From: Candidatus Methanomethylophilaceae archaeon
GTDB taxonomy: Archaea > Thermoplasmatota > Thermoplasmata > Methanomassiliicoccales > Methanomethylophilaceae
NCBI GenBank assembly: GCA_050950505.1
Contig: JBMNHS010000001.1
Location: forward strand, 64,001 to 128,000
Direction: 5' to 3'
DNA length: 64,000 nucleotides
Below the pieces are notes generated by a model. The model saw only the letters and a list, made by a program, of their open reading frames with translations. It was not told where the DNA came from and did not search any database. Numbering within the stretch: the stretch's first letter is position 1; every line of letters starts with the position of its first letter. The translations under genes and the position numbers were made by a program. Below are positions 1 through 64,000 of the stretch, piece after piece.

Positions 1-78
1 GACGTCACCGAATGCACCACGTATTCCGAAATCACGAAAATGTATCTGATGCAGGAACGGAGTTCCGACGGTACGTGA
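1..78 (+). CDS. 3' end of a CDS running in from upstream (product unknown)
   Basis: Frame 1 is open from the window edge (DVTECTTYSEITKMYLMQERSSDGT) to TGA at 76-78, followed by an AT-rich promoter-like stretch before rpoL. Confidence 0.35.
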   Translation, partial: DVTECTTYSEITKMYLMQERSSDGT

Positions 79-126
79 GCGCTTATTGTACAAAAGTATA
101 AGATATAAGCAGGGATTGTGAGACGT

Positions 127-381
127 ATGAAGATATATATTGTCGAAAGAACCGACAATTCCGTCAGCCTCGGACTTAAGAACGCAGACGTTACTATTAT
201 ACAGCCTCTCATAGACATGCTGTACAAAAACCCTGACGTCGTTCTCGTCAGATACATGGAGGAGCACCCCGAACTCGAAGACAGGATTCTTTTCGTTCAG
301 GTCAGCAAGGGCGACCCCCTGACCATCGTCAAAGAGTCGGCGGACGGCCTTTCCGAGTATTTTGCGGAGCTATTGTCTTAA
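127..381 (+). CDS. rpoL: DNA-directed RNA polymerase subunit L (Rpo11)
   Basis: About 84 aa with RpoL-like pattern (MKIYIVE..., V..VRY.EEHPELED..LFV, DPL.IVKE.A..L); ATG at 127 preferred over GTG at 118. Confidence 0.8.
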   Translation: MKIYIVERTDNSVSLGLKNADVTIIQPLIDMLYKNPDVVLVRYMEEHPELEDRILFVQVSKGDPLTIVKESADGLSEYFAELLS

Positions 382-382
382 G

Positions 383-1687
383 ATGAGTTATCGGCCCTGC
401 GACACAGACGAAGCCGACATCGGCATGCTGTACTACCTCAGCGACGTCGGGGGCACCGGCGGCAGAATCAAGACTTATCCGGAAGATTTCAGAGTAACTG
501 AGATTTCCAACAGACCCCCGGAAGATCCCGAAGGCAGACACACCGTCGCCACGGTCACCGGCACCAACTGGGAATCGAACCGCATGATCCGTTTGATGGC
601 CCGCGAGATGGGAATCTCCAGAGAACGGATAGGATTTGCCGGAACCAAAGACAAACGGGCGGTCACGTCGCAGCTGATGTCCTTCGAATGCCCTCCCGAT
701 ACCCTGAAAAAGATAAATCTGAAAGACATCGAAATTTCCGACGTATACACCGCGAAAAACCCCGTAAGACTGGGAAATCTCGTCGGAAATGAATTTTCAA
801 TCCGTGTCAGGGATTTGGATCTGGACCTGTCCGAGGTTCCCGAAGTTCTTGACAAAGTATCTTCCGACATCGACGAAACCGGGGGATTTCCGAATTATTT
901 CGGGGTCCAGCGTTTCGGAGTGGTACGGCCGGTCACCCATATCGTCGGCGAACGGATTGTCCGCGGCGACATCGAAGGTGCGGTCAGAACCTATCTTTCG
1001 GAGCCTTCGAAATTCGAAAACGAAGATATAATCCGAGTGAGAAAGGAGTTGGCCGAAAGGGAGGATTGGAGGGAGTTGCTGAAAATCATGCCGGAATCCC
1101 TGGGATTCGAGAAATCCCTGGTGGGACACCTGATGAACAATCCGGAAGATTGGACTGGAGCTTTGTCCGTGCTGCCCAACAATCTTCAGATGATGTTCGT
1201 TCACGCCTACCAGTCTTATCTGTTCAACGTCATGCTGAGCAAAAGAATGGAAAAAGGGTTGCCCCTGAACCTTCCCGTTGAGGGGGACACCGTGATTCCT
1301 TTGACGGTTGACGGCACCCCCGATCACAACCATCCCGTAGTGGCCACATCGAAAAATTTGGATCTGGTCGCACACCAGGTCCGAACCGGAAGGGCTTTTG
1401 TTTCCATCATACTCTTCGGCAGCGACACGGAGATTCAGGAAGGGGTGATGGGAGAAATCGAATCTTCGGTGATAGAAGCCGAAAGAATCGGTCAATCGAA
1501 CTTCATCGTTCCCGAACTGACAAGGTGCAGTTCCAAAGGTTCCAGAAGGGAAATCGTCTGCACCGTGAACGATCTCTCATATTCACCGGGCGAAGACTTC
1601 TACGACGTGAATTTCTCCTTGACCAAAGGGAATTACGCCACCACCCTCATGAGGGAATTCATGAAGTCTCCGATGTTAAACTACTGA
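383..1687 (+). CDS. truD: tRNA pseudouridine(13) synthase TruD
   Basis: Motifs GGRIK..PEDFRV.E, FAGTKDKRAVTSQ, GNEFSIRVR, FPNYFGVQRFG, HAYQSYLFN, FSL.KGNYATTLMRE; ATG at 383. Confidence 0.95.
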   Translation: MSYRPCDTDEADIGMLYYLSDVGGTGGRIKTYPEDFRVTEISNRPPEDPEGRHTVATVTGTNWESNRMIRLMAREMGISRERIGFAGTKDKRAVTSQLMSFECPPDTLKKINLKDIEISDVYTAKNPVRLGNLVGNEFSIRVRDLDLDLSEVPEVLDKVSSDIDETGGFPNYFGVQRFGVVRPVTHIVGERIVRGDIEGAVRTYLSEPSKFENEDIIRVRKELAEREDWRELLKIMPESLGFEKSLVGHLMNNPEDWTGALSVLPNNLQMMFVHAYQSYLFNVMLSKRMEKGLPLNLPVEGDTVIPLTVDGTPDHNHPVVATSKNLDLVAHQVRTGRAFVSIILFGSDTEIQEGVMGEIESSVIEAERIGQSNFIVPELTRCSSKGSRREIVCTVNDLSYSPGEDFYDVNFSLTKGNYATTLMREFMKSPMLNY

Positions 1688-4600
1688 GTTCTTTTATCGC
1701 CCTTGCGTTGTACACGCCGAGGTGGTGATCTTTCATCAAATCGTATACCGTGATGTTTTCGTCCAGGCCGAAAGCCAGTTCGGTGAGTTCCTCGGATAGG
1801 TGATCTATCCTGATTTCGGTGTTGAACACCTCGAAGATGTAGGAAACCAGAGTTTTCGCCTCGTCGGCGTCTTTCGCCCCTCCGGCGACAAAAGCCGAAG
1901 ATACGGATATCAACGGTTCCTCGTCTATGTTTTTGAGTTCCGCCCTCACCACGGCATAATGGGACAGTGATTCCATCCTTTCGAACTCCGGGGTGCCGGG
2001 GACTATGGGTCCGTACTCACGTATGTCCGAAAGATAGGACATGACTTTGTCGACGGTCCCGTTTCCGGGATCCAACATGCCGACTATGCCCGGATCGTCC
2101 AAAGGCCGTTTGCTCACGTAGGCCCTGCGCAGCAACTTTTCGGATTGTCTTTTGATAGCGTCGGACACTTCCGGGGAATCTTTTTCAGATTCGCCGGCGG
2201 CTTTCATGTACAGGGCGGAAGACTCCTGCTGCAATCCGTGTTCGGACAGCAATGCGGAGACTTTCTTCAGCGTTTCTTTGTCGGCAACGCCGTGTTCCGT
2301 CAGGTGTTCGTAAACTTCCTTCAATCCTTCCGTGTTCCCGGTTTTCGAATATATTTCCGCTCTTAAGGCCAGAGCTTTTGGGTTTTCGGGTTCATCTTCC
2401 AGCACCACCCGGATCACATTGTCGGCTTCTTCGAGATTCCCGTAAGAAACATATATCGAAGCCAGACGCACACGGGAAGTGTTGTCGGAACCCGATTTCG
2501 AAACGGCGGTCAGATAATCGGATATCGCCCCTTCCGAATTTCCGATTTTTTCCAGAACATCCCCGCGTTTGACATACACGTCGTGCCCGTCGTTTCCGGA
2601 ATCGATTGCCTTCCGGTAAGATTCCGCCGCATCGCCGTAATTTTCAATCTTTGCCTGTGTGTCTCCTTCGAGTTCGAGAAGACGGCCGGGGGATTCCGCG
2701 TATTCCAATCCCTTTCTGATCACCGCCAAAGCCCCTCCCGTGTCCCGCAGCGCCGAATAGATTTCGACCCGGAATGTGATGAATTCCAAATTCCCGGGAT
2801 CCGCGTCCAACGCCCGGTCGGTCAGTCTTGCGGCTCCCGTCAAATCTCCGGTGGAATAAAGGGAACGGGCAATGTTGAACAGAGATTCGGGATCCGATTC
2901 TTCCTGAGGCTTCCCGGGTATTTCTTCGGGTTCCTCTTCTATCGGCTCAAGCGTCGCATCCTCGTCGTAAAGTTCCATGCGTATGCGGTCGGCGGAGACC
3001 ATGTCCCCGTTATCGGCCAAAGCCTGAGCCAGATCCATTTTCACGGAACGGTTGTCCGGATCTTTTTCCAGTATACGGTAACAGACTTTGATGAGTTCCG
3101 GATAATCTCCCATAGACGTCAGTATTGATTTCTTTGACAGCAGCAACGGAACGGAATTGGGGTTTTTGGAAAGTTTTGAATTTATGAATGCCAGTGCTTC
3201 GGTTCGGTTTCCTATTTTCATCATACAGTCGGCGGCATCGACCATGGCGGACAGATTCTCGGAATCGATAACCAGTATTTCCATGCATATCGCAATGGCT
3301 TCCTTGTATCTGCCCGTATGAATGCATACTTCTTTTTTGATGTCGTAAATGTCTTTGTTCCAGGTGTTGACCATTATGGCCATGTCCAGGAAGTAAAGGG
3401 CTTCGTCATACCGTCCCACTTTGGAAAATATCATTCCTTTTTTGACCAAGGCGTAAACATTGTCCGGCTTCAGTTCTATGACTTTGTTGAGGGACTCCAC
3501 CGCACCGGGGTAGTCATTCTTTCGTTCCTGGACCGAAGCCTTTGAAATCCAGTGTTCCGGCCGGTTCAGATCGAGAAGGACCGCACGGTTGAATGCGTCT
3601 TCCGCCGAATCCAGATCTCCCGCGGCCTCATCGGCCATCCCTTTGGAATGCCAAGCCTCGGAAGAGTGGGGGTTCAACGCTGCGGCGGCGGCGAAAGAAA
3701 CCGATGCCTTCAGATATTCCCCCAGGGCATATTCCGCATTTCCCCTGAGCAGTTTGACTGCGGTCACGGATCCGTATTCCTCATCCATCTCTTCGCAGAG
3801 ATCCACGGCTTCCTGATACATGCCGTCGCCCACCAGGAGCTTTATGACGGAAACGAAATTGGAAGGTCTGGAATCCACGGCAATGGCTCTTCTGAACGAT
3901 GTCAACGAATCCTCGGTATCCCCGGCCTGCATTTTGGCTTCGGAATATTCAAGGATTATTTCGGCATTGTCCGGATCCGCCTCCAAAATCCTGTCGTACA
4001 TTTCCATCATTTTTTCTTTTTTCCCCAGAGAAACGTAAACGTCTTTGATCAGAATCAACGCTTCCGCGTCCTTCGGATTTTCTTTGACCAGGGTTCTGGC
4101 GTCTTTCATTGCTTTCTCTGGCCGTCCCATGGCGAACAGGACTTTTGCCCGTTGAAGACGCGGTTCGCGTTCTCCGTTTTCCGCTTTTACGGCCAGATTC
4201 GCCGCGTTGAGGGCCGCGGTGTAATTTCCCAGGGCCATTTCGTTTTGAGACGTCAGCAGATTGACTTCATAATTTTCCGGATAATTCAGCAGAATCCTGC
4301 TTATTATCGGATCGGCCTGAGTGTTCAGTCCGTGGGATATCAATATTTTTGCGCATTTCAGATATGTGTCCAAATCTGCTGATTCGGAATCCAGGAGCGC
4401 AAGGATTTTTTTCACGGCCTCGTCTTTCAAACCCGTTCTCATGTAAGCGTTTATCAGTTCGCCCATGACCATGGGGGATTGGGGATCTTCGAGTTCGGCT
4501 ATGTGGTACAATTTGAAAGCGCGGTCTTCGTTGCCTCCCATCAGTGAAACGCGTGCGGCTTCGCATAATACGAGAACGCATGCGTTGTCGATGAGACTGC

Positions 4601-5372
4601 TGTAGATCATTTCGGAAGAATGCCAATCCTCTTCGTAAGCGGACATTCTGGCCGCGGCAAGAATGAAATGAAAATCCCCGTCGTTGTATTCCGGGGAATT
4701 TACGAGAAGATCCGTGGCCGTATCCCGGTTCCCCCGGTGCCATTCGCAGTATATCTCGTAAAGTCTTTTCTGGGGGGTGTCTTCTTCCGCGGTTCCGCAG
4801 GCAACGGTTTTGCGTCCCGCATGCAACAGTTCGATGTTTCTGTAATACATCCAACCTCCGGAAGGGTCGGCTTTCTCCAACATTTTGTAAATCTGAGTGT
4901 TCAGGGGATCGCTGCACCTTCCCCTCTTGAGAGCGACTTTGGCGGAAGACAGGTCTCCGTCATCCAGAAGAAACTGGGCACGGACTATGCTTTTCAACGG
5001 AATATTTTGGATTTCTCCGACGGAACCGAGGAGGCTTTTCGCTCCTGCGGCGTCCCCTGCCTTGTGCAACAGCAAAGCGGCTTCCAGGGCCGGCGAAGAG
5101 TCGGAAGGCCTCCGTTTAGAAGCCAGTTCCGGCATCAGTTCGTTGAACCGTTCGCTTCCGGAGTCATACAGGGTGTCCATGAGTTTCACGAGTATCGCCG
5201 AGTCCATATGACTCTGAAGCGCCAGTATCTCATCGGCTATGCTTTCCGGGGAAACGGTTTTCCTTCCGATGGATAACCTGCCCGTCCCGGTGCCCGTCAG
5301 CTTCCTCCATATAACCAAATCGGAAGAGCTTTGGAAAATCGGCCCTGAACTCATTGCAGTCACATCTGCCAC
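1659..5372 (-). CDS. Large tetratricopeptide-repeat (TPR) protein
   Basis: 1237 aa with many TPR-like helical repeats (e.g. AWHSKGMADEAAGDLDSAEDAFNRAVLLDL, ALVKKGMIFSKVGRYDEALYFLDMAI); start GTG 5372 or ATG 5354. Confidence 0.85.
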   Translation of the reverse strand: MADVTAMSSGPIFQSSSDLVIWRKLTGTGTGRLSIGRKTVSPESIADEILALQSHMDSAILVKLMDTLYDSGSERFNELMPELASKRRPSDSSPALEAALLLHKAGDAAGAKSLLGSVGEIQNIPLKSIVRAQFLLDDGDLSSAKVALKRGRCSDPLNTQIYKMLEKADPSGGWMYYRNIELLHAGRKTVACGTAEEDTPQKRLYEIYCEWHRGNRDTATDLLVNSPEYNDGDFHFILAAARMSAYEEDWHSSEMIYSSLIDNACVLVLCEAARVSLMGGNEDRAFKLYHIAELEDPQSPMVMGELINAYMRTGLKDEAVKKILALLDSESADLDTYLKCAKILISHGLNTQADPIISRILLNYPENYEVNLLTSQNEMALGNYTAALNAANLAVKAENGEREPRLQRAKVLFAMGRPEKAMKDARTLVKENPKDAEALILIKDVYVSLGKKEKMMEMYDRILEADPDNAEIILEYSEAKMQAGDTEDSLTSFRRAIAVDSRPSNFVSVIKLLVGDGMYQEAVDLCEEMDEEYGSVTAVKLLRGNAEYALGEYLKASVSFAAAAALNPHSSEAWHSKGMADEAAGDLDSAEDAFNRAVLLDLNRPEHWISKASVQERKNDYPGAVESLNKVIELKPDNVYALVKKGMIFSKVGRYDEALYFLDMAIMVNTWNKDIYDIKKEVCIHTGRYKEAIAICMEILVIDSENLSAMVDAADCMMKIGNRTEALAFINSKLSKNPNSVPLLLSKKSILTSMGDYPELIKVCYRILEKDPDNRSVKMDLAQALADNGDMVSADRIRMELYDEDATLEPIEEEPEEIPGKPQEESDPESLFNIARSLYSTGDLTGAARLTDRALDADPGNLEFITFRVEIYSALRDTGGALAVIRKGLEYAESPGRLLELEGDTQAKIENYGDAAESYRKAIDSGNDGHDVYVKRGDVLEKIGNSEGAISDYLTAVSKSGSDNTSRVRLASIYVSYGNLEEADNVIRVVLEDEPENPKALALRAEIYSKTGNTEGLKEVYEHLTEHGVADKETLKKVSALLSEHGLQQESSALYMKAAGESEKDSPEVSDAIKRQSEKLLRRAYVSKRPLDDPGIVGMLDPGNGTVDKVMSYLSDIREYGPIVPGTPEFERMESLSHYAVVRAELKNIDEEPLISVSSAFVAGGAKDADEAKTLVSYIFEVFNTEIRIDHLSEELTELAFGLDENITVYDLMKDHHLGVYNARAIKELSSLTSETS

Positions 5373-5493
5373 ACAGTAGATAAAACTAAGGAGATTTTCA
5401 AGACTGAAAGGGAGGCACGGACCGCGACCGAAGGTTCTTAAGTCTCTGAATCTGCATCATGATTATATATCAGTGAAAAATTAGGGAAATTGT

Positions 5494-5569
5494 GCAGTCG
5501 TAATCTAGTTGGTTAGGATTCGAGCCTTCCAAGCTCGTCGCCCGGGTTCGAATCCCGGCGACTGCACCA
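5494..5569 (+). tRNA. tRNA-Gly (TCC)
   Basis: Acceptor GCAGTCG/CGACTGC, anticodon arm CGAGC-CTTCCAA-GCTCG, T arm CCGGG-TTCGAAT-CCCGG, encoded CCA; TATA-like TTATATAT upstream. Confidence 0.97.
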
Positions 5570-5624
5570 ACTGAAATTTTTATTTTTTAGTGGTTTATTA
5601 TAGTTGTAATTCCTTTTCGAACGC

Positions 5625-5981
5625 ATGAGTACAGTGGTCGTTGACATGGCCCTTTGCGACAAAACCCACAAAATCACCGTTAAACTGAAAGAGGACGGAA
5701 ACCTCAGCCTGCACATCGCCACAGATTGTGAAAACATAAAAGAATACGCGAGGGTCCTGGGTGACACCCTGACCATCGCCGACGTGACCGATTGGATGAA
5801 CTCCAAGGTTTACGATCAAAAGAACTGTTCCGCCGCTTCCATAACCTGTTTGACTCCCGCGGGGATAATGAATGCCGCCTGGCTGGAATTGGGAATGATT
5901 TCAAAAACGAGAGCCGCCGATGTCCGGGCAAATTGCGTGAGATTCGTAAGAGAAGGCGAAGACAAGCTGATAGGCGAGTGA
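5625..5981 (+). CDS. Small conserved Cys-containing hypothetical protein (DUF6951-like)
   Basis: 118 aa with C..T.I.V, I.TDCENI and C..P.GI pattern resembling a small family found in anaerobes; family call tentative. Confidence 0.6.
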   Translation: MSTVVVDMALCDKTHKITVKLKEDGNLSLHIATDCENIKEYARVLGDTLTIADVTDWMNSKVYDQKNCSAASITCLTPAGIMNAAWLELGMISKTRAADVRANCVRFVREGEDKLIGE

Positions 5982-6030
5982 ATTTGCCGACACTCTGAAT
6001 TAAATACGCGTACGCAATGGCTCCGATTTG

Positions 6031-6882
6031 ATGAGTGAGCCTTCCGACACGCGGAATTTCCTGATTGGGGCGTTCATAGGCACACTCAGCATTCTTCCGG
6101 GTACCAGCGGCGGGGTCGCCGCGGTTGTGTTCGGAGTTTATGAAAGACTCGTTCGCAACATTGCGGATATTTTCAATAAAATAAAAACCGATTTCAGATT
6201 CCTGGCAACCATAGGGTTGGGCATATTGGCGGGTGTTTTGCTAACCGCTTTCGGCACCCGGTGGTTTATGTCCAATTTCGAAGTCATCGCCATGTTCCTG
6301 TTTACCGGGCTGATCATCGGGCAGTTTCCCGACGTTTACGGAATGACGAAGGTGGACAGGAAGAAAAAGACGTCTTTCCTGCATTATCTCGCTTTTGCCG
6401 TCGGTGTGTTTCTGACTCTGCTGTTGCTGTCGACGGAAGACTTCGGCGGGATAAGTCTGGAAATTTCCGGCAACCTCACGTCTTGCCTGCTGCTTGTTTT
6501 GACCGGGATCGTCATTGCCGCCGCCGTGATAACTCCGGGCATAAGCGGAAGCTCCCTGTTGTTGGTCATGGGCCTGTATTATCCCATTCTTACCGCGATT
6601 ACCGAGTTTGACATACTCGTCATACTCGTGTTCGGCCTGGGATTGGTCATCGGCGGCATCGGCTTCGCCAAATTGATTTCCTGGGCTTTGTCCAATTATT
6701 ACAAATCGACTTTCTTCATGATATTGGGTCTCACCGTGGGTTCGACCCTTATCGTGGGTTACAAAGCGGTAAGCATGACCGGGGGCTTGGCGGAAGGGCT
6801 GTTGGGGGCATTGGCATTGACCGCAGGATTCGCCATAAGCATTTGGCTTTCCAAAATCAACAGAAGATATTCTACGTCCTGA
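6031..6882 (+). CDS. DUF368 family membrane protein
   Basis: Duplicated PG.SGG / PGISGS motifs, multiple TM helices, G.YERL.. Confidence 0.9.
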   Translation: MSEPSDTRNFLIGAFIGTLSILPGTSGGVAAVVFGVYERLVRNIADIFNKIKTDFRFLATIGLGILAGVLLTAFGTRWFMSNFEVIAMFLFTGLIIGQFPDVYGMTKVDRKKKTSFLHYLAFAVGVFLTLLLLSTEDFGGISLEISGNLTSCLLLVLTGIVIAAAVITPGISGSSLLLVMGLYYPILTAITEFDILVILVFGLGLVIGGIGFAKLISWALSNYYKSTFFMILGLTVGSTLIVGYKAVSMTGGLAEGLLGALALTAGFAISIWLSKINRRYSTS

Positions 6883-6929
6883 CACTTTCGGACGATAATT
6901 GATTTATCTTCTTTGCCTTACCGATACTT

Positions 6930-7484
6930 ATGTTCGGCCGTAAAATGAGCCTGTGGAAACTTAAGAGATTAGCCAAAGCGGGAGATCCCGATTCTTCTTT
7001 CGAAGTCGGATCCTGTTATCTCAACGGCATAGGCACCGAGAAAGATGTCGAAAAAGCCATTGAATTTCTCAAACTCGGCGCGGAACAGGGTTCCGCCGGT
7101 GCCGCATTGACTCTGGGGGATATGCTGGAACGGGGTTATGTCGACAAGGAAAACTACAAAATTTCCGATTACGACACCGCATTCCTTCTTTTCAAAATCG
7201 CCGCCGACGGAGGGTTGGCCGCGGGAACCCACAGAATGGGGATGATGTACAAAGACGGACGGGGAACTCCCCAATGCATCGAAACCGCCATGGCCATGAT
7301 CACCGACGCCGCCGAAAGAGGGTTGAACAAAGCCCGGATAGATCTTTATTACATATACCGGGACGGCAACTGTGTGGAAAAGAATCCGGAGAAGGCTTTG
7401 GAATACCTCAGAACCGCGGCGGAAGACGGCGACGTTTCCGCCATATCCCTTTTGGAAGAGTTTCATCCCGAAGAGAAACTTTGA
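6930..7484 (+). CDS. Sel1-repeat protein
   Basis: Sel1 repeats (G.CYLNGIGTEKD.EKA..FLKLGAEQG, MGMMYKDGRGTPQ, YRDGNCVEKNPEKA). Confidence 0.9.
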   Translation: MFGRKMSLWKLKRLAKAGDPDSSFEVGSCYLNGIGTEKDVEKAIEFLKLGAEQGSAGAALTLGDMLERGYVDKENYKISDYDTAFLLFKIAADGGLAAGTHRMGMMYKDGRGTPQCIETAMAMITDAAERGLNKARIDLYYIYRDGNCVEKNPEKALEYLRTAAEDGDVSAISLLEEFHPEEKL

Positions 7485-7489
7485 ACGGA

Positions 7490-7588
7490 AAAGAGAAAAA
7501 AGAGACAGGGAAAACTTGGATGGATAATGGGATGCGTACCCTGTCTCTATGGGAGAACAAAAAGCATGGGGATGCACATCTTGTTCCC
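7490..7588 (-). ncRNA. Candidate small RNA with two hairpins carrying CAUCCC motifs
   Basis: Minus-strand TTAATATA box at 7620-7613; stems GGGAACAA/UUGUUCUC (7588-7553) and AGAGACAGGG/CCCUGUCUCU (7548-7501); U-rich tract immediately after. Confidence 0.55.
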
Positions 7589-7658
7589 TTAATTCTATCA
7601 ACAACGCAGGAGTATATTAACGGAATCAGGGGAGGTCCCCGAATCGGCCGAAAGTGAA

Positions 7659-9344
7659 TTATTTCGATTTATGGCGGGTGCGGATCGCCATGCCACGGCC
7701 GGTCTGAACCATCTCCCTGCCGCACATTTCCGCCACTCCGACTCCGACGACTTCGCCGTTTCTCAGTATGACCGCCTCATCCCCTATGCGGATAGACGGA
7801 TCGGCGTCAACCACTCCGACGGCGAAAAGATTGCCTTTTAAATCAAAATCGGTCATGGTCACCGCAGAGACGTTCAGACCCGCAAGTATTTCCGCCCCGT
7901 CAAGAGTCAGGGAAACCATTCCCCTTTCCGGCGTCAGCATCCCGAGCTGAACTTTTTCGGATCCTTCGCGGATGATTTTCCAGTAAGGGTATCTGCCGGT
8001 GACAAAGGTGTTTTCGTCAAGAATTGCCTCCGCCGCTTCCGGACCGAACTGGAACCGGAGGACGGAACGCATGACTTCCTTGCGTTCTGTGACGTAATCC
8101 GGAAACTCCATGTCTTCGGTTACTTTTCTCAGCGTGTCATCCAGGAATTCCAAAGATTCGAAGGATGTGGGATTTCCGTCCTTCACGGTGAATTTCATTT
8201 CCGCCAGATCTTTTATCAGTTCGTAATCGGGAAAATGACATACGATTTCGTCATATCCCTGTCCGATGAGAGAGGACAGCATTCCGCGGATCATTTCCTT
8301 TTCCGCGCAGTTCCATTCGCCGGTCACCGGTATGTCATAAGAATTCGCGGGATAAAACACGTCAAGTTCCCTGGGCACCAAACCGAGAGGAGAGGTGAGT
8401 ATGACTTCATGCACCAACACGTCATGACCCGCCGTGTGTATCGCCGATGCGAAGGCCTTGTGGGATTTGGACGTGTGGTACGGTTTTCTGGCCGAACAGG
8501 GCAACAGCAGCAGCACTTTTTTGTGATCCGGTTTGGCGTACCGTTCCGCAAAGGTTCTGCGGTATCTTTCCGTGTCGGGACGTCTTAGGGATTGGACGGT
8601 GTTGCAACAGAAAGGCTTTCCGACCGTGGGGCAGGTTTCCTCCTGATATTCGTATCCGATGCTGTCCAAATGACGCAACAGCGCAACGGAATTCGGAGAC
8701 GAAACCGACCTCTGATCCACAAGCTCCCTCAGTCTTCCCGCGGCGGTGAACACAATGACTTTTTCCAGCTCCCGTTCCAATTCTTTGGAGTTGTCGCGGG
8801 AAAAGTCTTCCGCGGTGTTGATTTCCCCTTCCGGGAACATTTTGACCCCCATCAATCCCGCCGCGATGGGCAACATATCATCAAACAGATCCACACCCAT
8901 GTAGACGAGAATGGACAGCGTGGAAGGATCGGCAATGCCTGACATATACACCAAACGGTTGAATCCCGCCAGCTCCCGGATCTTCATGACTGCGTTCAGC
9001 AATTCCCGGAGATTCTTTCTGAGTTCGAAAGCGTTCGGAACGACGACCAGTCTGCATTCCTCGGGAAGCGCGTCGGTGTCCCTCACGGGCAGACGTACAA
9101 CGGAAACTTTATCGTAATTCCCCTTGATGCCCCCGCCTCTTTCGATTGATGCCGTGGTCAGCAAACCTTCGTCCAACGGGACTTCGGTGCCCATGAAATT
9201 CAAAACTCTGCCTTCCGGTTTCAATGTCAGAAACATGTCGGATTTTCTGTCCGATGTTATGATTTCGGGAGACCGTACCGTGCCTTCGTCGGTCTTGTAT
9301 TTGCAGATTCGTCCTCTGTGGGTTCTTGCGAGAATTTCCAGCAT
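7659..9344 (-). CDS. arcS: Archaeosine synthase subunit alpha (ArcS/TgtA2) with C-terminal PUA domain
   Basis: LLLPCSARKPY..SKSH, HEVILTSPLGLVPRELD..YP...YDIPVTGEW, and PUA-like FAVGVVDADPSIRIGDE...GVGVA.M. Confidence 0.9.
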   Translation of the reverse strand: MLEILARTHRGRICKYKTDEGTVRSPEIITSDRKSDMFLTLKPEGRVLNFMGTEVPLDEGLLTTASIERGGGIKGNYDKVSVVRLPVRDTDALPEECRLVVVPNAFELRKNLRELLNAVMKIRELAGFNRLVYMSGIADPSTLSILVYMGVDLFDDMLPIAAGLMGVKMFPEGEINTAEDFSRDNSKELERELEKVIVFTAAGRLRELVDQRSVSSPNSVALLRHLDSIGYEYQEETCPTVGKPFCCNTVQSLRRPDTERYRRTFAERYAKPDHKKVLLLLPCSARKPYHTSKSHKAFASAIHTAGHDVLVHEVILTSPLGLVPRELDVFYPANSYDIPVTGEWNCAEKEMIRGMLSSLIGQGYDEIVCHFPDYELIKDLAEMKFTVKDGNPTSFESLEFLDDTLRKVTEDMEFPDYVTERKEVMRSVLRFQFGPEAAEAILDENTFVTGRYPYWKIIREGSEKVQLGMLTPERGMVSLTLDGAEILAGLNVSAVTMTDFDLKGNLFAVGVVDADPSIRIGDEAVILRNGEVVGVGVAEMCGREMVQTGRGMAIRTRHKSK

Positions 9345-9429
9345 CGTTCCTTGATGAAAGTGAAGGCGTTAATTAATGTTGGTGCAACCAAGGCGAAGAG
9401 TTAATATCAAAAGGTCAGGATTAAGTTAT

Positions 9430-10362
9430 ATGGACTTTTATGACAGGGACATCGTATCCATAAGAGACTTCACGCGGGAGGAGATAGAATATCTCCTTGA
9501 TTTGTCAGAGAAAATGATGCCGTACGCCACCGGAGACAAAACCGGTCGGCTGCTTGACGGAAAAATTTTGGGAAATCTGTTTTTCGAACCCTCGACACGC
9601 ACAAAATTGTCTTTCGAAAGCGCGGCCTGCAGGTTGGGATGCGATGTCATCGACGTGTCCGAGATGTCCATGACTTCGATATCCAAGGGAGAAACCCTGG
9701 CGGACACCATCCGCATGGTTGACGCTTACTGCGACCTCATAGTCCTCCGCCACCCTTACGAGGGAGCGGCGAGACTTGCCGCGAAATTCTCTCAGAATCC
9801 CGTGATCAACGCGGGAGACGGTGCGGGTTCCCATCCCACCCAGACTCTGTTGGATTTGTTTACGATGCGCCAGTCCAAAGGTTCTCTCGACGGATTGAAC
9901 GTTGTCCTTGTCGGCGATCTGAAATACGGACGCACGGTTCATTCCCTTGCGGAAGCCCTGACCATGTTCGGAGCAAAACTCACACTGGTCGCCCCGGACA
10001 CTCTGCAGATGCCCGATGAAATCGTGAATCACATAAAAGACAAGGGATGCGATCCCGTCAAAACCGCCAACCTTGAAGACGTCATAGACAAGGCGGATGT
10101 CCTTTACATCACAAGAATACAAAGGGAAAGATTCCCCGACCCCACGGAATACAGGAAAGTGGCGGGAATGTACCGCATCGACAACGCCATGCTGAGAGAA
10201 GCCATGAGCGACATGATCGTCATGCATCCCCTTCCCAGAATCGACGAAATCGCCCCTGAGGTGGATTCCTCGGAGCATGCCAAATATTTCCAGCAGGCCT
10301 TCAACGGAGTCCCCGTCAGAATGGCTTTGCTCTGTGCCATCCTGGGAGGTGAACTCCTATGA
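9430..10362 (+). CDS. pyrB: Aspartate carbamoyltransferase catalytic subunit
   Basis: FFEPSTRT, HPTQTLLD, GDLKYGRTVHS, MHPLPR; ATG at 9430. Confidence 0.98.
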   Translation: MDFYDRDIVSIRDFTREEIEYLLDLSEKMMPYATGDKTGRLLDGKILGNLFFEPSTRTKLSFESAACRLGCDVIDVSEMSMTSISKGETLADTIRMVDAYCDLIVLRHPYEGAARLAAKFSQNPVINAGDGAGSHPTQTLLDLFTMRQSKGSLDGLNVVLVGDLKYGRTVHSLAEALTMFGAKLTLVAPDTLQMPDEIVNHIKDKGCDPVKTANLEDVIDKADVLYITRIQRERFPDPTEYRKVAGMYRIDNAMLREAMSDMIVMHPLPRIDEIAPEVDSSEHAKYFQQAFNGVPVRMALLCAILGGELL

Positions 10363-10829
10363 TGGAAAAACCCAAGGAAATCAAACTCGCACCCATAAGA
10401 AACGGTACGGTCATAGACCACATCGCCACCGGGGAAGCGTTGAACGTCCTGAAAATACTCGGAGTGAACGAGTACATGGATTCCACCATAAGCGTCGGGA
10501 TAAGAGTGTCCTCCAGAAAGACTTCCCAATGGAAGGACATCATAAAAATCGAAGACTGCGAACTTGACCAGAAAACCGTGGACAAAATTGCGCTCATAGC
10601 GCCGGACGCGACCATCTCGATAATAAGAAATTATTACGTCGCGGAGAAGCACAAGGTCACACTTGAAGATCACATCGTCGGACTTGCAAAATGCTGCAAC
10701 CCCAACTGCATAACGAACAAGAATGAACCCATAGAAACTGAATTCGTAGTCATGAGCAGACGGCCCACCAGACTCAGATGCTCTTATTGCGACAGAGAAC
10801 TATGCAACGTTTCGGACAGCTTACTATGA
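10359..10829 (+). CDS. pyrI: Aspartate carbamoyltransferase regulatory subunit
   Basis: NGTVIDHI, KDIIKIE, Zn ligands C.NPNCIT and C.YC; overlaps pyrB stop. Confidence 0.97.
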   Translation: MMEKPKEIKLAPIRNGTVIDHIATGEALNVLKILGVNEYMDSTISVGIRVSSRKTSQWKDIIKIEDCELDQKTVDKIALIAPDATISIIRNYYVAEKHKVTLEDHIVGLAKCCNPNCITNKNEPIETEFVVMSRRPTRLRCSYCDRELCNVSDSLL

Positions 10830-11356
10830 AAATATTCATCATAACCGGGATGCCGGGTTCCGGCAAAGAAGAACTGCTTACGGTCGCCAGAAGCATGAAT
10901 GTGCCTTTTCTGAGAATGGGGGACATCGTCAGGGGACATTATTCCAAATATCAGTCCGAAGAAGGATTGACCATCGGAGAATACGCCGATAAAATCAGAA
11001 AGAAAAAAGGCAAAGACGTGTGGGCGAAAGAAGCCATGAAAAACATGACAGGGGATATTTTCCTGATTGACGGCTGCAGGAGCATGGACGAGGTTGATTC
11101 GTTCAGAACGCTGAGTGAGGACGTATTCATCATAGCGATACACTCCAGCCCCGAATCCAGATACGACAGGCTCGTCAAACGGGGAAGGGAGGACGCGCCT
11201 TCCGAATGGGTGGAATTCGCCGACCGGGACACCAGAGAGATGTCCTGGGGGCTGGCGGAACTCATCGCGCTTGCCGACATCATGTTGGTCAACGAATCCA
11301 CACTGGAGGCTTTCCATGCCAATGTGGAAAAAACCATGAAGGAACTGGTGGGATGA
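10826..11356 (+). CDS. P-loop kinase, archaeal dephospho-CoA kinase-like (UPF0200)
   Basis: ITGMPGSGK, MGDIVR, IDG.RS..EV, R..RL.KRGR.D, RD.RE..WG. Confidence 0.8.
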   Translation: MKIFIITGMPGSGKEELLTVARSMNVPFLRMGDIVRGHYSKYQSEEGLTIGEYADKIRKKKGKDVWAKEAMKNMTGDIFLIDGCRSMDEVDSFRTLSEDVFIIAIHSSPESRYDRLVKRGREDAPSEWVEFADRDTREMSWGLAELIALADIMLVNESTLEAFHANVEKTMKELVG

Positions 11357-11619
11357 AATTCACCGTATCCCGACTCTGCGGGGGAGAGGCCCTGATGGCA
11401 ATCCCCCTGGATCATTTTGACATAGACATGGAAAAAGCACCGGCAATTCTGGAAGAAATGGGCGGTGAAATCAAACAGCGGGACGGGATGATGATCGTCT
11501 TCACATGGAAAGGAATGGAAACCACTTTGTATTCCCAGGGGAAAATAATGTATTTTCCGCTAAAGGACAGGCAAACCTGCATAAAATATTCAATATCCTT
11601 ATTGGAAAAACTGGCCTAA
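11353..11619 (+). CDS. Small conserved hypothetical protein
   Basis: ATGA overlap with the previous stop; MKFTVSRLCGG...E.TLY..GKI.YFPL; part of the pyrBI operon. Confidence 0.7.
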   Translation: MKFTVSRLCGGEALMAIPLDHFDIDMEKAPAILEEMGGEIKQRDGMMIVFTWKGMETTLYSQGKIMYFPLKDRQTCIKYSISLLEKLA

Positions 11620-11670
11620 TCCCTCCGACGGGACAATGATTTATAAACAAAATTGCTATTGTTTGAGCAA

Positions 11671-12390
11671 ATGGACCCTTTGATAGAAATAACGGCAGCA
11701 GTGATCCTGTCCTTCGTCCTGTCCGCAGTGGCATGGAAAACGGGGATGCTTACCGGACACGGTGCCGTTGCCGCCGCCTCGGTTCTGTTGATAATCGGAA
11801 TACTGGGCGGACTTGATTGGCTTTTGATGCTGGTCGTTTTTGCGGCGATAGGGTTCATCGTCACAAAAATCGCCTTCGGCAAAAAGAAAGAAAAAGGCGT
11901 ACAGGAAGGTAAAAGCGGAGAACGTGGATGGAAAAACATCATAGGCGTGGCTTTGGCTCCGGCCATAGTTTCCGTTCTCAACTTCGCAATACCGGATTAC
12001 CACAGTCTCATGTCCGTAGTGTACCTCAGCACCATAACGGTGGCCGCATCGGACACCGTCGCAAGCGAGATAGGCGTGAGAGACTCCCGCGCCTGGCTGA
12101 TCACGACCTTCAAGAGAGTTCCCGCGGGAACGAACGGCGGAATTTCCGTTCTCGGATCCGCTGTTTCTTTTGCGGCCGCAATCGTTGTGTCAATCTTGGG
12201 TTGGATGATTCTCTTCCGCGATCTGAGTTGGCTTCTGCTCATCCCGGCATTTGCCGGAATGATCGGAAATCTGCTGGACAGTCTGTTCGGAGCAACGATA
12301 GAGGACCGTTACATTTCAAAGTACACCAATAATTTCGTGACCGGACTCCTCGGCGGTTTGATTGCAGCCGTGATTTACCTTCAATTTTGA
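11671..12390 (+). CDS. DUF92 / TMEM19 family membrane protein
   Basis: G.RGW.N, A.SDT.ASEIG, LITTFKRVP.GTNGG.S.LG, G.LLDS.FGAT. Confidence 0.9.
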   Translation: MDPLIEITAAVILSFVLSAVAWKTGMLTGHGAVAAASVLLIIGILGGLDWLLMLVVFAAIGFIVTKIAFGKKKEKGVQEGKSGERGWKNIIGVALAPAIVSVLNFAIPDYHSLMSVVYLSTITVAASDTVASEIGVRDSRAWLITTFKRVPAGTNGGISVLGSAVSFAAAIVVSILGWMILFRDLSWLLLIPAFAGMIGNLLDSLFGATIEDRYISKYTNNFVTGLLGGLIAAVIYLQF

Positions 12391-12445
12391 AGATAGCGGC
12401 TTGGTTCACAGAAAGTTATATATACATTGTAGATATCCTTGGTAT

Positions 12446-12569
12446 TGGTTGACGGCCAGAGCGGCAGGGCAACACCCGGTCCCATACCGAACCCGGAAGT
12501 AAAGCCTGCCTGCGTTCCTGACTGTACTGTATTGCGCAAGCGTACGGGAACTCTGGAGCGCTGTCACCA
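12446..12569 (+). rRNA. rrf: 5S rRNA (stand-alone, not linked to 16S/23S)
   Basis: GGCCAGAGCGGCAGGGCAACACCCGGTCCCATACCGAACCCGGAAGTAAAGC core; terminal helix TGACGGC/GCTGTCA; TTATATA promoter upstream and T-tract downstream. Confidence 0.95.
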
Positions 12570-12865
12570 CTTTTCATTTTCATTCCGTGAAGCGCAGGCT
12601 TTGTTCCGATGCGGATATCCCCTGTAATTTTATTTTCAGAAAAATGAAATCCCGATGTGTTCTCACACACCGGTAATTTGTTTTGATCGGATTTGAAGAG
12701 TGACGGAGGTAGAAGACACTCTGTTCTCCGCGTGATTGTATGCATACGAATTATAAAATATTATGCGTTTAATATTACAACATAATCTAAAAATATGAAA
12801 CAAAATTTAAAGAAAATTGCTTGATATACGAAAAAGACACCGTGACAGAAATTTCGATAAAGAAA

Positions 12866-13654
12866 TTACGGTCTGTAAAGTTCAGGACGCCTTTTCAGAA
12901 AAAAATCCATTCCGTCCATGGTACCTTTGTCTTCCGGGGATGCTCTTTTCAGAAGCTTCGGATCCAACACACAGTCCAAAGCATATTCTTCGGAAGAAGA
13001 ATGTTCTCCCACTACGTCCCCCCGGGGATCCAATACGATGATGCCGCCGCCTCTCCCGTCTTTGATTGCGTCACATGCGGCAAAAAACACACGGTTGTCA
13101 TATGCCCGTGCAGGCAGGTATTTTTTCCATATTTCGACTCTTTTTCCGGAATCTTTGAACGAAGCATGGGGATTCAGAATCAGTTCGGCCCCCATATGAC
13201 GCAGAACGGTGGATATATCGGGAATGTGTGATTCCCAGCAAAGTTGCAATCCTATCGATACGTTTTCGGTTTCTGCACAAAGGAATCCGTCGCCTTGAAG
13301 AAAATATTTCTTTTCGAATCTTCCCAAATGGGTTTTGCGGTAAAGCTCCAAACCTCCGTCGGGGGTTGCCGCCGCCTGCGTCACATACACGCCGTCAGAA
13401 GAACGTTCCGGGAATCCGAATACCACCGTCGTACCGTATTCGCATGCCGCACCGACCAATTTCTTTATCGATTCGTCTTCTGTGTTGATGGCATGTTTGG
13501 GGGATTGCTCCGAACTGTAACCGGTCAGGCACATTTCTGGAAAACATATCACGTCATGACCGTTGTTTACGAAATCCAACATTCCGTCGACATTTTTTTC
13601 AATATCGCCGATTGCGGATTCAGTCTGTACCATTCTTAGTCTGACCGGTTTCAC
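12866..13654 (-). CDS. Nitrilase / carbon-nitrogen hydrolase family protein
   Basis: Catalytic triad motifs FPEMCLTGY, YRKTHL, LCWES; RAYDN.VF; start inferred at GTG 13654. Confidence 0.9.
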   Translation of the reverse strand: MKPVRLRMVQTESAIGDIEKNVDGMLDFVNNGHDVICFPEMCLTGYSSEQSPKHAINTEDESIKKLVGAACEYGTTVVFGFPERSSDGVYVTQAAATPDGGLELYRKTHLGRFEKKYFLQGDGFLCAETENVSIGLQLCWESHIPDISTVLRHMGAELILNPHASFKDSGKRVEIWKKYLPARAYDNRVFFAACDAIKDGRGGGIIVLDPRGDVVGEHSSSEEYALDCVLDPKLLKRASPEDKGTMDGMDFFLKRRPELYRP

Positions 13655-14010
13655 TGTCTCACTGCCCCTGTCTATGCATACGCCCGTTCCCCATAAAAAA
13701 GAAATCGGGAATAATATCAGATTACGGTTTGAAGAAATCCTGTCCGTTTGATTGTAGTAAATTATAGACTTCGTTTGAAAACCATCAGACGGCATCGTTG
13801 ATCTGAATAGTGTTTTTTCTCCGAATCCTTGAAAATTCGGAAATTCTCGGAAGAGGAAAACAGGGTTTGTTTTTGTCTCCAGTTATGAAGCATGCAGGCA
13901 AATATGGATAAAAATTGATAATTCTGTTATATTTTTCTTATATTGTTCTTATTTTAACAATTGTGCACTTTTATTATTCCTACAGTATAATTTTCAACAT
14001 AATAATATAG

Positions 14011-14033
14011 TAGTTGGATGGTACAGCCAACTA
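14011..14033. promoter_or_regulatory. Palindromic operator candidate (TTGGA-N7-TCCAA type)
   Basis: TAGTTGG-atggtacag-CCAACTA inverted repeat between a TAATATA box and the ATG at 14033. Confidence 0.65.
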
Positions 14034-15232
14034 TGTCTAGAAATAGCATTATTGTCGTATTAATTGCAGTTCTCCTGGTCGGAGGGTCAGCGGGAATTCT
14101 GTTACACAACAATAAAAGTGATAATGCAGCAAACGGTGACACGGAGTACGAAGAAGGATACCCCAGAACCGTCGAAGACTTCCTTGGTAACAAAGTTACC
14201 TTTGATGAGTCTCCGAAAAGGATTGTAACCGGCAGTTTAGATTATCTGTCTCTGTTGGGCCCCGAAGTAACAGACAGAGTGATCTGGTCTTCATCAAAGC
14301 CCATATCAACCACAGACGCAAACCCGATGTTTGAGGTGTTGGAAGATTTGGCAAAACTGCACACATCCGGCAATCTGAACACTAAGACCGAGGAGGTCAT
14401 AGCCGCAAAACCGGACTTAGTCCTGATGAGCGATGCGAAAATGACTGAAAAGGAACTCGGAGAGTTCAAAGATATCCTCAATGAAGTTGGAATCAATGTG
14501 TTCTACTGTTCATCTCAGACTCCATTATTCGATGACGCCAAAGGATGCATCGAGTTCAATTTGCTACCCATTGCGAAGATATTCAATATGGAAGAACGCG
14601 CCCAAGAGCTCATTGATTTCATGGGTACGAAAACAGATGAGTTTTTGGAGCGTCTATCCCATGTCGACAATTCCAGCCTAAGTAATGTTTTTGTTGGAGG
14701 TGGCGCAGATAAGCCAAGAACTGAGTTCCTCAGTTCTTCTGAAATAACATACACCCCGATATTGTATCTTGAGGGGTATATGCACAACATAATGACTGAT
14801 TTGGCCCCGGGCCAGGATCGTATGACCTTCGATAGTGTAGAATCATTATACCAGTATGAGAAGGAACATGGTACGATAGATTACATCTTTATCAGTCAAT
14901 CTGCTTGGTCCGAGTTTAAAACCCTGTGGAATAATGACAAGAGTAAATTTGAAGCGTTTGAAGCATTCAGCAATGGTGACGTGTATTACGTAATGGATTG
15001 GTATCCTCGCGCTACGAACCCTCTGATTTGTGCTTACGCAATCGCTACGATAATGTTCCCTGATGAATTCGGTGATTTCGATATAAAGGACTTAATCGTA
15101 GAAACTTACGAACTCTTCTACGGGTTTGAAGGTGCCGGCGATGCCGCCTATAATGTTCTTGTTGACAAAACGAACGGAGTTTTCAAACAAGATGTCGGTA
15201 TTTTTGGTAAGGTCGACCTGACAAAGATATGA
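14033..15232 (+). CDS. ABC transporter substrate-binding protein, Fe-chelate/cobalamin class (paralog 1)
   Basis: N-terminal TM anchor; YPRTVEDF.G.KVTF.ESPKRIVT; E.VIAAKPDLVLM; F..G.VY. Confidence 0.88.
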   Translation: MSRNSIIVVLIAVLLVGGSAGILLHNNKSDNAANGDTEYEEGYPRTVEDFLGNKVTFDESPKRIVTGSLDYLSLLGPEVTDRVIWSSSKPISTTDANPMFEVLEDLAKLHTSGNLNTKTEEVIAAKPDLVLMSDAKMTEKELGEFKDILNEVGINVFYCSSQTPLFDDAKGCIEFNLLPIAKIFNMEERAQELIDFMGTKTDEFLERLSHVDNSSLSNVFVGGGADKPRTEFLSSSEITYTPILYLEGYMHNIMTDLAPGQDRMTFDSVESLYQYEKEHGTIDYIFISQSAWSEFKTLWNNDKSKFEAFEAFSNGDVYYVMDWYPRATNPLICAYAIATIMFPDEFGDFDIKDLIVETYELFYGFEGAGDAAYNVLVDKTNGVFKQDVGIFGKVDLTKI

Positions 15233-15242
15233 AGGAATCTAT

Positions 15243-15380
15243 ATGACAAAGGATGTTGGGTCACGGGAAATCGGAAATAAACCGTATCAGAATCTTAATG
15301 CGGTGAATCACGTCCGTACCGACCGTGATGACCTGTGCCCGACATCCGAACTTCCTTCCGGGTTGTCATTCGAAGGGTAA
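15243..15380 (+). pseudogene. Truncated remnant of a duplicated permease 5' end
   Basis: MTKDVGSREIGNKPY matches MTSDVEPQGTETNPY at 16954, with the same 10-nt TGAAGG.ATC...ATGAC stop-to-start junction; similarity lost after about 20 codons. Confidence 0.6.
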
Positions 15381-15727
15381 GGATGCTTTGAGATCAACGG
15401 TGATTTTGTCGGCGTCTCCTTTGAATGCTACACGCACTCAAAAACCTCTTAACCACTTTTATCCAAAAATATTGCCGCTCTTGATTTTATTGTTTCTGAT
15501 TAAATCCACATGTCCCTAAATTAATCATATCGTGATTGAACTGACGAGAATGTGGGACTCATCGGTATTGTCAAATTGATTCATGGAAGGAAATAGCCAG
15601 CATGTATTGACATTGAATGAAATAAATCAAAAAAAAAGGTATTGAAAAATATTTTTATTCATATTTATTGGATATATCGGATATAATATTTCAAAAAAAG
15701 ATAAAATGATTCAACATGCTAATATAG

Positions 15728-15750
15728 TAGTTGGACTATACATCCAATTA
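15728..15750. promoter_or_regulatory. Palindromic operator candidate (TTGGA-N7-TCCAA)
   Basis: TAGTTGGA-ctataca-TCCAATTA directly before ATG 15750, downstream of TAATATA. Confidence 0.7.
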
Positions 15751-16943
15751 TGTCAAGAAATGGCATAATCGCAATAGTTGTTCTGATTTGTCTGGTTGGA
15801 GGATCGGCAGGATATGTACTGCTTGGTAAAGGTACTGGTTCAGACGATGATGACGCTACATACGAAGAAGGATACCCGAGAACTGTTGAGGACTTTTACG
15901 GCAATAAGGTCACGTTTTATGAATCTCCAAAAAGAATCGTGACTATGGGTATGGAATTTCTCGCATACCTGGGTCCTGAAATCACGGAAAGGGTAATTTG
16001 GACTTCCGGCAGTAAATCAAGCACCGATGCTGATCCCTTGTTGGATCTATTTGATTTGGATGATGTTGCCACAGTAAGCGGCAGTATGATTTCAAACGTC
16101 GAGAATATTATTGCGAAGAAACCGGACCTGGTTTTGATGGGTGATGCTCGAACTTCAGAAAATGATCGTATTGAATTCAAGAACACCCTTAACGCGGTAG
16201 GCATTAACGTGTTCTTCTTCACGAATCAAAGCAATTTGTTCAGCAATTCCAAAGAGTGTATAGAACTCAACTTGATACCCATGTCCAAAATATTCAACAT
16301 GGAAGAACGTGCAAATACACTTCTTAATTTTGTCAATACTAAGACCGATGAATTGGCGGAACGCTTATCCGGAGTGGACAATTCCGTTTTGAAAAATGTC
16401 TATGTCGGTGGCGGAGCAGGTAAACAGATGCCCAATTTCCTAGGCTCATCTGCCAATACATATTTCCCAATAATGTATCTGGACGGGTATGTGAACAACA
16501 TTATGAAAGATATAGCTCCTGATGTCGAGCATACAAAATTTGATGATTTCGAAAGATTATATCAGTACGAAAGCGAAGTTGCCAACATTGATTATATTTT
16601 CGTCAGCCAATCCTGTTGGACTGATTTTAGAACAATGTGGAACTCCGATAGTACGAGATTTGAAGCGCTTGAAGCATTCAAGACGGGAGACGTTTACTTT
16701 GTAATGAATTGGTTCCCTCGCTCCACCAATCCCCTGATAAGTGCATATTCCATAGCCGCACAAATGTTTCCTGAACAGTTCAGTGACTTCGATATCAGAG
16801 ATTTGATCGAGGAAACTTTCGAACTCTTCTACGGATTTGAAGGCGCCGGTGCAGAAGCATATAATGTTCTTGTTGGCAAGACCAAGTATACCACAGGTCA
16901 GGATATCGAAATATTCGGTAAAATCGACTTGACAAAACTGTGA
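15750..16943 (+). CDS. ABC transporter substrate-binding protein (paralog 2)
   Basis: Colinear with 14033..15232 over the full length (YEEGYPRTVEDF, KIFNMEERA, ELFYGFEGAG, IFGK.DLTK). Confidence 0.9.
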   Translation: MSRNGIIAIVVLICLVGGSAGYVLLGKGTGSDDDDATYEEGYPRTVEDFYGNKVTFYESPKRIVTMGMEFLAYLGPEITERVIWTSGSKSSTDADPLLDLFDLDDVATVSGSMISNVENIIAKKPDLVLMGDARTSENDRIEFKNTLNAVGINVFFFTNQSNLFSNSKECIELNLIPMSKIFNMEERANTLLNFVNTKTDELAERLSGVDNSVLKNVYVGGGAGKQMPNFLGSSANTYFPIMYLDGYVNNIMKDIAPDVEHTKFDDFERLYQYESEVANIDYIFVSQSCWTDFRTMWNSDSTRFEALEAFKTGDVYFVMNWFPRSTNPLISAYSIAAQMFPEQFSDFDIRDLIEETFELFYGFEGAGAEAYNVLVGKTKYTTGQDIEIFGKIDLTKL

Positions 16944-16953
16944 AGGTATCCGC

Positions 16954-18025
16954 ATGACGAGCGACGTTGAGCCGCAGGGGACAGAGACGAATCCCTATAC
17001 GGAATTTCAATCGAAAAAGGTATTGTTCATAATCGCCTTAGTAGTAGCCTGCGTCTTAGTGTCTATAATCTCCCTTTCCCTGGGGGCTTATAAAATGACC
17101 GCCAGGGAAGTCATCGAAGCCGTTCTTGGCATGGGGGATCGCTATTCCTCGGTCACGATATGGAGAATCAGGATGCCCAGAATACTTGCGGCCGTCCTGA
17201 TAGGCACTTCCTTGGCAATCGCAGGGTCCGTCATGCAATGCGTTCTCAAAAACCCCTTAGCATCCCCTTTTACTTTAGGGATATCCAATGCAGCCGCATT
17301 GGGGGCCGCTATTGCAATTGCAATGCCGTACATCGGAATCTTCCACGGCAACTTCATCGGAAGATTCGCTTCAAGCATGTACGGCGTATCTATCATGGCA
17401 TTCCTGTTTTCCATGATTTCAGTGGTCATCGTGATTCTGTTTTCGAGAACGAGTATGGCCACTTCAGAAAGTATGGTGTTGGCGGGAATCGCCATAGGTT
17501 CAATTTTCAGCGCCGCTCTTTCATCATTACAGTATTTTGTAGATGATTCCACATTGGCATCGATTGTCTATTGGCAGTTCGGAGATCTTGACAAAAGCCA
17601 CATGGAATGAACTCGGACTTCTGTTTGCGGTCATCGTTCCGGTTTTGATTTATTTCCTATACAAACGATTGGACTACAACTCCATGGAGGCCGGAGAAGA
17701 AGTAGCCATGAGTTTAGGCATTGACACCAAGAAACTGACAATTGTTTCCATGGTTCTCGCATCTGTTGTTGCCGCAGTATCCGTATCTATTGTAGGCATA
17801 ATAGGATTCGTGGGGCTTCTGGGTCCGCATATTACCAGGAGACTGATAGGAGGAGATCATCGCTTCCTTTTACCTGCATCCGCGGCAATGGGGGCTTTGA
17901 TATTATTGATATCCGACTTCGTCGGAAGAGCGTTGTTCATTCAAGCCATACCTGTGGGTATCATAACATCGTTCTTGGGAGGGCCTCTGTTCCTGTACAT
18001 ATTAATAAAGAAAAACAAGAGGTGA
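16954..18025 (+). pseudogene. FecCD/BtuC-family ABC permease split by a +1 frameshift
   Basis: N-half (IRMPR, KNPLASPFTLG, VYWQFGDLDK) and C-half (ATWNEL, GEEVA.SLG, GIIGFVGL.GPH) join if one A is removed from the A4 run at 17593-17596. Confidence 0.85.
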
Positions 18026-18031
18026 TAAATT

Positions 18032-18901
18032 ATGTCCATTGTAATTAAAGAACTTCATTTCAGTTATGGAGAAAGAAAGATTCTGGAAGATATTCACTTG
18101 GATTTGGAAGATAACAGTATGGTATCCATTCTGGGTCCGAACGGTGTCGGCAAAACAACCTTGTTGAAATGCGTGTGTCGCATGCACGAACCGGAAACCG
18201 GAAATGTCGAAATAAACGGCAAGGATGTGTTCGATTTCAAACCCAGGGAATTATCCAGATTGGTAAGTTATGTTCCGCAACGATCCAGACCCTCGAATAT
18301 GACTGTGTTCGATGCAGTGATGATCGGCAGAAGACCCCATATAAATTGGTCAATCAGCGACTATGACATAGATGTTGTCTGGAAAGTGCTGAAGCTTCTG
18401 AAAATGGAACAACTGTCTCTGAAATATTTGGACAGCATCAGCGGCGGAGAGTTGCAGAAAATTCAGATAGCCAGAGCAATAACGCAAAACACCGACATAA
18501 TGATTCTGGATGAGCCCACCAACAATCTAGATCTTGCGAATCAGCAGGAAATACTCCATCTTATCAAACAACTCGTGGAAAAAAGAGGGATGAGTGCAAT
18601 CATGACCATGCACGATATCAATCTGGCTCTTGCTTATTCGGACAAATATGTCTTTGTTAAAAACGGTCATGTGATAGGTTACGGCGGCGATGAAATAGTC
18701 ACCGAAGAAATAATCAAAAAAACATACAACGTCGATACAAATATTCTTGAGCACGAAGGAAGAAAAATTGTGATTCCCAAAGCGGATCAGCCTTCGTTTT
18801 ATGACCTGTCCGTAGACGGTCTGAATTTGTTTAAAAGTGATGTGCCCAGCAAATCTAAAACGGGCGATGATCGCAAAAAAATCATAATGGAATCGATTTG
18901 A
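18032..18901 (+). CDS. ABC transporter ATP-binding protein (FecE/BtuD type)
   Basis: GPNGVGKTT, ISGGELQK, ILDEPT, HDIN. Confidence 0.95.
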   Translation: MSIVIKELHFSYGERKILEDIHLDLEDNSMVSILGPNGVGKTTLLKCVCRMHEPETGNVEINGKDVFDFKPRELSRLVSYVPQRSRPSNMTVFDAVMIGRRPHINWSISDYDIDVVWKVLKLLKMEQLSLKYLDSISGGELQKIQIARAITQNTDIMILDEPTNNLDLANQQEILHLIKQLVEKRGMSAIMTMHDINLALAYSDKYVFVKNGHVIGYGGDEIVTEEIIKKTYNVDTNILEHEGRKIVIPKADQPSFYDLSVDGLNLFKSDVPSKSKTGDDRKKIIMESI

Positions 18902-18911
18902 GGTGAAAAAA

Positions 18912-19694
18912 ATGACAAGTGAAACATGGTCCAAAGGAGAAATGACCGGAAAAGATGCAAAGGAAAGATGGAACAAACGTTCGGATAAATTCGCCGATAT
19001 GAAAATCCCCGAAAAAGACGACGGATATATTTCATTGATTCTTGAAACTTCAGGAAACAATCTGAAAGAAAAAGACATACTGGATATCGGATGCGGTTCC
19101 GGCAGATGGTCTATGGCTTTGGCCGACGAAGTCAGATCGGTCGTCGGTGTCGACATAGCGGATAAAATGATCGGACATGCCAACGATAAGGCTTCATCCG
19201 AGGGTTTCAACAACACGAAATATATCGCTGCCGACTGGAAAGAACCGGGATTGGATCTCGGACAACAGAAATTCGGCATAGTAATGGCTCATATGACCCC
19301 TGCGATTAATTCGGACGAGGATCTCATCAGAATGGATTCCGCCTGTGACGGATATTGTTACTTCACTTCGAGCATAAAGGGTGAAAATGACCTCAGAGAA
19401 AAGATTGAAGAACATTTCAAAGTCAGTTTTGACAGAGACCGCCGCGCATTGTCGAACGCCCTGAGGGTTTTGTTTGACATGGGCAGAAAACCCCTGATCA
19501 GATATGATGAAAGAATCCACGACAAAAAAGAAACTGTGGAAGACATAATGGGTTTCTACAGGGAAACCGCCGTTTCCAAAGGAGTCTCGGAAAAAGATCT
19601 GGAAGAATTCCTCAACAGCATTGCCGTTGACGGAATCATAGAATCCAAAATGACGATGACCAAGGCCACCCTGTATTGGAGCACCGCGGAATAA
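18912..19694 (+). CDS. Class I SAM-dependent methyltransferase (paralog 1)
   Basis: ILDIGCGSG, VGVDI, AHMTPAI; SD AGGTGA before ATG 18912. Confidence 0.9.
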   Translation: MTSETWSKGEMTGKDAKERWNKRSDKFADMKIPEKDDGYISLILETSGNNLKEKDILDIGCGSGRWSMALADEVRSVVGVDIADKMIGHANDKASSEGFNNTKYIAADWKEPGLDLGQQKFGIVMAHMTPAINSDEDLIRMDSACDGYCYFTSSIKGENDLREKIEEHFKVSFDRDRRALSNALRVLFDMGRKPLIRYDERIHDKKETVEDIMGFYRETAVSKGVSEKDLEEFLNSIAVDGIIESKMTMTKATLYWSTAE

Positions 19695-19824
19695 GCTCGA
19701 AAAAAAATTAAATCTGCTCTGTCACGGAAAAGTGGCAGAGTTTCAAAATTTACCAAACATCTTAATTTGATTTTTCATATCTCGAATTCATCGTAATAAA
19801 ATACAAAAATGGCGGAATTATTTC

Positions 19825-19851
19825 GTAATACTAATTAAATTTAAGTAACAC
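19825..19851. promoter_or_regulatory. NikR-like operator candidate
   Basis: GTAATAC-N13-GTAACAC with an AT-only spacer, overlapping the likely TATA box of 19872..20747. Confidence 0.5.
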
Positions 19852-19871
19852 CTACAATATACCAGAAACTG

Positions 19872-20747
19872 ATGATTGACAGTAAATCCTATCAAAAAGC
19901 GTATGAGAAAGAATACAACGCGTGGATCAAAGAAATGGATGTTCTGAACAGATGGAAACCCAATCCGGAACTTTCTCTTACCCAGGAAAAAAGATGGGAT
20001 CACCGAGCGGAAGAATTTTCAAAGAAACCCATGCCCACCGCGGACGACCATTTGTTTTTGAGAAATCTTCTTGAGATTGCCGATATGGGACCGGATACCA
20101 CTGTGTTGGACATCGGTTCCGGAGGAGGTCACCTTTCGATTGCTTTGTCCCCTTATGTCAAAAGCGTCCTGGGATTGGACATCTCCGGGAACATGGTCAG
20201 GAAGGCGGAAGAATCGGCGAAGGAACATAATGCCGACAATGTGAAATTCGTGCATAAAGACTGGAGTGAAATGACTTCCGACGACCCGTTGATCAAAGAC
20301 GGATTTGATATCGTGTTTGCCCATATGACTCCGGCAATCGGCAAAGCAACGGATTTCATTAGAATGATGGACGTCTCCAAAAAATACCTTTTCATGACGA
20401 AACCAGTCAGACGTCACAGTCCGGTCGCCGAAAAGATGTGGGAACACGTGGGCACCGAACCTCCTTTGATGTCATCGGACAAAGACCTCGCTTATGCGTT
20501 CATGCTTGGATGGCAGAGAGGATTCGATCCTCAGTTTTTCTACGAACACAAAGTCTGGGACGGAATCATGACCGTGGACGAAGCTCTGGAAAAGTACCGA
20601 CACGAGTTTTCATTCAGAAATCTTGAATTCGACGAAGCTGCCGTAAAAGAATATTTTGAATCCGTTGCCGAGAACGGCATCGTGGATGACAGCACGTTTA
20701 CCGAAACTGCAACAATTTATTGGAAAATAAAGAACGGATATGAATAA
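19872..20747 (+). CDS. Class I SAM-dependent methyltransferase (paralog 2)
   Basis: VLDIGSGGG, LGLDIS, FAHMTPAI, C-terminal ATIYW; colinear with the upstream paralog. Confidence 0.9.
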   Translation: MIDSKSYQKAYEKEYNAWIKEMDVLNRWKPNPELSLTQEKRWDHRAEEFSKKPMPTADDHLFLRNLLEIADMGPDTTVLDIGSGGGHLSIALSPYVKSVLGLDISGNMVRKAEESAKEHNADNVKFVHKDWSEMTSDDPLIKDGFDIVFAHMTPAIGKATDFIRMMDVSKKYLFMTKPVRRHSPVAEKMWEHVGTEPPLMSSDKDLAYAFMLGWQRGFDPQFFYEHKVWDGIMTVDEALEKYRHEFSFRNLEFDEAAVKEYFESVAENGIVDDSTFTETATIYWKIKNGYE

Positions 20748-20830
20748 AATATGAGCATAATAATATAAAATTGAATCATATTTAGTAACACTAAAAGTAA
20801 GATTAATATAACTAACAACCATGAGGGTTC

Positions 20831-22099
20831 ATGAACGAAAGCGTAATCGCAGTGATTGCCGTACTCCTGCTGGGCGCCGCAGGGGTCGGCGGCATAATCT
20901 TTTTGGGGCCGGGGGAAGAATCTGACTTCACCGATTATAAATCGGATACCCTTGTGAAAGATTTCAAAGACAGAGAAGTTCCCGTACCGACTTCGTTGGA
21001 CGGGGGTATCATTACCGCCGGAAGATTCAGCGCGTTGAGATGGCTGGCATACTTCCCCGAAGAATTCGAAAAGGTCATAATGGTCGACGACACCGTGAAC
21101 GTTGACAGTCAGGGATCTCTCGATTACAGCTATGCTTACGGGGATATACTGTCCGGCGTCGAGACGCATTCCAGAGACAGTATGAGCGATTCCGAAAAAA
21201 TGGTTGCCCGCAATCCCAGTCTGATCATCGTTGACAGCCACATATACAGAGAATACAAAGAAATCTGTGAAAACATCTCAAAACTTGTTCCTCTCGCAGT
21301 CGTGAACGCTTTCGAAAATCTCTCCAATGACGGATTCTGGACCGAAGATTACCAATTGACCGAGGAATTCAAAGACCAGGCCGTCCTCTTCGGAAAAATA
21401 CTCGATAACGAAGAACGCGCCGGTGAAATAATCGAATATTTTCAGGAAACTTTGGATGATGTGAGAAGCTACTGCACCGGAACTTCCGATACCGTTACAT
21501 ATGTTGCGGGACCCGTAAGCGCAGGAAGCAATCCTCTGTCAACAACGTTCAACCCTTACCTGTGCCAGCAGTTGACGGGAGGGGAAAACGCCATGGACCG
21601 GACCGATGTGTTCCACATCAACCTCAGTGTCGAAGAAGTGGAACAGCTCAGTTTCAACCGCATGGTCATTGAACCTTCCACCATATTGCCCAACAAAGGA
21701 GGGCCGAATCTTCTTGAAACCGATGACAGTCAGGGCGTTCTCAAACTTGTTTCTAAGAGGAACACCGACGACGATCCGGACAATGACATCAGGATGTTCG
21801 TGGTGTTGCCTTCGATAAGTCACGGAGTGAACCCTCTTTGCGTTCTTGCTTCGGCTTATCACCTGGCTTCCGTAGAATATGACACGTTGAACGTTGAAGA
21901 AATAAAACAGAATGCCGATGCGATGTTCAAAAAGTTCTACGGGGATGAAAGAGGCGGAAGGGTTATGTCCGGATTGGATGAATACTATTCCGGAATAAAA
22001 CACGACGTCCATGAAGACATCTGCACGGATCTGTTCTGTGAGGTTGAAGTGAAAGTGCTTGATAACGGAAAATACATCTTTGCAAAAAAGGTTGAATGA
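20831..22099 (+). CDS. ABC transporter substrate-binding protein (metal-chelate class)
   Basis: N-terminal TM anchor, D..DREV.VP, E..VARNPSLII, FGKIL.NEERA; sits in an operon with permease and ATPase. Confidence 0.8.
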   Translation: MNESVIAVIAVLLLGAAGVGGIIFLGPGEESDFTDYKSDTLVKDFKDREVPVPTSLDGGIITAGRFSALRWLAYFPEEFEKVIMVDDTVNVDSQGSLDYSYAYGDILSGVETHSRDSMSDSEKMVARNPSLIIVDSHIYREYKEICENISKLVPLAVVNAFENLSNDGFWTEDYQLTEEFKDQAVLFGKILDNEERAGEIIEYFQETLDDVRSYCTGTSDTVTYVAGPVSAGSNPLSTTFNPYLCQQLTGGENAMDRTDVFHINLSVEEVEQLSFNRMVIEPSTILPNKGGPNLLETDDSQGVLKLVSKRNTDDDPDNDIRMFVVLPSISHGVNPLCVLASAYHLASVEYDTLNVEEIKQNADAMFKKFYGDERGGRVMSGLDEYYSGIKHDVHEDICTDLFCEVEVKVLDNGKYIFAKKVE

Positions 22100-23203
22100 A
22101 TGAACCGCGGCAGAAAATCAGAGACAATCGACGATATTTCCGTGGACGATTACAGAAACGTTACCGAAGGGTATCTCAAACGGGTACATTTCAAAAGGGT
22201 TTTTCTGATTTTCTTGGGAGTGTTATGTATCGCTTTGACCCTTGTGGCCATCAGATTGGGTGCCGCGAATCTGACATACGGAGACATAATAAGGACTCTG
22301 ATTTACAGGGATGACATACTGAACATGCACTTCGTTACCGCCCGCTTGACCCGGGCCTCCGCCGCAATACTCTGCGGGGCCGCGTTGGGTGTTTCGGGAG
22401 TGGTTATGCAGGGAATATTGAGAAATCCCATGGCCTCGCCGTTCACGCTGGGAACCTCCGGCGCCGCGGCTTTCGGAGCCGCGGTGGGGATACTTTTCCT
22501 CAGCGGAGGAAGTATAGCCACGGCGATTATGGACAGCCCGTACATAATCACCTTATCCGCGTTTCTGTTCTCTCTGATTGCAACCGGAATCATTCTGCTG
22601 CTGATTAAAATCGTTGACGCGACGCCGGAAACGATTATCCTTGCCGGTATCGCCGTAGGTGCGATATTCACCGCGGGACTGTCCTTCCTTCAATACTTCG
22701 CCGATGAAACCGCCCTTACGGCGATTGTGTTCTGGCAGTTCGGCGATTTGTCCAAGATTACCGTTCAGGGATTGAAAATTCTTGCCGTGATTACTTTGGT
22801 CTGTTCAGTCTATTTCTTTTGGAAACGCTGGGACTACAACGCCATGGAATCGGGGGACGAACTGGCCAAGGGACTCGGGGTCAACACCGAAAGAACCCGC
22901 GTCGTGGGACTGGTGCTTGCGGCCCTTGTGGCAGCCGTCACGGTTTCGTTCATGGGGGTAATCGGATTCATAGGTCTTGTCGCCCCACATATGGTCAAAC
23001 GGATAATCGGAAACGATTTCAGGTATACGTTGGCAGGATCGATGCTCATGGGTGCGACGGTCATGCTGATTGCCCACATATTCGCTTCCCATGTTTTCCC
23101 GTACTTCGTCGGCAATTCATTGCCCGTCGGTATTGTCACATCCCTCATCGGGGGTCCCGTCTTCATTTCTATACTGATAGGAAGAAGGAGGGCGTCCGCA
23201 TGA
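22100..23203 (+). CDS. FecCD/BtuC-family ABC permease
   Basis: RNPMASPFTLG, VFWQFGDL, GDELAKGLGV, GVIGFIGLVAPH. Confidence 0.93.
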   Translation: MNRGRKSETIDDISVDDYRNVTEGYLKRVHFKRVFLIFLGVLCIALTLVAIRLGAANLTYGDIIRTLIYRDDILNMHFVTARLTRASAAILCGAALGVSGVVMQGILRNPMASPFTLGTSGAAAFGAAVGILFLSGGSIATAIMDSPYIITLSAFLFSLIATGIILLLIKIVDATPETIILAGIAVGAIFTAGLSFLQYFADETALTAIVFWQFGDLSKITVQGLKILAVITLVCSVYFFWKRWDYNAMESGDELAKGLGVNTERTRVVGLVLAALVAAVTVSFMGVIGFIGLVAPHMVKRIIGNDFRYTLAGSMLMGATVMLIAHIFASHVFPYFVGNSLPVGIVTSLIGGPVFISILIGRRRASA

Positions 23204-24042
23204 TCGAAGTGGAGAATCTGAGTTTCTCTTACGGGAAGCACAAGGTACTGAAGGACGTATCGTTCAAAGTGAACAACGGAGACGTGGTTTCCATACTGGG
23301 TCCCAACGGAGTCGGTAAAACCACCTTGATGAAATGTATGTGTAACATCCATAAACCCTCATCCGGAAGCGTTACCGTCAACGGTCAGGACGTGCTGTCA
23401 TTGTCCGGAAAAGATCTTGCCAAAAACATAGCCTTCGTTCCCCAATCGGTGCCCCGGACAAAAAATCTTGTTTATGATTCCGTGCTCATGGGCAGGAAAC
23501 CGTACATAAACATCGGAGTCACCGAAAACGATTTGGACATCACCAGCAGAGCCGTCCGGGATTTGGGTTTGGAAGATCTTGCGTTCAAGTACGTCGACCG
23601 GATATCCGGAGGTGAATTTCAAAAGGTTCAGATTGCAAGGGCTTTGGCCCAGGAGTCTTCCGTGGTTATGCTTGACGAACCCACCAACAACATGGATGTC
23701 TGCAACCAGCATCTCACCATGGATATTGCGTCAAACATGGCCCGGGGGACGGATGCATGTGTGATCATGACGATGCACGACATCAACCTCTCGCTTTACT
23801 ATTCGGACACACTCATGTTCATGAAAGGCGGTGAAATCATCGCTTTCGGCGGAAAGGATATCGTTACTCCGGATCTGATTTACGAAGTGTACGGCATGGA
23901 AGTCGACGTAATCAGACACAAAAACATTCCGTTGATAGTTCCGGGCGAAACAGTCACCGGACTTGCCGCGAGAAGACATATGGAAACTCACAGTCACCCC
24001 CATGATGCGACGGATCATATATTCAACATCGAAGACTGTTGA
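23200..24042 (+). CDS. ABC transporter ATP-binding protein with His-rich C-terminus
   Basis: ATGA overlap at 23200; GPNGVGKTT, ISGGEFQK, MLDEPT; tail HMETHSHPHDATDH. Confidence 0.93.
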   Translation: MIEVENLSFSYGKHKVLKDVSFKVNNGDVVSILGPNGVGKTTLMKCMCNIHKPSSGSVTVNGQDVLSLSGKDLAKNIAFVPQSVPRTKNLVYDSVLMGRKPYINIGVTENDLDITSRAVRDLGLEDLAFKYVDRISGGEFQKVQIARALAQESSVVMLDEPTNNMDVCNQHLTMDIASNMARGTDACVIMTMHDINLSLYYSDTLMFMKGGEIIAFGGKDIVTPDLIYEVYGMEVDVIRHKNIPLIVPGETVTGLAARRHMETHSHPHDATDHIFNIEDC

Positions 24043-24101
24043 TTTCTACGGTATATGCCTGACAGTATCCCGTGAACGGATGATTAAATAAGAATTAAAA
24101 T

Positions 24102-24116
24102 GGGGGCAGAGCCCCC
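24102..24116. terminator. Hairpin between convergent genes
   Basis: GGGGGC-aga-GCCCCC flanked by A/T runs. Confidence 0.5.
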
Positions 24117-24125
24117 TTTATGGTT

Positions 24126-25067
24126 TCAGTTTGTTGCCAGCTTCACAAGCTTTTCCCAGCTCTTGTCGAGTTGCTTCTGCATGTCCTCGACAACGGGTTC
24201 CCAGCGTTCTTCCTTGAGATGCCTGAACCTTCCTTGAGAATTAATCCAGTCCGTGACCGGCTTCTTCTCTGCCTTGCCGTCGGCGATTCTCTTGCTTTCG
24301 GCCGTCAGTTCATACTCGCCGTCAACCACTTCGTAAAGCGGCCAGATGCAGGTTTCCACCGCCAGCTTCGCAATCTCGATGGTCTTGTCGGAGGGGGATC
24401 TCCATCCTCTGGGACACGGTACGATACCGTTGATGAATGAGGGGCCTCCGCAGTCGAATCCCTTCTTTGCTTTGGACACCGTATCCCTCCAGTTGTGAGG
24501 GGATACCTGTGCGGCATAGGGGATGTTGTGGGCGACCATGATCGCAGTCAGATCCTTCGAGAATTCCTTCTTTCCCGCGGATTCCAATCCTGCGGGGGAG
24601 GTGGTGGTATCCGCACCCATGACAGTGGCGCTGGATCTCTGAATGCCGGTGTTCATGTACGCTTCGTTGTTTAGACAGACGTACATCATGTTGTGACCTC
24701 TCTCCATAGCACCGGAAAGCGCCTGGAGACCTATGTCGTAAGTGGCACCGTCTCCGGCAAAGTTGACAAAGTTCACGTCTTCCTTGACTTTGCCCTGCCT
24801 TTTGAGAGACCTGTACGCGGTTTCGACGCCTGCGCAGGTTGCGGCTCCGTTGCCGAAGGCCGTGTGTATCATGGGCACGTTCCACGAAGTGTAAGGATAC
24901 ACGGTTGTGGAAACTTCGAAACATCCCGTGGACAGAGATACAACCAAAGGCCTCTGTGTGCCCAGGAGAATCTGTTTCGCAAGTATGGGTTCGGCGCATC
25001 CCGCGCAGAGCCTGTGACCGCTGGTCAGTTTGACCGGCAATTCGCTAAGTTCCTTCAGTGTGCTCAT
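24126..25067 (-). CDS. porB: Pyruvate:ferredoxin oxidoreductase beta subunit
   Basis: SGHRLCAGC, TGC.EV, AGDGATYDIG, NNEAYMNTGIQRS, PCPRGW. Confidence 0.93.
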   Translation of the reverse strand: MSTLKELSELPVKLTSGHRLCAGCAEPILAKQILLGTQRPLVVSLSTGCFEVSTTVYPYTSWNVPMIHTAFGNGAATCAGVETAYRSLKRQGKVKEDVNFVNFAGDGATYDIGLQALSGAMERGHNMMYVCLNNEAYMNTGIQRSSATVMGADTTTSPAGLESAGKKEFSKDLTAIMVAHNIPYAAQVSPHNWRDTVSKAKKGFDCGGPSFINGIVPCPRGWRSPSDKTIEIAKLAVETCIWPLYEVVDGEYELTAESKRIADGKAEKKPVTDWINSQGRFRHLKEERWEPVVEDMQKQLDKSWEKLVKLATN

Positions 25068-26239
25068 ATTTTCAACCCCACATAATTCAGTTTTTCCGCA
25101 GAACCGTCAACCACCTTTTCCATGGCTTCTTTGAGGGAATCGACACCTACGTCGGATCCTCCGATACCGTAGATGAAATTGTACATCTTCGGTATTTCGT
25201 CCAAATCGATGGCCGCAGCGACTACTTCGGGATACAAAGGTCCGTAAGCGCCGATGCTCAGATGCTTGTCGAACACGGCGACGGCTTTCTTGCCCTTCAT
25301 GATTCTGGCCAGTTCCTTCTCCGGCCAGGGTCTGTAAACGTGGGTCATCGCGACACCGACTTTTATGCCGGCGTCCCTCATCTGATCCACGGTTTCCTGC
25401 ATGGTACCGTACGAAGATCCGAGAATGATTGCGACATAATCGGCATCGTCGCACCTGTACTCGTCAACCAATTTGTATTCCCTTCCGGTGAGTTCCTTGA
25501 ACTCTTTGAATACCTGTTCGGCGACTTTGAGGGCGTTCCCGAGGGCGACGGTCTGCTGGTACTTGTGCGCATAATAATAATCCGGTCCGTCCAGCATTCC
25601 GTGGCAGGTCGGATTTTCGAAATCAAACAGAGGACAAACGGGTTCGAACTCTCCGACGAATTTCTTCACGTCCCCGGTATCCACGGGCGTCATCCTTTCG
25701 ACCGCGTGGGTCAGAATGAAACCGTCGAGGTTTGTGAGAATCGGAAGCTGAACATCGGGATGCTCGGCAATCCTCGGGGCGATTATCGCGTTGTCGTAAG
25801 CACTCTGAACGTTGTGGGCGAAAATCTGAATCCACCCCGTGTCACGGGCCGCCATGGCGTCTCCGTGATCGTTGTGAATGTTGATCGGTCCGCTGATTGC
25901 TCGGTTTGCCACCGCCATTACGACGGGGACTCTCATGGAGGATGTTATGGGGAGCATTTCCCACATATACGCCAATCCCTGGGATGCCGTTGCGGTGAAT
26001 GTCCTGGCGCCTGCGGAACAGGACGCGGCGCACAACGTAAGCGCGCTGTGTTCCGATTCCACTGCGATGTATTCTGTTTTCACATCTCCGTCGGCGACGT
26101 ATTTGGAGAAATCTTCCACAATGATTGTCTGAGGCGTGATCGGATACGCGGCACACACATCGGGATCGATCTGTTTCCAGGCGTAAGCGATTGCACCGTC
26201 ACCGTTCATTGCGATGTCTTTGTGTTGTGTTTTTGCCAT
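25064..26239 (-). CDS. porA: Pyruvate:ferredoxin oxidoreductase alpha subunit
   Basis: AYPITPQT, VESEHSA, TATASQGL, NRAISGPINIH.DH. Confidence 0.93.
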   Translation of the reverse strand: MAKTQHKDIAMNGDGAIAYAWKQIDPDVCAAYPITPQTIIVEDFSKYVADGDVKTEYIAVESEHSALTLCAASCSAGARTFTATASQGLAYMWEMLPITSSMRVPVVMAVANRAISGPINIHNDHGDAMAARDTGWIQIFAHNVQSAYDNAIIAPRIAEHPDVQLPILTNLDGFILTHAVERMTPVDTGDVKKFVGEFEPVCPLFDFENPTCHGMLDGPDYYYAHKYQQTVALGNALKVAEQVFKEFKELTGREYKLVDEYRCDDADYVAIILGSSYGTMQETVDQMRDAGIKVGVAMTHVYRPWPEKELARIMKGKKAVAVFDKHLSIGAYGPLYPEVVAAAIDLDEIPKMYNFIYGIGGSDVGVDSLKEAMEKVVDGSAEKLNYVGLKI

Positions 26240-26241
26240 TA

Positions 26242-26517
26242 TCACACCTCCGTCATGGTGATTGCCTTCTTAGGACAGACCTGTGCGCATATTCCGCATC
26301 CTTTGCAGTGGGACATCTTGAACCCGATGAGTTTTCCGTCTTTGACGTCGACAGAGTTGTCGGGGCAGTACATCCAGCAGTTCAGACAGTCAATGCATTT
26401 TTCACGGTCGAGCACCGGAGTGTAAGATCTCCAGTCTCCTGTGAGTACGGCTTCAGAACTTCCGGGGTTGCATACTCTTGCTCCTATGGGCATATTCTTC
26501 AAATTCAGTTTGCTCAT
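26242..26517 (-). CDS. porD: Pyruvate:ferredoxin oxidoreductase delta subunit (2x[4Fe-4S])
   Basis: TGDWRS, CIDCLNCWMYCP and CKGCGICAQVCP; ATG at 26517. Confidence 0.93.
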   Translation of the reverse strand: MSKLNLKNMPIGARVCNPGSSEAVLTGDWRSYTPVLDREKCIDCLNCWMYCPDNSVDVKDGKLIGFKMSHCKGCGICAQVCPKKAITMTEV

Positions 26518-26518
26518 T

Positions 26519-27076
26519 TCATTGCACCTCCTCGAAAGCTCTCCTGAGAGCGGAGAGGTTGCTGTCAATCACTTTCTCGGAAAGCCTGTTTCCGAGTTTG
26601 GACACAACGTGCTCAGAAATCAGATCGAATTCCACTATGGGTTTTACCTTGGCCAAAGCACCGAGCATTGCGGTGTTCGCCATAGGCCTTCCGATTTCTT
26701 CGATTGAAATTTTGTTGGCGTTCACGGTATGACATTCCGCCTTGGTACCGATGGCTTTCTGAAGCTCTTCGGGAGTACCGTCAAAATTGGCGAGAATAAT
26801 GCCGTCCTCTTTAATTCCGGCGGCCACATCGACTTTGCCGATGAGTGTGCCGTCAAGGACGATAACCACGTCCGGTTCGTAAACCGGGCTGTGAACCCTT
26901 ATCGGTTTTTCAGAGATCCTTGTGAATCCTTTGATCGGAGCTCCCATCCTCTCCGGTCCGAATTCGGGGAACGCTTTTACATATTTTCCGGCGCTGATTG
27001 CGGCTTCGGCAAGGATTTCGTTTGCTGTAACGACTCCCTGCCCGCCTCTTCCGTGCCATACTACTTCAATGTTCAT
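26519..27076 (-). CDS. porG: Pyruvate:ferredoxin oxidoreductase gamma subunit
   Basis: WHGRGGQGVVT, FPEFGPERMGAP, NTAMLGAL; alternative start 27085. Confidence 0.93.
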   Translation of the reverse strand: MNIEVVWHGRGGQGVVTANEILAEAAISAGKYVKAFPEFGPERMGAPIKGFTRISEKPIRVHSPVYEPDVVIVLDGTLIGKVDVAAGIKEDGIILANFDGTPEELQKAIGTKAECHTVNANKISIEEIGRPMANTAMLGALAKVKPIVEFDLISEHVVSKLGNRLSEKVIDSNLSALRRAFEEVQ

Positions 27077-27364
27077 GGGAACCATCAGGCTATGTCAAAG
27101 CGACATCTCATTTAAAGGCTCCGCTGTTTTCGGGATGTGTTTTATATTTTACAACGTAAAAATGGCGATAAACTTAGTTTTTTACGATATTTCTACGAAA
27201 AATGCAAAGAATATACGAATATCGAATAAAAGAAGCGAAGGAAGCAGTTCCGACCGGGAGCTACCAATAAAATTGTATGACTATGCAAACACTAATTAAG
27301 TAAAGCCCTTATTCTGCACAAAGCACAATATGTGCTAAGTATTTTCCTATAACGAGGGACCAAG

Positions 27365-29680
27365 ATGGACAAAAGGATAGTAGACGTCAATGAGCTGCGT
27401 GTCGACGACATCCCGCTTGTGGGCGGCAAAGGTGCGAACCTTGGAGAACTCACTTCCGCGGGTTTTCCGGTTCCGGGTGCATTTGTATTGACGACCGAAT
27501 CTTACGATTACTTTTTTGAGGAGAATAAGCTTGGAAAGATAATCGACAAGGAACTCAAGACGATCGATGAAAACTCCGATCAAAGTCTTGCAGACGCTTC
27601 CGCCCGTATCAGAAAGGCTATCGAAAAGGGAGGAATTCCGAAGGACCTCGCAAAAGAGATAGTCACCAGTTACAACGGTTTGTTCCCCAAGGGAAAAAGG
27701 GGATTCGTCGCCGTCCGCTCAAGTGCGACGGCCGAAGATCTTCCCGACGCAAGCTTCGCGGGTCAGCAGGATACTTTCCTCAATGTGATCGGCGAAGAAG
27801 ATCTTCTGGACAAAATCCTGAGATGCTGGTCCTCGTTATTCACAGCCAGAGCCATATCCTACCGTCAGAAACAGGGATATGACACCGAAGACGTAAAGAT
27901 TGCCGTCGTTGTGCAGAAGATGGTCAATTCCGACCTTTCCGGCATAATGTTCACCGTCGACCCCGCTTCCGGAACCGATAGCATAATCATCGAAGCCGGA
28001 TACGGTCTCGGAGAAGCCATTGTCGGCGGGGAAGTGACCCCCGATATGTATTCCATTGACAAAAAAGAAATGAAAATCGAAAACGGGAAGACAAGAATCT
28101 CCACGCAGACCTGGAAATATGCCAAGGACGAAAAAGGAGGCACCGTCAAAGTCAACATCGATGCCGAACTTGCAAACGTTCAGAAACTTCCTGACGACAG
28201 AATCATGGAAATTGCCGAAATAGGCCGTCAGATCGAAATCCACTATCAGAAACCCATGGATGTGGAATGGTGCGTCGAGGACAATGCTGTTTACATCGTT
28301 CAGGCCCGCCCCATAACCGCCGTGGGTTCGTCTTCGAACGAAACTGCGGGAATGGACGTTTCCAAAGAAAACGTCATCACTTCCGGCATGGGCGCAAGTC
28401 CCGGTCTTGCTTCCGGACGCGTCGTGGTCTTTGACATGAGCATGAGTCTCGATCTGATCAAAGACGGGGACGTGCTGGTGACCACCATGACCATGCCCGA
28501 CATGGTTCCCGCAATGAGCAGAGCCGTTGCGATCGTAACCAACGAAGGGGGCATGACCTGTCACGCCGCCATTATTTCCAGAGAATTGGGCACACCCTGC
28601 GTTGTGGGCACCGGAGATGCCACCGATGTTCTCGAAGACGGCATGATAATTACCGTGGACGGAACCACGGGAACCGTTTACAAAGGAGAAATCAAGAAAA
28701 AATCCGCTTCCGACAAATCCGATGTCACGTACGTGAGCTCGGAATCCGTTCCGGTCACCGGAACCAAGATCATGGTCAACATGAGCATGCCTATGAAGGC
28801 CGAAGAGATTTCCGAACTTCCCTGCGACGGCGTCGGACTGATGAGAATCGAATTCCTGTTCACCAATTACATCGGAGAACACCCGATGTACGTCATCAAC
28901 GACGGAAGATCCGAAGAACTTGTTGAGAAACTCGCCGACGGAATTTCAAAGGTCGCAAGGGCATTCTACCCCAGACCCGTGGTTCTCAGAACCTCGGATT
29001 TCAAAACCAACGAATACCGTGACATGAAAGGCGGTTCCGATTACGAACCCAACGAAGACAATCCCATGATCGGATGGAGAGGCTGTTCGAGATACGTTTC
29101 CCCCGAATACGAGGAGGCCTTCATGTGCGAGCTTCGGGCCATCAAAAAGGTCAGGGACGACATGGGCCTGAAGAATCTGAACATCATGCTGCCTTTCGTG
29201 AGAACCGTTCAGGAAGTCAAAGACATAACCGCGATGATGGAAAGCGTCGGTCTCAAAAGAGGCATCGATCTGAAACTTTACCTTATGGCGGAAGTTCCGG
29301 TCAACATATTCATGGCGGAAGAGTTCTGCGAACACTGCGATGCGTTCTCCATCGGATCCAACGATCTGACCCAGCTTGTGTTGGGATGCGACAGGGATTC
29401 CGACATACTGGGAAGAATGGGTTATTTCGACGAAAGGAACGAAGGGGTCAAGAGAGCCATCAAGATGCTTATCGAAACCGCTCACAGAAACGGAAAGACC
29501 GTGAGCATCTGCGGACAGGGTCCTTCGGTTTACCCCGAATTCGCGGAATTCCTCGTTGAATGCGGAATCGATTCGATTTCCCTCAACCCCGACACCGTGA
29601 TTTCCACCCGGAAATCGATTGCGTCGGTGGAGCAGAGGATAATGCTCAGACAACTTCGCGAATTGCAGAAGAAACTCTGA
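27365..29680 (+). CDS. ppsA: Phosphoenolpyruvate synthase
   Basis: VGGKGANLGEL, VAVRSSATAED...ASFAGQQ, GGMTCHAAII.RE, SIGSNDLTQ. Confidence 0.96.
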   Translation: MDKRIVDVNELRVDDIPLVGGKGANLGELTSAGFPVPGAFVLTTESYDYFFEENKLGKIIDKELKTIDENSDQSLADASARIRKAIEKGGIPKDLAKEIVTSYNGLFPKGKRGFVAVRSSATAEDLPDASFAGQQDTFLNVIGEEDLLDKILRCWSSLFTARAISYRQKQGYDTEDVKIAVVVQKMVNSDLSGIMFTVDPASGTDSIIIEAGYGLGEAIVGGEVTPDMYSIDKKEMKIENGKTRISTQTWKYAKDEKGGTVKVNIDAELANVQKLPDDRIMEIAEIGRQIEIHYQKPMDVEWCVEDNAVYIVQARPITAVGSSSNETAGMDVSKENVITSGMGASPGLASGRVVVFDMSMSLDLIKDGDVLVTTMTMPDMVPAMSRAVAIVTNEGGMTCHAAIISRELGTPCVVGTGDATDVLEDGMIITVDGTTGTVYKGEIKKKSASDKSDVTYVSSESVPVTGTKIMVNMSMPMKAEEISELPCDGVGLMRIEFLFTNYIGEHPMYVINDGRSEELVEKLADGISKVARAFYPRPVVLRTSDFKTNEYRDMKGGSDYEPNEDNPMIGWRGCSRYVSPEYEEAFMCELRAIKKVRDDMGLKNLNIMLPFVRTVQEVKDITAMMESVGLKRGIDLKLYLMAEVPVNIFMAEEFCEHCDAFSIGSNDLTQLVLGCDRDSDILGRMGYFDERNEGVKRAIKMLIETAHRNGKTVSICGQGPSVYPEFAEFLVECGIDSISLNPDTVISTRKSIASVEQRIMLRQLRELQKKL

Positions 29681-29700
29681 ATCGCGGGGAATCCCGCGAT
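29681..29700. terminator. Hairpin between convergent ppsA and CBS-ParB genes
   Basis: ATCGCGGG-gaat-CCCGCGAT immediately after the ppsA stop. Confidence 0.55.
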
Positions 29701-29729
29701 TGAAACATCTTACCCTGTTTTCAAATCGT

Positions 29730-30587
29730 TCATTCCATACGGGGTTCGCTGTTGTCCATCAGTCTCTGATTCAGAGCCGCGGCGTCCTCGTCGGGCAGCA
29801 TCATGGTGGCGGCTTCCATCAGGGGGTGTTTGGAACCTTCGATGATTTTAATGTCGTCCAAAGTCCTGAGGCCCCACTTTTCGGCCGTCTTTTCAAGACC
29901 CAGTTTAATGTCCAGGTTGTTGGGTTCCAAAACCACTGCTTTGAAAGAGGTCTGTCCCATTTTCTTTGCGGCCATCACTCTGTGGTGTCCGTCGACAACA
30001 AGATAACCGTTCCTTCTCTGAATGGCGATGATTGGTTCGTTGAGGCCGCGTTTGATTTCGTACTGCCTTCCGATGAGTTCGTCCATGTAAACTTCCTTCT
30101 GGGAAGGCAAGAGTCTGTTCATGGGAATGTCCCGGTTCACGATTTTCATTCTGATGTTGTTCTGCTGCTCAAGGAAATTCTTGACCATCATCACTTTGCC
30201 CGGTCGGGATTTTTCGATTTGGGATCTCACGATGTCTATGTTTGAGATTATCCCCACGAGTTTTCTGTTCTCATCCACCACCGGCAGATTCCTGAGCCCG
30301 TATCTGAAAAGAATCCTCGTGGCGTCTTCGATGGCCATGGACGGAACGGCACACAGAGTACCCCGGTTCATGACTTCCCGCATCTTCGCATCGGGGGTAT
30401 CGATGTGTTTCAGAAGTTCTTTGGCGGTGATGAACCCCAGCAGATATCCGTTTTCGGCAATGGGAAAACCGTGAAAACTCGATGAGATTATCTTCTCCCT
30501 GACCTCTCTGACGGTCATGCTGGGGGATACGGTCAAAACGTCCCTGATCATATATTCTGCAACTACGGGTCCAGTCAATTCATCCAC
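29730..30587 (-). CDS. CBS-pair protein fused to a ParB/Srx-like domain
   Basis: Two CBS domains (GFPI.ENG.LLGFIT, LPVVDE..KLVGIIS..DI) followed by L.PSQ...EPII...LVVDGHHR. Confidence 0.88.
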   Translation of the reverse strand: MDELTGPVVAEYMIRDVLTVSPSMTVREVREKIISSSFHGFPIAENGYLLGFITAKELLKHIDTPDAKMREVMNRGTLCAVPSMAIEDATRILFRYGLRNLPVVDENRKLVGIISNIDIVRSQIEKSRPGKVMMVKNFLEQQNNIRMKIVNRDIPMNRLLPSQKEVYMDELIGRQYEIKRGLNEPIIAIQRRNGYLVVDGHHRVMAAKKMGQTSFKAVVLEPNNLDIKLGLEKTAEKWGLRTLDDIKIIEGSKHPLMEAATMMLPDEDAAALNQRLMDNSEPRME

Positions 30588-30700
30588 TCCGGAACGGGTA
30601 TGTACGGATACAGAACATTAAACTTATGAGGTTATCTGGCCGCACAGGCCGAAATCGTCTGATAACCTTATATATTGTTTCATATTTATGAGTCAATTAC

Positions 30701-30776
30701 GCCCCGGTAGTGTAGTGGCCTATCATGGAGCCCTGTCGAGGCTCCGACCCGGATTCAAATTCCGGCCGGGGCGCCA
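30701..30776 (+). tRNA. tRNA-Asp (GTC)
   Basis: Acceptor GCCCCGG/CCGGGGC, anticodon arm GAGCC-CTGTCGA-GGCTC, T arm CCGGA-TTCAAAT-TCCGG, encoded CCA. Confidence 0.95.
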
Positions 30777-30790
30777 CTTTTACACAAATT

Positions 30791-31585
30791 TCATGATTGT
30801 TGGCTGTTTGTCGCCGACCCGTACATCAAAACCATGTTTTTGCCGGTTTTCGGATCCTTCGTCAATTCGGCTTCAACATTGAACACCGTGCGCATGTTTT
30901 CCGAAGTGAGGACATCTTCCGTTTTCCCCATATCATGAATTTTGTGATTGTGGATCATCATTATTCTGTCGCAGTACCGGGCGGCCATCGATAAATCGTG
31001 AGACACTATCACCACGGTGAGTCCTTCTTCTTTGGACAGGGCGTGAATCAAATCCAGTATGTCGAACTGCGCGCTTATGTCCAAATGCAGCGTGGGTTCG
31101 TCCATCAGCAATATTTTCGGAGTCTGGGCGAGGGCCCTCGCAATGATTACTTTCTGCCGTTCTCCGCCGCTCATGGTGTTGATGTACCGTTCCGCCATAT
31201 TGGAAATTCCGGCCTTTTCGATGGCGTCGTCGATTATTGCTATGTCGTCATAGGAATCTCCCTGAAACGCTTCCTGGAAGGGCATTCTTCCCATGGAAAC
31301 TATTTCCCTCACGGTAAACGAGAATTTGATTTCGTTGGTTTGAGGTATAACGGCAATTTCCCGGGCGATTTCTTTCTTTTTCAGATCTTCCAGATCCGTG
31401 TCGTGAATCATCACGCATCCCCCTTTGGGACGGAGATTTTTGTTCAGGTTGCCCAACAGAGTGGTTTTTCCGCAACCGTTGGGGCCGATGATTCCCAGGA
31501 TCTCCCCCTGAACGAGATCGAAATTTATGTTTTCCAGCACCGGTTTTTCTTTGTAACTGTAACTGAGGTCTTTTGTGCGCAACAT
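30791..31585 (-). CDS. ABC transporter ATP-binding protein (BtuD/FecE type)
   Basis: GPNGCGKTT, MSGGERQK, LMDEPT, SHDL; true start ATG 31585. Confidence 0.93.
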   Translation of the reverse strand: MLRTKDLSYSYKEKPVLENINFDLVQGEILGIIGPNGCGKTTLLGNLNKNLRPKGGCVMIHDTDLEDLKKKEIAREIAVIPQTNEIKFSFTVREIVSMGRMPFQEAFQGDSYDDIAIIDDAIEKAGISNMAERYINTMSGGERQKVIIARALAQTPKILLMDEPTLHLDISAQFDILDLIHALSKEEGLTVVIVSHDLSMAARYCDRIMMIHNHKIHDMGKTEDVLTSENMRTVFNVEAELTKDPKTGKNMVLMYGSATNSQQS

Positions 31586-32595
31586 CACCAACCGACCTCC
31601 CTCTTCCGCCTGCGGAGCAGGTATATGAAGTACGGAGCGCCGATGAGGGCCGTCAGTATGCCGACGGGCAACACGCCCAACGACTGAGCGATTATGTGGG
31701 CAAGGTAATCGCATCCCACCAGAAACACCCCTCCCGCCAGGAAGGAAATCGGAATCAGGGTCCGGTTGTCCGGGCCTATGAGAATTCTCATGATGTGGGG
31801 TATGACCAAGCCGACAAAACCTATGGTTCCCACAAAACACACGGCGGCGGCGGTAAGCATCGAAACGAAAACCAGCAGAGTGAGTCTTACTTTCTTCACA
31901 TCCACGCCCAGATTCATGGCGTGGGCGTCACCCATCATCATGGCGTTGATTTCTTTGGAATAATACGTTGCGACGGAGACTCCGATTGCCACCAAGGGTA
32001 TCACGATCATGATTTCCGTCCATCTCACTCCGGAAAGGCTGCCCATTCCCCAGAAGACTATGTCGGCGAGTTTCTCGCCCGCCATATACGTCAGCAGAGA
32101 CACCAGGGCCTGCAACAGGGCGCCGACGGCAATACCCGCAAGAAGCAAAGTTTCCATATGGGTTTCGTTGCCGACTCTGGCAAGTCTGTAAACCAGCAAC
32201 ATCGTTCCCATGCAGGCTATGAAGGCAAACAGAGGAACGGTCAGCATCAGGGCGGTGGAGGTTGCGACGAACATCATCGCGGTTGCGGCGCCCAAGGACG
32301 CTCCCGAAGAAAGACCGAGGATATACGGCGAAGCCATGGGATTTCTGAAAAGAGCCTGCATGACGGCACCGGAAACGGCCAACGCGCCTCCCACGAGCAG
32401 ACCCATGACGACTCGGGTGGCGTTGATGTCCACCACAATCGTGCGGTATGTGCTGTTTTTGACGAAAATAGCGGTCAGAACTTCTTCAAAGGACAGCCAC
32501 CACAACGGTGCGTATATCAATTCCAGATAAGCGAAGACGGCAAAAGCGGCGACTAAAACCGCTACGGTGAGAGCCACTTTTGTTTTCTTGTCCAT
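31585..32595 (-). CDS. BtuC/FecCD-family permease
   Basis: FRNPMASPYILG.SSGA, WGMGSL, GD.HA..LGV, GTIGFVGLVIPH. Confidence 0.93.
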   Translation of the reverse strand: MDKKTKVALTVAVLVAAFAVFAYLELIYAPLWWLSFEEVLTAIFVKNSTYRTIVVDINATRVVMGLLVGGALAVSGAVMQALFRNPMASPYILGLSSGASLGAATAMMFVATSTALMLTVPLFAFIACMGTMLLVYRLARVGNETHMETLLLAGIAVGALLQALVSLLTYMAGEKLADIVFWGMGSLSGVRWTEIMIVIPLVAIGVSVATYYSKEINAMMMGDAHAMNLGVDVKKVRLTLLVFVSMLTAAAVCFVGTIGFVGLVIPHIMRILIGPDNRTLIPISFLAGGVFLVGCDYLAHIIAQSLGVLPVGILTALIGAPYFIYLLRRRKREVGW

Positions 32596-32660
32596 CGTCC
32601 GGAATCTCCTGTGAATAAAAAGACGGTAAGATGTTTGTTTTAAATCTTTTTAAACTCCGA

Positions 32661-33725
32661 TCAGGGTTTTCTCATGACGAACAGTCCGATCAGCACTATG
32701 ATGAACATGGCACCGGCGGTCAGGATCTTCTCGCTGTTTATGTAGAAAATATCCATCACGGATTGGGTGTGGTCGTATTCCTCAATCATCGCATCCGAAA
32801 CCACGGTCAGTCCTTCAGCCGCGGAAGGACAGTAATTGTTCCAGTCGGCATCCATTTTTATGACGACGATGGAGGCGGTTCTGAGAACGTTCTTCTGGAA
32901 CTCTTTTTCGGACATCGGATAGTTTCCGTCAAGGAATATCACGTCCGGGTTGAGCTGCAGAATCAGGGATGCTTCGGCCTCGTAGTAATTGGCGGACACG
33001 TTGGAATTGTATCCTATGTTGTTTCCGCCCGCCAATTCAATCATGCTGACGGCTATCCCTTTGTTGTAGACTCTGAGCTTGCCCTGATATTCGTTTACGT
33101 ACATTGCGTTGACTTTGTTCTCATCGTCGATTTCACCGGCTCTGTCCGTGGCGAGGTCGAAAGCGTCATACATTTTTTCCAGGGCCTCGGCGGATTCCTT
33201 TCCGATCAGAATTGCGATGTTTTCCACAATGTCCAGCACTTCGTTGTAAGTGTAGGCACCGAAACAGAGAACTTTGAATCCGTCGGCTTCCAGCATTTCT
33301 CTGGTGCCTCCGGCCGCTATGGTTCCGGAATAGTCGTTAATGATGATTACGTCGGTATCGAGGTTGAATTTACCGCTCTGCTCCACCTGAACCATGGTGC
33401 TGTAAATGTAATCCTTATTCGTCGAATAGGAAGAACCCGCGTTCACGGCTTCGATTCCCGATTCCTTTGCAAAATCGTCGGAATAGGAATCGTAAGCGAC
33501 TATCATGTCTTTGCCGCCGAGTTCAACGACGGTTTTCGTGAATCCGTATCCCAGTGTGGCCACCTTTTCGGCGGGGGCGTCCAAAGTCAGCGTGTAGCCC
33601 GTTGAGTCGGTGACGGTGATTGAGTCCGCGTATGCGTCGTCGATGTTCACTGCAAACCCGAAGGCCGAGAATATGAATACCGCGGCGATTGACGCTACGG
33701 TTACACTTTTGAAAATGTTGTTCAT
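32661..33725 (-). CDS. BtuF-like substrate-binding protein with C-terminal TM anchor
   Basis: Signal peptide, ITVTDSTG..LTLD.PAEKV, MIELAGG.N, LNPDVI; hydrophobic C-terminus followed by RK. Confidence 0.85.
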   Translation of the reverse strand: MNNIFKSVTVASIAAVFIFSAFGFAVNIDDAYADSITVTDSTGYTLTLDAPAEKVATLGYGFTKTVVELGGKDMIVAYDSYSDDFAKESGIEAVNAGSSYSTNKDYIYSTMVQVEQSGKFNLDTDVIIINDYSGTIAAGGTREMLEADGFKVLCFGAYTYNEVLDIVENIAILIGKESAEALEKMYDAFDLATDRAGEIDDENKVNAMYVNEYQGKLRVYNKGIAVSMIELAGGNNIGYNSNVSANYYEAEASLILQLNPDVIFLDGNYPMSEKEFQKNVLRTASIVVIKMDADWNNYCPSAAEGLTVVSDAMIEEYDHTQSVMDIFYINSEKILTAGAMFIIVLIGLFVMRKP

Positions 33726-33869
33726 GGTATCAAAAAAACATAATTCTTACTGACTACTTATGCGTTATTATTAAAAAAGTAATACTCAGGAGGTTTTACG
33801 ACAAACGGCGTACGATATATTCGCACAGGAAGGGAAAGTATCTTTAATCAGTAAAGTCGAATCGGGTTC

Positions 33870-34208
33870 ATGCGTTGGATGCTGAGAGGCAAGATTCACC
33901 GCGCTACGGTAACGGATGCCAACCTGGATTACGAAGGCAGCATCACCATAGACGGGGAACTTCTTGATTCCGCAGGCCTGTGGGAAGGCGAAAAGGTTAC
34001 CATAGCCGACATCACCAACGGAAACCGCTTCGAAACTTACACCATACGCGGAGAGGACGGATCCGGTGAAATTTGCATAAACGGTGCCGCCGCACATCTG
34101 TGCAAGAAAGGCGATTTGGTAATAATCATGGGATATGAGCTTACCGACAGGCCCATCAAGGCGACCGTCGTCCTTGTGGATGAATCGAACAAGCCGGTGA
34201 GGGGTTGA
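33870..34208 (+). CDS. panD: Aspartate 1-decarboxylase (pyruvoyl-dependent)
   Basis: [18 protein letters not shown] (G-S self-cleavage site), [16 protein letters not shown]. Confidence 0.95.
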
Positions 34209-34612
34209 TTCTGAGGATTTATTCCGACGGGGGTTCCAGGGGAAACCCGGGGCCTTCCGCTTACGGGGTGGTAGTTACCGAAGGCAGTAAGGTCATTCAC
34301 GAAGAGTCCGGATTTTTAGGCAGGATGACGAACAACCAAGCCGAGTACCGAGGACTCATCGCGGGAATAGGCAAAGCCCTGGAACTGGGCGCGGAAGAGG
34401 CAGAGTTCATTATGGATTCCCAGCTTGTCATCAAACAGATGAGGGGGGAATACAGAGTGAAGGCTCCCGGCCTCGTTGAATTGCACAATGACGCAAAAAA
34501 CCTGAGTTCACTGATTCCGAAAGTGAAATTCATCAACGTACGCCGTCACGAACTTTTGATTCCGAGAGCCGATGAGCTCGTCAATGCCGAACTGGACAGA
34601 CATCAGGATTGA
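34205..34612 (+). CDS. rnhA: Ribonuclease HI family protein
   Basis: [30 protein letters not shown]; TTG start overlapping the panD stop. Confidence 0.9.
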
Positions 34613-35850
34613 ATTCTGCCGATAAGTTCCGAAATGGGAACAAGAGTTTGTTCGCCGGAGGACATGTCCCTCAGCGTGACCGAATCGGATTCCAGTTCCT
34701 TTGTGCCCACAATCACGGCCTGCCGGGCGCCCACGGATGAAGCATGCTTCATCGCTTTGCCCATTTTTCTTCCCATAATGTCGGTGTCGCAGGAAATTCC
34801 GGCTTTTCTCAGCATGGCGGTGATTTCCGCGGCTTCGGAACGGACGTCGTCCGAAACCGGAACCACGTAAGCGTCGATTCCTTCGTTTTCGTATTCCAAT
34901 CCTTCTTTTTCCAAGGCAAGAAGAATTCTGTCAAAACCTATCGCGAATCCCGTGGAAAACACGTCTTCCCCTCCGAAAAGTTCCGATAATGAATAGGAAC
35001 CTCCTCCGAGAATCTGTTTTTCGGCTCCCAAAGCGGGGGCTTCGGCTTCGAAAACCACGCCGGTGTAATAATCCAATCCCCTGACTACGCCCAAATCGAT
35101 GTCAAAGTCTTCGATGCCCATTGCGGTCAGACGGGAAACCAAAGATCTCAGATAGTCTCCCGCATCGCCGGGGACTCTGTCCAGAACTTCGATTCCGCCG
35201 ACGGTATCGGTGAATTCGAAAATTCCGTCCATGACCTCCCGGTCAACTCCGGCGGCTTCCATCAACGGAACGGCTTCTTCGTAAGCTTTCTTGTCAAGTT
35301 TCTGAAGAATTTCCGCCAGGTTTCCGTCAGGTATGCCGGCCTCTTTCAGTTTCTGTCTGAGAACCCCTATGTGTCCCACCTTCAGCCTGAAATCTTTCAG
35401 ACCGAGTTCTTCGATCATCGCCGCCGCGAGGGCTATCGCTTCCGCATCGGTGTCCGGAGTCGCCGAACCTATGAGTTCGGCCCCGAACTGGAAGAATTCC
35501 CGGTATCTGCCGCTCTGCGGCCGTTCATATCTGAAACACTGGCCGAAGTAAAACAGCTTGATGGGCTTGGGATCGTTGCTCATGCTGTTCACGAACATTC
35601 TGATCGTGGGCGCCGTCAGTTCGGGACGGAGGGCTATCTCACGGTCCCCTTTGTCCCTGAAAGCATAAAGTTCGTCCACGATGTTGGGTCCGCTTCTCAA
35701 TATGAACAGTTCGGAATCTTCAAAAATCGGCGTGGCCGTTTCTCTGAATCCGAATCTTTTCGCGACGGACCTGAGCTTTCCCTCATAGTGTCTGCGTCTT
35801 TCCATTTCGTCCGGAAGAAAATCCCTTGTGCCGCGTGGACGTTGGATCAT
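34603..35850 (-). CDS. hisS: Histidine--tRNA ligase
   Basis: PRGTRDF, LRPELT, FRYERPQ.GRYREF.Q, RGLDYYTG. Confidence 0.97.
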   Translation of the reverse strand: MIQRPRGTRDFLPDEMERRRHYEGKLRSVAKRFGFRETATPIFEDSELFILRSGPNIVDELYAFRDKGDREIALRPELTAPTIRMFVNSMSNDPKPIKLFYFGQCFRYERPQSGRYREFFQFGAELIGSATPDTDAEAIALAAAMIEELGLKDFRLKVGHIGVLRQKLKEAGIPDGNLAEILQKLDKKAYEEAVPLMEAAGVDREVMDGIFEFTDTVGGIEVLDRVPGDAGDYLRSLVSRLTAMGIEDFDIDLGVVRGLDYYTGVVFEAEAPALGAEKQILGGGSYSLSELFGGEDVFSTGFAIGFDRILLALEKEGLEYENEGIDAYVVPVSDDVRSEAAEITAMLRKAGISCDTDIMGRKMGKAMKHASSVGARQAVIVGTKELESDSVTLRDMSSGEQTLVPISELIGRIQS

Positions 35851-35962
35851 AATAATCGCTTATACGGAAATTGATAATAAACGTGTTGTTCGGATTTTGA
35901 CCGGATTCCGATTCCGATATCAAAGAAAATATTGAAGTAAATGGTTTGAAAAGATCGATCAA

Positions 35963-36190
35963 TCACTTCTTTGTCAGATAAAACGAGAGAACGATCGCCG
36001 AAAGAACTATCACCGAAGCGAAGGCCAAATCGAAAACTTCCACAACGTATTCGGTCTCTTCTTCGGCATCGTCGTCAGGGTCCGCCGCATACGCTTCGTC
36101 CGTCACGTCTCCGATTGCCCCGAATACGAGCAACGAAAGCACCGCGGCCGAGAACATCATGAGTGCTACTTTGTTTTTGTTCATAGTCAT
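35963..36190 (-). CDS. Small membrane protein (signal peptide, acidic stretch, C-terminal TM)
   Basis: KNK plus hydrophobic core, DEAYA cleavage-like motif, D/E-rich linker, TM helix ending KK. Confidence 0.6.
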   Translation of the reverse strand: MTMNKNKVALMMFSAAVLSLLVFGAIGDVTDEAYAADPDDDAEEETEYVVEVFDLAFASVIVLSAIVLSFYLTKK

Positions 36191-36257
36191 CCATACCTTC
36201 AGGGTATTATATTACTGTGGATAGAAGTGTCTGAATTTAAACGCAACGTTTCGGAAT

Positions 36258-37358
36258 TCACCTTTTCACGATGATTGTAACGATATCCTCGTCTTCGACC
36301 ACGTGATCCATTCCCACGGTCTGCCCCGGGAATTTTGCGCTTTTCCCCCATACCATCGCATACCGGAACTGGTTCCTGAAATCCCTGTGAATCTGTTCGC
36401 AGACGTCACCTATCGTATTGCCCCTTTTGACAATAAGGGGAATTTCCATGTCCGCTTCCTGTCCCTGAGGTTTCAGATAGACACGGATCATGTCTATGGT
36501 TTCATACAAAGCCTGTTTCAGTTCTTCGATGCCGTATCCCGTGACCGCGGACACCGGCACAAGATGGAAATCCTTGTGAGTTTCCAGAACCGCTTCCAAT
36601 TGCCCCGGAATCGCCATATCCACTTTGTTCACCGCCATCATGGATTTGATGTACACCCGGTTTCCGGAAAGAACGTCAAGCATCTGCTCCACGTCAATGT
36701 CCTCACGGACGACTACGGTTGCGTTTATGTGACCGTAGGCTATGGTCATGTCCCGGACTATCTCTTCGGTAATCTTGGTGAGTTTCAGCGTGGGTTTGAC
36801 CACCACTCCGCCCTGTGAAGAATGGGTTATCACCACGTCGGGGGCTCTCTGATCCAGACGTATCCCCGAATCGTAAAGTTCCTTGAACAGGACTTCGATG
36901 TTGGGGTTGAATATATCGATGACGAACAGAATGACATCCGAAGCTCTGGCCGCCGCTATGACTTCACGTCCGCGACCCTTTCCCCGGGATGCGTCTTTGA
37001 TCAGACCGGGCATGTCCAGAATCTGTATTCTGGCATGATTGTATTCCAACACGCCCGGAACGATGTCCAGCGTCGTGAAGTGGTAAGCGCCCGTCTCCGA
37101 CTTGGCTCCCGTGAGCTTGTTGAGCAAGGTTGATTTACCTACCGAAGGGAATCCTATCAGCGCGACGGTGGAATCCCCCGCTTTTTTGACATAGAATCCT
37201 TTGGTGTTGCCTTTTTTGGAGCGTCTCTTCTCCGCTTCTTCGGTAAGTTTGGCTATTTTGGCCTTAAGCTTGCCTATATGAGCTTGGGTGGCTTTGTTAT
37301 ACTTTGTGTTGGAGATTTCCTCTTCCAATTCTTTTATCTGTTCTTCAATGGTTGCCAC
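36258..37358 (-). CDS. drg: DRG/OBG-family GTPase with TGS domain
   Basis: NKAT..HIG.LKAK, GFPSVGKST, FTTL, DMPG, NKVD, C-terminal TGS (WG.SAKF.GQ.VG). Confidence 0.93.
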   Translation of the reverse strand: MATIEEQIKELEEEISNTKYNKATQAHIGKLKAKIAKLTEEAEKRRSKKGNTKGFYVKKAGDSTVALIGFPSVGKSTLLNKLTGAKSETGAYHFTTLDIVPGVLEYNHARIQILDMPGLIKDASRGKGRGREVIAAARASDVILFVIDIFNPNIEVLFKELYDSGIRLDQRAPDVVITHSSQGGVVVKPTLKLTKITEEIVRDMTIAYGHINATVVVREDIDVEQMLDVLSGNRVYIKSMMAVNKVDMAIPGQLEAVLETHKDFHLVPVSAVTGYGIEELKQALYETIDMIRVYLKPQGQEADMEIPLIVKRGNTIGDVCEQIHRDFRNQFRYAMVWGKSAKFPGQTVGMDHVVEDEDIVTIIVKR

Positions 37359-37471
37359 TTGCAGATCGTTCCTCTGATTGCCCCTTGATGTTTAAAGGTT
37401 ATATTAGTTTTGGCAAATCCGAGAGAATATTTCTAGATACTTTTTAATCAGAGAATAGGTTACATTGCCTG

Positions 37472-38587
37472 ATGGTCGGAAATAAACCGGATTTCATGAT
37501 TAATTCTGAAAAGAAAACAAAGCTGAACAACAGGCAGGTATTGGGACTGGGTTTCGGTATTCTGATACCGCTTTGGCTGCTGGTGTCCGGTTATTTCAGA
37601 TATTTGGGCGTGTTGTGGATGATAATTCTGCCCGTCATCCTTTATTTGGGCCCCCGCATCACCAAAGTCAGGGATTTGAAATACATGATTGCCAACGGCG
37701 TGCTGTTCGCAGTCATAGCGATTCTCATCGGAGGTCTGTTCATGTCCCCGGCTTTGATCAATGACAACAACCAGTTCAGGGACGGCGGAATGTTCAAAGA
37801 TGCCGTGATAACCCCGACGGAAACAGGATATTCCGTCACGGCGGAATACACCGGTGACGACCTGACACTCACTCCCGTTGCGTTTCTGATGCAGGTGGAG
37901 ATGGCGGGATATTGGCTTCCATACGGCAAAGAAGGGGGCACTGAGACTTTTACTGGCACAATGTCCGGGAATACGGTTAGTTACGACATAACCGCAAACG
38001 ACAAGCTCTACATCATGTACTTCTACATGAACGATGACGATGGCGAAAAGGTCTCCGGATCTCAGTCGCCTTCGATGTTCCTGACAGAAAAAACCTCCTC
38101 TTCGGAATTCAACAGAGCGGTGTGGTTGGGAACCGTGTACATAGTCGGCGTCGTGGTGATTCTGTACTTGATGATTACACTGTTCACCTATGCCATAAGG
38201 TCCAAGGCCAACAAAACCAGGGACCGTATGATTGAACAGGGAAGGTTGTATCCCGACGGATACGGAAGATGCAAAGAATGCGGCGCCATCGTTCTGCCCG
38301 GGGAGATCAGCTGTCTCAAATGCGGCGCTTACATCGACGTCCCCAAAGAACTCAGACCGCACAAAGTGGATTATTTCGAATGCGAACAGTGCGGTGCCGA
38401 GGTTCCCGAAGATGCCGAAAGGTGTCCCAAATGCAATGCGGAGTTCGACGGATTCGAAGTCGAAGTGGTACGGACCGACGGCACCGTGGAAGTGGTTCAG
38501 GAAACTTTCGAATGTCCCGACTGCAAATCGGAAGTGCCGATTTCATCCAAAACCTGCCCCGTATGCGGAAGAACGTTCAGAAAATGA
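37472..38587 (+). CDS. Membrane protein with C-terminal multiple zinc ribbons
   Basis: About four TM segments, then six CxxC pairs (CKEC, CLKC, CEQC, CPKC, CPDC, CPVC). Confidence 0.8.
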   Translation: MVGNKPDFMINSEKKTKLNNRQVLGLGFGILIPLWLLVSGYFRYLGVLWMIILPVILYLGPRITKVRDLKYMIANGVLFAVIAILIGGLFMSPALINDNNQFRDGGMFKDAVITPTETGYSVTAEYTGDDLTLTPVAFLMQVEMAGYWLPYGKEGGTETFTGTMSGNTVSYDITANDKLYIMYFYMNDDDGEKVSGSQSPSMFLTEKTSSSEFNRAVWLGTVYIVGVVVILYLMITLFTYAIRSKANKTRDRMIEQGRLYPDGYGRCKECGAIVLPGEISCLKCGAYIDVPKELRPHKVDYFECEQCGAEVPEDAERCPKCNAEFDGFEVEVVRTDGTVEVVQETFECPDCKSEVPISSKTCPVCGRTFRK

Positions 38588-38648
38588 ATCCTTACGGGAC
38601 ATAAACACTGATAAAGATTAAAAGTGAATCAGTCATTCAAAGGTTCGG

Positions 38649-40697
38649 ATGCACGCTATTGACAAAGAATCCGGCGCGAAGTCCGGAAAAGGCGGCAAAT
38701 CTATTGCCTATGAGCTTGCGGATGCGCAACAGGAAATATCCGTCGCGGAATTCTTCGAGAAGAACAAACAGATACTTGGATTCGATTCGCGCTCCAAATC
38801 TTTGCTGATGGGTGTCAAAGAAGCCGTGGACAACGCTTTGGACGCCTGCGAAGAAGCGGAGATACTTCCCGAAATAAACGTCTCGATAGAACGTTTGGAT
38901 GAGGACGATTATCGGATAACCGTTGACGACAACGGCCCGGGCATAGTGCACAAAGCGATGCCCAACGTTTACGGAAGATTGCTTTACGGTTCAAGATTTC
39001 ACGCGTACAAACAATCCAGGGGTCAACAGGGTATCGGAATATCCGCGTCGGTGATGTACGGTTACCTTACGACGGGAAAACCCGCGCATATAATATCCAA
39101 AGTGTCCGGGGATGACGAAGTCGCCTGGGAAATGGACATCATCGTTGATACGAAAAACAACCGTCCGAAAATAACCAACGACAGGGCGTTCACCTGGGAC
39201 AGGGATCACGGCACGAGTGTGGAATTCTCAATCAAAGGAAGATACATAACCGGAAAACAGTCCATTTTCGAATATCTCAAAAACACCGCCATCGTCAACC
39301 CGCACGCATTCATTACATTCACCGATCCCGACGGAAAGAAATGGACTTTCGAAAACGCCACCGAAAGCACCCCCATAAAACCGAAAGAGATCAAACCCCA
39401 CCCCGAAGGAATGGAAATCGGGGATCTTATGAAGTTTGCCCAATCAAGCAAACAGAATAACGTTCATGCATTCCTGAGACAGGAATTCTCCAGAGTCACC
39501 AAACGCATTGCGGACGAGATTCTGGAACTTGCCGACGTGAATCCCAAAACTTCGCCCAGGAAGCTTACCCGGGAGGAATGCGCCAACATCATCAAAGCCA
39601 TCGGCAAAGTCAAAATCATGGCGCCGCAGACCGATTGTCTGTCTCCCATCGGAGACACTCTGATCAAGAAAGGTCTGATGCACGTCATGGAGGGTCTGCG
39701 ACCGGATTATTACGCAACGCCGGTCACAAGAACCCCGAAAACCGTCAACGGCAATCCCTTCGTCGTGGAAGCCGGCATAGTTTACGGCGGAGACATCCCT
39801 TCCGACGGCCAGATAACCATCCTGAGATTCGCCAACCGGGTTCCTTTGCTTTATCAGCAGGGAGCCTGCGCCATCACCAAAGCCATATCCGACATGGATT
39901 GGAGACGATACGGATTGGAACAGAGAGGCGGAAAGGGGATTCCCTTCGGACCCGCTATAATATTGGTCCATGTGGCCTCCACCAAAGTTCCCTTCACTTC
40001 CGAAGGAAAGGAAGCGATTGCGGGATATCCGGAAATTCTCAACGAGGTGACCGCGGCTCTGAGACTCTGTGCCAGAAATCTTAAAGGTCACCTGAACAAA
40101 ATCGAACGCCGTTCGAAGACAAAGGCAAAATTTGATATCGTTCAGAAAATACTTCCGGATCTTGCCAGCAAATCCGCCGAATATCTCAACCGGCCGGTTC
40201 CGAATCTGGACCGGACCATCACGAAAATCATGAACGTCGTCTGGATCGAACCTTCTGTTGAGAAACTGAACAAAACCAACCGCAGAGTCACCTACACGAT
40301 TTACAATTACACCGAAAAAGTCCGCAAATTCGGACTCCATGCCCATCTTCCGAAAGAGTCCGTCAATCTGGCGTTGTTCTCAGACCCGTATTTCAGGGAA
40401 ATGGACGACATGGGCAGGGTCTTCTGGGAAATCGATGAACTGCAACCTTCGGTTTCCATGACCGTTTCTTTCGAACTGAGCGGCGAAATGGCCGATACCT
40501 TTTCGGAAGAGGACGTTTTCATATCGGGAATCAACTCCGTCATCGTAATGGGTGCGGATCCCCTGCCCGGAGACTGGGGTCTGAAGGGAATCGAAATTAC
40601 GGAAGAAGAGGAAGAGATTCACGAAGACACCGAGGAAGAAGATGAAGAAGATGAAATTCTCGAAGATGACGAATACGACAAGGAGGCCAAAGAATGA
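38649..40697 (+). CDS. top6B: DNA topoisomerase VI subunit B
   Basis: ISVAEFFEKN, KEAVDNALDA, DDNGPGI, SRGQQGIG, RFANRVPL; acidic tail. Confidence 0.97.
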   Translation: MHAIDKESGAKSGKGGKSIAYELADAQQEISVAEFFEKNKQILGFDSRSKSLLMGVKEAVDNALDACEEAEILPEINVSIERLDEDDYRITVDDNGPGIVHKAMPNVYGRLLYGSRFHAYKQSRGQQGIGISASVMYGYLTTGKPAHIISKVSGDDEVAWEMDIIVDTKNNRPKITNDRAFTWDRDHGTSVEFSIKGRYITGKQSIFEYLKNTAIVNPHAFITFTDPDGKKWTFENATESTPIKPKEIKPHPEGMEIGDLMKFAQSSKQNNVHAFLRQEFSRVTKRIADEILELADVNPKTSPRKLTREECANIIKAIGKVKIMAPQTDCLSPIGDTLIKKGLMHVMEGLRPDYYATPVTRTPKTVNGNPFVVEAGIVYGGDIPSDGQITILRFANRVPLLYQQGACAITKAISDMDWRRYGLEQRGGKGIPFGPAIILVHVASTKVPFTSEGKEAIAGYPEILNEVTAALRLCARNLKGHLNKIERRSKTKAKFDIVQKILPDLASKSAEYLNRPVPNLDRTITKIMNVVWIEPSVEKLNKTNRRVTYTIYNYTEKVRKFGLHAHLPKESVNLALFSDPYFREMDDMGRVFWEIDELQPSVSMTVSFELSGEMADTFSEEDVFISGINSVIVMGADPLPGDWGLKGIEITEEEEEIHEDTEEEDEEDEILEDDEYDKEAKE

Positions 40698-41782
40698 GCA
40701 ATAACAAAGGCACTCTGGACAGCCTCGACAAAATCGTCGACGGACTTTACACCCACCTCGACAACGGAAACATTCCCGCCATGGAAGTTGCGCTGAGATC
40801 GAAAAGAAACATCGAATTCAATCCCGGAACAGGAGTTTGGAATTACGGAAACATAACTTCCGCCCGTTCGGCAAAATCCGTGAAAGGCGCGCTGATGCTG
40901 CTCCGTACCGTTTACACCGCTGACTTCATCAAAGGCATGCTGGAATCCAACAAATCATCCACCCTCAGAGAAATGTACTATATCTCCGAAGGATGGGAAT
41001 ACGCAAAATTCCAGAGTCAGGACGAAAGCGTCATCCTGGCCGAGGATTTGGAGATACTCACGGGATACATGCGGGAGGATTTCAAACTCCGTCCGGAAGA
41101 AGACGGCGCCAGGATTTACGGTGACCTCACATTGACCGAACTCACCCGGAAAGGCGAAAGGAAGAAAATAAACTGCATCGACGACGTGGGGGATTCAGGA
41201 TACGGGATTCCGTACAACGTCGGGCCCGAGAAGATAGAGTTCAAAAAATGCAACGCAAAATTCGTTGTTGCCATAGAAACCGGCGGTATGTTCGACAGGT
41301 TGGTGGAAAACGGTTTCCCCGAGAGGTATGACGCGTTACTCGTTCACCTGAAGGGACAACCCACCAGAGGCACCAGGAGATTCATCAAAAGACTCAACGA
41401 AGAACTGGGTCTTCCCATAACCGTGTTCACCGACGGAGATCCGTGGTCGTTCAGAATTTTCGCATCCGTGGCTTACGGAGCGATCAAGACCGCCCACATA
41501 TCCGAATATCTGGCGACTCCGGCGGCACAGTTCATCGGAATCACCCCCTCGGATATTCTTAACTACGATTTGCCCACGGACAAACTGACCGACAAGGACA
41601 AAGGCGCCCTGAAAGCCGAACTTTCGGATCCCAGATTCAAAGACGAGTTCTGGGAGAACGAAATTCAGGCCATGATCGGAATGGGAAAGAAGGCAGAACA
41701 GCAGGCCTTGGCCAAATACGGTCTGGACTTCGTTACCGACACTTATCTTCCCGAGAAGCTCATGGACATGGGAATTCTCTGA
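40694..41782 (+). CDS. top6A: DNA topoisomerase VI subunit A
   Basis: [31 protein letters not shown]. Confidence 0.97.
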
Positions 41783-43327
41783 TCAGTTCGAGGCCTGTAT
41801 CACCCTGTTGACGACAAAACTCTTGTCCATATCGGCAAGGAAGGTTCCGAGTCTCGGACCGCTCTTCTTGCCGATCAGGATTCTGTACATGGTCCCGTAA
41901 CCGCCTTTGAGGCCGATGGGCGAATCTTTGGCGGTATCGGCGATGACGGAGCCGATGGTCTCGGCGTCCCATCTGCAGTCGTACAATCTGACCGCAAGGG
42001 CCTGAAGGAAGGCCTTCTCGTTCATGGACAGATCGATGCCGGGCGGCACCGTGGCGCTAACCGAGAATTTTACCATATCGGGTGCGAATCCGTTAAGCCA
42101 GTATCTCACGCATTCGACTCTTTTAGCGAGTCTCTTGGTTTCTGCGGGAGTCATGTCGGACAGGTCTTCGCTGCGGTTGAGAATTTCCATCACGCCTTCG
42201 AAAGTCGGTGCCATCTGTGCGATGTTCACCAGATGTCTGTAAGAAATCTGACGGGGCAGTTTCTGCGGCGTTCTGTTGTGCTGGGATATTTCATAAGCCC
42301 GGACGGAATCCTCTTCGGACTCCGCGAAACCGCCTTCGAAGAACAGACGTTCCATCCTGTCGTATTCGTCGGCCATGTCCAGAACACCCATGGAAGAGTC
42401 GTAATCTATGGCCCTTGACGGATTGACCCTCAGGAACAGATAGTTCAGCACTTCGGGAGGGGTCATGTTGATCGCATCGAGTCCCGTCACCGGGGAACCC
42501 AATGACTTGTGCATTTGACCCACGCCTTTCAACTGAACGAATTCGTAAGGTATCGGATAAGGCGGAACTCCTCCGTAAATTTCTTCGACGATCCTCACCC
42601 CGGTTTCGTAAGAACCGCCGGCGGCGGCGTGATCTTTTCCGAAAGGTTCGGCGGAAACCCCGAATATCTTCCACTTGGCCGGCCATTCGCACCTCCAGGT
42701 GAGTTTTCCCTCCCCTTTGCGGACATCGGCTTTTCCGCTGTTTCCGCAGTCGCAGTTGTATTCGATGTACGGGAACTCGTAGGTTTCCAGAATCGGCTGG
42801 GTGAATCTGCCGCAGGCAGAACAGATGGGGGTGTACGGGGCGTAATCGGGATTTTCCTCTTTGCCCGTGACTTCGCTGAGTATTTTGATGACCTGTTCCC
42901 TCTTGTTCATGGCCATGTCTATGGTTTCCGCGAACAGACCTTGTTCATAAAGCTCGTGAGTCCAGATTATTTCACATCTGACCCCGAGGGAATCGACGGC
43001 GTCCAGGAAGGGCTGCACATAGTGGTGGGCGTAATTTTTGTGTTTGCCGCAGGGACAGGGGAATTCGGAAATGGGCATTCCCACATACTGTTCGAATTCC
43101 TTCGGCAGGAAATCGTAACGTCTGCGGAGGGGGTCGTAAGAATCGATAAGATAGATTAATCTGACATTTTTACCGAGGCCTTCCACCGCGCTGCGCACGG
43201 ATTCTCCGGTAATTGCCTCTCTGAGGCTTCCTACATGAATGATTCCGGTGGGGCTTATTCCCGTGGCTATCAGGGGTTCCTCACAATTTTTTACGATGTT
43301 CTCAGCGATTACGTCCGCCCAATGCAT
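41783..43327 (-). CDS. lysS: Lysine--tRNA ligase, class I
   Basis: MHWAD, TGISPTG.IHVG, GKLTWR.EWP, EPFGKDH, MHKS.G, GPRLG; ATG at 43327. Confidence 0.96.
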   Translation of the reverse strand: MHWADVIAENIVKNCEEPLIATGISPTGIIHVGSLREAITGESVRSAVEGLGKNVRLIYLIDSYDPLRRRYDFLPKEFEQYVGMPISEFPCPCGKHKNYAHHYVQPFLDAVDSLGVRCEIIWTHELYEQGLFAETIDMAMNKREQVIKILSEVTGKEENPDYAPYTPICSACGRFTQPILETYEFPYIEYNCDCGNSGKADVRKGEGKLTWRCEWPAKWKIFGVSAEPFGKDHAAAGGSYETGVRIVEEIYGGVPPYPIPYEFVQLKGVGQMHKSLGSPVTGLDAINMTPPEVLNYLFLRVNPSRAIDYDSSMGVLDMADEYDRMERLFFEGGFAESEEDSVRAYEISQHNRTPQKLPRQISYRHLVNIAQMAPTFEGVMEILNRSEDLSDMTPAETKRLAKRVECVRYWLNGFAPDMVKFSVSATVPPGIDLSMNEKAFLQALAVRLYDCRWDAETIGSVIADTAKDSPIGLKGGYGTMYRILIGKKSGPRLGTFLADMDKSFVVNRVIQASN

Positions 43328-43427
43328 ATAAATCAAAGTATCAACAAACAAGACCTATTAAGATATTATCCATCAGACTTCCGAAAAATCAAAAAGCTTT
43401 TTATATAAACCTAAGAATGGGGAAATC

Positions 43428-43592
43428 ATGGCGAAAAAGAATCAGGGAGGATTTCAGTCCTCTGCGGGTCTTATGAGATACTTCGATTCGGAGACTGACA
43501 AGGGTTACAAGATCTCTCCCCGGGGAGTAATCGGTATGGCAATTGCCCTGATAGTCGTCGTTCTCGTGGCTCAGGTCTTCCTGCCTGTCTGA
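43428..43592 (+). CDS. secG: Preprotein translocase subunit Sec61beta/SecG (absent from ORF track)
   Basis: 54 aa, MAKKNQGGFQSSAGLMRYFDSETDKGYKISPRGV plus TM helix; SAGL.RYF signature. Confidence 0.93.
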   Translation: MAKKNQGGFQSSAGLMRYFDSETDKGYKISPRGVIGMAIALIVVVLVAQVFLPV

Positions 43593-43692
43593 AAACAACC
43601 CGCAGAACCGTTTTCCGGCAGAGTTTCAATCACAGACTTGAAATGTCCGATTCTGTTTTTCTTCAATAATCCGTTCTGAATGTTCATTTTGT

Positions 43693-44988
43693 TCAGGTGG
43701 AACAGGATTCTTCCGGTGAATCCTCCGGATATTTCTTCCTGAACGCGCGCTTCAGCAACGGAGGCGCAATTACGGTCGTGACCACGGACATTAGAATGAT
43801 CACCGTGTTCATCTCCGACGTAAGGAATCCGCCGGTGAACCCTATTGCGGCTATTATGATGCCCACTTCCGCCCTGGGAACCATTCCGATACCGATGATT
43901 TTTGCGGAGTCTTTCTCAATGGTTTTGTCGGAAATCCTCGCTCCGACATAACAACCGAGATACTTCGTGACGATTGCCACGATTATTACGTACAGGGACA
44001 GCAACAGCACCGTGGAGCTCATCAGAGACGAGGCTTGAACGTGCATACCCACATTCAGGAAGAACAGGGGGAGGAAGAATGTGGTGATCGCATCCACCTT
44101 CGGCTTGAGATCCCAGGAGTGGGCGTAATCCGCAAGCATCATTCCCGCAAGGAAAGCTCCGATGATTGCGGCGAGTCCGATGGCTTGGGAAATAAAAGAC
44201 ATAAACAGACACAAACCGATGGCAAGCATCAGTTTGTCCATTTGGAATTTGCTCTTGGTCGAAGGTTTGGATTCGCACCTGTCACAGTACCAGCCGTCCA
44301 AACGGGGAACACATTTGTCACAGAACACGAACACGGACAGCACGAAGACCACGGTTATCATTATGACACCGATGATTTCTCCGAATCCGCCTGCCGCGCC
44401 GGTACCGGCAATCATAGCCAGAACTATCATCCCCAACACATCGTCGATGACGGCGGCGCCCAGAATTATGCGGGCTTCTTTCGTGTTGGTTTTGCGCAGA
44501 TCCACGAGAACTTTTGCCGTCACTCCCACACTGGTGGCGACCATCGCCGCCGCCATGTACATGGCATGAACCATGTTGCCGTCATAGAAGAACAGCGTAA
44601 GACCCAGAAGGAAGGGGAATACCACACCTAGAATCGCAACCACCAGGGCGGGTTTTCCCACAGACTTCAGATCGCAGGCCCTGGTTTCCAATCCCACCGA
44701 GAACAACAGGAATATCGCACCTATTTCGGCAATTATTTTCAGGAACTGATAACTTTCGGAACCGGAAGAACCGTTTACGGGAAGTTCGACCCCGATTATA
44801 CCCAGTAAGCTGCCTTCGCTCAGAATTCCCTCGAAGGCAGAACCGTCCCATATGATGTTGGCCACTATGATTCCCACAAGTATCTGGCCGATAAGCCCCG
44901 GGACTCCGAAACGTTCGAAGATTGTGGAACCCGTGACTGCCAGCACGTAAAGAACCAACAACATCAGAAGGATTGGGAGCAAATCCAT
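43693..44988 (-). CDS. Cation:proton antiporter (CPA2/KefB-NapA type)
   Basis: LLF.VGLE, ATSVGVT, AAVIDD, GAFLAG, GM.PR.EV. Confidence 0.92.
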   Translation of the reverse strand: MDLLPILLMLLVLYVLAVTGSTIFERFGVPGLIGQILVGIIVANIIWDGSAFEGILSEGSLLGIIGVELPVNGSSGSESYQFLKIIAEIGAIFLLFSVGLETRACDLKSVGKPALVVAILGVVFPFLLGLTLFFYDGNMVHAMYMAAAMVATSVGVTAKVLVDLRKTNTKEARIILGAAVIDDVLGMIVLAMIAGTGAAGGFGEIIGVIMITVVFVLSVFVFCDKCVPRLDGWYCDRCESKPSTKSKFQMDKLMLAIGLCLFMSFISQAIGLAAIIGAFLAGMMLADYAHSWDLKPKVDAITTFFLPLFFLNVGMHVQASSLMSSTVLLLSLYVIIVAIVTKYLGCYVGARISDKTIEKDSAKIIGIGMVPRAEVGIIIAAIGFTGGFLTSEMNTVIILMSVVTTVIAPPLLKRAFRKKYPEDSPEESCST

Positions 44989-45058
44989 AAAATTCTGATA
45001 AAACCCGTATTATAAATAGTTATTATAAAAAGGAGAAAGAGGTTTGGATTGTAATAAA

Positions 45059-46483
45059 TCAGTAGAAATTGTGCAACCGGTTTCCGGTTCCGAACATAAA
45101 GGATATCTTCGGTTTGATTTCTGAAGCCGATGAAATCTCATACTTCACGTCCTGAACCGACTCTGTGAATTCCTGATTGTTTTCTTCAATCGGCAGGTCT
45201 GCCCCATCGGTTTTCACGGATTCGCATATGTCGGAAATGCTGAAACCGAAAGATGAATGCAGGATTTCCGGTTCTTCCAAAACCGCGGAAACTCTACTGC
45301 GCGGTTGCCTTCTTTCCGGAGCTGTTGTCTTCGGAAGAAAATCATATCCCGCGAAGTCCGCATAGTTCACGAGACAGCTTTCCGGAGATGACGTCTCCGT
45401 AACCGCCGATTCCCCGGAATCCGCCGAAGAGAACGCTTCGTATCTCCGCAAAGTGCAGTGATCCGTGTCGCAGGTGGAAATAGTCATAATGTTGGCAGAT
45501 ACGGAACCGATGCCGGTTTCATGAATTGCCACGGAAATCTTCGCTTCGGGCAACAGAATCACACAGGGCGGATTGGGGAACGTGGAGTGTTCTATCTCAG
45601 AAGGAAGAGCCGGCAGCTCCTTGGGCGATGTCAGTTCGGGATAACGTCTTGTGTAAAGCACGGGACCGTCGTGGAACCTGTCGAAGTCCTTGACGAAAGT
45701 TTCTTCCGACACCGCAACCGGTTCTTCGATTGCCGGAGATTCTTCACTATAATCTGCTTCAACGGATTCTTCCTTCGCGACCGACTCTGCCGGTCTGACG
45801 TTGTCAAGCATGATTTCCAATTCTATGATGAGGGAATCTTTTGCCGTTGACGTATTTTCTTCGATCGCACACTTCTCGTTATCCGATGCTTCCGCAACAA
45901 CCGTTTCCGAAAACACTTCTCCGGAAGATTTCGCAGACGCCGGCGCGGCCGGAAGTCTCTCGACTTCAATTGCCGTTTCGGGTTTCATCGCCGCGGATTC
46001 CGTACGGTCCGTTTCGGAAACCCCGGTTATGGGTTCCAGTTCATATTCGGGACCGTCTTCGTAATTCAGGCCTTCCGGGATTTCTACCCGTGAGGCATCT
46101 TTTGAAGAAGTGGAAACCGCCTGAGGTGATGCCGAACAGTAAAGATTGCTTACAAACGGATTATGGTCACAGGTTCTGGGTTTTACCAGATTCAATGCTT
46201 CCTCGGAGAACCTGCCGCCGCTGTTTATCGGTTTAGGCTCGTCGAATTCAAAAAACAGATCGTCTTCAAGAGTTGCCAGATAAATCTCGGATCCCGACGG
46301 GAGTTCATGTTTGGAATACCCGTAATTCTCGAGTTTTTTGGCGGAACCGCCGAGATTTCCTCTGATCCATCCTCTTTCAAATCCCTTTTCCCGCTCATTG
46401 GAACGGCGTCCGAATTCCGAAAGCCGTTGCTTCAGAGCTCCCCATAGAGTGCTATCGCTATTTTTGCCTGAGTTCACACTCAT
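45059..46483 (-). CDS. Hypothetical acidic, Ser/Glu/Pro-rich protein
   Basis: 474-aa ORF filling the gap; no recognisable domain. Confidence 0.65.
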   Translation of the reverse strand: MSVNSGKNSDSTLWGALKQRLSEFGRRSNEREKGFERGWIRGNLGGSAKKLENYGYSKHELPSGSEIYLATLEDDLFFEFDEPKPINSGGRFSEEALNLVKPRTCDHNPFVSNLYCSASPQAVSTSSKDASRVEIPEGLNYEDGPEYELEPITGVSETDRTESAAMKPETAIEVERLPAAPASAKSSGEVFSETVVAEASDNEKCAIEENTSTAKDSLIIELEIMLDNVRPAESVAKEESVEADYSEESPAIEEPVAVSEETFVKDFDRFHDGPVLYTRRYPELTSPKELPALPSEIEHSTFPNPPCVILLPEAKISVAIHETGIGSVSANIMTISTCDTDHCTLRRYEAFSSADSGESAVTETSSPESCLVNYADFAGYDFLPKTTAPERRQPRSRVSAVLEEPEILHSSFGFSISDICESVKTDGADLPIEENNQEFTESVQDVKYEISSASEIKPKISFMFGTGNRLHNFY

Positions 46484-46660
46484 GCTATCCCATCCGTTTA
46501 TTGTTATGATTTGTGTAATATATAAGAATGATTGACGGTGCCCGTGTCACAAGACGAAATTAAACGGATGTGTCCCGATCCGAGAGGGAAAATACCGTCT
46601 TTACGCTCGCATCCGTTTTCATCACAGTTTATATAATATGTTTTGATTGAACGAGTGACT

Positions 46661-47590
46661 ATGTTTGCCGGTGCCGAATCATGGGAATGGATCCTCGTTT
46701 TCGTACTGTTCATCGCATTGCTCGCTTTGGATATCGGGGTCATAAACCGCAAAGGCAAACACATTACGACAAAGGCCGCGTTGAAGCAAACCGCGGGATG
46801 GATTCTTGTCGCTCTCCTCTTCGGAGTGTACATATGGCACACCCGCGGAGCCCAGACCGGTATGGAATACTATGCCAGTTATGTCATTGAAGAGGCGCTC
46901 AGCGTCGACAACATGTTTGTGTTCCTTCTGATATTCTCATTGTTTGCGATACCTGACGACTATCAGCACAAAGCCTTGTTCTACGGTGTAGTGGGAGCCA
47001 TCGCGTTCCGGTTCATTTTCATATTCGCCGGCGCGGAACTGTTGGACAGATTCGATTTCCTGATGTACTTCTTCGGTGCTTTGCTGATATTTGCGGCATT
47101 GAGGACGGTTTTCGGAAAGGACGACGGCGGTTCCGGAAGCAAAATGGCAAATTGGCTGTCAAGGCACATGAGTTGCTGTCCCGAATTGGACGAAGATAAA
47201 TTCTTTACCTATCGGGACGGGGTGCGCATGGCAACTCCGCTGTTCATATGCGTCATCGTTCTCGAACTGTCGGATATAATGTTCGCATTGGATTCGATTC
47301 CGGCCATACTCAGCATAACCACGGACAAGTTCATTCTGTTCACTTCGAACATATTTGCCGTTCTGGGACTCAGATCCCTTTACTTTGCGGTGAGAGGGGC
47401 GTTGACCCACCTCAGATATCTGAAATACGGTCTCGGAGGCATTCTGACCTTCGTTGGAGCAAAGATGATGCTGCACGGTGTTTACGAATTCGACATCCTG
47501 CTCTCACTGTTGTTTGTGATCGGAGTGTTGGCGATTACAATAATCGCATCGCTGGCCGTTGAGAGAAAATCACCTGATAAATCCGTGTGA
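46661..47590 (+). CDS. TerC/Alx family metal homeostasis membrane protein
   Basis: E.ALSVDN.FVF, QHK.LFYG, ELSDIMFALDSIPA, TSNIFA.LGLRSLYF; ATG at 46661 just downstream of TTTATATA. Confidence 0.92.
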   Translation: MFAGAESWEWILVFVLFIALLALDIGVINRKGKHITTKAALKQTAGWILVALLFGVYIWHTRGAQTGMEYYASYVIEEALSVDNMFVFLLIFSLFAIPDDYQHKALFYGVVGAIAFRFIFIFAGAELLDRFDFLMYFFGALLIFAALRTVFGKDDGGSGSKMANWLSRHMSCCPELDEDKFFTYRDGVRMATPLFICVIVLELSDIMFALDSIPAILSITTDKFILFTSNIFAVLGLRSLYFAVRGALTHLRYLKYGLGGILTFVGAKMMLHGVYEFDILLSLLFVIGVLAITIIASLAVERKSPDKSV

Positions 47591-47596
47591 CACCGA

Positions 47597-48421
47597 TTAT
47601 AAGTTCTCTATGGATCCTTTCTCGGCCCTGTCGCGGTATCTCTTCGGAAGAACGAACAATTCGCCGTCTTTGTCAAAACCCACGGAAGCGGAAACATCGT
47701 AGACGTCTTCGATGAGTTTTGAAGTGATTACTTCTTTGGGAGGCCCTATCGCGACAATGCGGCCTTCTTTCATGATGATGCATCGATCGCAATATCTCGC
47801 CATCAGCGAAATATCGTGTTCCGCGACGAGAATGGTCATATCCGTTTTGACCATGGCGTAAAGGTATTCCATGACTTCCAGCTTGTATTTCATGTCAAGA
47901 TGTGACGTTGGTTCGTCGACCAACATCAACCTGGGCTCCTGAACGTATGCTTTGGCTATCAGAACACGCTGTCTCTCACCGGAAGACAGCATGTTCAACT
48001 GTCTGTTTTTCAGATGGGCGACTCCGAATTTAACCAACGTTTCTTCGATCAGGGTTTCATCGTCGTCGGTCTCCCACCATACATGTTTCAGATGGGGATA
48101 ACGACCCAACATAACAGTTTCAAAAACCGTCAATCCGAAACTGGCTCTCAGTTCCGCAGGAACATTGGCAACTTTTTTGGCAACCTCCCTCGGGGGCTTG
48201 TCCAACACAGTTTCACTGTCGATGAGAATGTCGCCTGACGATGTGGAATGCAGTCGGTTGATGCATTTCATCATCGTGCTTTTGCCACAACCGTTGGGTC
48301 CGATGAGACCAACCAGCATACCGGACTCCAGAGAGAACGATACGTCTTTGACCGCATGGAATCCGTTTTCGTAATACTTGTTCAACGACTTCAGTTCCAA
48401 CAACGGAGCATTAACCTTCAT
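47597..48421 (-). CDS. ABC transporter ATP-binding protein (BtuD type)
   Basis: GPNGCGKST, LSSGERQR, LVDEPT, EHDI. Confidence 0.93.
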   Translation of the reverse strand: MKVNAPLLELKSLNKYYENGFHAVKDVSFSLESGMLVGLIGPNGCGKSTMMKCINRLHSTSSGDILIDSETVLDKPPREVAKKVANVPAELRASFGLTVFETVMLGRYPHLKHVWWETDDDETLIEETLVKFGVAHLKNRQLNMLSSGERQRVLIAKAYVQEPRLMLVDEPTSHLDMKYKLEVMEYLYAMVKTDMTILVAEHDISLMARYCDRCIIMKEGRIVAIGPPKEVITSKLIEDVYDVSASVGFDKDGELFVLPKRYRDRAEKGSIENL

Positions 48422-51400
48422 ACATCCGCCCCCTCTTGATAAGCAAATAAGCGAAAACCGGGACTCCGATCATTGTGGTGATTGCCCCTACCGGCAATTC
48501 CTGCCCGTAGTAAAGCATTCTTGCCGCCAAATCGGCCAACATTACCAGCGCCCCTCCCAAGGCTATGGATGCCGGCAGAACCAGCCGATGATCGCTTCCC
48601 AGAACCATACGGCAAACGTGAGGCACCACAAGACCCACAAATCCTATTATTCCGACGAACGCCACGCACACGGATGTGAGAACAGAGGCCATAATCAACA
48701 TTATTCTGTTGAACCGTCTTACATCGAGTCCCATCTGCTGGGCCTGGTCTTCACCGAGCAACACAAGATTGAACTCTTTTGCCCAAACCAACGGAATCAG
48801 AGATAATGCCAGCACCGGAACCAAAACCAACCAAACCTGTTCCCAGACAACGTTTGCGAATGAGCCGAACAGCCAGGACAGCGCATTGCTGACTTTCTGT
48901 CCGGCCATGGACAGCATAAGTGTCTGGAAGGCGGAGAATGCCAGTCCCACGACCACACCCGCCAAAACGTAATTGATGGATGCGCCTCCGGATTTCTCCG
49001 CGATCAGCATCGTCATTCCGAATGCCAGTATACCTCCTATGATTGCCGTGAAAGCCGTAAGGTATATGGAATGCGGAGAGAACAGACCGAAGAATGTGAA
49101 ATCAAAAGCAATGACCGCCAATGCAGCAGTTCCCGCACCTGCGGAAACCCCCATTATATATGGATCGACCAGTGGGTTTCTGATGATTGCCTGGTACATG
49201 CTTCCGGCTATGGACAATCCGATGCCCACGGCAAGAGCGACTATGGTCCTCGGAAGTCTGGATTCGTAAACCATCAGTTCATTGTAATCCAGTCCCTTTC
49301 CTCCTTTCGATATGGCGGAAAGCAAAGAAGAGAACATCTCCGAAACCGATAACGTGACCGTGGGTCCGATGCAGAGACAGACGATAAACACGACGACCGT
49401 CGTTGCGGCTCCGATCAACATCATCACGAACAGCTTGTGTCTGCTCTTGGTGTTGTGCCTCAAATCGTCTCCGGTCAGATAATGATTGAACTTATGCCAG
49501 GCGTGTCTGTACGGATTTCTGATTTTCAGAACCAATCTGGCTATAACGTATATCAGAATAAGAATAACAAGAACAATCAGCAGGAATTCAATCAGCGTCT
49601 GCAGCAATGATTTCTCCTCAACGGGTTCGTAAACATATTCGGGAAGGGTTCCGCTTGAAGCGATGAGTCCCGCGTCATTGCCGTAAACCATCAGGCCACC
49701 TACGAATATTATAGGGGACATTCCGTAATTTTTGACGGTGGAATCGGAATACCATTCCGAAAGAATCCTGCCGTCCAAGGAAACTTCATACACCGGGGCG
49801 GTGAGCGAGTACGGCGTCATGTATATCGATTCGCCGTTTATGAGTATCGGCGGGCCCTTGGTTGACTTTATTTCGCCGTTCATTATCCGGTGTTCGCCGG
49901 TGATGCTTATTCTGCACAATCCTTTCGTGGTTACAAAATAAGTTCCTTCGAAATCATCCGTTACCACCGGAATATGATAGTTTCCCGTGAGTCCCAGTGT
50001 ATCTTTGTCGGCGATAAGGAATATTTTGCTTAATTCGCCGGTTGAAGGATCGAAATCATAAATCCCGATTCCCCCGACCACCGAACTCATACCTCTTCCG
50101 TCGCTGACGGAGAAAATTAATCTGTATTTTGATTCATGTTCAAAAACGGACACCGCGGACACATTTCCGAATTCGGTGCCGCCTGCGGTTAAAGTACGGG
50201 TGTAAATTTTTTCATCCGCTATGATTTCACCGTCGGCTTTGTCAATCACGTACAGATGTCCGTTCAGTGCCCCCGCGAACATATAATCGTCGTAAACCGT
50301 GGGGGACACGTAGTAAACCGAACCTCCCATTTGCCGGGACCAAAGCAAATTCAGATTCAGATCGAAACAGTATGCCATTCCGTTTGTGGCCGTGCAGTAA
50401 ATCGCACCGGAATCGTAAACAAGCGATCCGGTTCCTCTGAAACTGTAATTGAATCCCGACAGAGGTTTCGCTTCGGCGGGAATCGCGTCAGCATCGGTCA
50501 GAACGGAAAACGCTTTACCACCGAAAGATGTCACATATTCATTTTCGGATATCTTATTTTCATCGAGTACTCCGGGACCTTCCCTCCAATTGAATTTGTA
50601 AATCATCCCTTCGGAAGAAGAGACGTAAATATTTTCGCCGACGATGACCGGCGTGGATGTTTCGTAACTGTTGACTCCCGGGAACCGGAATTGCCACACC
50701 ACGCCGCCGTCAAGGTTGAAACATATCACTCTTGGTTGCCCGTCTTCTCCGTCGGATTCATTCTTCGTGGAGAATTTGGCAAATATGAAATCTTCGACAT
50801 AAGTCACGGCGGCGATTATGCCGCTTATTCCGTCGATTTTGTACTCCCACTGAACTTTGATTTCATCTTCCGGTATGACTACATTGTCCTGTCTGCCGGT
50901 CTGGGCCGCGTCTCCCCGTATCATTGTCCATGAGGATTTGAATTCGGGAGTTTCCACGGGAACTGTTCCGGAAGGATAGAATGCCAGAGCAAGCCCCTTT
51001 CCGTCGTATGCATCGGTTAAATCTGCCGATACCCACTTTTTATCGTCGGTGGAGTCGTCCCACCTGTAAACGTTCCAAACGGAAGTGGATTTGAATCCTG
51101 TGGTTCCGCTCGACTCGAAATTACCCCCTGTGTCAGTGTCGGAACCTATAATCTTCTCGTATACCCCGTCTATCTTCAAAGGTCCCGAATCATAGGTATG
51201 CCCGTTGGCCTCCGCGGTATTTTTCAGAACTTCGTCTATGGTCGATCCGGACTCCGCCTCATACCATGACGTTTTTCCGTTTCCCATATCAAACAACACA
51301 TTGCCTTCGGTTCCTGCGCCGTAAGCATCGGATATGTCGGACACCATCGCGAAGGATGACGAAAGCATCAGCAAGGATACGAAGAGTGCGATTACTGTTG

Positions 51401-51434
51401 ATTTTCCTTTAATGTCGGGAGCCTCCTTATTCAA
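48411..51434 (-). CDS. Fusion protein: secreted DUF4430-like domain + PQQ/BamB-like beta-propeller + BtuC/FecCD permease
   Basis: Signal peptide; WTMIRGD...TGR and propeller repeats (G.VVWQF, LLWSRQMGG, SPTVYD..MF.G..NG.LY.ID..DG); TM helix; then RLPR, RNPLVDPY..GVS.GA, GE..A..MG, GIIGFVGLVVPH. Confidence 0.85.
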   Translation of the reverse strand: MNKEAPDIKGKSTVIALFVSLLMLSSSFAMVSDISDAYGAGTEGNVLFDMGNGKTSWYEAESGSTIDEVLKNTAEANGHTYDSGPLKIDGVYEKIIGSDTDTGGNFESSGTTGFKSTSVWNVYRWDDSTDDKKWVSADLTDAYDGKGLALAFYPSGTVPVETPEFKSSWTMIRGDAAQTGRQDNVVIPEDEIKVQWEYKIDGISGIIAAVTYVEDFIFAKFSTKNESDGEDGQPRVICFNLDGGVVWQFRFPGVNSYETSTPVIVGENIYVSSSEGMIYKFNWREGPGVLDENKISENEYVTSFGGKAFSVLTDADAIPAEAKPLSGFNYSFRGTGSLVYDSGAIYCTATNGMAYCFDLNLNLLWSRQMGGSVYYVSPTVYDDYMFAGALNGHLYVIDKADGEIIADEKIYTRTLTAGGTEFGNVSAVSVFEHESKYRLIFSVSDGRGMSSVVGGIGIYDFDPSTGELSKIFLIADKDTLGLTGNYHIPVVTDDFEGTYFVTTKGLCRISITGEHRIMNGEIKSTKGPPILINGESIYMTPYSLTAPVYEVSLDGRILSEWYSDSTVKNYGMSPIIFVGGLMVYGNDAGLIASSGTLPEYVYEPVEEKSLLQTLIEFLLIVLVILILIYVIARLVLKIRNPYRHAWHKFNHYLTGDDLRHNTKSRHKLFVMMLIGAATTVVVFIVCLCIGPTVTLSVSEMFSSLLSAISKGGKGLDYNELMVYESRLPRTIVALAVGIGLSIAGSMYQAIIRNPLVDPYIMGVSAGAGTAALAVIAFDFTFFGLFSPHSIYLTAFTAIIGGILAFGMTMLIAEKSGGASINYVLAGVVVGLAFSAFQTLMLSMAGQKVSNALSWLFGSFANVVWEQVWLVLVPVLALSLIPLVWAKEFNLVLLGEDQAQQMGLDVRRFNRIMLIMASVLTSVCVAFVGIIGFVGLVVPHVCRMVLGSDHRLVLPASIALGGALVMLADLAARMLYYGQELPVGAITTMIGVPVFAYLLIKRGRMYEG

Positions 51435-52800
51435 ATCCTAAATATTCTGTAATTGTCAGGAAGTCTCTGTAGTTGTCTCCGATATAGTAAGGAATCGGGT
51501 CATCGGGGAACAGAACGTCCTGATATAGTATCAAAGTAATTATTTCCATCAACTGAGCGTATCTGGGTCCCGGCAACTGAGCCATCTCCGCCAACCCTCC
51601 GCTCAATAAGTAAATCTGTCCGTTTTTGTAAGCGTCGGTTTGCTTCCATTCCGCTGACATATTGTTCAGCATTGTTTCGTATTCGGATTCGGTCGCAAGA
51701 TAATCGTCCGTGATTATTATCGCCACGTCGGGATTCGCTTTTGCGATCAATTCGGAATTTGATTGAATCCAGCCGTAACTGGAAGAAAATACGTTTTCGC
51801 TTTGCAACCGGTTGAGGATATCGTCAACGTAAGTATTCGATCCCGATACCCAGGGGGCTTTTGTCGCGGACAGGGAGACCAAAGTCGATTTCGAATCCGT
51901 TTGGTTCATACCGATGAGATCGAGTATCTCCGACTCGGCGGAACCCAATAAATCGATTACATCCGCCGAGCGTATTTCATAACCCATCACAACGCCCACG
52001 ATGTAAATATTGTCGAGGATGGTGTCGATACTTTCACCGGCATACAGCACAATGGAATTCACCGTGGTTTTCCTTACCCTTTCCGCCAATTCATAATGAG
52101 CGTACAGTGAACCGTCACACAGCACCAAGTCGGGATTTGATTTCATTATGAGTTCAAAACTGGGATTCACATAATCCCCGATTTCCACTATATCCCCGTT
52201 CTTCTTTCCTTCTGCGACGGCATCGGGGTAATTGCTGTATTTGTCGGCGCCGACTATCGCATTTGTAGCATTCAGGGAACCCAAAATTTCTGTTATGGAA
52301 GGTGACAGAGTCACAATCTTCTTTGCCTGAGGATACCCGTATATGGAACGTCCGAACTGATCCACGCCGACCGTGGGGGCTTCGTCCTCGCCGCAAAATG
52401 CCCACGTGGATACGGAATATTCCGAAATGTCTACGTCTGTGTCGACAAGCTTTGTCCAATTCAATTCTTCTGTTTTGACGACCCAGAAATTCCAGGTTTT
52501 TTCTTCGTCATTTGGTATTCCGTTTATCTCGGTGACTTTATTGTCTTCGATGACGAGTTCGTACCCGACTGCGTTACAGGCATATTCCAAAATCTTTATG
52601 GGATCGTCATATTCTTTGAAATCCGCATCCACCCATTGAACATCCCGGTTTCCGAAATCGATGGCTATGCCCGTTGATTGGTAAGCGAAAGCAGATTGAG
52701 TGTTATTTACGAGAGCGACCGTCAGACCGGCTCCGGACAGGAGCAACACGACTGTCAACAATGTCTTGAGTTTTGTCGGGTCCGATCTCATTCGCATCAC
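51427..52800 (-). CDS. BtuF-like substrate-binding protein with N-terminal DUF4430-like domain
   Basis: N-domain IDFGN...VTEINGI.N....WNFW; C-domain KIVTLSPSITEIL, VG.D.YS.YP, P.FE.I...NPDLV, PGPR. Confidence 0.85.
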   Translation of the reverse strand: MMRMRSDPTKLKTLLTVVLLLSGAGLTVALVNNTQSAFAYQSTGIAIDFGNRDVQWVDADFKEYDDPIKILEYACNAVGYELVIEDNKVTEINGIPNDEEKTWNFWVVKTEELNWTKLVDTDVDISEYSVSTWAFCGEDEAPTVGVDQFGRSIYGYPQAKKIVTLSPSITEILGSLNATNAIVGADKYSNYPDAVAEGKKNGDIVEIGDYVNPSFELIMKSNPDLVLCDGSLYAHYELAERVRKTTVNSIVLYAGESIDTILDNIYIVGVVMGYEIRSADVIDLLGSAESEILDLIGMNQTDSKSTLVSLSATKAPWVSGSNTYVDDILNRLQSENVFSSSYGWIQSNSELIAKANPDVAIIITDDYLATESEYETMLNNMSAEWKQTDAYKNGQIYLLSGGLAEMAQLPGPRYAQLMEIITLILYQDVLFPDDPIPYYIGDNYRDFLTITEYLGFE

Positions 52801-52863
52801 ATTGATTTCTCATAAGGGTGTTTTGTAAGAGGTTTCGAAAAGGTTTGTTTAAGGTATTTGGAT

Positions 52864-53433
52864 TTAAGCCTTGAAGGGGCCTTCGTTCATCCAATCGTCC
52901 ACATCAATGGGAGTAGGTGCACTTGAACCCGCATACACCGAAAAGAAGAATATCGTGGAAGTAGACTGTATGATCTTGAACTCCTGATCGTCGTCATACC
53001 CTCCATGGCCCTTGAAACTCAACCAACCATTTGAACTTGCGAAGTAACCCCATTGATCATCTTCAGGAAAGGTCACACTCGCAAGCATTGCTTCTTCGCC
53101 GGTATCTGAATACAAATAAGCGTTAACCGACCATGAACCTGTTTCATCAACTGTTGAAAGGTATCCTCCACTGAGTTCATACTCGAGATTGGCATCTTTC
53201 ATGGCCTTATCGAAACCCTCGGCAGGATTGGCGCCTTTGGCACTGTACCATCCGTTTCGATCATCGTTTGCATCAAAATACATGTAGAAATGATATTCCG
53301 TGGCATCATCACCGAAATGATATTCCGTGGCATCATCACCGGAGTCCATGAGAACACCGACGCCGTATCCGACACCGACACCCACCAGCAATCCGATTAC
53401 TACGAATGCAATCAATTTATTGTCAATATCCAT
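52864..53433 (-). CDS. Membrane-anchored extracellular protein, aromatic-rich, possibly DUF4430-like
   Basis: ATG 53433 with SD GGTGA; N-terminal TM; first gene of the uptake cluster. Confidence 0.7.
   Translation of the reverse strand: MDIDNKLIAFVVIGLLVGVGVGYGVGVLMDSGDDATEYHFGDDATEYHFYMYFDANDDRNGWYSAKGANPAEGFDKAMKDANLEYELSGGYLSTVDETGSWSVNAYLYSDTGEEAMLASVTFPEDDQWGYFASSNGWLSFKGHGGYDDDQEFKIIQSTSTIFFFSVYAGSSAPTPIDVDDWMNEGPFKA
53287..53340. repeat. Perfect 27-bp tandem duplication (in-frame GDDATEYHF x2)
   Basis: GAAATGATATTCCGTGGCATCATCACC repeated at 53287 and 53314. Confidence 0.95.
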
Positions 53434-53448
53434 TATTTCACCATTTGG

Positions 53449-53499
53449 TTGGATAAAATATCCAATGCAGACAAATTGTAAGGGGGATATATAATCCAA
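53449..53499. promoter_or_regulatory. Two operator candidates (TTGGA-N7-TCCAA type)
   Basis: TTGGA-taaaata-TCCAA at 53449-53465 and GGGGA-tatataa-TCCAA at 53483-53499; the second straddles the minus-strand TTATATA box. Confidence 0.7.
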
Positions 53500-53947
53500 T
53501 TGGTTCGAACTTATTTTATTAATAATTCGAAATAAATTAAATACGGCGGAAAGTCAGATTTTAAGATTTCTGAGAAACCTGCCCAATTTAAAAAGTAATA
53601 TGCACATTAAGGTTCGGAGGATTTGTTCAAACAACCGAACCGTAGCGGGGACCAAAACCGGGCAACGACGGGGAAAAAAATCGCAGAAACCACTTTGATC
53701 GTTTCTTCGGAAACCGGTCGGTGCAGAAACTTGCGCAGTACCCCCTCGTCTTTCGGAGCAGTGCTGACCCTCAACCGAGTGGTCGTGGAATAAAATGACG
53801 CCCGGAATCGGATAAGATCCGTATGATTGGCGCGGCTGAAGGCCGCGCTGATATCAGGAATTCTTACATATTTTAGCTGATGCTATGTTATTTTGATATA
53901 CTTTGAAGGTAAATTAGTGGTGCAGACCACTTTTTAAATGGAATAAG

Positions 53948-54020
53948 TGCTCCCGTCGGGATTTGAACCCGAGTCGAAGCCTCGAGAGGGCTCCATGATT
54001 GGCCGCTACACTACGGGAGC
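53948..54020 (-). tRNA. tRNA-Glu (CTC)
   Basis: Reverse complement GCTCCCG...GAGCC-CTCTCGA-GGCTT...TCGGG-TTCAAAT-CCCGA-CGGGAGC-A. Confidence 0.96.
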
Positions 54021-54083
54021 TGATACAGCCTTGATTGCAAGCATGTTAATATAACTTATGTGAAGAACGGCGGATATTGCACA

Positions 54084-54863
54084 TCAGAGGTCCGGGCTCA
54101 GAGGCAATTGACGTTTATGTTCCATCGATGCCACAAGCTTCCTGATTTTGACGACTTCGTCAACGGTCAGATTGGCGTCTTCGGCTATGGGTCCGTCCTC
54201 CAATCCCTCTTCGATGTCCCTGAGGATGACGTCCAGTTCGCCGTAGGAAATTCCCAGTTCGGATTCGTCGGTCTGCCCTTCCCAAAGTCCGGCGGAGGGG
54301 GGCTTGTCGATAATTTCCTGAGGTATTCCGATCAGTGAAGCGATTTGTCTCACCTCGGTTTTGTACAAATTAGCCAGAGGTGTGAAATCACAGGCACCGT
54401 CACCAAATTTTGTGAAATATCCGGTCATCATCTCACTTTTGTTAGAGGTTCCGGCAACGATGTAATTCCGTTTTTTTGCAAGGTTGTACAGAACGATCAT
54501 TCTGCATCTTGCGGCTATGTTTCCTCTTTCCAAAGGGGCTTCCACATCGGACAGCAATACGGAAGTGAGGGCGTCCACCGCGGGTTGGATATCGACTATT
54601 TTGTATTCCGTGCCCCACATCTGACTCAGTTCCCTGGTGGTTTTGTAATCTGCGGCGGGAGTTGTCCTGGAAGGCATGAAAACATTCAGAATCTGTGACG
54701 GGTCCGTGGCATCCGCGGCAAGTTTGGTCACAACGGCGGAATCAATGCCTCCGCTGAGTCCGATTACCAAACCCGAACATCCTGTGTTTTTCACAATCCC
54801 TCTTATGAAATTTTTGATGTGCTCCACATCGTCTTCCGTAATTTTCGGAATCTTCTCCGCCAT
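54084..54863 (-). CDS. nadE: NH3-dependent NAD+ synthetase
   Basis: GLSGGIDS, GN..AR.RM, GTSNKSE, GYFTKFGD, LYKTEV, KPPSAGLW.GQTDE. Confidence 0.95.
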   Translation of the reverse strand: MAEKIPKITEDDVEHIKNFIRGIVKNTGCSGLVIGLSGGIDSAVVTKLAADATDPSQILNVFMPSRTTPAADYKTTRELSQMWGTEYKIVDIQPAVDALTSVLLSDVEAPLERGNIAARCRMIVLYNLAKKRNYIVAGTSNKSEMMTGYFTKFGDGACDFTPLANLYKTEVRQIASLIGIPQEIIDKPPSAGLWEGQTDESELGISYGELDVILRDIEEGLEDGPIAEDANLTVDEVVKIRKLVASMEHKRQLPLSPDL

Positions 54864-54901
54864 GTCTGACCCTATGAAGTGAAAGATTAAAGAAGTGTCC
54901 G

Positions 54902-56413
54902 TCACAAATCTTGGAACAGACGGTCCGTGGGGTATTTCGGATCGCAGGTGACGTTGATGCCGAGTTTGCGGAACATCTTTTCTTCTTCGTCGGGAAGTAT
55001 TATCGAAGAATGTATGTCACATCCTCTCAGCTCGGGAAGACGGTCCAACACCGCAGTTGCAACGGGGTTCGTGGTGGCGCACACCGACAGCGCAATCAGC
55101 ATTTCCGTGGCCTGCAGACTTGCCGCCGTATCACCGAAATATTTTGTTTTCAGGCTTTGGACGGGTTCTATCACCGACGGCGAAAGCAAATGCAGTGAAT
55201 CCGCTATGCCGGCCAAAGTCTTCAGGGCGTTCAGCATCATTGCCGAAGTCGCGGCCAGAAGCGAAGAGGTTTTTCCGGTAACTATGGTTCCGTCCCGCAA
55301 TGAAATCGCCGCCACCGGCATTTCGTCCACATGAGGATGTTCATGAACTGCGGCCGCAACCTTCCTGTCCCCGGGATTCACATCCGCCTGTTTCATGAGA
55401 AGCTCGATTCTCCTCACTGCGCCGGAAGATTCTTTTCCGCGTTTCTTAGAGCATACCGCTTTGTAATACCGCCTCAGAATCTCTTCTTTGGAAGCGTCTG
55501 AAACCGCGGTTTCGTCGGTTATGCAGAAACCCGTCATGTTTACCCCCATGTCGGTGGGCGATTTGTAAGGTGATTCTTTGTAAATCCCTTCGAAAATTGA
55601 TTTCAAAATGGGGAATATTTCTATGTCCCGATTGTAACTCACGGCGGTGACGCCGTAAGCTTCCAGGTGGAAAGGATCGATCATGTTGACATCGTCCAAT
55701 TCCGCCGTGGCCGCCTCGTATGCCAGATTCAAAGGATGTTTGAGAGGCAGATTCCATACCGGGAAGGTTTCGAACTTGGCATAACCCGAACGGATGCCCC
55801 GTTTGCTGTCCTGATATATCTGGGACAAACACACCGCCATCTTGCCGCTTCCGGGTCCGGGTGCGGTCACGGCAACCAAAGAACGGGTGGTTTCAACGTA
55901 ATCGTTTTTACCGAACCCTTCGTCACTGATTATATGTTCCAGATCGGAGGGATATCCTTCAATCATATAGTGTTTGTAAACTTTAACGTCAAGGGATTCC
56001 AGTTTGGAACAGAACGCATCCGCGGATTTCTGTCCTCCGTAGTGAGTGACGACGACACCGCTGACCAGGAGTTCGGCGTCTCTGAACATGTCGATCATTC
56101 TCAGAACTTCCAAATCGTAAGTGATTCCGATATCATCCCTCAGTTTGCTTCCGTCGATATCCCAGGCACTTATGACCACGACGATTTCCACATCGTCTTT
56201 CATGACGGACAGCATTTCTATTTTGCTGTCGTGAAGAAAACCGGGGAGTACCCTCGACGCATGGTAATCGTCAAAGATTTTGCCTCCGAATTCGAGATAA
56301 AGCTTGCCTCCGAATTCGGAAATTCTTTCCCTTATGCTCTCAGACTGCGATTCCAGATATTTTTGATTGTCAAACCCCGATTTGACGGAAGACGGCAGCT
56401 GGGCATTTTGCAT
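54902..56413 (-). CDS. DUF1846 family protein (UPF0371)
   Basis: GFDN.KYL..QS..I.ER, KLYLEFGGK.FDDYHASRVLPG, TAPGPGSGK, SPTDMGVNM. Confidence 0.9.
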   Translation of the reverse strand: MQNAQLPSSVKSGFDNQKYLESQSESIRERISEFGGKLYLEFGGKIFDDYHASRVLPGFLHDSKIEMLSVMKDDVEIVVVISAWDIDGSKLRDDIGITYDLEVLRMIDMFRDAELLVSGVVVTHYGGQKSADAFCSKLESLDVKVYKHYMIEGYPSDLEHIISDEGFGKNDYVETTRSLVAVTAPGPGSGKMAVCLSQIYQDSKRGIRSGYAKFETFPVWNLPLKHPLNLAYEAATAELDDVNMIDPFHLEAYGVTAVSYNRDIEIFPILKSIFEGIYKESPYKSPTDMGVNMTGFCITDETAVSDASKEEILRRYYKAVCSKKRGKESSGAVRRIELLMKQADVNPGDRKVAAAVHEHPHVDEMPVAAISLRDGTIVTGKTSSLLAATSAMMLNALKTLAGIADSLHLLSPSVIEPVQSLKTKYFGDTAASLQATEMLIALSVCATTNPVATAVLDRLPELRGCDIHSSIILPDEEEKMFRKLGINVTCDPKYPTDRLFQDL

Positions 56414-56606
56414 AACGGAATAACCTTTACGGCAATATTAAACGTATTGGTTCGGAACGGACTCCCGTGCGTAAAAACAACAGGAAGAATTCTGGCACCG
56501 GTTTTTGTTTTGCAATCCGTCGGTGACTGACGTGTAAAGAGTCGCAACGGTATCGAAGGGAAATATCAGAAAGATATTAATGTGAGTACAAAATGTTCTG
56601 TTTGCA

Positions 56607-56692
56607 GCCGAGATAGCCCAGCCCGGTAAGGCGCGAGCCTGGAAAGTTCGTGGCGATTCGCCTCGGGAGTTCAAATCTCCCTCTCGGCGCCA
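56607..56692 (+). tRNA. tRNA-Ser (GGA)
   Basis: Acceptor GCCGAGA/TCTCGGC, anticodon arm CGAGC-CTGGAAA-GTTCG, long variable arm GGCG-att-CGCC, encoded CCA. Confidence 0.96.
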
Positions 56693-56857
56693 TTATTATC
56701 CACACTTATGAACGGAGTACTGTGTTCGGTTCACCGGAAACGACGTTATTGATTTTGATTGAATGTTCCAGAAATCCCGTGTCTGCGATATTGTGATGCC
56801 ATCGCGGGTGGGAACGATACTATAATTAATATAGGGCAGATATTCAGCAGGATTAAA

Positions 56858-57349
56858 ATGATAGTGAACGCAGAACTGTACGTCAAGGATCTACCGGGTC
56901 GGCTCGTAGGTTCCCTTGAACCCATATCCATGGTTGACGGGAACATAAAAGGGGTCGTCCACGACCGTGAGCAGATCGTCAACAACAGGATCTCGCTCAA
57001 CGTTACATTTGAAGTGGAAGATTCCACAAGACTGAAGGAATTGGAAGAAATATGGAAAGCCAGGGACGTGATAATATCGAGCATAGACTCGGTTTACAAA
57101 ACATATCCCATGGAATACCTGTTGATCGGAAACCTGACCGCGGCTTACATTGAAAACCTGATGGAAGAAGCCGCCAAAAGAGTGAAGGTTGCCGCCATAG
57201 ACATGAGATATTCGTCCAAGGATCTTCACGATGACAGGACTGCGATGATATCCGTAAAGGTGCGTGAAAAGGAAGATATCGAAAAATTGGACGCTTTCCT
57301 GAGAACCGCCTGCAAAGAAGGCAACATGACCTATGTCAGGGGGCTTTGA
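56858..57349 (+). CDS. ACT-domain allosteric regulator of homoserine dehydrogenase
   Basis: KD.PG.LV..LEPIS...GNI..VVH.R; directly upstream of hom, as in other methanogens. Confidence 0.8.
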   Translation: MIVNAELYVKDLPGRLVGSLEPISMVDGNIKGVVHDREQIVNNRISLNVTFEVEDSTRLKELEEIWKARDVIISSIDSVYKTYPMEYLLIGNLTAAYIENLMEEAAKRVKVAAIDMRYSSKDLHDDRTAMISVKVREKEDIEKLDAFLRTACKEGNMTYVRGL

Positions 57350-57350
57350 G

Positions 57351-58349
57351 ATGCGCGTGTTCATAGCCGGATTCGGAACCGTCGGACAGGGTGTCGCCGA
57401 AGTCATAGCTTCCAGGGAAGAGTTCTTCCTCAAACGATACTGCAAAAAAATACAGATTGTCGGTGTGATGGATTCCATCACCTACGTAACGGATTCCGAA
57501 GGATTGGACCCCCTCGGACTGGTATCCGTGAAAAAGGAAACCGGCAAAGTCGGCAAAGAGACCTACACCGATGCTTTGAAAGTCCTCGATTCCGTGGAAT
57601 ACGACACGTTGATAGAAGTCAGTCCCACGGATTACGACACCGGCGGACAGGGTCTGAAGAACATCGTTCATGCCCTTGAATGCAAAAAAGACGTGGTGAC
57701 GACGAACAAAGGACCTCTCGCCATAAAATTCGGCGAACTCATATCGCTTGCGAAGAAGAACAAATGCAAGCTGAAGTTCGAAGGCACGGTTGCGGGAGCC
57801 ATGCCCATAATCAACCTTTGCCACGACAACCTCATCGGAGAGAACATCCACTCGATCAGAGGGATTCTCAACGGTACCTGCAACTACATACTCAGCAAGA
57901 TGGACAGCGGACAGCCTTTCGACCAGGCGTTGAAGGAAGCGCAGCAATTGGGATATGCTGAAACGGACCCCTCAGGGGACGTGGAAGGATATGACAGTGC
58001 CTGCAAAGTCGTCATTCTGGCAAACTCCCTGTTTGACAGAAACGTAACATTGTCCGATGTTTCCATCACAGGCATTACCGGAATCACAGAAGAAGCCATA
58101 TCTCTGGCCAAATCCAGAGACATGGTCATCCGCCTCATAGGAGAGGTCGGCGAAGACGTGTTGGAGGTTGCCCCGCGGCTTGTTCCGAAGGGTCATCCTC
58201 TTTCAGTCTCCGGCACATTGAACGCCGCACAGATCCAGAGCGATCTTGCCGGTCCGATAGCCATATCGGGACGGGGTGCGGGAAAAACAGAGACCGCTTC
58301 GGCGGTACTCAGCGATCTGATATCAGTGATGGACGACCGAAAGGAGTAA
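57351..58349 (+). CDS. hom: Homoserine dehydrogenase
   Basis: GFGTVG, VTTNKGP, FEGTVAGAMP, GILNGT.NYIL, GYAE.DP..DV.G.D, GRGAG..ETA. Confidence 0.95.
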   Translation: MRVFIAGFGTVGQGVAEVIASREEFFLKRYCKKIQIVGVMDSITYVTDSEGLDPLGLVSVKKETGKVGKETYTDALKVLDSVEYDTLIEVSPTDYDTGGQGLKNIVHALECKKDVVTTNKGPLAIKFGELISLAKKNKCKLKFEGTVAGAMPIINLCHDNLIGENIHSIRGILNGTCNYILSKMDSGQPFDQALKEAQQLGYAETDPSGDVEGYDSACKVVILANSLFDRNVTLSDVSITGITGITEEAISLAKSRDMVIRLIGEVGEDVLEVAPRLVPKGHPLSVSGTLNAAQIQSDLAGPIAISGRGAGKTETASAVLSDLISVMDDRKE

Positions 58350-58352
58350 GCA

Positions 58353-59921
58353 ATGACAGTGATAATCTACGATACCACCCTGCGTGACGGCGCACAGGGG
58401 GAGGGAATATCCTTCTCTCTGCAGGATCGTATAGAAGTTCTCAGAGAACTTGATGAATTCGGAATAGATTTCGTAGAATGCGGATGGCCGGGTTCCAATC
58501 CCATGACCGACGAGTTGTTTGCCGCCGCAAAAGAAATGAATCTGAAGAACACGAAGATAACAGCCTTCGGCAGCACGAGAAGAAGAGACATCGAAGCGAA
58601 AGACGATGCCAATCTCAACGCCTTAATCGCTTCCGGTGCGAAATGGGCATGTATTTTCGGAAAAACCTGGGATTTCCAGGTGGAACAGGTTCTCAACACC
58701 ACCAAAGAAGAAAATCTCGCCATGATCAGAGACAGCGTTTCCTACCTCACAGAGAACGGAATGCAGGTGATGTTCGACGCGGAACATTTCTTTGACGGGT
58801 ATGCTTCGGATTCCGAATACGCATTGGCGGCCTTGGAGGCGGCGGCGGAGGCCGGCGCCGAATGGTTGGTTCTCTGCGAAACCAACGGAGGGGCAATGCC
58901 TTACGAAATCGAAGAGGCCGTTTCCGTCGTGAAAGAAAAATTCAAGGACGTGGCCATAGGAATCCACTGTCACAACGATACCGAAATGGCGGTTGCCAAT
59001 TCCATCTCCGCCGTGAAGGCGGGAGCAACCATGGTTCAGGGTTGCATAAACGGAATAGGGGAAAGAACCGGGAACGCGAATCTGTGTTCCATAATCCCCA
59101 ACGTCATGTTGAAAATGGGCAGAGAAACCAACGTGAAAGATCTTTCGAAACTTACCGGACTTTCGAAATTCGTCGGAGAAGTCGCGAACGTTGCGCCTCC
59201 GTCTTCGTTGCCGTATGTAGGAGAAAACGCGTTCGCCCACAAGGGTGGCACTCACGTTTCCGCTCTAATGAAAGATACCCGCACTTACGAGCACATAGAC
59301 CCGTCGGTAGTGGGAAACAGAAGGAAGGTATTGATTTCCGATTTGTCCGGAAGAGCCAGCATCCTGGAAAAACTCAGCGAACTGGGAATAACCGCGGATA
59401 AGAGCGACAGCGGACTGATAACGGAAACCGTCAAAGAACTGGAATCCAAGGGATATCAGTTCGAAGGCGCCGATGCGAGTTTCGAACTGTTGGTTATGAG
59501 AATGAGAGGGGAATTCGAACCTTACTTCAACATAACGGGATTCAGGCTGTTCATCGACGAAGAGGATGACAAATTCACTTCGGAAGCCAGTATAAAAATC
59601 AAGAACAGAGACGGGGAGATAGAGCATACCGCATCCGACGGGGACGGACCCGTCAACGCATTGGACAATGCGCTGAGAAAGGCTCTGTCCAAGTTCTTCC
59701 CGATCATAGACAATATACGCCTTTCCGATTACAAAGTCAGGGTGCTTGACGAAAAATCCGCAACCGCGGCAACGGTGCGGGTCCTGATAAGATCCACCGA
59801 CGGGTCCGACAGTTGGACCACCGTCGGAGTGTCCCAGAACGTCATCGAAGCTTCGCTCATAGCTTTGGTGGACTCCCTGGAATACGCCATAATGATTAAC
59901 GAGAGGAAGGCAGTGAAATGA
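58353..59921 (+). CDS. cimA: Citramalate synthase (DRE-TIM, bacterial CimA-type)
   Basis: YDTTLRDGAQGEG, GWPGSNP, FGK.WDF, FDAEHFFDG, HCHND, AFAHKGG.H, LeuA-type regulatory domain. Confidence 0.85.
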   Translation: MTVIIYDTTLRDGAQGEGISFSLQDRIEVLRELDEFGIDFVECGWPGSNPMTDELFAAAKEMNLKNTKITAFGSTRRRDIEAKDDANLNALIASGAKWACIFGKTWDFQVEQVLNTTKEENLAMIRDSVSYLTENGMQVMFDAEHFFDGYASDSEYALAALEAAAEAGAEWLVLCETNGGAMPYEIEEAVSVVKEKFKDVAIGIHCHNDTEMAVANSISAVKAGATMVQGCINGIGERTGNANLCSIIPNVMLKMGRETNVKDLSKLTGLSKFVGEVANVAPPSSLPYVGENAFAHKGGTHVSALMKDTRTYEHIDPSVVGNRRKVLISDLSGRASILEKLSELGITADKSDSGLITETVKELESKGYQFEGADASFELLVMRMRGEFEPYFNITGFRLFIDEEDDKFTSEASIKIKNRDGEIEHTASDGDGPVNALDNALRKALSKFFPIIDNIRLSDYKVRVLDEKSATAATVRVLIRSTDGSDSWTTVGVSQNVIEASLIALVDSLEYAIMINERKAVK

Positions 59922-60190
59922 ACAAGACCATAGTAACCCTGGTCGGCAAAGACAATGTGGGAATAATCGCCGCCGTGTGCAATTATTTCGCGGACAACAA
60001 TATCAATATTCTTGATATCAAACAGACCACCGTTGACGTTTACATCAACATGATGATGATTGTCGACACGGACAAGTATGAAAAATCCTTCGTGGAACTT
60101 TCCGAAGATCTCAAGAAAGTCGGAGAAAGCGTGGGGTGCATCATACAGGCACAGCATGAAGACATTTTCAACATGATGCACAGGATCTGA
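59918..60190 (+). CDS. ACT-domain protein (UPF0237)
   Basis: IVT.VGKD.VGIIA, NILDI.QT, QHEDIF..MHRI. Confidence 0.9.
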
Positions 60191-60194
60191 TTCC

Positions 60195-61559
60195 ATGGTT
60201 GACTTCGAAGAGGTCTTTGAAACCAATGCTATGATCAAGGAAGAGAGTCTGGACGTCAGAACCATAACCATGGGTATCAACCTGTTGAGTTGCTGCGATT
60301 CCGACCCGAACAGACTCTGCGAAAACATTTACAATAAAATCGTCGAGAAAGCAAAAAATCTTGTTTCGGTCGGCGACGCGATAGGTCTGAAATACGGCAT
60401 ACCGATAACCAACAAACGCGTCTCCGTGACACCGATATCCCTGGTGGGGGCATGCGCCTGCAAAACACCGGAAGATTTCGTCAAAATAGCCAAAGCGTTG
60501 GACAAAGCGGCGGAAGATGTGGGGATAAACTTCATCGGAGGGTATTCCGCGCTGGTGGAAAAGGGAATGTCCGAAGCCGATAAGCTGCTTATCGAATCCA
60601 TACCCGAAGCACTGTCGACCACCGAAAGAGTCTGCAGTTCCGTATCCGTGGCTTCCACAAGAACCGGAATCAATATGGATGCCGTCCGAAAAATGGGCGA
60701 TATCATCCGTGAAACCGCCGAACTTACTAAAGACGAAGATTCCATCGGATGCGCTAAACTCGTGGTATTCTGCAATCCTCCCGATGACAATCCGTTCATG
60801 GCGGGAGCCTTCCACGGAGTCACCGAGCCGGAAACCGTCATCAACGTCGGAGTTTCCGGACCCGGAGTTGTGAAAACTTCCGTGGCTCAGGTCAAAAACG
60901 AAAACTTTGAGGTTCTGTGCGAAACCATAAAGAGAACCGCTTTCAAGGTTACGAGAATGGGTCAGTTGGTCGCGAAAGAAGCGTCTGCCGAACTCGGTGT
61001 GCCTTTCGGCATCGTGGATCTGTCCCTGGCACCCACCCCTGCGATAGGGGATTCCATTGCGGATATCCTCGAAGCGATGGGCATTGAAAGAACCGGCGCA
61101 CCGGGTACCACCGCGGCGTTAGCCATACTCAACGACCAGGTAAAGAAAGGGGGCGTGATGGCCTCTTCCTACGTCGGAGGGCTGAGCGGTGCGTTCATAC
61201 CCGTATCCGAAGACAGTTCCATGGTGCGGGCAGTGGAATGCGGCGCGTTGACAATAGAAAAATTGGAAGCGATGACCTGTGTGTGCTCCGTGGGATTGGA
61301 TATGGTAACGATTCCGGGAGATACGCCGGCAACGACCATTTCGGGAATCATAGCCGATGAAATGGCCATAGGAATGGTTAATAACAAGACGACTGCGTGC
61401 AGACTGATTCCGGTCATAGGAAAAGGACCGGGGGAGTATGCCGAGTTCGGCGGACTGCTGGGGTCCGCGCCGGTGATGAACGTGAGCAAATTCGGTTGCG
61501 AAGGATTCGTCGACAGAGGCGGAAGAATACCGGCCCCGATTCACAGTTTCAAGAACTGA
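60195..61559 (+). CDS. PFL-like family protein (DUF711/UPF0210)
   Basis: [64 protein letters not shown]. Confidence 0.92.
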
Positions 61560-61590
61560 TCCGTGTTTTCATCGGATATGACATGTTTTG

Positions 61591-61612
61591 ACCGACAGCG
61601 AAAGCTGTCGGT
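61591..61612. terminator. GNRA-capped hairpin after the hom-cimA-DUF711 operon
   Basis: ACCGACAGC-gaaa-GCTGTCGGT. Confidence 0.5.
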
Positions 61613-61840
61613 AAGTGAACCCGACTGTCCGAGACGGTATCGTATTCTTCGATGATGTTCGTTTTACCTTTTCCCGCAGCCGGTTGTCCGTCGGGAAACG
61701 GTGCAGGGTACGGTTAGTAAATAATCCGAATGCACAATTCAGAAAATCTGATTTTGGAAAACCTGTCATCGAGGGAAATCGGAATTGGAATCAATCTCGG
61801 TCAGAAGGATGAAAATTTAACAAAGAAGGAAAAGCGTTAA

Positions 61841-61863
61841 TCCCTCTTCGGTTTGAAGAGGGA
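61841..61863. terminator. Hairpin downstream of tRNA-Trp
   Basis: TCCCTCTTC-ggttt-GAAGAGGGA followed by T-rich sequence on the minus strand. Confidence 0.45.
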
Positions 61864-61882
61864 GGCATCTAAATACGCAAGG

Positions 61883-62053
61883 TGGGAGCAGAGGGATTTG
61901 AACCCCCATCAGCGGGTTTCCACCACGGGGGGAGCGACCCCCCATGAAATTATTGAGTCATCGCTCCAGTTATTCATCATAACTCAGCCAAACTCAATTC
62001 AATCACACTCGATAACTGGAGCCCGCCAGTCTGCCAGGTTAGCCTATACTCCC
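61883..62053 (-). tRNA. tRNA-Trp (CCA) with 98-nt intron (61918-62015)
   Basis: Acceptor GGGAGTA/TGCTCCC, anticodon arm GCGGG-CTCCAG[intron]A-CCCGC, T arm GGGGG-TTCAAAT-CCCTC. Confidence 0.93.
61918..62015 (-). ncRNA. Intron-encoded box C/D guide RNA
   Basis: Box C GUGAUUG, D' CUGA, C' AUGAUGA, D AUGA; D guide AUAACUGGAGC is complementary to pre-tRNA GCUCCAGUUAU, with the D+5 position on C34. Confidence 0.85.
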
Positions 62054-62073
62054 GTTGGATGATTGTGAAGTCA

Positions 62074-62181
62074 TCACTGTTTGCGCATTTTAGCTGCTCT
62101 CTTTCTCCTTCTCATCTTCTTTTTGCGCCATTTCCAGCGTTGATTGCCGGCTTTTTTCCAGGCGCGTGAACTTCTTTTCAT
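62074..62181 (-). CDS. rpl41e: Ribosomal protein L41e (eL41/eS32)-like (absent from ORF track)
   Basis: 35 aa, MKRSSRAWKKAGNQRWKWRKKKMRRRKRAAKMRKQ; SD GAGGAG. Confidence 0.85.
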   Translation of the reverse strand: MKRSSRAWKKAGNQRWKWRKKKMRRRKRAAKMRKQ

Positions 62182-62221
62182 GATCTTCTCCTCTGTTGAA
62201 TATCTGCCTGTGAGCAGTGCA

Positions 62222-62325
62222 TGGCGGGCCCGTCGGGAATTTCGGTTTCTTTATTGTTGAAACTTTCGAACCCGAGGCGTCTGGCTTAGAAGGCCAGCGC
62301 TATATCCTGGCTAAGCCACAGGCCC
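62222..62325 (-). tRNA. tRNA-Arg (TCT) with 26-nt non-canonical intron in the T-loop (62239-62264)
   Basis: Anticodon arm CTGGC-CTTCTAA-GCCAG; T arm TCGGG-TTCGAA[intron]T-CCCGA; strict BHB; encoded CCA. Confidence 0.9.
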
Positions 62326-62360
62326 GCGAAGATGACAAACGCCTTTACTCATTTAAAGGT

Positions 62361-62975
62361 TTACATAAAGGATATTATGTTCTCAGTGTTGACGGAATAC
62401 TTGAGGTACAGATCGTAAAGTGAACCGTATCCCATGGCTATGCTGACGCCTTCGGCAATGCACAACAGACCCAGAATGAAAAGCAACGGCCACCAATTCA
62501 GAATTTTGCCGAAAACCTTTATCAGTTCTTCTCCGAAATTGGTGATCATATACACTATCGCACCGACGATTACCGCCACGATTATCCTGGGCCATCCGTA
62601 TGCCAGAAATGAAACATCGATTTTCCACAGAACCGAGCCGTCCAGCGAACCCAATAATATGTAACTCAGAATCATTACGAACAATGCCAGCAGAGCGGCG
62701 AAGTGTACGTCCTGAAACGGTCTGATGATTAGCGCAAACCCTCCGACCAGAACAATGACTGCCGTGGCCAGGTTCAATGCGCTCCATCCGGCAGCGGCGG
62801 CGTATATCATAGCCACACCGACCGCAAAACCCAGGAACATCGCGAATTTGTATTTCGTGGAGTTTTTGTCTTTCAGATAAAAGAAAACAACGAATACGGC
62901 AATCACTCCGCCTACTATCAGTATCAATTCCGTGAGGTGATTGGTAAGCCATTCCAGAATTGCGTCGGCGTCCAT
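62361..62975 (-). CDS. Hypothetical multi-pass membrane protein
   Basis: 204 aa with about six hydrophobic segments. Confidence 0.75.
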   Translation of the reverse strand: MDADAILEWLTNHLTELILIVGGVIAVFVVFFYLKDKNSTKYKFAMFLGFAVGVAMIYAAAAGWSALNLATAVIVLVGGFALIIRPFQDVHFAALLALFVMILSYILLGSLDGSVLWKIDVSFLAYGWPRIIVAVIVGAIVYMITNFGEELIKVFGKILNWWPLLFILGLLCIAEGVSIAMGYGSLYDLYLKYSVNTENIISFM

Positions 62976-63404
62976 ACTGAGATATTGACCAATTTGATTA
63001 TAAGCTTTGAGAACGGAATGATTCGATATGCATGAGATTCGCCATCAGTAAAACCAAAAAATCATTTTTTATCACAGATCCGATTATAACGCCGAAAAGG
63101 ATCTTGTTGTTTTCAATCGGATTTTCGACGCAGATTGATGTTGTTTCCCTGTGTTCCGACAATGAATTGAAAATTTACTGCGATTTACAGTGAATATTCA
63201 GTAAATAATAATTTATCGCGATTGGAAGAAATGGTTTCGTTCACCTTCCGTGTAAAAAATACCTTTTTTCAACAGCCCTCTGCGGAAACCTGTAATGACG
63301 TCATACGGTACGACGGTGGCTTGACGGTGCAAGACATTGTGTTTTGAACCGGATATTCGGGCGTTGGTAGGTAATTATACTTCGGGTTCCGATAACTTAT
63401 TGAT

Positions 63405-63722
63405 ATGGATATTCAGAATGTGGATTTCGTGATGAGTGCCGTATTCTTGATTGCTTCGGCATTGCTTGCTTTGATAGGAACTCAGTTTCAGAGAGGCAAA
63501 TGGCTTGAGTGCATCACCCTCATCGATGCGAAAAAATACGACCGTGAAGGATTATCTAAAATTTCATCGGCCATGATGTATGCGATTGCCGTTGCTTTTT
63601 CATTGTGTATTGTGGGTTTTTTGTTGAACAAAGCCGTAATTTTTTTCATTCTTTGCATGACAATCTGTATCGTTACGGTCATCGCCGGATACCATTACAT
63701 GTTCAATCTGAAAAAGACATGA
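63405..63722 (+). CDS. Small membrane protein (DUF3784-like)
   Basis: Three TM segments, GK...I......KYD...L.K pattern. Confidence 0.55.
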   Translation: MDIQNVDFVMSAVFLIASALLALIGTQFQRGKWLECITLIDAKKYDREGLSKISSAMMYAIAVAFSLCIVGFLLNKAVIFFILCMTICIVTVIAGYHYMFNLKKT

Positions 63723-63866
63723 CGCATGTAACGGCCCTTTCGGATTCTTCATTGGTTTCCCGTTTGTGTCTCCGATGACCTCTCTGTTTCAATCTGCCGT
63801 ATCGGACCGGCAGATATTTTACGAACAGAGAGTTGCGGATTGTTTCTCCGATAAACGTTCACGGTG

Positions 63867-64000
63867 TCAGAACACATGGATGAAATGGGTCGGCACAAGC
63901 TCGTCGACGGCATCCCAATTCTCCTCGCCCACGGTTGCCCAGATCTTATCCCAACCCCGTCTGTTGAGATTGTGAACGGCTTCTTTGGTCACATCCCACT
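63867..64000 (-). CDS. 3' end of a CDS running in from beyond the window (product unknown)
   Basis: Open frame ...WDVTKEAVHNLNRRGWDKIWATVGEENWDAVDELVPTHFIHVF ending TGA at 63867. Confidence 0.45.
   Translation of the reverse strand, partial: WDVTKEAVHNLNRRGWDKIWATVGEENWDAVDELVPTHFIHVF

Follow-up and report, generated by a model that had tools for sequence, protein, structure and literature searches.

The window analysed here is a stretch of 64,000 nucleotides from a Candidatus Methanomethylophilaceae archaeon, and the sRNA locus corresponds to a 174-nt intergenic region between two convergent genes, arcS and a Sel1-repeat ORF (Table 1). An earlier note on this DNA had described a TATA box, two hairpins, one of them with a G-U pair, and a U-tract on the minus strand of the region, and all of these are present in the minus-strand sequence, with UUUUUC located directly 3' of hairpin 2 (7548-7501). 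Folding of the minus strand gave -47.5 kcal/mol (z = -4.1), and none of the 200 shuffles was as good; for the plus strand no fold better than shuffles was obtained (z = -0.96; 35 of 200 as good). The repeats listed in the same note were also found, as the 92-nt RNA contains CAUCC three times and GCAUCCC twice, and at least three CAUCC copies occurred in 7 of 2000 dinucleotide shuffles of this RNA. One RNA-labelled sequencing run (0.30 of words) gave two contigs, both inside arcS (8029-8970), and none on 7490-7620.

Table 1. Predicted RNA, promoter elements and neighbouring genes at the sRNA locus (positions in the window).
Feature	Position	Strand	Basis
Predicted small RNA of ~92 nt, two hairpins and U-tract	7497..7588	minus	fold, covariance-model matches
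Hairpin 1, GGGAACAA ... UUGUUCUC, one G-U pair	7553..7588	minus	sequence, fold
Loop-1 motif GUGCAUCCCC	7568..7577	minus	conservation, complementarity to FtsZ-like start region
CCAU linker	between hairpin 1 and hairpin 2	minus	sequence
Hairpin 2, 10-bp stem AGAGACAGGG/CCCUGUCUCU around a 28-nt loop	7501..7548	minus	covariation
Loop 2, UACGCAUCCCAUUAUCCAUCCAAGUUUU, with (C/U)AUCC repeats	7511..7538	minus	conservation, AUCC enrichment
U-rich tract UUUUUCUCUUUUCC, presumed archaeal termination signal	7487..7500	minus	sequence
TATA box TTAATATA, 25 nt 5' of the first base of hairpin 1 (G7588)	7613..7620	minus	
Upstream promoter element ACTTTCGG / GATTCGG / ACCTCCCC	7629..7655	minus	conserved in all 49 loci
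Boxes of this element: ACTTTCGG; degenerate second box GATTCGG; ACCTCCCC	7655-7648; 7645-7639; 7636-7629	minus	
arcS (archaeosine synthase-like), same-strand upstream neighbour, outside the RNA	7659..9344	minus	Pfam DUF5591, PUA, TGT_C2
Sel1-repeat ORF, convergent neighbour	6930-7484	plus	Pfam

BLAST with the spacer revealed related spacers in the same genus, and a covariance model built on ten of these (R1) matched 50 of 151 genomes of the same family, mostly once per genome. With a second covariance model (R2), matches were found in 37 of 63 genomes of Ca. Methanomethylophilaceae and in none of 87 genomes from six sister families of the order, where the genomes searched sample their groups and are in many cases incomplete. 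The segment 7497..7588 itself scores 81.5 bits with R1 and 71.9 bits with R2. A search of the whole window against Rfam 15 at the gathering threshold returned only 5S rRNA and tRNAs, the region 7300-7800 at E<=10 gave only IMES-5 (18.6 bits vs. a gathering score of 96.1 bits), and seven diverse homologous loci gave no match at E<=1. Guide RNAs are recognised by C (RUGAUGA) and D (CUGA) end boxes, or by an ACA box 3' of a pocket hairpin; reading of the transcript sequence revealed neither C, D nor ACA boxes, and no snoRNA of Rfam was matched.

Covariation in relatives, which had been proposed as a check, was strong. In a model-fitted alignment of 49 sequences 93.1% of the cells form pairs vs. 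40-53% with slid partners, and compensatory (both-side) changes were counted in 221 cells vs. at most 41; such alignments (A4 and A5) favour the model structure, the margin being large, and were used for the pair counts because the MAFFT alignments (A1-A3) misplace the stem arms. Both-side variation was seen in all 15 pairs, including 5 of 5 in the outer stem of hairpin 1 (85-96% of cells paired) and 10 of 10 in hairpin 2 (96.2%). Some 47 of the 713 cells are G-U pairs, in agreement with an RNA read from the minus strand.

Among the 49 homologues, conservation of the RNA is highest where it is unpaired. The hairpin 1 core GCAUC(C/A)CC is nearly invariant across genera, as are CCAUCC and the further (C/U)AUCC copies of loop 2. 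AUCC is found 2-7 times per RNA, 194 times in total, vs. 65.7 +/- 6.8 in 200 shuffles, the highest of which reached 89; by these counts and those for the 92-nt RNA the repetition of CAUCC and AUCC is far beyond chance. A T-run follows hairpin 2 on its 3' side in most homologues. Judged by sequence comparison, 7497-7588 (minus) is a predicted RNA of a conserved, structured family that belongs to one family of Methanomassiliicoccales.

The arrangement upstream of the RNA is the same in all 49 loci: one to three ACTTTCGG boxes about 10 bp apart, ACCTCCCC, a spacing of about 10 bp, a TATA box kept as TT(A/C)ATATAC or TTTAAATAC, and some 25 nt to the RNA. A promoter profile run on the window's own genome gave the sRNA as the best match (E 4e-11), followed by radA (E 6e-7), a Hjc-family gene (E 0.022) and a DEAD/ResIII helicase of Hef type (E 0.14), with identities from Pfam. 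One further match was located inside a coding region and was judged to be due to chance. Of 41 good genomes of the family, 40 had between 1 and 17 matches to a sequence-only promoter model (R3). From 20 genomes we fetched 60 further matches, leaving out the known sRNA promoters, and assigned the downstream genes by Pfam for representatives and by reading the rest against them.

Most frequent 3' of these 60 matches were radA (17) and hjc (11); a Hef-type helicase, a Mre11-like phosphoesterase, the exonuclease VII large subunit (ExoVII-L), a DEAD_2 (XPD-type) helicase and a Ssb-like OB protein were each found once. The remaining matches preceded genes for TnpB (3), Bro-N-type proteins (3), a YhcG nuclease (1), a DUF3795 protein (1), small membrane proteins (6) and unknown proteins (3), canonical sRNA copies (3) and divergent RNAs of two hairpins whose larger loop holds AUCC(C) motifs (5), and two were unclear. 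The divergent RNAs, five in number, belong to three genera without a match to the covariance model; these forms kept AUCC(C) in the hairpin-2 loop and lost the hairpin-1 sequence. Outside the family, weaker promoter matches were seen 5' of genes for a RadA-paralogue-like ATPase and TnpB, and one such match (L016) was discarded as lying inside a coding region. By these matches the sRNA promoter carries the cis element of a recombination/repair gene set, and the gene content suggests that the regulon may respond to DNA damage. The element also stands 5' of TnpB, Bro-N and small membrane-protein genes, which counts against a damage response.

In five genomes of the genus, 31 sites with the loop-1 complement (GGGGATGCAC) were counted vs. 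4 for the reversed control. When the sites were clustered by their flanks, one group was present in all five genomes, directly 5' of the gene for a 232-AA protein with a Tubulin/FtsZ GTPase domain (Pfam, 9.5e-32). This FtsZ-like protein has the GTPase domain only and scores 163 bits with the ftsZ equivalog model, the cut-off being 295 bits; of 61 genomes of the family, 58 carry its gene. A 164-AA gene lies directly upstream, whose match to RHH_8 (E 1.6e-5, 25.4 bits) equals the cut-off and is thus marginal. Both this leader and the promoter link to repair genes lie outside the 64-kb window.

An alignment of 18 leaders from several genera contained three invariant boxes. GGAUGG(G)A follows right after the upstream stop codon; GAUGGGA comes second, and its flanking stems change in a compensating way (by eye); GGG(G/U)GAUGCAC ends 0-6 nt before the AUG. 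Loop 1 of the RNA is complementary to this third box, at the FtsZ-like start in relatives, and loop 2 with its CAUCC repeats to the GGAUGGGA boxes of the same leader. GGATGG is found 6.8 times per kb in 42 leaders vs. 0.21 times per kb in the genome, a difference of about 30 times.

We compared the sRNA with the FtsZ-like leader of the same genome in 35 pairs, scoring for loop 1 the longest exact Watson-Crick run between a 15-nt segment and 100 nt around the start. This run measured 8 nt or more in 31 of the 35 pairs, 9 nt or more in 29 and 10 nt or more in 26; when the 100-nt segment was dinucleotide-shuffled 200 times, the observed length was reached by 0-2 shuffles in most pairs. For radA 5' regions (14 pairs), an identical comparison yielded runs of just 3-6 nt. 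Complementarity to loop 1 was only 6-7 nt in four exceptions (G092, G075, G016 and G046). For the 3' half of the sRNA, with loop 2, 34 of 35 pairs showed 7 nt or more of continuous complementarity to the upstream leader, usually through GGAUGGGAU. Results of these comparisons indicate that an exposed sRNA loop is complementary, at the level of sequence, to the RBS/start region of an mRNA encoded elsewhere. The complementarity of CAUCC(C) to a G-preceded AUG region, from which the earlier note had argued, has a conserved mRNA partner. GGGGAUGC is also present at the FtsZ-like start in two genera with no detected sRNA (G049 and, weakly, G041), so the site may be conserved partly for its own sake, for instance as a Shine-Dalgarno sequence.

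In relatives, loop 1 and its leader site change together. AUCCCC in the loop is accompanied by GGGGAU in the leader in 26 pairs, and AUCACC by GGUGAU (AUCACCC/GGGUGAU) in five; all five genomes belong to one genus, so this exchange may represent a single evolutionary event. No discordant pair was found (26 C-type with C-type, 5 A-type with A-type), although such counts overstate the number of evolutionary events because related genomes are non-independent. Swapping the types lowered the mean run to 7.1-7.2 nt vs. 10.1-11.6 nt for cognate partners. In G045, a loop with GUGCACCCCU faces a leader with AGGGGUGCA, the variant GCACCCCU being mirrored by AGGGGUGC, and the loops CCCCC, CCCCA and CCCCU (the last in G003) are matched by GGGGG, UGGGG and AGGGG, respectively. 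Three further members of the genus agree by eye. On the evidence of these pairs, the sRNA seed and the putative target site co-vary across species.

The situation in the window's own genome, which is 99.6% complete in two contigs, is different from that of the relatives: the sRNA is intact, and neither contig contains a match to the Tubulin/FtsZ family. The closest relative (G007, 76% complete) likewise gave no Tubulin/FtsZ-family match. At the syntenic site of the own genome, which lies outside the window (C1 ~1071440-1071640, minus), the RHH gene is followed by a remnant of the leader. This consists of a hairpin with GGAUGGGA in the loop, then UUUAUGGGAUGCAC, which matches loop 1 and the GCAUCCCAU of loop 2 by 9-nt complementarity, and finally a 19-codon ORF and a T-rich end. 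By comparison with relatives, the FtsZ-like target gene is deleted here and only the leader remnant is left. Since this genome lost the gene and keeps the sRNA, the FtsZ-like gene cannot be all that the sRNA is kept for.

Taken as a whole, we consider a trans-acting sRNA that shares its promoter element with repair genes, pairs with the RBS of the FtsZ-like leader and blocks translation to be the best explanation, and a reasonably probable one. The ~92-nt sRNA would be driven by its own TATA promoter, and the ACTTTCGG repeats with ACCTCCCC would switch it on together with radA, hjc, the Hef-type helicase and others, a joint control that we infer because the cis element is common to both; the trigger would most likely be DNA damage or replication stress. 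The two hairpins would display C-rich single-stranded motifs to the leader of the FtsZ/tubulin-family GTPase gene, behind the ribbon-helix-helix gene. Loop 1 is predicted to pair with the purine-rich site just ahead of the start codon. Farther from the start codon, one or two GGAUGGGA boxes, of which one sits in a hairpin loop, would be bound by the (C/U)AUCC repeats of loop 2, so that a loop-loop contact with the boxed leader hairpin could be added. An RBS-occluding geometry is suggested because the loop-1 site takes in the purine-rich stretch and lies next to the AUG, and occupancy of the RBS should block translation of the FtsZ-like protein. Occlusion together with the shared promoter element would amount to a circuit in which repair genes and an inhibitor of the FtsZ-family protein are turned on together; if the truncated FtsZ relative has a role in division, the block would tie DNA repair to cell division or to remodelling of the envelope.

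The pairing itself could have another outcome, namely activation of translation, stabilisation of the RHH-FtsZ-like transcript, or its cleavage. The sequences support pairing and the sign of regulation is a further step from them; moreover, the leader has hairpins of its own and three boxes, and the sRNA could equally remodel an inhibitory fold. Yet a loop-1 site that ends 0-6 nt before the AUG and covers the putative Shine-Dalgarno sequence has the classical geometry of repression, as reported for DinR (PMC10907235), and we regard a different outcome as rather unlikely. Somewhat less likely still is that the RNA acts as a protein sponge, in which the (C/U)AUCC copies of the large loop and CAUCCCC of hairpin 1 titrate an RNA-binding protein by a CsrB-like logic, and complementarity to the FtsZ-like leader ties leader and sRNA into one circuit only indirectly. 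Many copies of a short motif in single-stranded loops, in numbers that vary from 2 to 7 between genera as sponge RNAs do, speak for this, as do the retention of the RNA in the genome that lost the FtsZ-like gene and the divergent RNAs of three genera, which keep AUCC(C) of hairpin 2 and lose the hairpin-1 sequence. A CAUCC-binding protein, however, leaves unexplained why the leader holds the complement (GGAUG) rather than the same motif, and why it matches the loop-1 variants base for base; our analysis found no candidate protein.

Whether there is an independent RNA at all can be asked from the position of the element: in 42 of 49 loci it follows a same-strand arcS at a distance of 69-181 nt (732 nt in one more), and its U-tract end faces the convergent gene, as would be expected for an arcS 3' UTR or terminator, or for a bidirectional terminator of convergent genes. 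We hold this to be very improbable. A TATA box and the radA/hjc-type element are placed between the arcS stop codon and the hairpins in 49 of 49 loci, six sRNA copies away from arcS keep both promoter and RNA, and the loops are near-invariant while the stems change, which a terminator would not require. Gene order around arcS is also conserved in general, 25 of 48 loci having the same gene for a membrane protein in convergent orientation downstream, and for this reason we draw no functional link between arcS and the sRNA. The conserved promoter, covarying stems and near-invariant loops thus argue for the separate sRNA of the earlier note, beyond a mere terminator.

With a trans-acting sRNA as the preferred reading, the results suggest that DNA repair and cell division are linked through an RNA in archaea. 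Its most far-reaching form would be an RNA-based damage checkpoint in the FtsZ-bearing archaea of this family, in which a transcription factor binding the ACTTTCGG repeats induces radA, hjc, hef and the sRNA, and the latter shuts off translation of the FtsZ-family protein through two sites of its leader, by loop-loop contact and at the RBS; we put this forward tentatively, as slightly less than an even chance. If true, both a link from DNA repair to division and an sRNA within a damage regulon would be described for the first time in Archaea, as a convergent counterpart of bacterial SulA/DinR. To our knowledge, next to nothing has been established about how division is coupled to genome integrity in archaea that divide by FtsZ, and we know of few archaeal sRNAs with a target supported by co-variation. 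Our full-text literature search, which had limited coverage, found no paper on the RNA or the promoter element. The analysis offers testable items in the ~90-nt RNA, the mRNA site with natural compensatory variants and the promoter element. In host-associated methanogens the latter is the hallmark of a compact regulon for recombination and repair (radA, hjc, hef, mre11-like, xseA and others) and would provide a handle for finding the transcription factor of the regulon.

Among archaeal RNAs, sRNA154 and sRNA41 of Methanosarcina mazei have stable hairpins and conserved single-stranded loop motifs that pair with ribosome-binding regions; they differ from the present RNA in sequence, regulon and taxon. 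The closest described case is DinR of Klebsiella pneumoniae, an SOS/LexA-controlled sRNA that represses ftsZ by RBS occupancy (PMC10907235). It depends on Hfq and is processed from the dinI 3' UTR. The likeness lies in a damage-regulon sRNA over the RBS of an FtsZ-family gene, a logic to which the repair-gene promoter element and the co-varying RBS complementarity point here. DinR is bacterial, whereas the present RNA is archaeal, has its own promoter and an unrelated sequence, and is predicted from sequence; both of its hairpin loops would be directed at two or three boxes of the leader, and its putative target is a truncated, GTPase-only FtsZ relative. DicF of E. coli, a prophage sRNA, inhibits ftsZ translation by base-pairing and blocks division (PMC5069750); it is bacterial, prophage-encoded and outside repair regulons, and has no sequence or structure in common with the present RNA. 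By analogy, the present RNA would be an archaeal counterpart of DinR or DicF.

Two further likenesses concern the target operon and the promoter. In the archaeal cdrS-ftsZ2 locus an RHH gene lies directly upstream of an FtsZ-family gene, and the pair is reported to be polycistronic and widely conserved in archaea; the consulted sections of that report describe no sRNA for the haloarchaeal locus (PMC7439475). Here a gene with a marginal RHH_8 match precedes the FtsZ-like gene, an arrangement that resembles this locus. UV-inducible Sulfolobus promoters have a non-palindromic A(N)TTTC motif, with ACTTTC, upstream of BRE/TATA, located at -39 to -44 (PMC5817253). The present element also contains ACTTTC, in contrast spans about -67 to -41 and is built of one to three ACTTTCGG repeats with ACCTCCCC; phylum and gene set differ as well, and the likeness may be coincidental.

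In the window's own genome, the sRNA is either orphaned or acting on other targets. The reading in the earlier note would allow a general preference for G-preceded starts, and a crude genome-wide duplex test, which used a crude ORF call (1203 genes) and the energies of both loops against start windows, showed no such enrichment: duplexes of -16 kcal/mol or below were found in 24.8% of 1203 start sets vs. 32.0% of 917 internal AUG controls. The top6B start named in the earlier note is a candidate, with 8-nt complementarity in the window and in two of four relatives and 6 nt in the other two, lengths too short to decide for or against it. We dropped rRNA as a partner, as the 16S 3' end (...CAGAUGGAUCACCUCCU) offers only about 5 single-stranded complementary bases, and likewise tRNA, where none had at least 9 complementary bases and the best was tRNA-Leu with 8 nt. 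No own-genome window held four or more GGAT in 28 nt, and the 35 windows with three, one of them intergenic, led nowhere. A 12-nt match in an fpoA-like coding region (C1:582087) recurs in only one other genome and was judged a coding-sequence coincidence. A TisB/IstR-like pairing with small membrane proteins of the regulon (genera g4, g6 and g9) is unsupported because comparison by eye gave only 5-7 nt of complementarity with the local divergent sRNA. As a further own-genome candidate, two GGGAUGCAC sites are located ~24 nt 3' of TATA-like boxes (C1:562788 and C2:121512).

A search for Tubulin/FtsZ-family (PF00091) matches in the window's genome, which is 99.6% complete, returned none, and two genes of this family were found in each of the eight sampled genus mates (8/8, all at least 90% complete). 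At the syntenic site the FtsZ-like gene is deleted; what remains there is a leader remnant together with a 19-codon ORF. The archaeon may represent an FtsZ-less methanogen lineage. Where the gene is kept, alignment A7 of the FtsZ-like leaders also shows a conserved AAAC-N2-3-TTTAA element, located 10-30 nt upstream of the site complementary to sRNA loop 1; this element might serve as an internal promoter or have a structural role.

Two occurrences of GGGAUGCACACGA in the window's genome, each about 24 nt after a TATA-like box, are possible further targets of the sRNA in this FtsZ-less genome. One of them begins a membrane ORF of 257 aa that has no match in Pfam, and a 26-codon ORF starts at the other. 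A second conserved site was observed in genus mates, where a TATA-like box is followed some 22 nt on by aaatGGGGAUGCAC, at the start of either a 6-19-codon ORF or a small RNA; it was present in 4 of the 5 genus genomes searched. As for top6B, whose G-preceded start was named in the earlier note, the GGAUGC(AC) context of the start is conserved in the genus, with 6-8 nt of complementarity to loop 1. The TATA-like box GATAAAGATTAAAA lies about 24 nt before this start, and the top6B mRNA may therefore be leaderless.

ACTTTCGG repeats and ACCTCCCC upstream of the TATA box were found to mark a compact regulon (loci L100-L171) comprising radA, hjc, a Hef-type helicase, an Mre11-like gene, ExoVII-L, an XPD-type helicase and an Ssb-like protein. 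In another family of the order, weaker copies of the element lie upstream of a RadA-paralogue-like gene. A further element, ATAGCCAGAC(A), recurs upstream of the sRNA promoter and was also noted elsewhere, often preceded by another ACTTTCGG box.

Downstream of the same regulon promoter, three genera carry divergent forms of the sRNA, which escape the covariance models. Hairpin 1 is changed in these RNAs, and the long hairpin 2 keeps CAUCCC, AAUCC or UAUCC in its loop. The repair-regulon element was also seen ahead of TnpB (IS605 OrfB) genes in several genomes; mobile elements may be drawing on the regulon. Also located behind this promoter is a family of membrane proteins of about 45-110 aa without a Pfam match; the genera with these regulon-linked proteins (g4, g6 and g9) are exactly the three with the divergent sRNA.

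Locations of the features described (G000, the window's own genome, with contigs C1 and C2; L, fetched loci)
Feature	Location	Remark
Syntenic site of deleted FtsZ-like gene	G000:C1:~1071426-1071640	outside window
GGGAUGCACACGA sites	G000:C1:562788; C2:121512	outside window
TATA-like box and aaatGGGGAUGCAC	L175, L177, L178, L184	genus mates
top6B start	window 38647-38654	
Regulon promoter sites	G000:C1:629416-629460; C2:76256-76298; C1:60662-60704	own genome
ATAGCCAGAC(A) upstream of sRNA promoter	L037, L042, L043, L050, L071-L082	
ATAGCCAGAC(A), also noted	L150; G000:C1:14412; C1:1172188	
Divergent sRNAs	L100, L134, L143, L141, L155	three genera
TnpB genes with regulon element	L113, L114, L152	genome G046
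TnpB genes with regulon element	L164, L165, L169, L171	other families
Membrane-protein loci	L102, L116, L120, L126, L128, L137

Follow-up and report, generated by a model that had tools for sequence, protein, structure and literature searches.

Why should the permease of an archaeal ABC importer carry a large module on its extracellular side, and what might such an importer bring into the cell? The question arises from four co-oriented minus-strand ORFs, overlapping or adjacent, at positions 47597-53433 of a 64,000-nucleotide stretch of DNA (hereafter the window) from a Methanomethylophilaceae-type archaeon. A sequence-only reading had proposed a tethered capture-and-relay system for cobamides or another tetrapyrrole, acting as an archaeal analogue of the Bacteroides protein BtuG. 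The Methanomassiliicoccales lineage that it assumed was supported; its gene count, orientation and architecture were confirmed by ORF, Pfam and hydropathy analyses, as follows:

52864..53433, minus strand: small membrane-anchored protein (189 aa counted from the ATG; ORF open to 53499)
51427..52800, minus strand: BtuF-like substrate-binding protein (457 aa; N-terminal anchor or signal at residues 11-33 by hydropathy)
52327..52683, minus strand: predicted N-domain of the BtuF-like protein, a transcobalamin-beta-like beta-grasp of SLBB/DUF4430-like type (residues 40-158; AF2 model)
51604..52317, minus strand: Peripla_BP_2 domain of cluster A, BtuF/ShuT/IsdE class (residues 162-399; Pfam, 85.7 bits, cut-off 27.5)
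48411..51434, minus strand: fusion protein (1007 aa, uninterrupted), comprising signal/anchor, SLBB-like domain, eight-bladed propeller, extra transmembrane helix (TM0), cytoplasmic linker and FecCD permease
50940..51308, minus strand: N-domain of the fusion (residues 43-165), homologous to that of the BtuF-like protein, with an inserted Gly/Ser/Thr-rich hairpin
49599..50939, minus strand: eight-bladed BamB/PQQ-type beta-propeller (residues 166-612; PQQ_2 and model)
49512..49592, minus strand: TM0 (core residues ~615-641; hydropathy and sequence)
48435..49400, minus strand: FecCD/BtuC-type permease domain (residues 679-1000; Pfam FecCD, 276 bits)
47597..48421, minus strand: ABC ATPase of the BtuD/FecE class (274 aa; Pfam ABC_tran, 108.6 bits)

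The operon encodes a type II (BtuCD-F/FecCD-class) ABC importer. Overlaps between neighbouring genes measure 8 and 11 nt, hydropathy shows one N-terminal hydrophobic segment for every one of the three extracellular proteins, and the FecCD, PQQ_2 and Peripla_BP_2 domains that had been anticipated all score above their Pfam cut-offs. Among 20 hand-picked loci from relatives, the order BtuF-like gene, fusion gene, ATPase gene is kept in all 20, with the BtuF-like gene directly upstream of the fusion gene each time, and in 13 of them the BtuF-like gene is immediately preceded by a homologue of the small protein (HMM, E<=1.5e-13).

FecCD permeases with large ectodomains are unusual, which is the sole reason for asking whether the 1007-aa ORF arose from chimeric assembly or joins two genes by read-through. 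We found nothing in favour of this explanation and consider it practically negligible. When relatives were retrieved with the ectodomain alone, 59 of 60 also contained FecCD, with lengths of 885-1006 aa. The fusion has matches in 143 of the 173 genomes of the family, and of the 114 matches at E<=4.9e-60, 91 fall within open frames of 950-1062 aa, spread over many genomes and including closed contigs. An independent 8547-nt metagenome contig from another study covers 47500-53576 and two more bridge the fusion junction, the bridging contigs coming from three other studies. The membrane topology is also coherent: hydropathy reveals an additional segment (607-641) preceding nine permease blocks, and a basic linker of ~37 residues after TM0 brings the chain back to the cytoplasmic side, at the N-terminus of the permease. 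The fusion is genuine and conserved, and the chimera envisaged as a possible refutation of the sequence-only reading was not borne out by this survey.

An unfused version also occurs in this genome, at locus L061, with a BtuF-like protein bearing the N-domain, a plain FecCD permease, an ATPase, and an SLBB-plus-propeller protein of 621 aa that ends in its own C-terminal anchor, of the same kind as TM0. We count the fusion and its neighbourhood, namely L061 and the conserved gene order, as support for a functional linkage of the parts, as genomic context suggests.

What, then, are the N-domains? The two from the binding protein and the fusion, which had been reported to look alike, are homologous by profile comparison (hhalign 96.8%, E 2.7e-10, 96 columns); their pairwise likeness is weak (BLASTP E 0.012 and 0.03), and models of both have a common beta-beta-alpha-beta strand order. 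D49, G51, G53, W57, W120, W125 and W134 are invariant in the fusion N-domain. The AF2 model of the BtuF-like N-domain (pLDDT 85, pTM 0.79) was compared by VIA with 48,161 chains, and the top five were the beta-domains of B12 binders plus 3u7z: haptocorrin (Z 9.6), transcobalamin (8.9 and 8.7), intrinsic factor (8.7) and 3u7z (8.0), with 88-93 residues aligned. The sixth chain, a MoaD-like beta-grasp, reached only Z 5.0, so the proposed kinship with the transcobalamin beta-domain survived its fold check with B12 binders (Z 8.7-9.6) well ahead of the next fold class. Foldseek placed transcobalamin entries near the top with a probability of 0.99, none of them at E<=0.001. According to the title of entry 5np4, the transcobalamin beta-domain binds cobalamin on its own.

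The name DUF4430 requires more care. The Pfam model finds no match at E<=0.1 in the window's four proteins, none at E<=1 across the whole genome and none in 21 fusion N-domains; it is sub-threshold in 4 of 21 BtuF-like orthologues. A profile built from 21 BtuF-like N-domains and run against 1.84 billion proteins gave 85 matches, including the repeat proteins P0097, P0108, P0112 and P0125 (E 6e-15 to 5.5e-7), all of which exceed the Pfam DUF4430 cut-off of 23.8 (32.7-63 bits); the profile-matched and Pfam stretches overlap in P0097, P0108 and P0132. The predicted fold and this profile link support a transcobalamin-beta/DUF4430-like assignment, and the label of the sequence-only reading thus stands on these two grounds and not on the Pfam model, which misses the window's proteins.

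The small protein, without any Pfam or NCBIfam family, consists of a hydrophobic anchor (residues 1-31) and an ectodomain of ~145 aa by hydropathy. The first ~50 residues of this ectodomain resemble the SLBB/DUF4430-like N-domain, i.e. its first half: with an 18-sequence alignment, hhalign gave 92.1% against the BtuF-like N-domain and 94.1% against that of the fusion, over 46-50 columns, in keeping with the loose pattern noticed earlier. A transcobalamin-beta-like beta-grasp domain hence appears to be present on each extracellular component, in the small anchored protein probably so.

The propeller tells a different story from the one initially suggested. PQQ_2 matches fusion residues 335-405 (33.3 bits, cut-off 27.6), and the ectodomain model (pLDDT 92.3, pTM 0.93) has 32 strands beyond the N-domain. 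Foldseek retrieved tetrathionate hydrolase (9.5e-15) and also BamB; VIA gave YxaL (Z 34.8), BamB (31.3) and Rv3035 (29.9), with BtuG2 and BtuG1 at ranks 39-40 (Z 19). A BtuG-like propeller was rejected on this comparison, and "analogue of BtuG" can hold solely at the level of putative function. BamB, YxaL and Rv3035 have the same eight-bladed PQQ-like fold, but with 9-15% sequence identity to the propeller here and with neither a transporter fusion nor an SLBB domain.

These scaffold propellers, the nearest folds, speak for an ectodomain that binds no ligand and acts as a BamB/Rv3035-like platform, docking the binding protein or adhesin-like surface proteins at the permease, with the beta-grasp domains making protein-protein or glycan contacts. 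Rv3035 associates stably with FecB, a binding protein of the same Peripla_BP_2 class, and in that complex the FecB ligand site stays open; the complex acts in cell-envelope synthesis, not import (PMC13041763). At locus L061 there are, in addition, an anchored LRR protein of BspA type and another PQQ-like protein, likewise anchored, and in relatives the SLBB-bearing binding protein is fused to Flg_new, LRR_5 or CarboxypepD_reg domains. Such a platform would leave unexplained why three of the operon's proteins contain a domain of which the nearest known relatives are B12 binders, and it is compatible with corrinoid import rather than exclusive of it; we judge it improbable.

The cargo is less readily told from the transporter core, as neither the binding domain nor the permease domain distinguishes by sequence between B12 and heme or iron chelates. 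Against PDB profiles, the permease is equally close to FhuB (4.3e-50), BtuC (8.2e-46) and HmuU (8.8e-45). It scores 214 bits with the NCBIfam BtuC model PRK09535, under the cut-off of 461, and the ATPase scores 214 bits with both the corrinoid ATPase model PRK09536 and an F420-0 ABC ATPase model, both under cut-off; no NCBIfam equivalog cut-off for BtuC, BtuF or the corrinoid ATPase (BtuD) was reached. The genome has 12 FecCD matches, making this operon one among many such systems, and Methanomassiliicoccales are described as having many BtuC genes and depending on corrinoid methyltransferases (PMC10804542).

The same machine might therefore serve another cargo, be it heme, a Ni/Co tetrapyrrole precursor, an F430-related compound or an iron chelate, with the SLBB-like domains acting as general binders of soluble ligands. 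The binding domain is nearest to 4m7o, an "iron-binding protein" (1.8e-34), and heme-binding ShuT (5.8e-20), ahead of BtuF (3.6e-14), and the NCBIfam IsdE and F420-0 models equal or outscore BtuF. The genome encodes CbiC, CbiD, CbiB and CobS, markers of de novo corrin synthesis, so the organism is no evident corrinoid auxotroph; for archaea with their own corrin synthesis, the 2007 authors suggest in the relevant passage that SLBB proteins may scavenge another metabolite (PMC1796856). A transcobalamin-like pair of Lactobacillus sakei has, as its preprint presents it, been tied to heme uptake via a deletion mutant (bioRxiv 10.1101/864751). Weighing against another cargo, it is specifically the beta-domains of B12 binders that match the N-domain best in structure, far ahead of other beta-grasp folds, and no siderophore or heme-utilisation gene adjoins the operon among the ORFs of the window. 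To our knowledge these methanogens have no cytochromes, so it is not obvious that they would need heme. No cobamide gene adjoins the operon among the window's ORFs either. We regard a different cargo as a tentative alternative, and capture and import of a corrinoid (cobamide or cobinamide) as the reading to prefer, at about even chances.

These cells have no outer membrane and no closed periplasm. For corrinoid import, we infer the ligand, its transfer and what the propeller does as follows. At the cell surface, the SLBB domains would capture the ligand and hold it close to the transporter, from where it would move into the cleft within the BtuF-like domain; this domain would dock onto the permease dimer, import being powered by ATP hydrolysis at the ATPase. 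In the fusion, the SLBB domain is predicted to sit on top of the propeller, itself tied to the permease via the extra helix. The propeller would be a rigid platform keeping the SLBB domain next to the docking site, and might additionally bind ligand itself or offer a docking site for the binding protein. Domains shaped like the portion of human transcobalamin that grips B12, on permease, binding protein and probably small protein, suggest a surface capture device for B12-like cofactors that is undescribed in archaea.

Compared with known systems, the core is conventional: as in BtuCD-F and other type II importers, all three core parts exceed Pfam cut-offs and lie in one operon, and BtuC, HmuU and FhuB can each be aligned with the permease domain along its full length. 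Relative to BtuCD-F, the permease adds an extracellular module of ~610 residues and an extra transmembrane helix, and the binding protein an N-domain of ~120 residues. The component parts and the B12-scavenging idea are already known. Extracellular transcobalamin-like SLBB proteins were proposed as B12 scavengers by Burroughs et al. (2007), who also predicted that some are joined to a beta-propeller and have paralogous SLBB proteins encoded next to them (PMC1796856). The operon here shares with that clade, as outlined there, the extracellular location and several paralogous SLBB proteins per operon, one of them propeller-fused. It differs in its partner transporter, of BtuCDF type here and of CbiO/CbiQ (ECF) type in the 2007 account. 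The novelty claimed by the sequence-only reading narrows accordingly to the fusion of SLBB domains to a permease and a binding protein, absent from the sections of that account drawn on here, where "ABC transporter" and "BtuF" have 0 occurrences (PMC1796856). A DxGNGxxxW first strand sets the N-domain apart from transcobalamin, DUF4430 and SLBB domains, and the alpha/alpha-toroid partner of the transcobalamin family has no counterpart here.

Lsa1836-1840 of L. sakei is akin in that transcobalamin-beta-like extracellular proteins are encoded with a tetrapyrrole importer; as the preprint describes it, that system has an ECF transporter, separate soluble proteins, an alpha-domain partner, no propeller and heme as the proposed ligand (bioRxiv 10.1101/864751). 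The relay of Bacteroides thetaiotaomicron (BtuJ, BtuH, BtuK, BtuG-BtuB) likewise encodes several surface B12 binders with its transporter, and in Bacteroides BtuGH a small B12-binding domain precedes the propeller, the same domain order as in our fusion, and both BtuGH domains bind B12 (PMC13616437). There is no homology between that relay and the operon: BtuG is seven-bladed, and BtuH and BtuJ adopt different folds. In Bacteroides, the proteins are lipoproteins of the outer membrane that deliver to a TonB-dependent transporter, whereas here the module is carried by the cytoplasmic-membrane permease itself.

The operon has the composition of a type II ABC importer of the FecCD/BtuCD-F class, with permease, cluster A binding protein and ATPase encoded together. 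Its four open reading frames share one orientation and lie within 47597-53499 on the minus strand:

52864-53433, minus strand: small anchored protein, 189 amino acids counted from the ATG where its relatives also start (the frame is open up to a TTG at 53499)
51427-52800, minus strand: ORF of the BtuF-like binding protein, 457 amino acids
48411-51434, minus strand: ORF of the permease fusion, 1007 amino acids
47597-48421, minus strand: ORF of the ABC ATPase, 274 amino acids

The BtuF-like and fusion genes overlap by 8 nt and the fusion and ATPase genes by 11 nt, as is typical of operons. Pfam searches detected Peripla_BP_2 (PF01497) in the BtuF-like protein (residues 162-399, 85.7 bits), both PQQ_2 (residues 335-405, 33.3 bits, cut-off 27.6) and FecCD (PF01032; residues 679-1000, 276 bits, profile positions 2-311 of 311) in the fusion, and ABC_tran (PF00005, 108.6 bits) in the ATPase; the small protein matched no Pfam family. 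The nearest NCBIfam models were BtuC, FhuB, FecCD, BtuF, IsdE, a corrinoid ATPase and an F420-0 ATPase, with scores below the equivalog cut-offs for BtuC (PRK09535, 214.3 versus 461), BtuF (PRK03379, 27.1 versus 234) and the corrinoid ATPase (PRK09536, 214.4 versus 537). By hydropathy, the three extracellular proteins each have a single hydrophobic segment at the N-terminus. In the fusion, residues 607-641 form an additional segment, and a basic linker (KIRNPYRHAWHK...) leads from it to the nine blocks of the permease. BtuC-type permeases have a cytoplasmic N-terminus, which agrees with a layout in which the ectodomain is outside, a single added helix crosses the membrane and the linker lies in the cytoplasm.

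The sequence-only reading had proposed that one uninterrupted frame joins an ectodomain to a complete permease, and this fusion is no assembly chimera: 59 of 60 ectodomain relatives also carry FecCD, and independent contigs cross the ectodomain-permease junction. These relatives were retrieved with residues 30-640 as query; the 59 measure 885-1006 amino acids and the sixtieth sits on a 2010-nt contig. Their source names include 'cobalamin import system permease protein BtuC [Candidatus Methanoplasma termitum]' and Methanomassiliicoccaceae MAGs. Sampled words of the fusion gene were present in 19 DNA runs from 15 studies (digesters, bioreactors, landfill, wastewater); an 8547-nt contig from one of these covers 47500-53576, and contigs from two other studies cross the junction. 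Small contigs from one metatranscriptomic run cover parts of the ATPase, fusion and BtuF-like genes (15 of 30 bins uncovered), for which DNA carry-over is a possible source.

Across the order, 188 of 261 genomes contained a match, including 143 of 173 in the window's own family and, weakly (best E-values 1e-4 to 3e-24), 44 of 87 in six other families; among the matches listed (150, E<=1.8e-25), all belonged to genomes of the window's family. Open frames of 950-1062 amino acids hold 91 of the 114 matches with E<=4.9e-60; the frames of ten others are longer and those of 13 are shorter, several of these 13 at contig ends. Seven longer-frame matches (1256-1546 amino acids) were re-examined, and each had ectodomain and permease in one frame. 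Triple fusions were rejected, five of the seven being ordinary fusions whose frame stays open across the end of the upstream gene; in the remaining two, one (L065) has two tandem SLBB-plus-propeller units ahead of the permease and the other continues into the next permease gene, in a different frame. A pattern scan of 185,579 species' genomes recovered 57 relatives, with titles including Candidatus Methanomethylophilaceae, Methanomassiliicoccaceae, Methanoprimaticola, Methanogranum and Methanarcanum, and one weak match to a Gemmataceae propeller.

Ten relatives (L079, L080, L086, L095, L100, L104, L105, L117, L118 and L119) bear titles of gut bacteria (Dialister, Prevotella, Bacteroides, Lachnospiraceae and others); all come from a single 'cleanbin' series and encode an archaeal-type ectodomain at 32-44% identity, and their bacterial titles are probably wrong. 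In-frame stops interrupt the ectodomain match at G179:C3:5755-7461 (two TAG), G079:C20:2581-4308 (one TAG) and G154:C270:5970-7724 (one TAA). The TAG codons may undergo read-through or may signal broken genes; pyrrolysine-synthesis genes are reported in the order in the portion of PMC10804542 consulted.

The N-domains of the BtuF-like protein and the fusion had been noted to resemble each other, and profile comparison establishes their homology: hhalign of 21 fusion N-domains (alignment A2) against 21 BtuF N-domains (A3) gave a probability of 96.8% and an E-value of 2.7e-10 over 96 columns. Both share a first strand (DxGNGxxxW in the fusion, IDFG(D/N)xxxxW in BtuF), a helix and conserved tryptophans. 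The looser likeness claimed for the small protein also held, over its first 46-50 columns only, with 92.1% against A3 and 94.1% against A2 for an alignment of 18 sequences (A7), versus 79% for one of seven; BLASTP of the small protein against the BtuF N-domain gave no match (E 1.7). ESM Atlas offered no usable neighbour for the small protein, and its Atlas model was poor (pLDDT 0.35). In four relatives (L043-L046) the protein has its domain twice in tandem and is 304-359 residues long. A perfect 27-nt tandem duplication (2.0 copies) at 53287-53341 in the small gene encodes DDATEYHFG twice; it is strain-specific, since contigs from three other studies lack 27 or 30 nt there. At 51142, within the fusion N-domain, contigs from two of those three studies lack 3 nt without a change of frame.

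The AlphaFold2 model of the BtuF N-domain (pLDDT 85, pTM 0.79) has the order beta-beta-alpha-beta-beta-beta-beta-beta. Compared with 48,161 representative chains (the VIA search), it was closest to haptocorrin (4kkj_A, Z 9.6, rmsd 2.7, 92 aligned, chain residues 310-411), followed by bovine transcobalamin (2bb6, Z 8.9), intrinsic factor (2pmv, 8.7) and the isolated transcobalamin beta-domain (5no0, 8.7); 3u7z_B of Ruminococcus gnavus was fifth (8.0) and a MoaD-like protein sixth (5.0). Foldseek returned nothing at E<=0.001 for this model, with transcobalamin entries standing among ubiquitin-like domains (probability up to 0.99, TM up to 0.56). Profile searches of the PDB with both N-domain alignments gave chance-level rows (LRP6, designed proteins) and no B12 binder.

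Pfam DUF4430 (PF14478, gathering score 23.8 bits) had no match in the four operon proteins at E<=0.1 or in the whole genome at E<=1; below threshold it touched four of the 21 BtuF N-domains (best E 0.003), none of the 21 fusion N-domains and one of 18 small-protein relatives. The A3 profile, run against 1.84 billion proteins, gave 85 matches, mostly binding proteins of 440-480 amino acids. It reached the repeat proteins P0097, P0108, P0112 and P0125 (E 6.3e-15 to 5.5e-7), all of which pass PF14478 (32.7-63 bits), and the A3-matched and DUF4430 stretches overlap in P0097, P0108 and P0132. Three Ig-repeat proteins in the same list (P0075, P0131, P0123) look spurious. The transcobalamin/DUF4430-like assignment made from sequence alone is thus upheld by the predicted fold and the profile link, but not by the Pfam gathering score. 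We conclude from profile and model that the N-domains are divergent members of the transcobalamin-like SLBB clade; by the family's own threshold they lie outside Pfam DUF4430.

The ectodomain model (36 sequences, pLDDT 92.3, pTM 0.93) displays an N-domain with the topology of its BtuF counterpart, then 32 strands forming eight four-stranded blades. By PQQ_2 score and predicted fold, the propeller is of the PQQ-like/BamB-like eight-bladed type. Foldseek ranked tetrathionate hydrolase best (E 9.5e-15), then BamB and YxaL (to 1e-11) and PQQ dehydrogenases. VIA placed YxaL (Z 34.8), BamB (31.3) and Rv3035 (29.9) highest, and dehydrogenases (23.8-25.6) below these scaffold propellers. BtuG2 and BtuG1 (8ptf_A, 19.2; 8blw_B, 19.1) came at ranks 39-40, level with unrelated seven-bladed WD40 propellers. 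The BtuG likeness suggested by the sequence-only reading therefore has to be dropped for the propeller itself, which has eight blades versus seven and is no relative of BtuG.

It is improbable, in our estimate, that the ectodomain serves purely as a scaffold. Scaffold proteins are the propeller's closest matches, and one of them, Rv3035, is described in the consulted part of PMC13041763 as stably complexing FecB, a BtuF-class binding protein, via blade B with the FecB ligand site left open; the ectodomain also carries the N-domain, homologous to that of the BtuF-like protein. A complex prediction of the fusion ectodomain (A5) with the mature BtuF-like protein (A6) returned no answer (score 0.00).

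Gene neighbourhoods were compared in 20 relatives' loci, hand-picked for long contigs and a spread of genera and hence not a random sample. A BtuF-like gene with an N-domain lies directly upstream of the fusion, and the ATPase downstream, in all 20. Four loci (L040, L041, L047, L049) have an additional plain FecCD permease between fusion and ATPase; therefore one ectodomain per transporter may suffice. A small-protein homologue was found upstream in 11 loci by BLASTP and 13 by HMM (E<=1.5e-13); four more have an anchored protein similar by eye, one with weak support (E 0.022), and three of the 20 have no counterpart. A second, unfused version of the system occurs in the same genome outside the window (L061, G000:C1:198500-210500), with the following genes:

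BtuF-like protein with an N-domain, 465 amino acids
N-domain plus PQQ-type propeller with its own C-terminal anchor, 621 amino acids
anchored protein with BspA-type leucine-rich repeats
plain FecCD permease
ATPase
anchored PQQ-like protein
440-amino-acid protein with faint N-domain-like repeats

Being fused to the permease at one locus and adjacent to it at the other argues that the ectodomain works with the transporter. Architectural variants were drawn from L065, L067, P0061, P0080, P0086, P0088, P0089 and P0111: besides the tandem units of L065, some relatives have doubled binding proteins (L067; P0061, 874 amino acids), and some SLBB-bearing binding proteins are extended by adhesin-like Flg_new, BspA-type LRR_5 or CarboxypepD_reg domains.

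With no outer membrane, cells of this group would lose any binder that is soluble and any ligand that is held loosely. Hydrophobic anchors tether each of the three extracellular proteins to the membrane. In the mechanism that we propose, the SLBB domains would raise the local rate of capture, with the permease-borne one resting on a rigid eight-bladed platform; the high pTM of the ectodomain model suggests that N-domain and propeller are held in a fixed arrangement. The BtuF-like domain would then receive the ligand and dock on the permease dimer, as in BtuCD-F, for import powered by the ATPase. Where the fusion is the sole encoded permease (16 of 20 loci), it would form a homodimer with two ectodomains flanking the docking site.

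From sequence and models, we put the chance that the cargo is a corrinoid at about even. In its favour, the predicted fold match is specific to B12 binders and three such domains occur in one operon; the title of entry 5np4 indicates that the transcobalamin beta-domain on its own binds cobalamin; and extracellular transcobalamin-like SLBB proteins were predicted as B12 scavengers in 2007, in a paper whose consulted text already noted fusion to a beta-propeller and the presence of paralogous SLBB proteins within an operon (PMC1796856). Bacteroides BtuGH is described, in the part of the source consulted, as having a convergent architecture (PMC13616437), and the order is reported to be unusually rich in BtuC genes, with B12 exchange proposed to shape its rumen/gut niche (PMC10804542, seen in part).

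Other evidence points away from a corrinoid, and another tetrapyrrole or a chelate is a rather unlikely cargo that it would nonetheless suit. The genome (99.6% complete) has CbiC, CbiD, CbiB and CobS, and the binding domain is closer to 4m7o and ShuT than to BtuF. L. sakei transcobalamin-like proteins have been tied to heme uptake (bioRxiv 10.1101/864751, consulted in part). FhuB, BtuC, HmuU, HI1471 and BhuU all matched the permease at E 4e-50 to 2e-38, and substrate assignment from the permease was given up for this lack of discrimination. The genome (1.33 Mb) moreover holds 12 FecCD matches, two being pieces of one interrupted gene, and eight Peripla_BP_2 matches, with the N-domain on only two binding proteins. 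Further FecCD permease genes in the window are:

31609-32532, minus strand: FecCD permease gene
22223-23179, plus strand: FecCD permease gene
17050-18010, plus strand: FecCD permease gene split into two overlapping pieces, the first of which contains a single in-frame TGA; it may be broken

The energy metabolism of the methyl-reducing methanogens of this order depends on corrinoid proteins. With a corrinoid as cargo, the system may, as we tentatively propose with doubts outweighing confidence, be without precedent in two ways, as an archaeal machine that captures cobamides outside the cell and as a type II ABC permease into which a capture module is built. Each BtuC-type subunit would have a propeller-mounted transcobalamin-like domain tethered to it. 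This domain would capture cobamides at the cell surface, perhaps by taking them from the binding proteins of competitors or hosts, and would pass them, with the small anchored SLBB protein, to the SLBB-bearing BtuF. The parts are already known, as are prokaryotic transcobalamin-like scavengers, propeller fusion included. The literature searched gave no account of such a module joined to a type II ABC permease via an extra helix, of the same domain on a BtuF-type binding protein, or of the conservation of these fusions across a methanogen family; the terms propeller, fused, fusion, N-terminal and extracellular domain are absent from the consulted main text of PMC10804542.

If true, the proposal would identify a concrete, testable device by which these archaea compete for cobamides, provide the prokaryotic transcobalamin-like (DUF4430) domain with a defined partner, and add to the type II ABC importers an architecture with a large extracellular module on the permease itself. 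The presence of fused and unfused forms in one genome eases domain-by-domain experiments. Bacteroides BtuG is a seven-bladed surface propeller, a lipoprotein that forms the lid of the TonB-dependent BtuB, whereas here the propeller module is fused to a cytoplasmic-membrane permease; under the cobamide-capture reading, the archaeal system would have arisen convergently with the Bacteroides BtuJ/H/G relay and would work in a cell that lacks an outer membrane.
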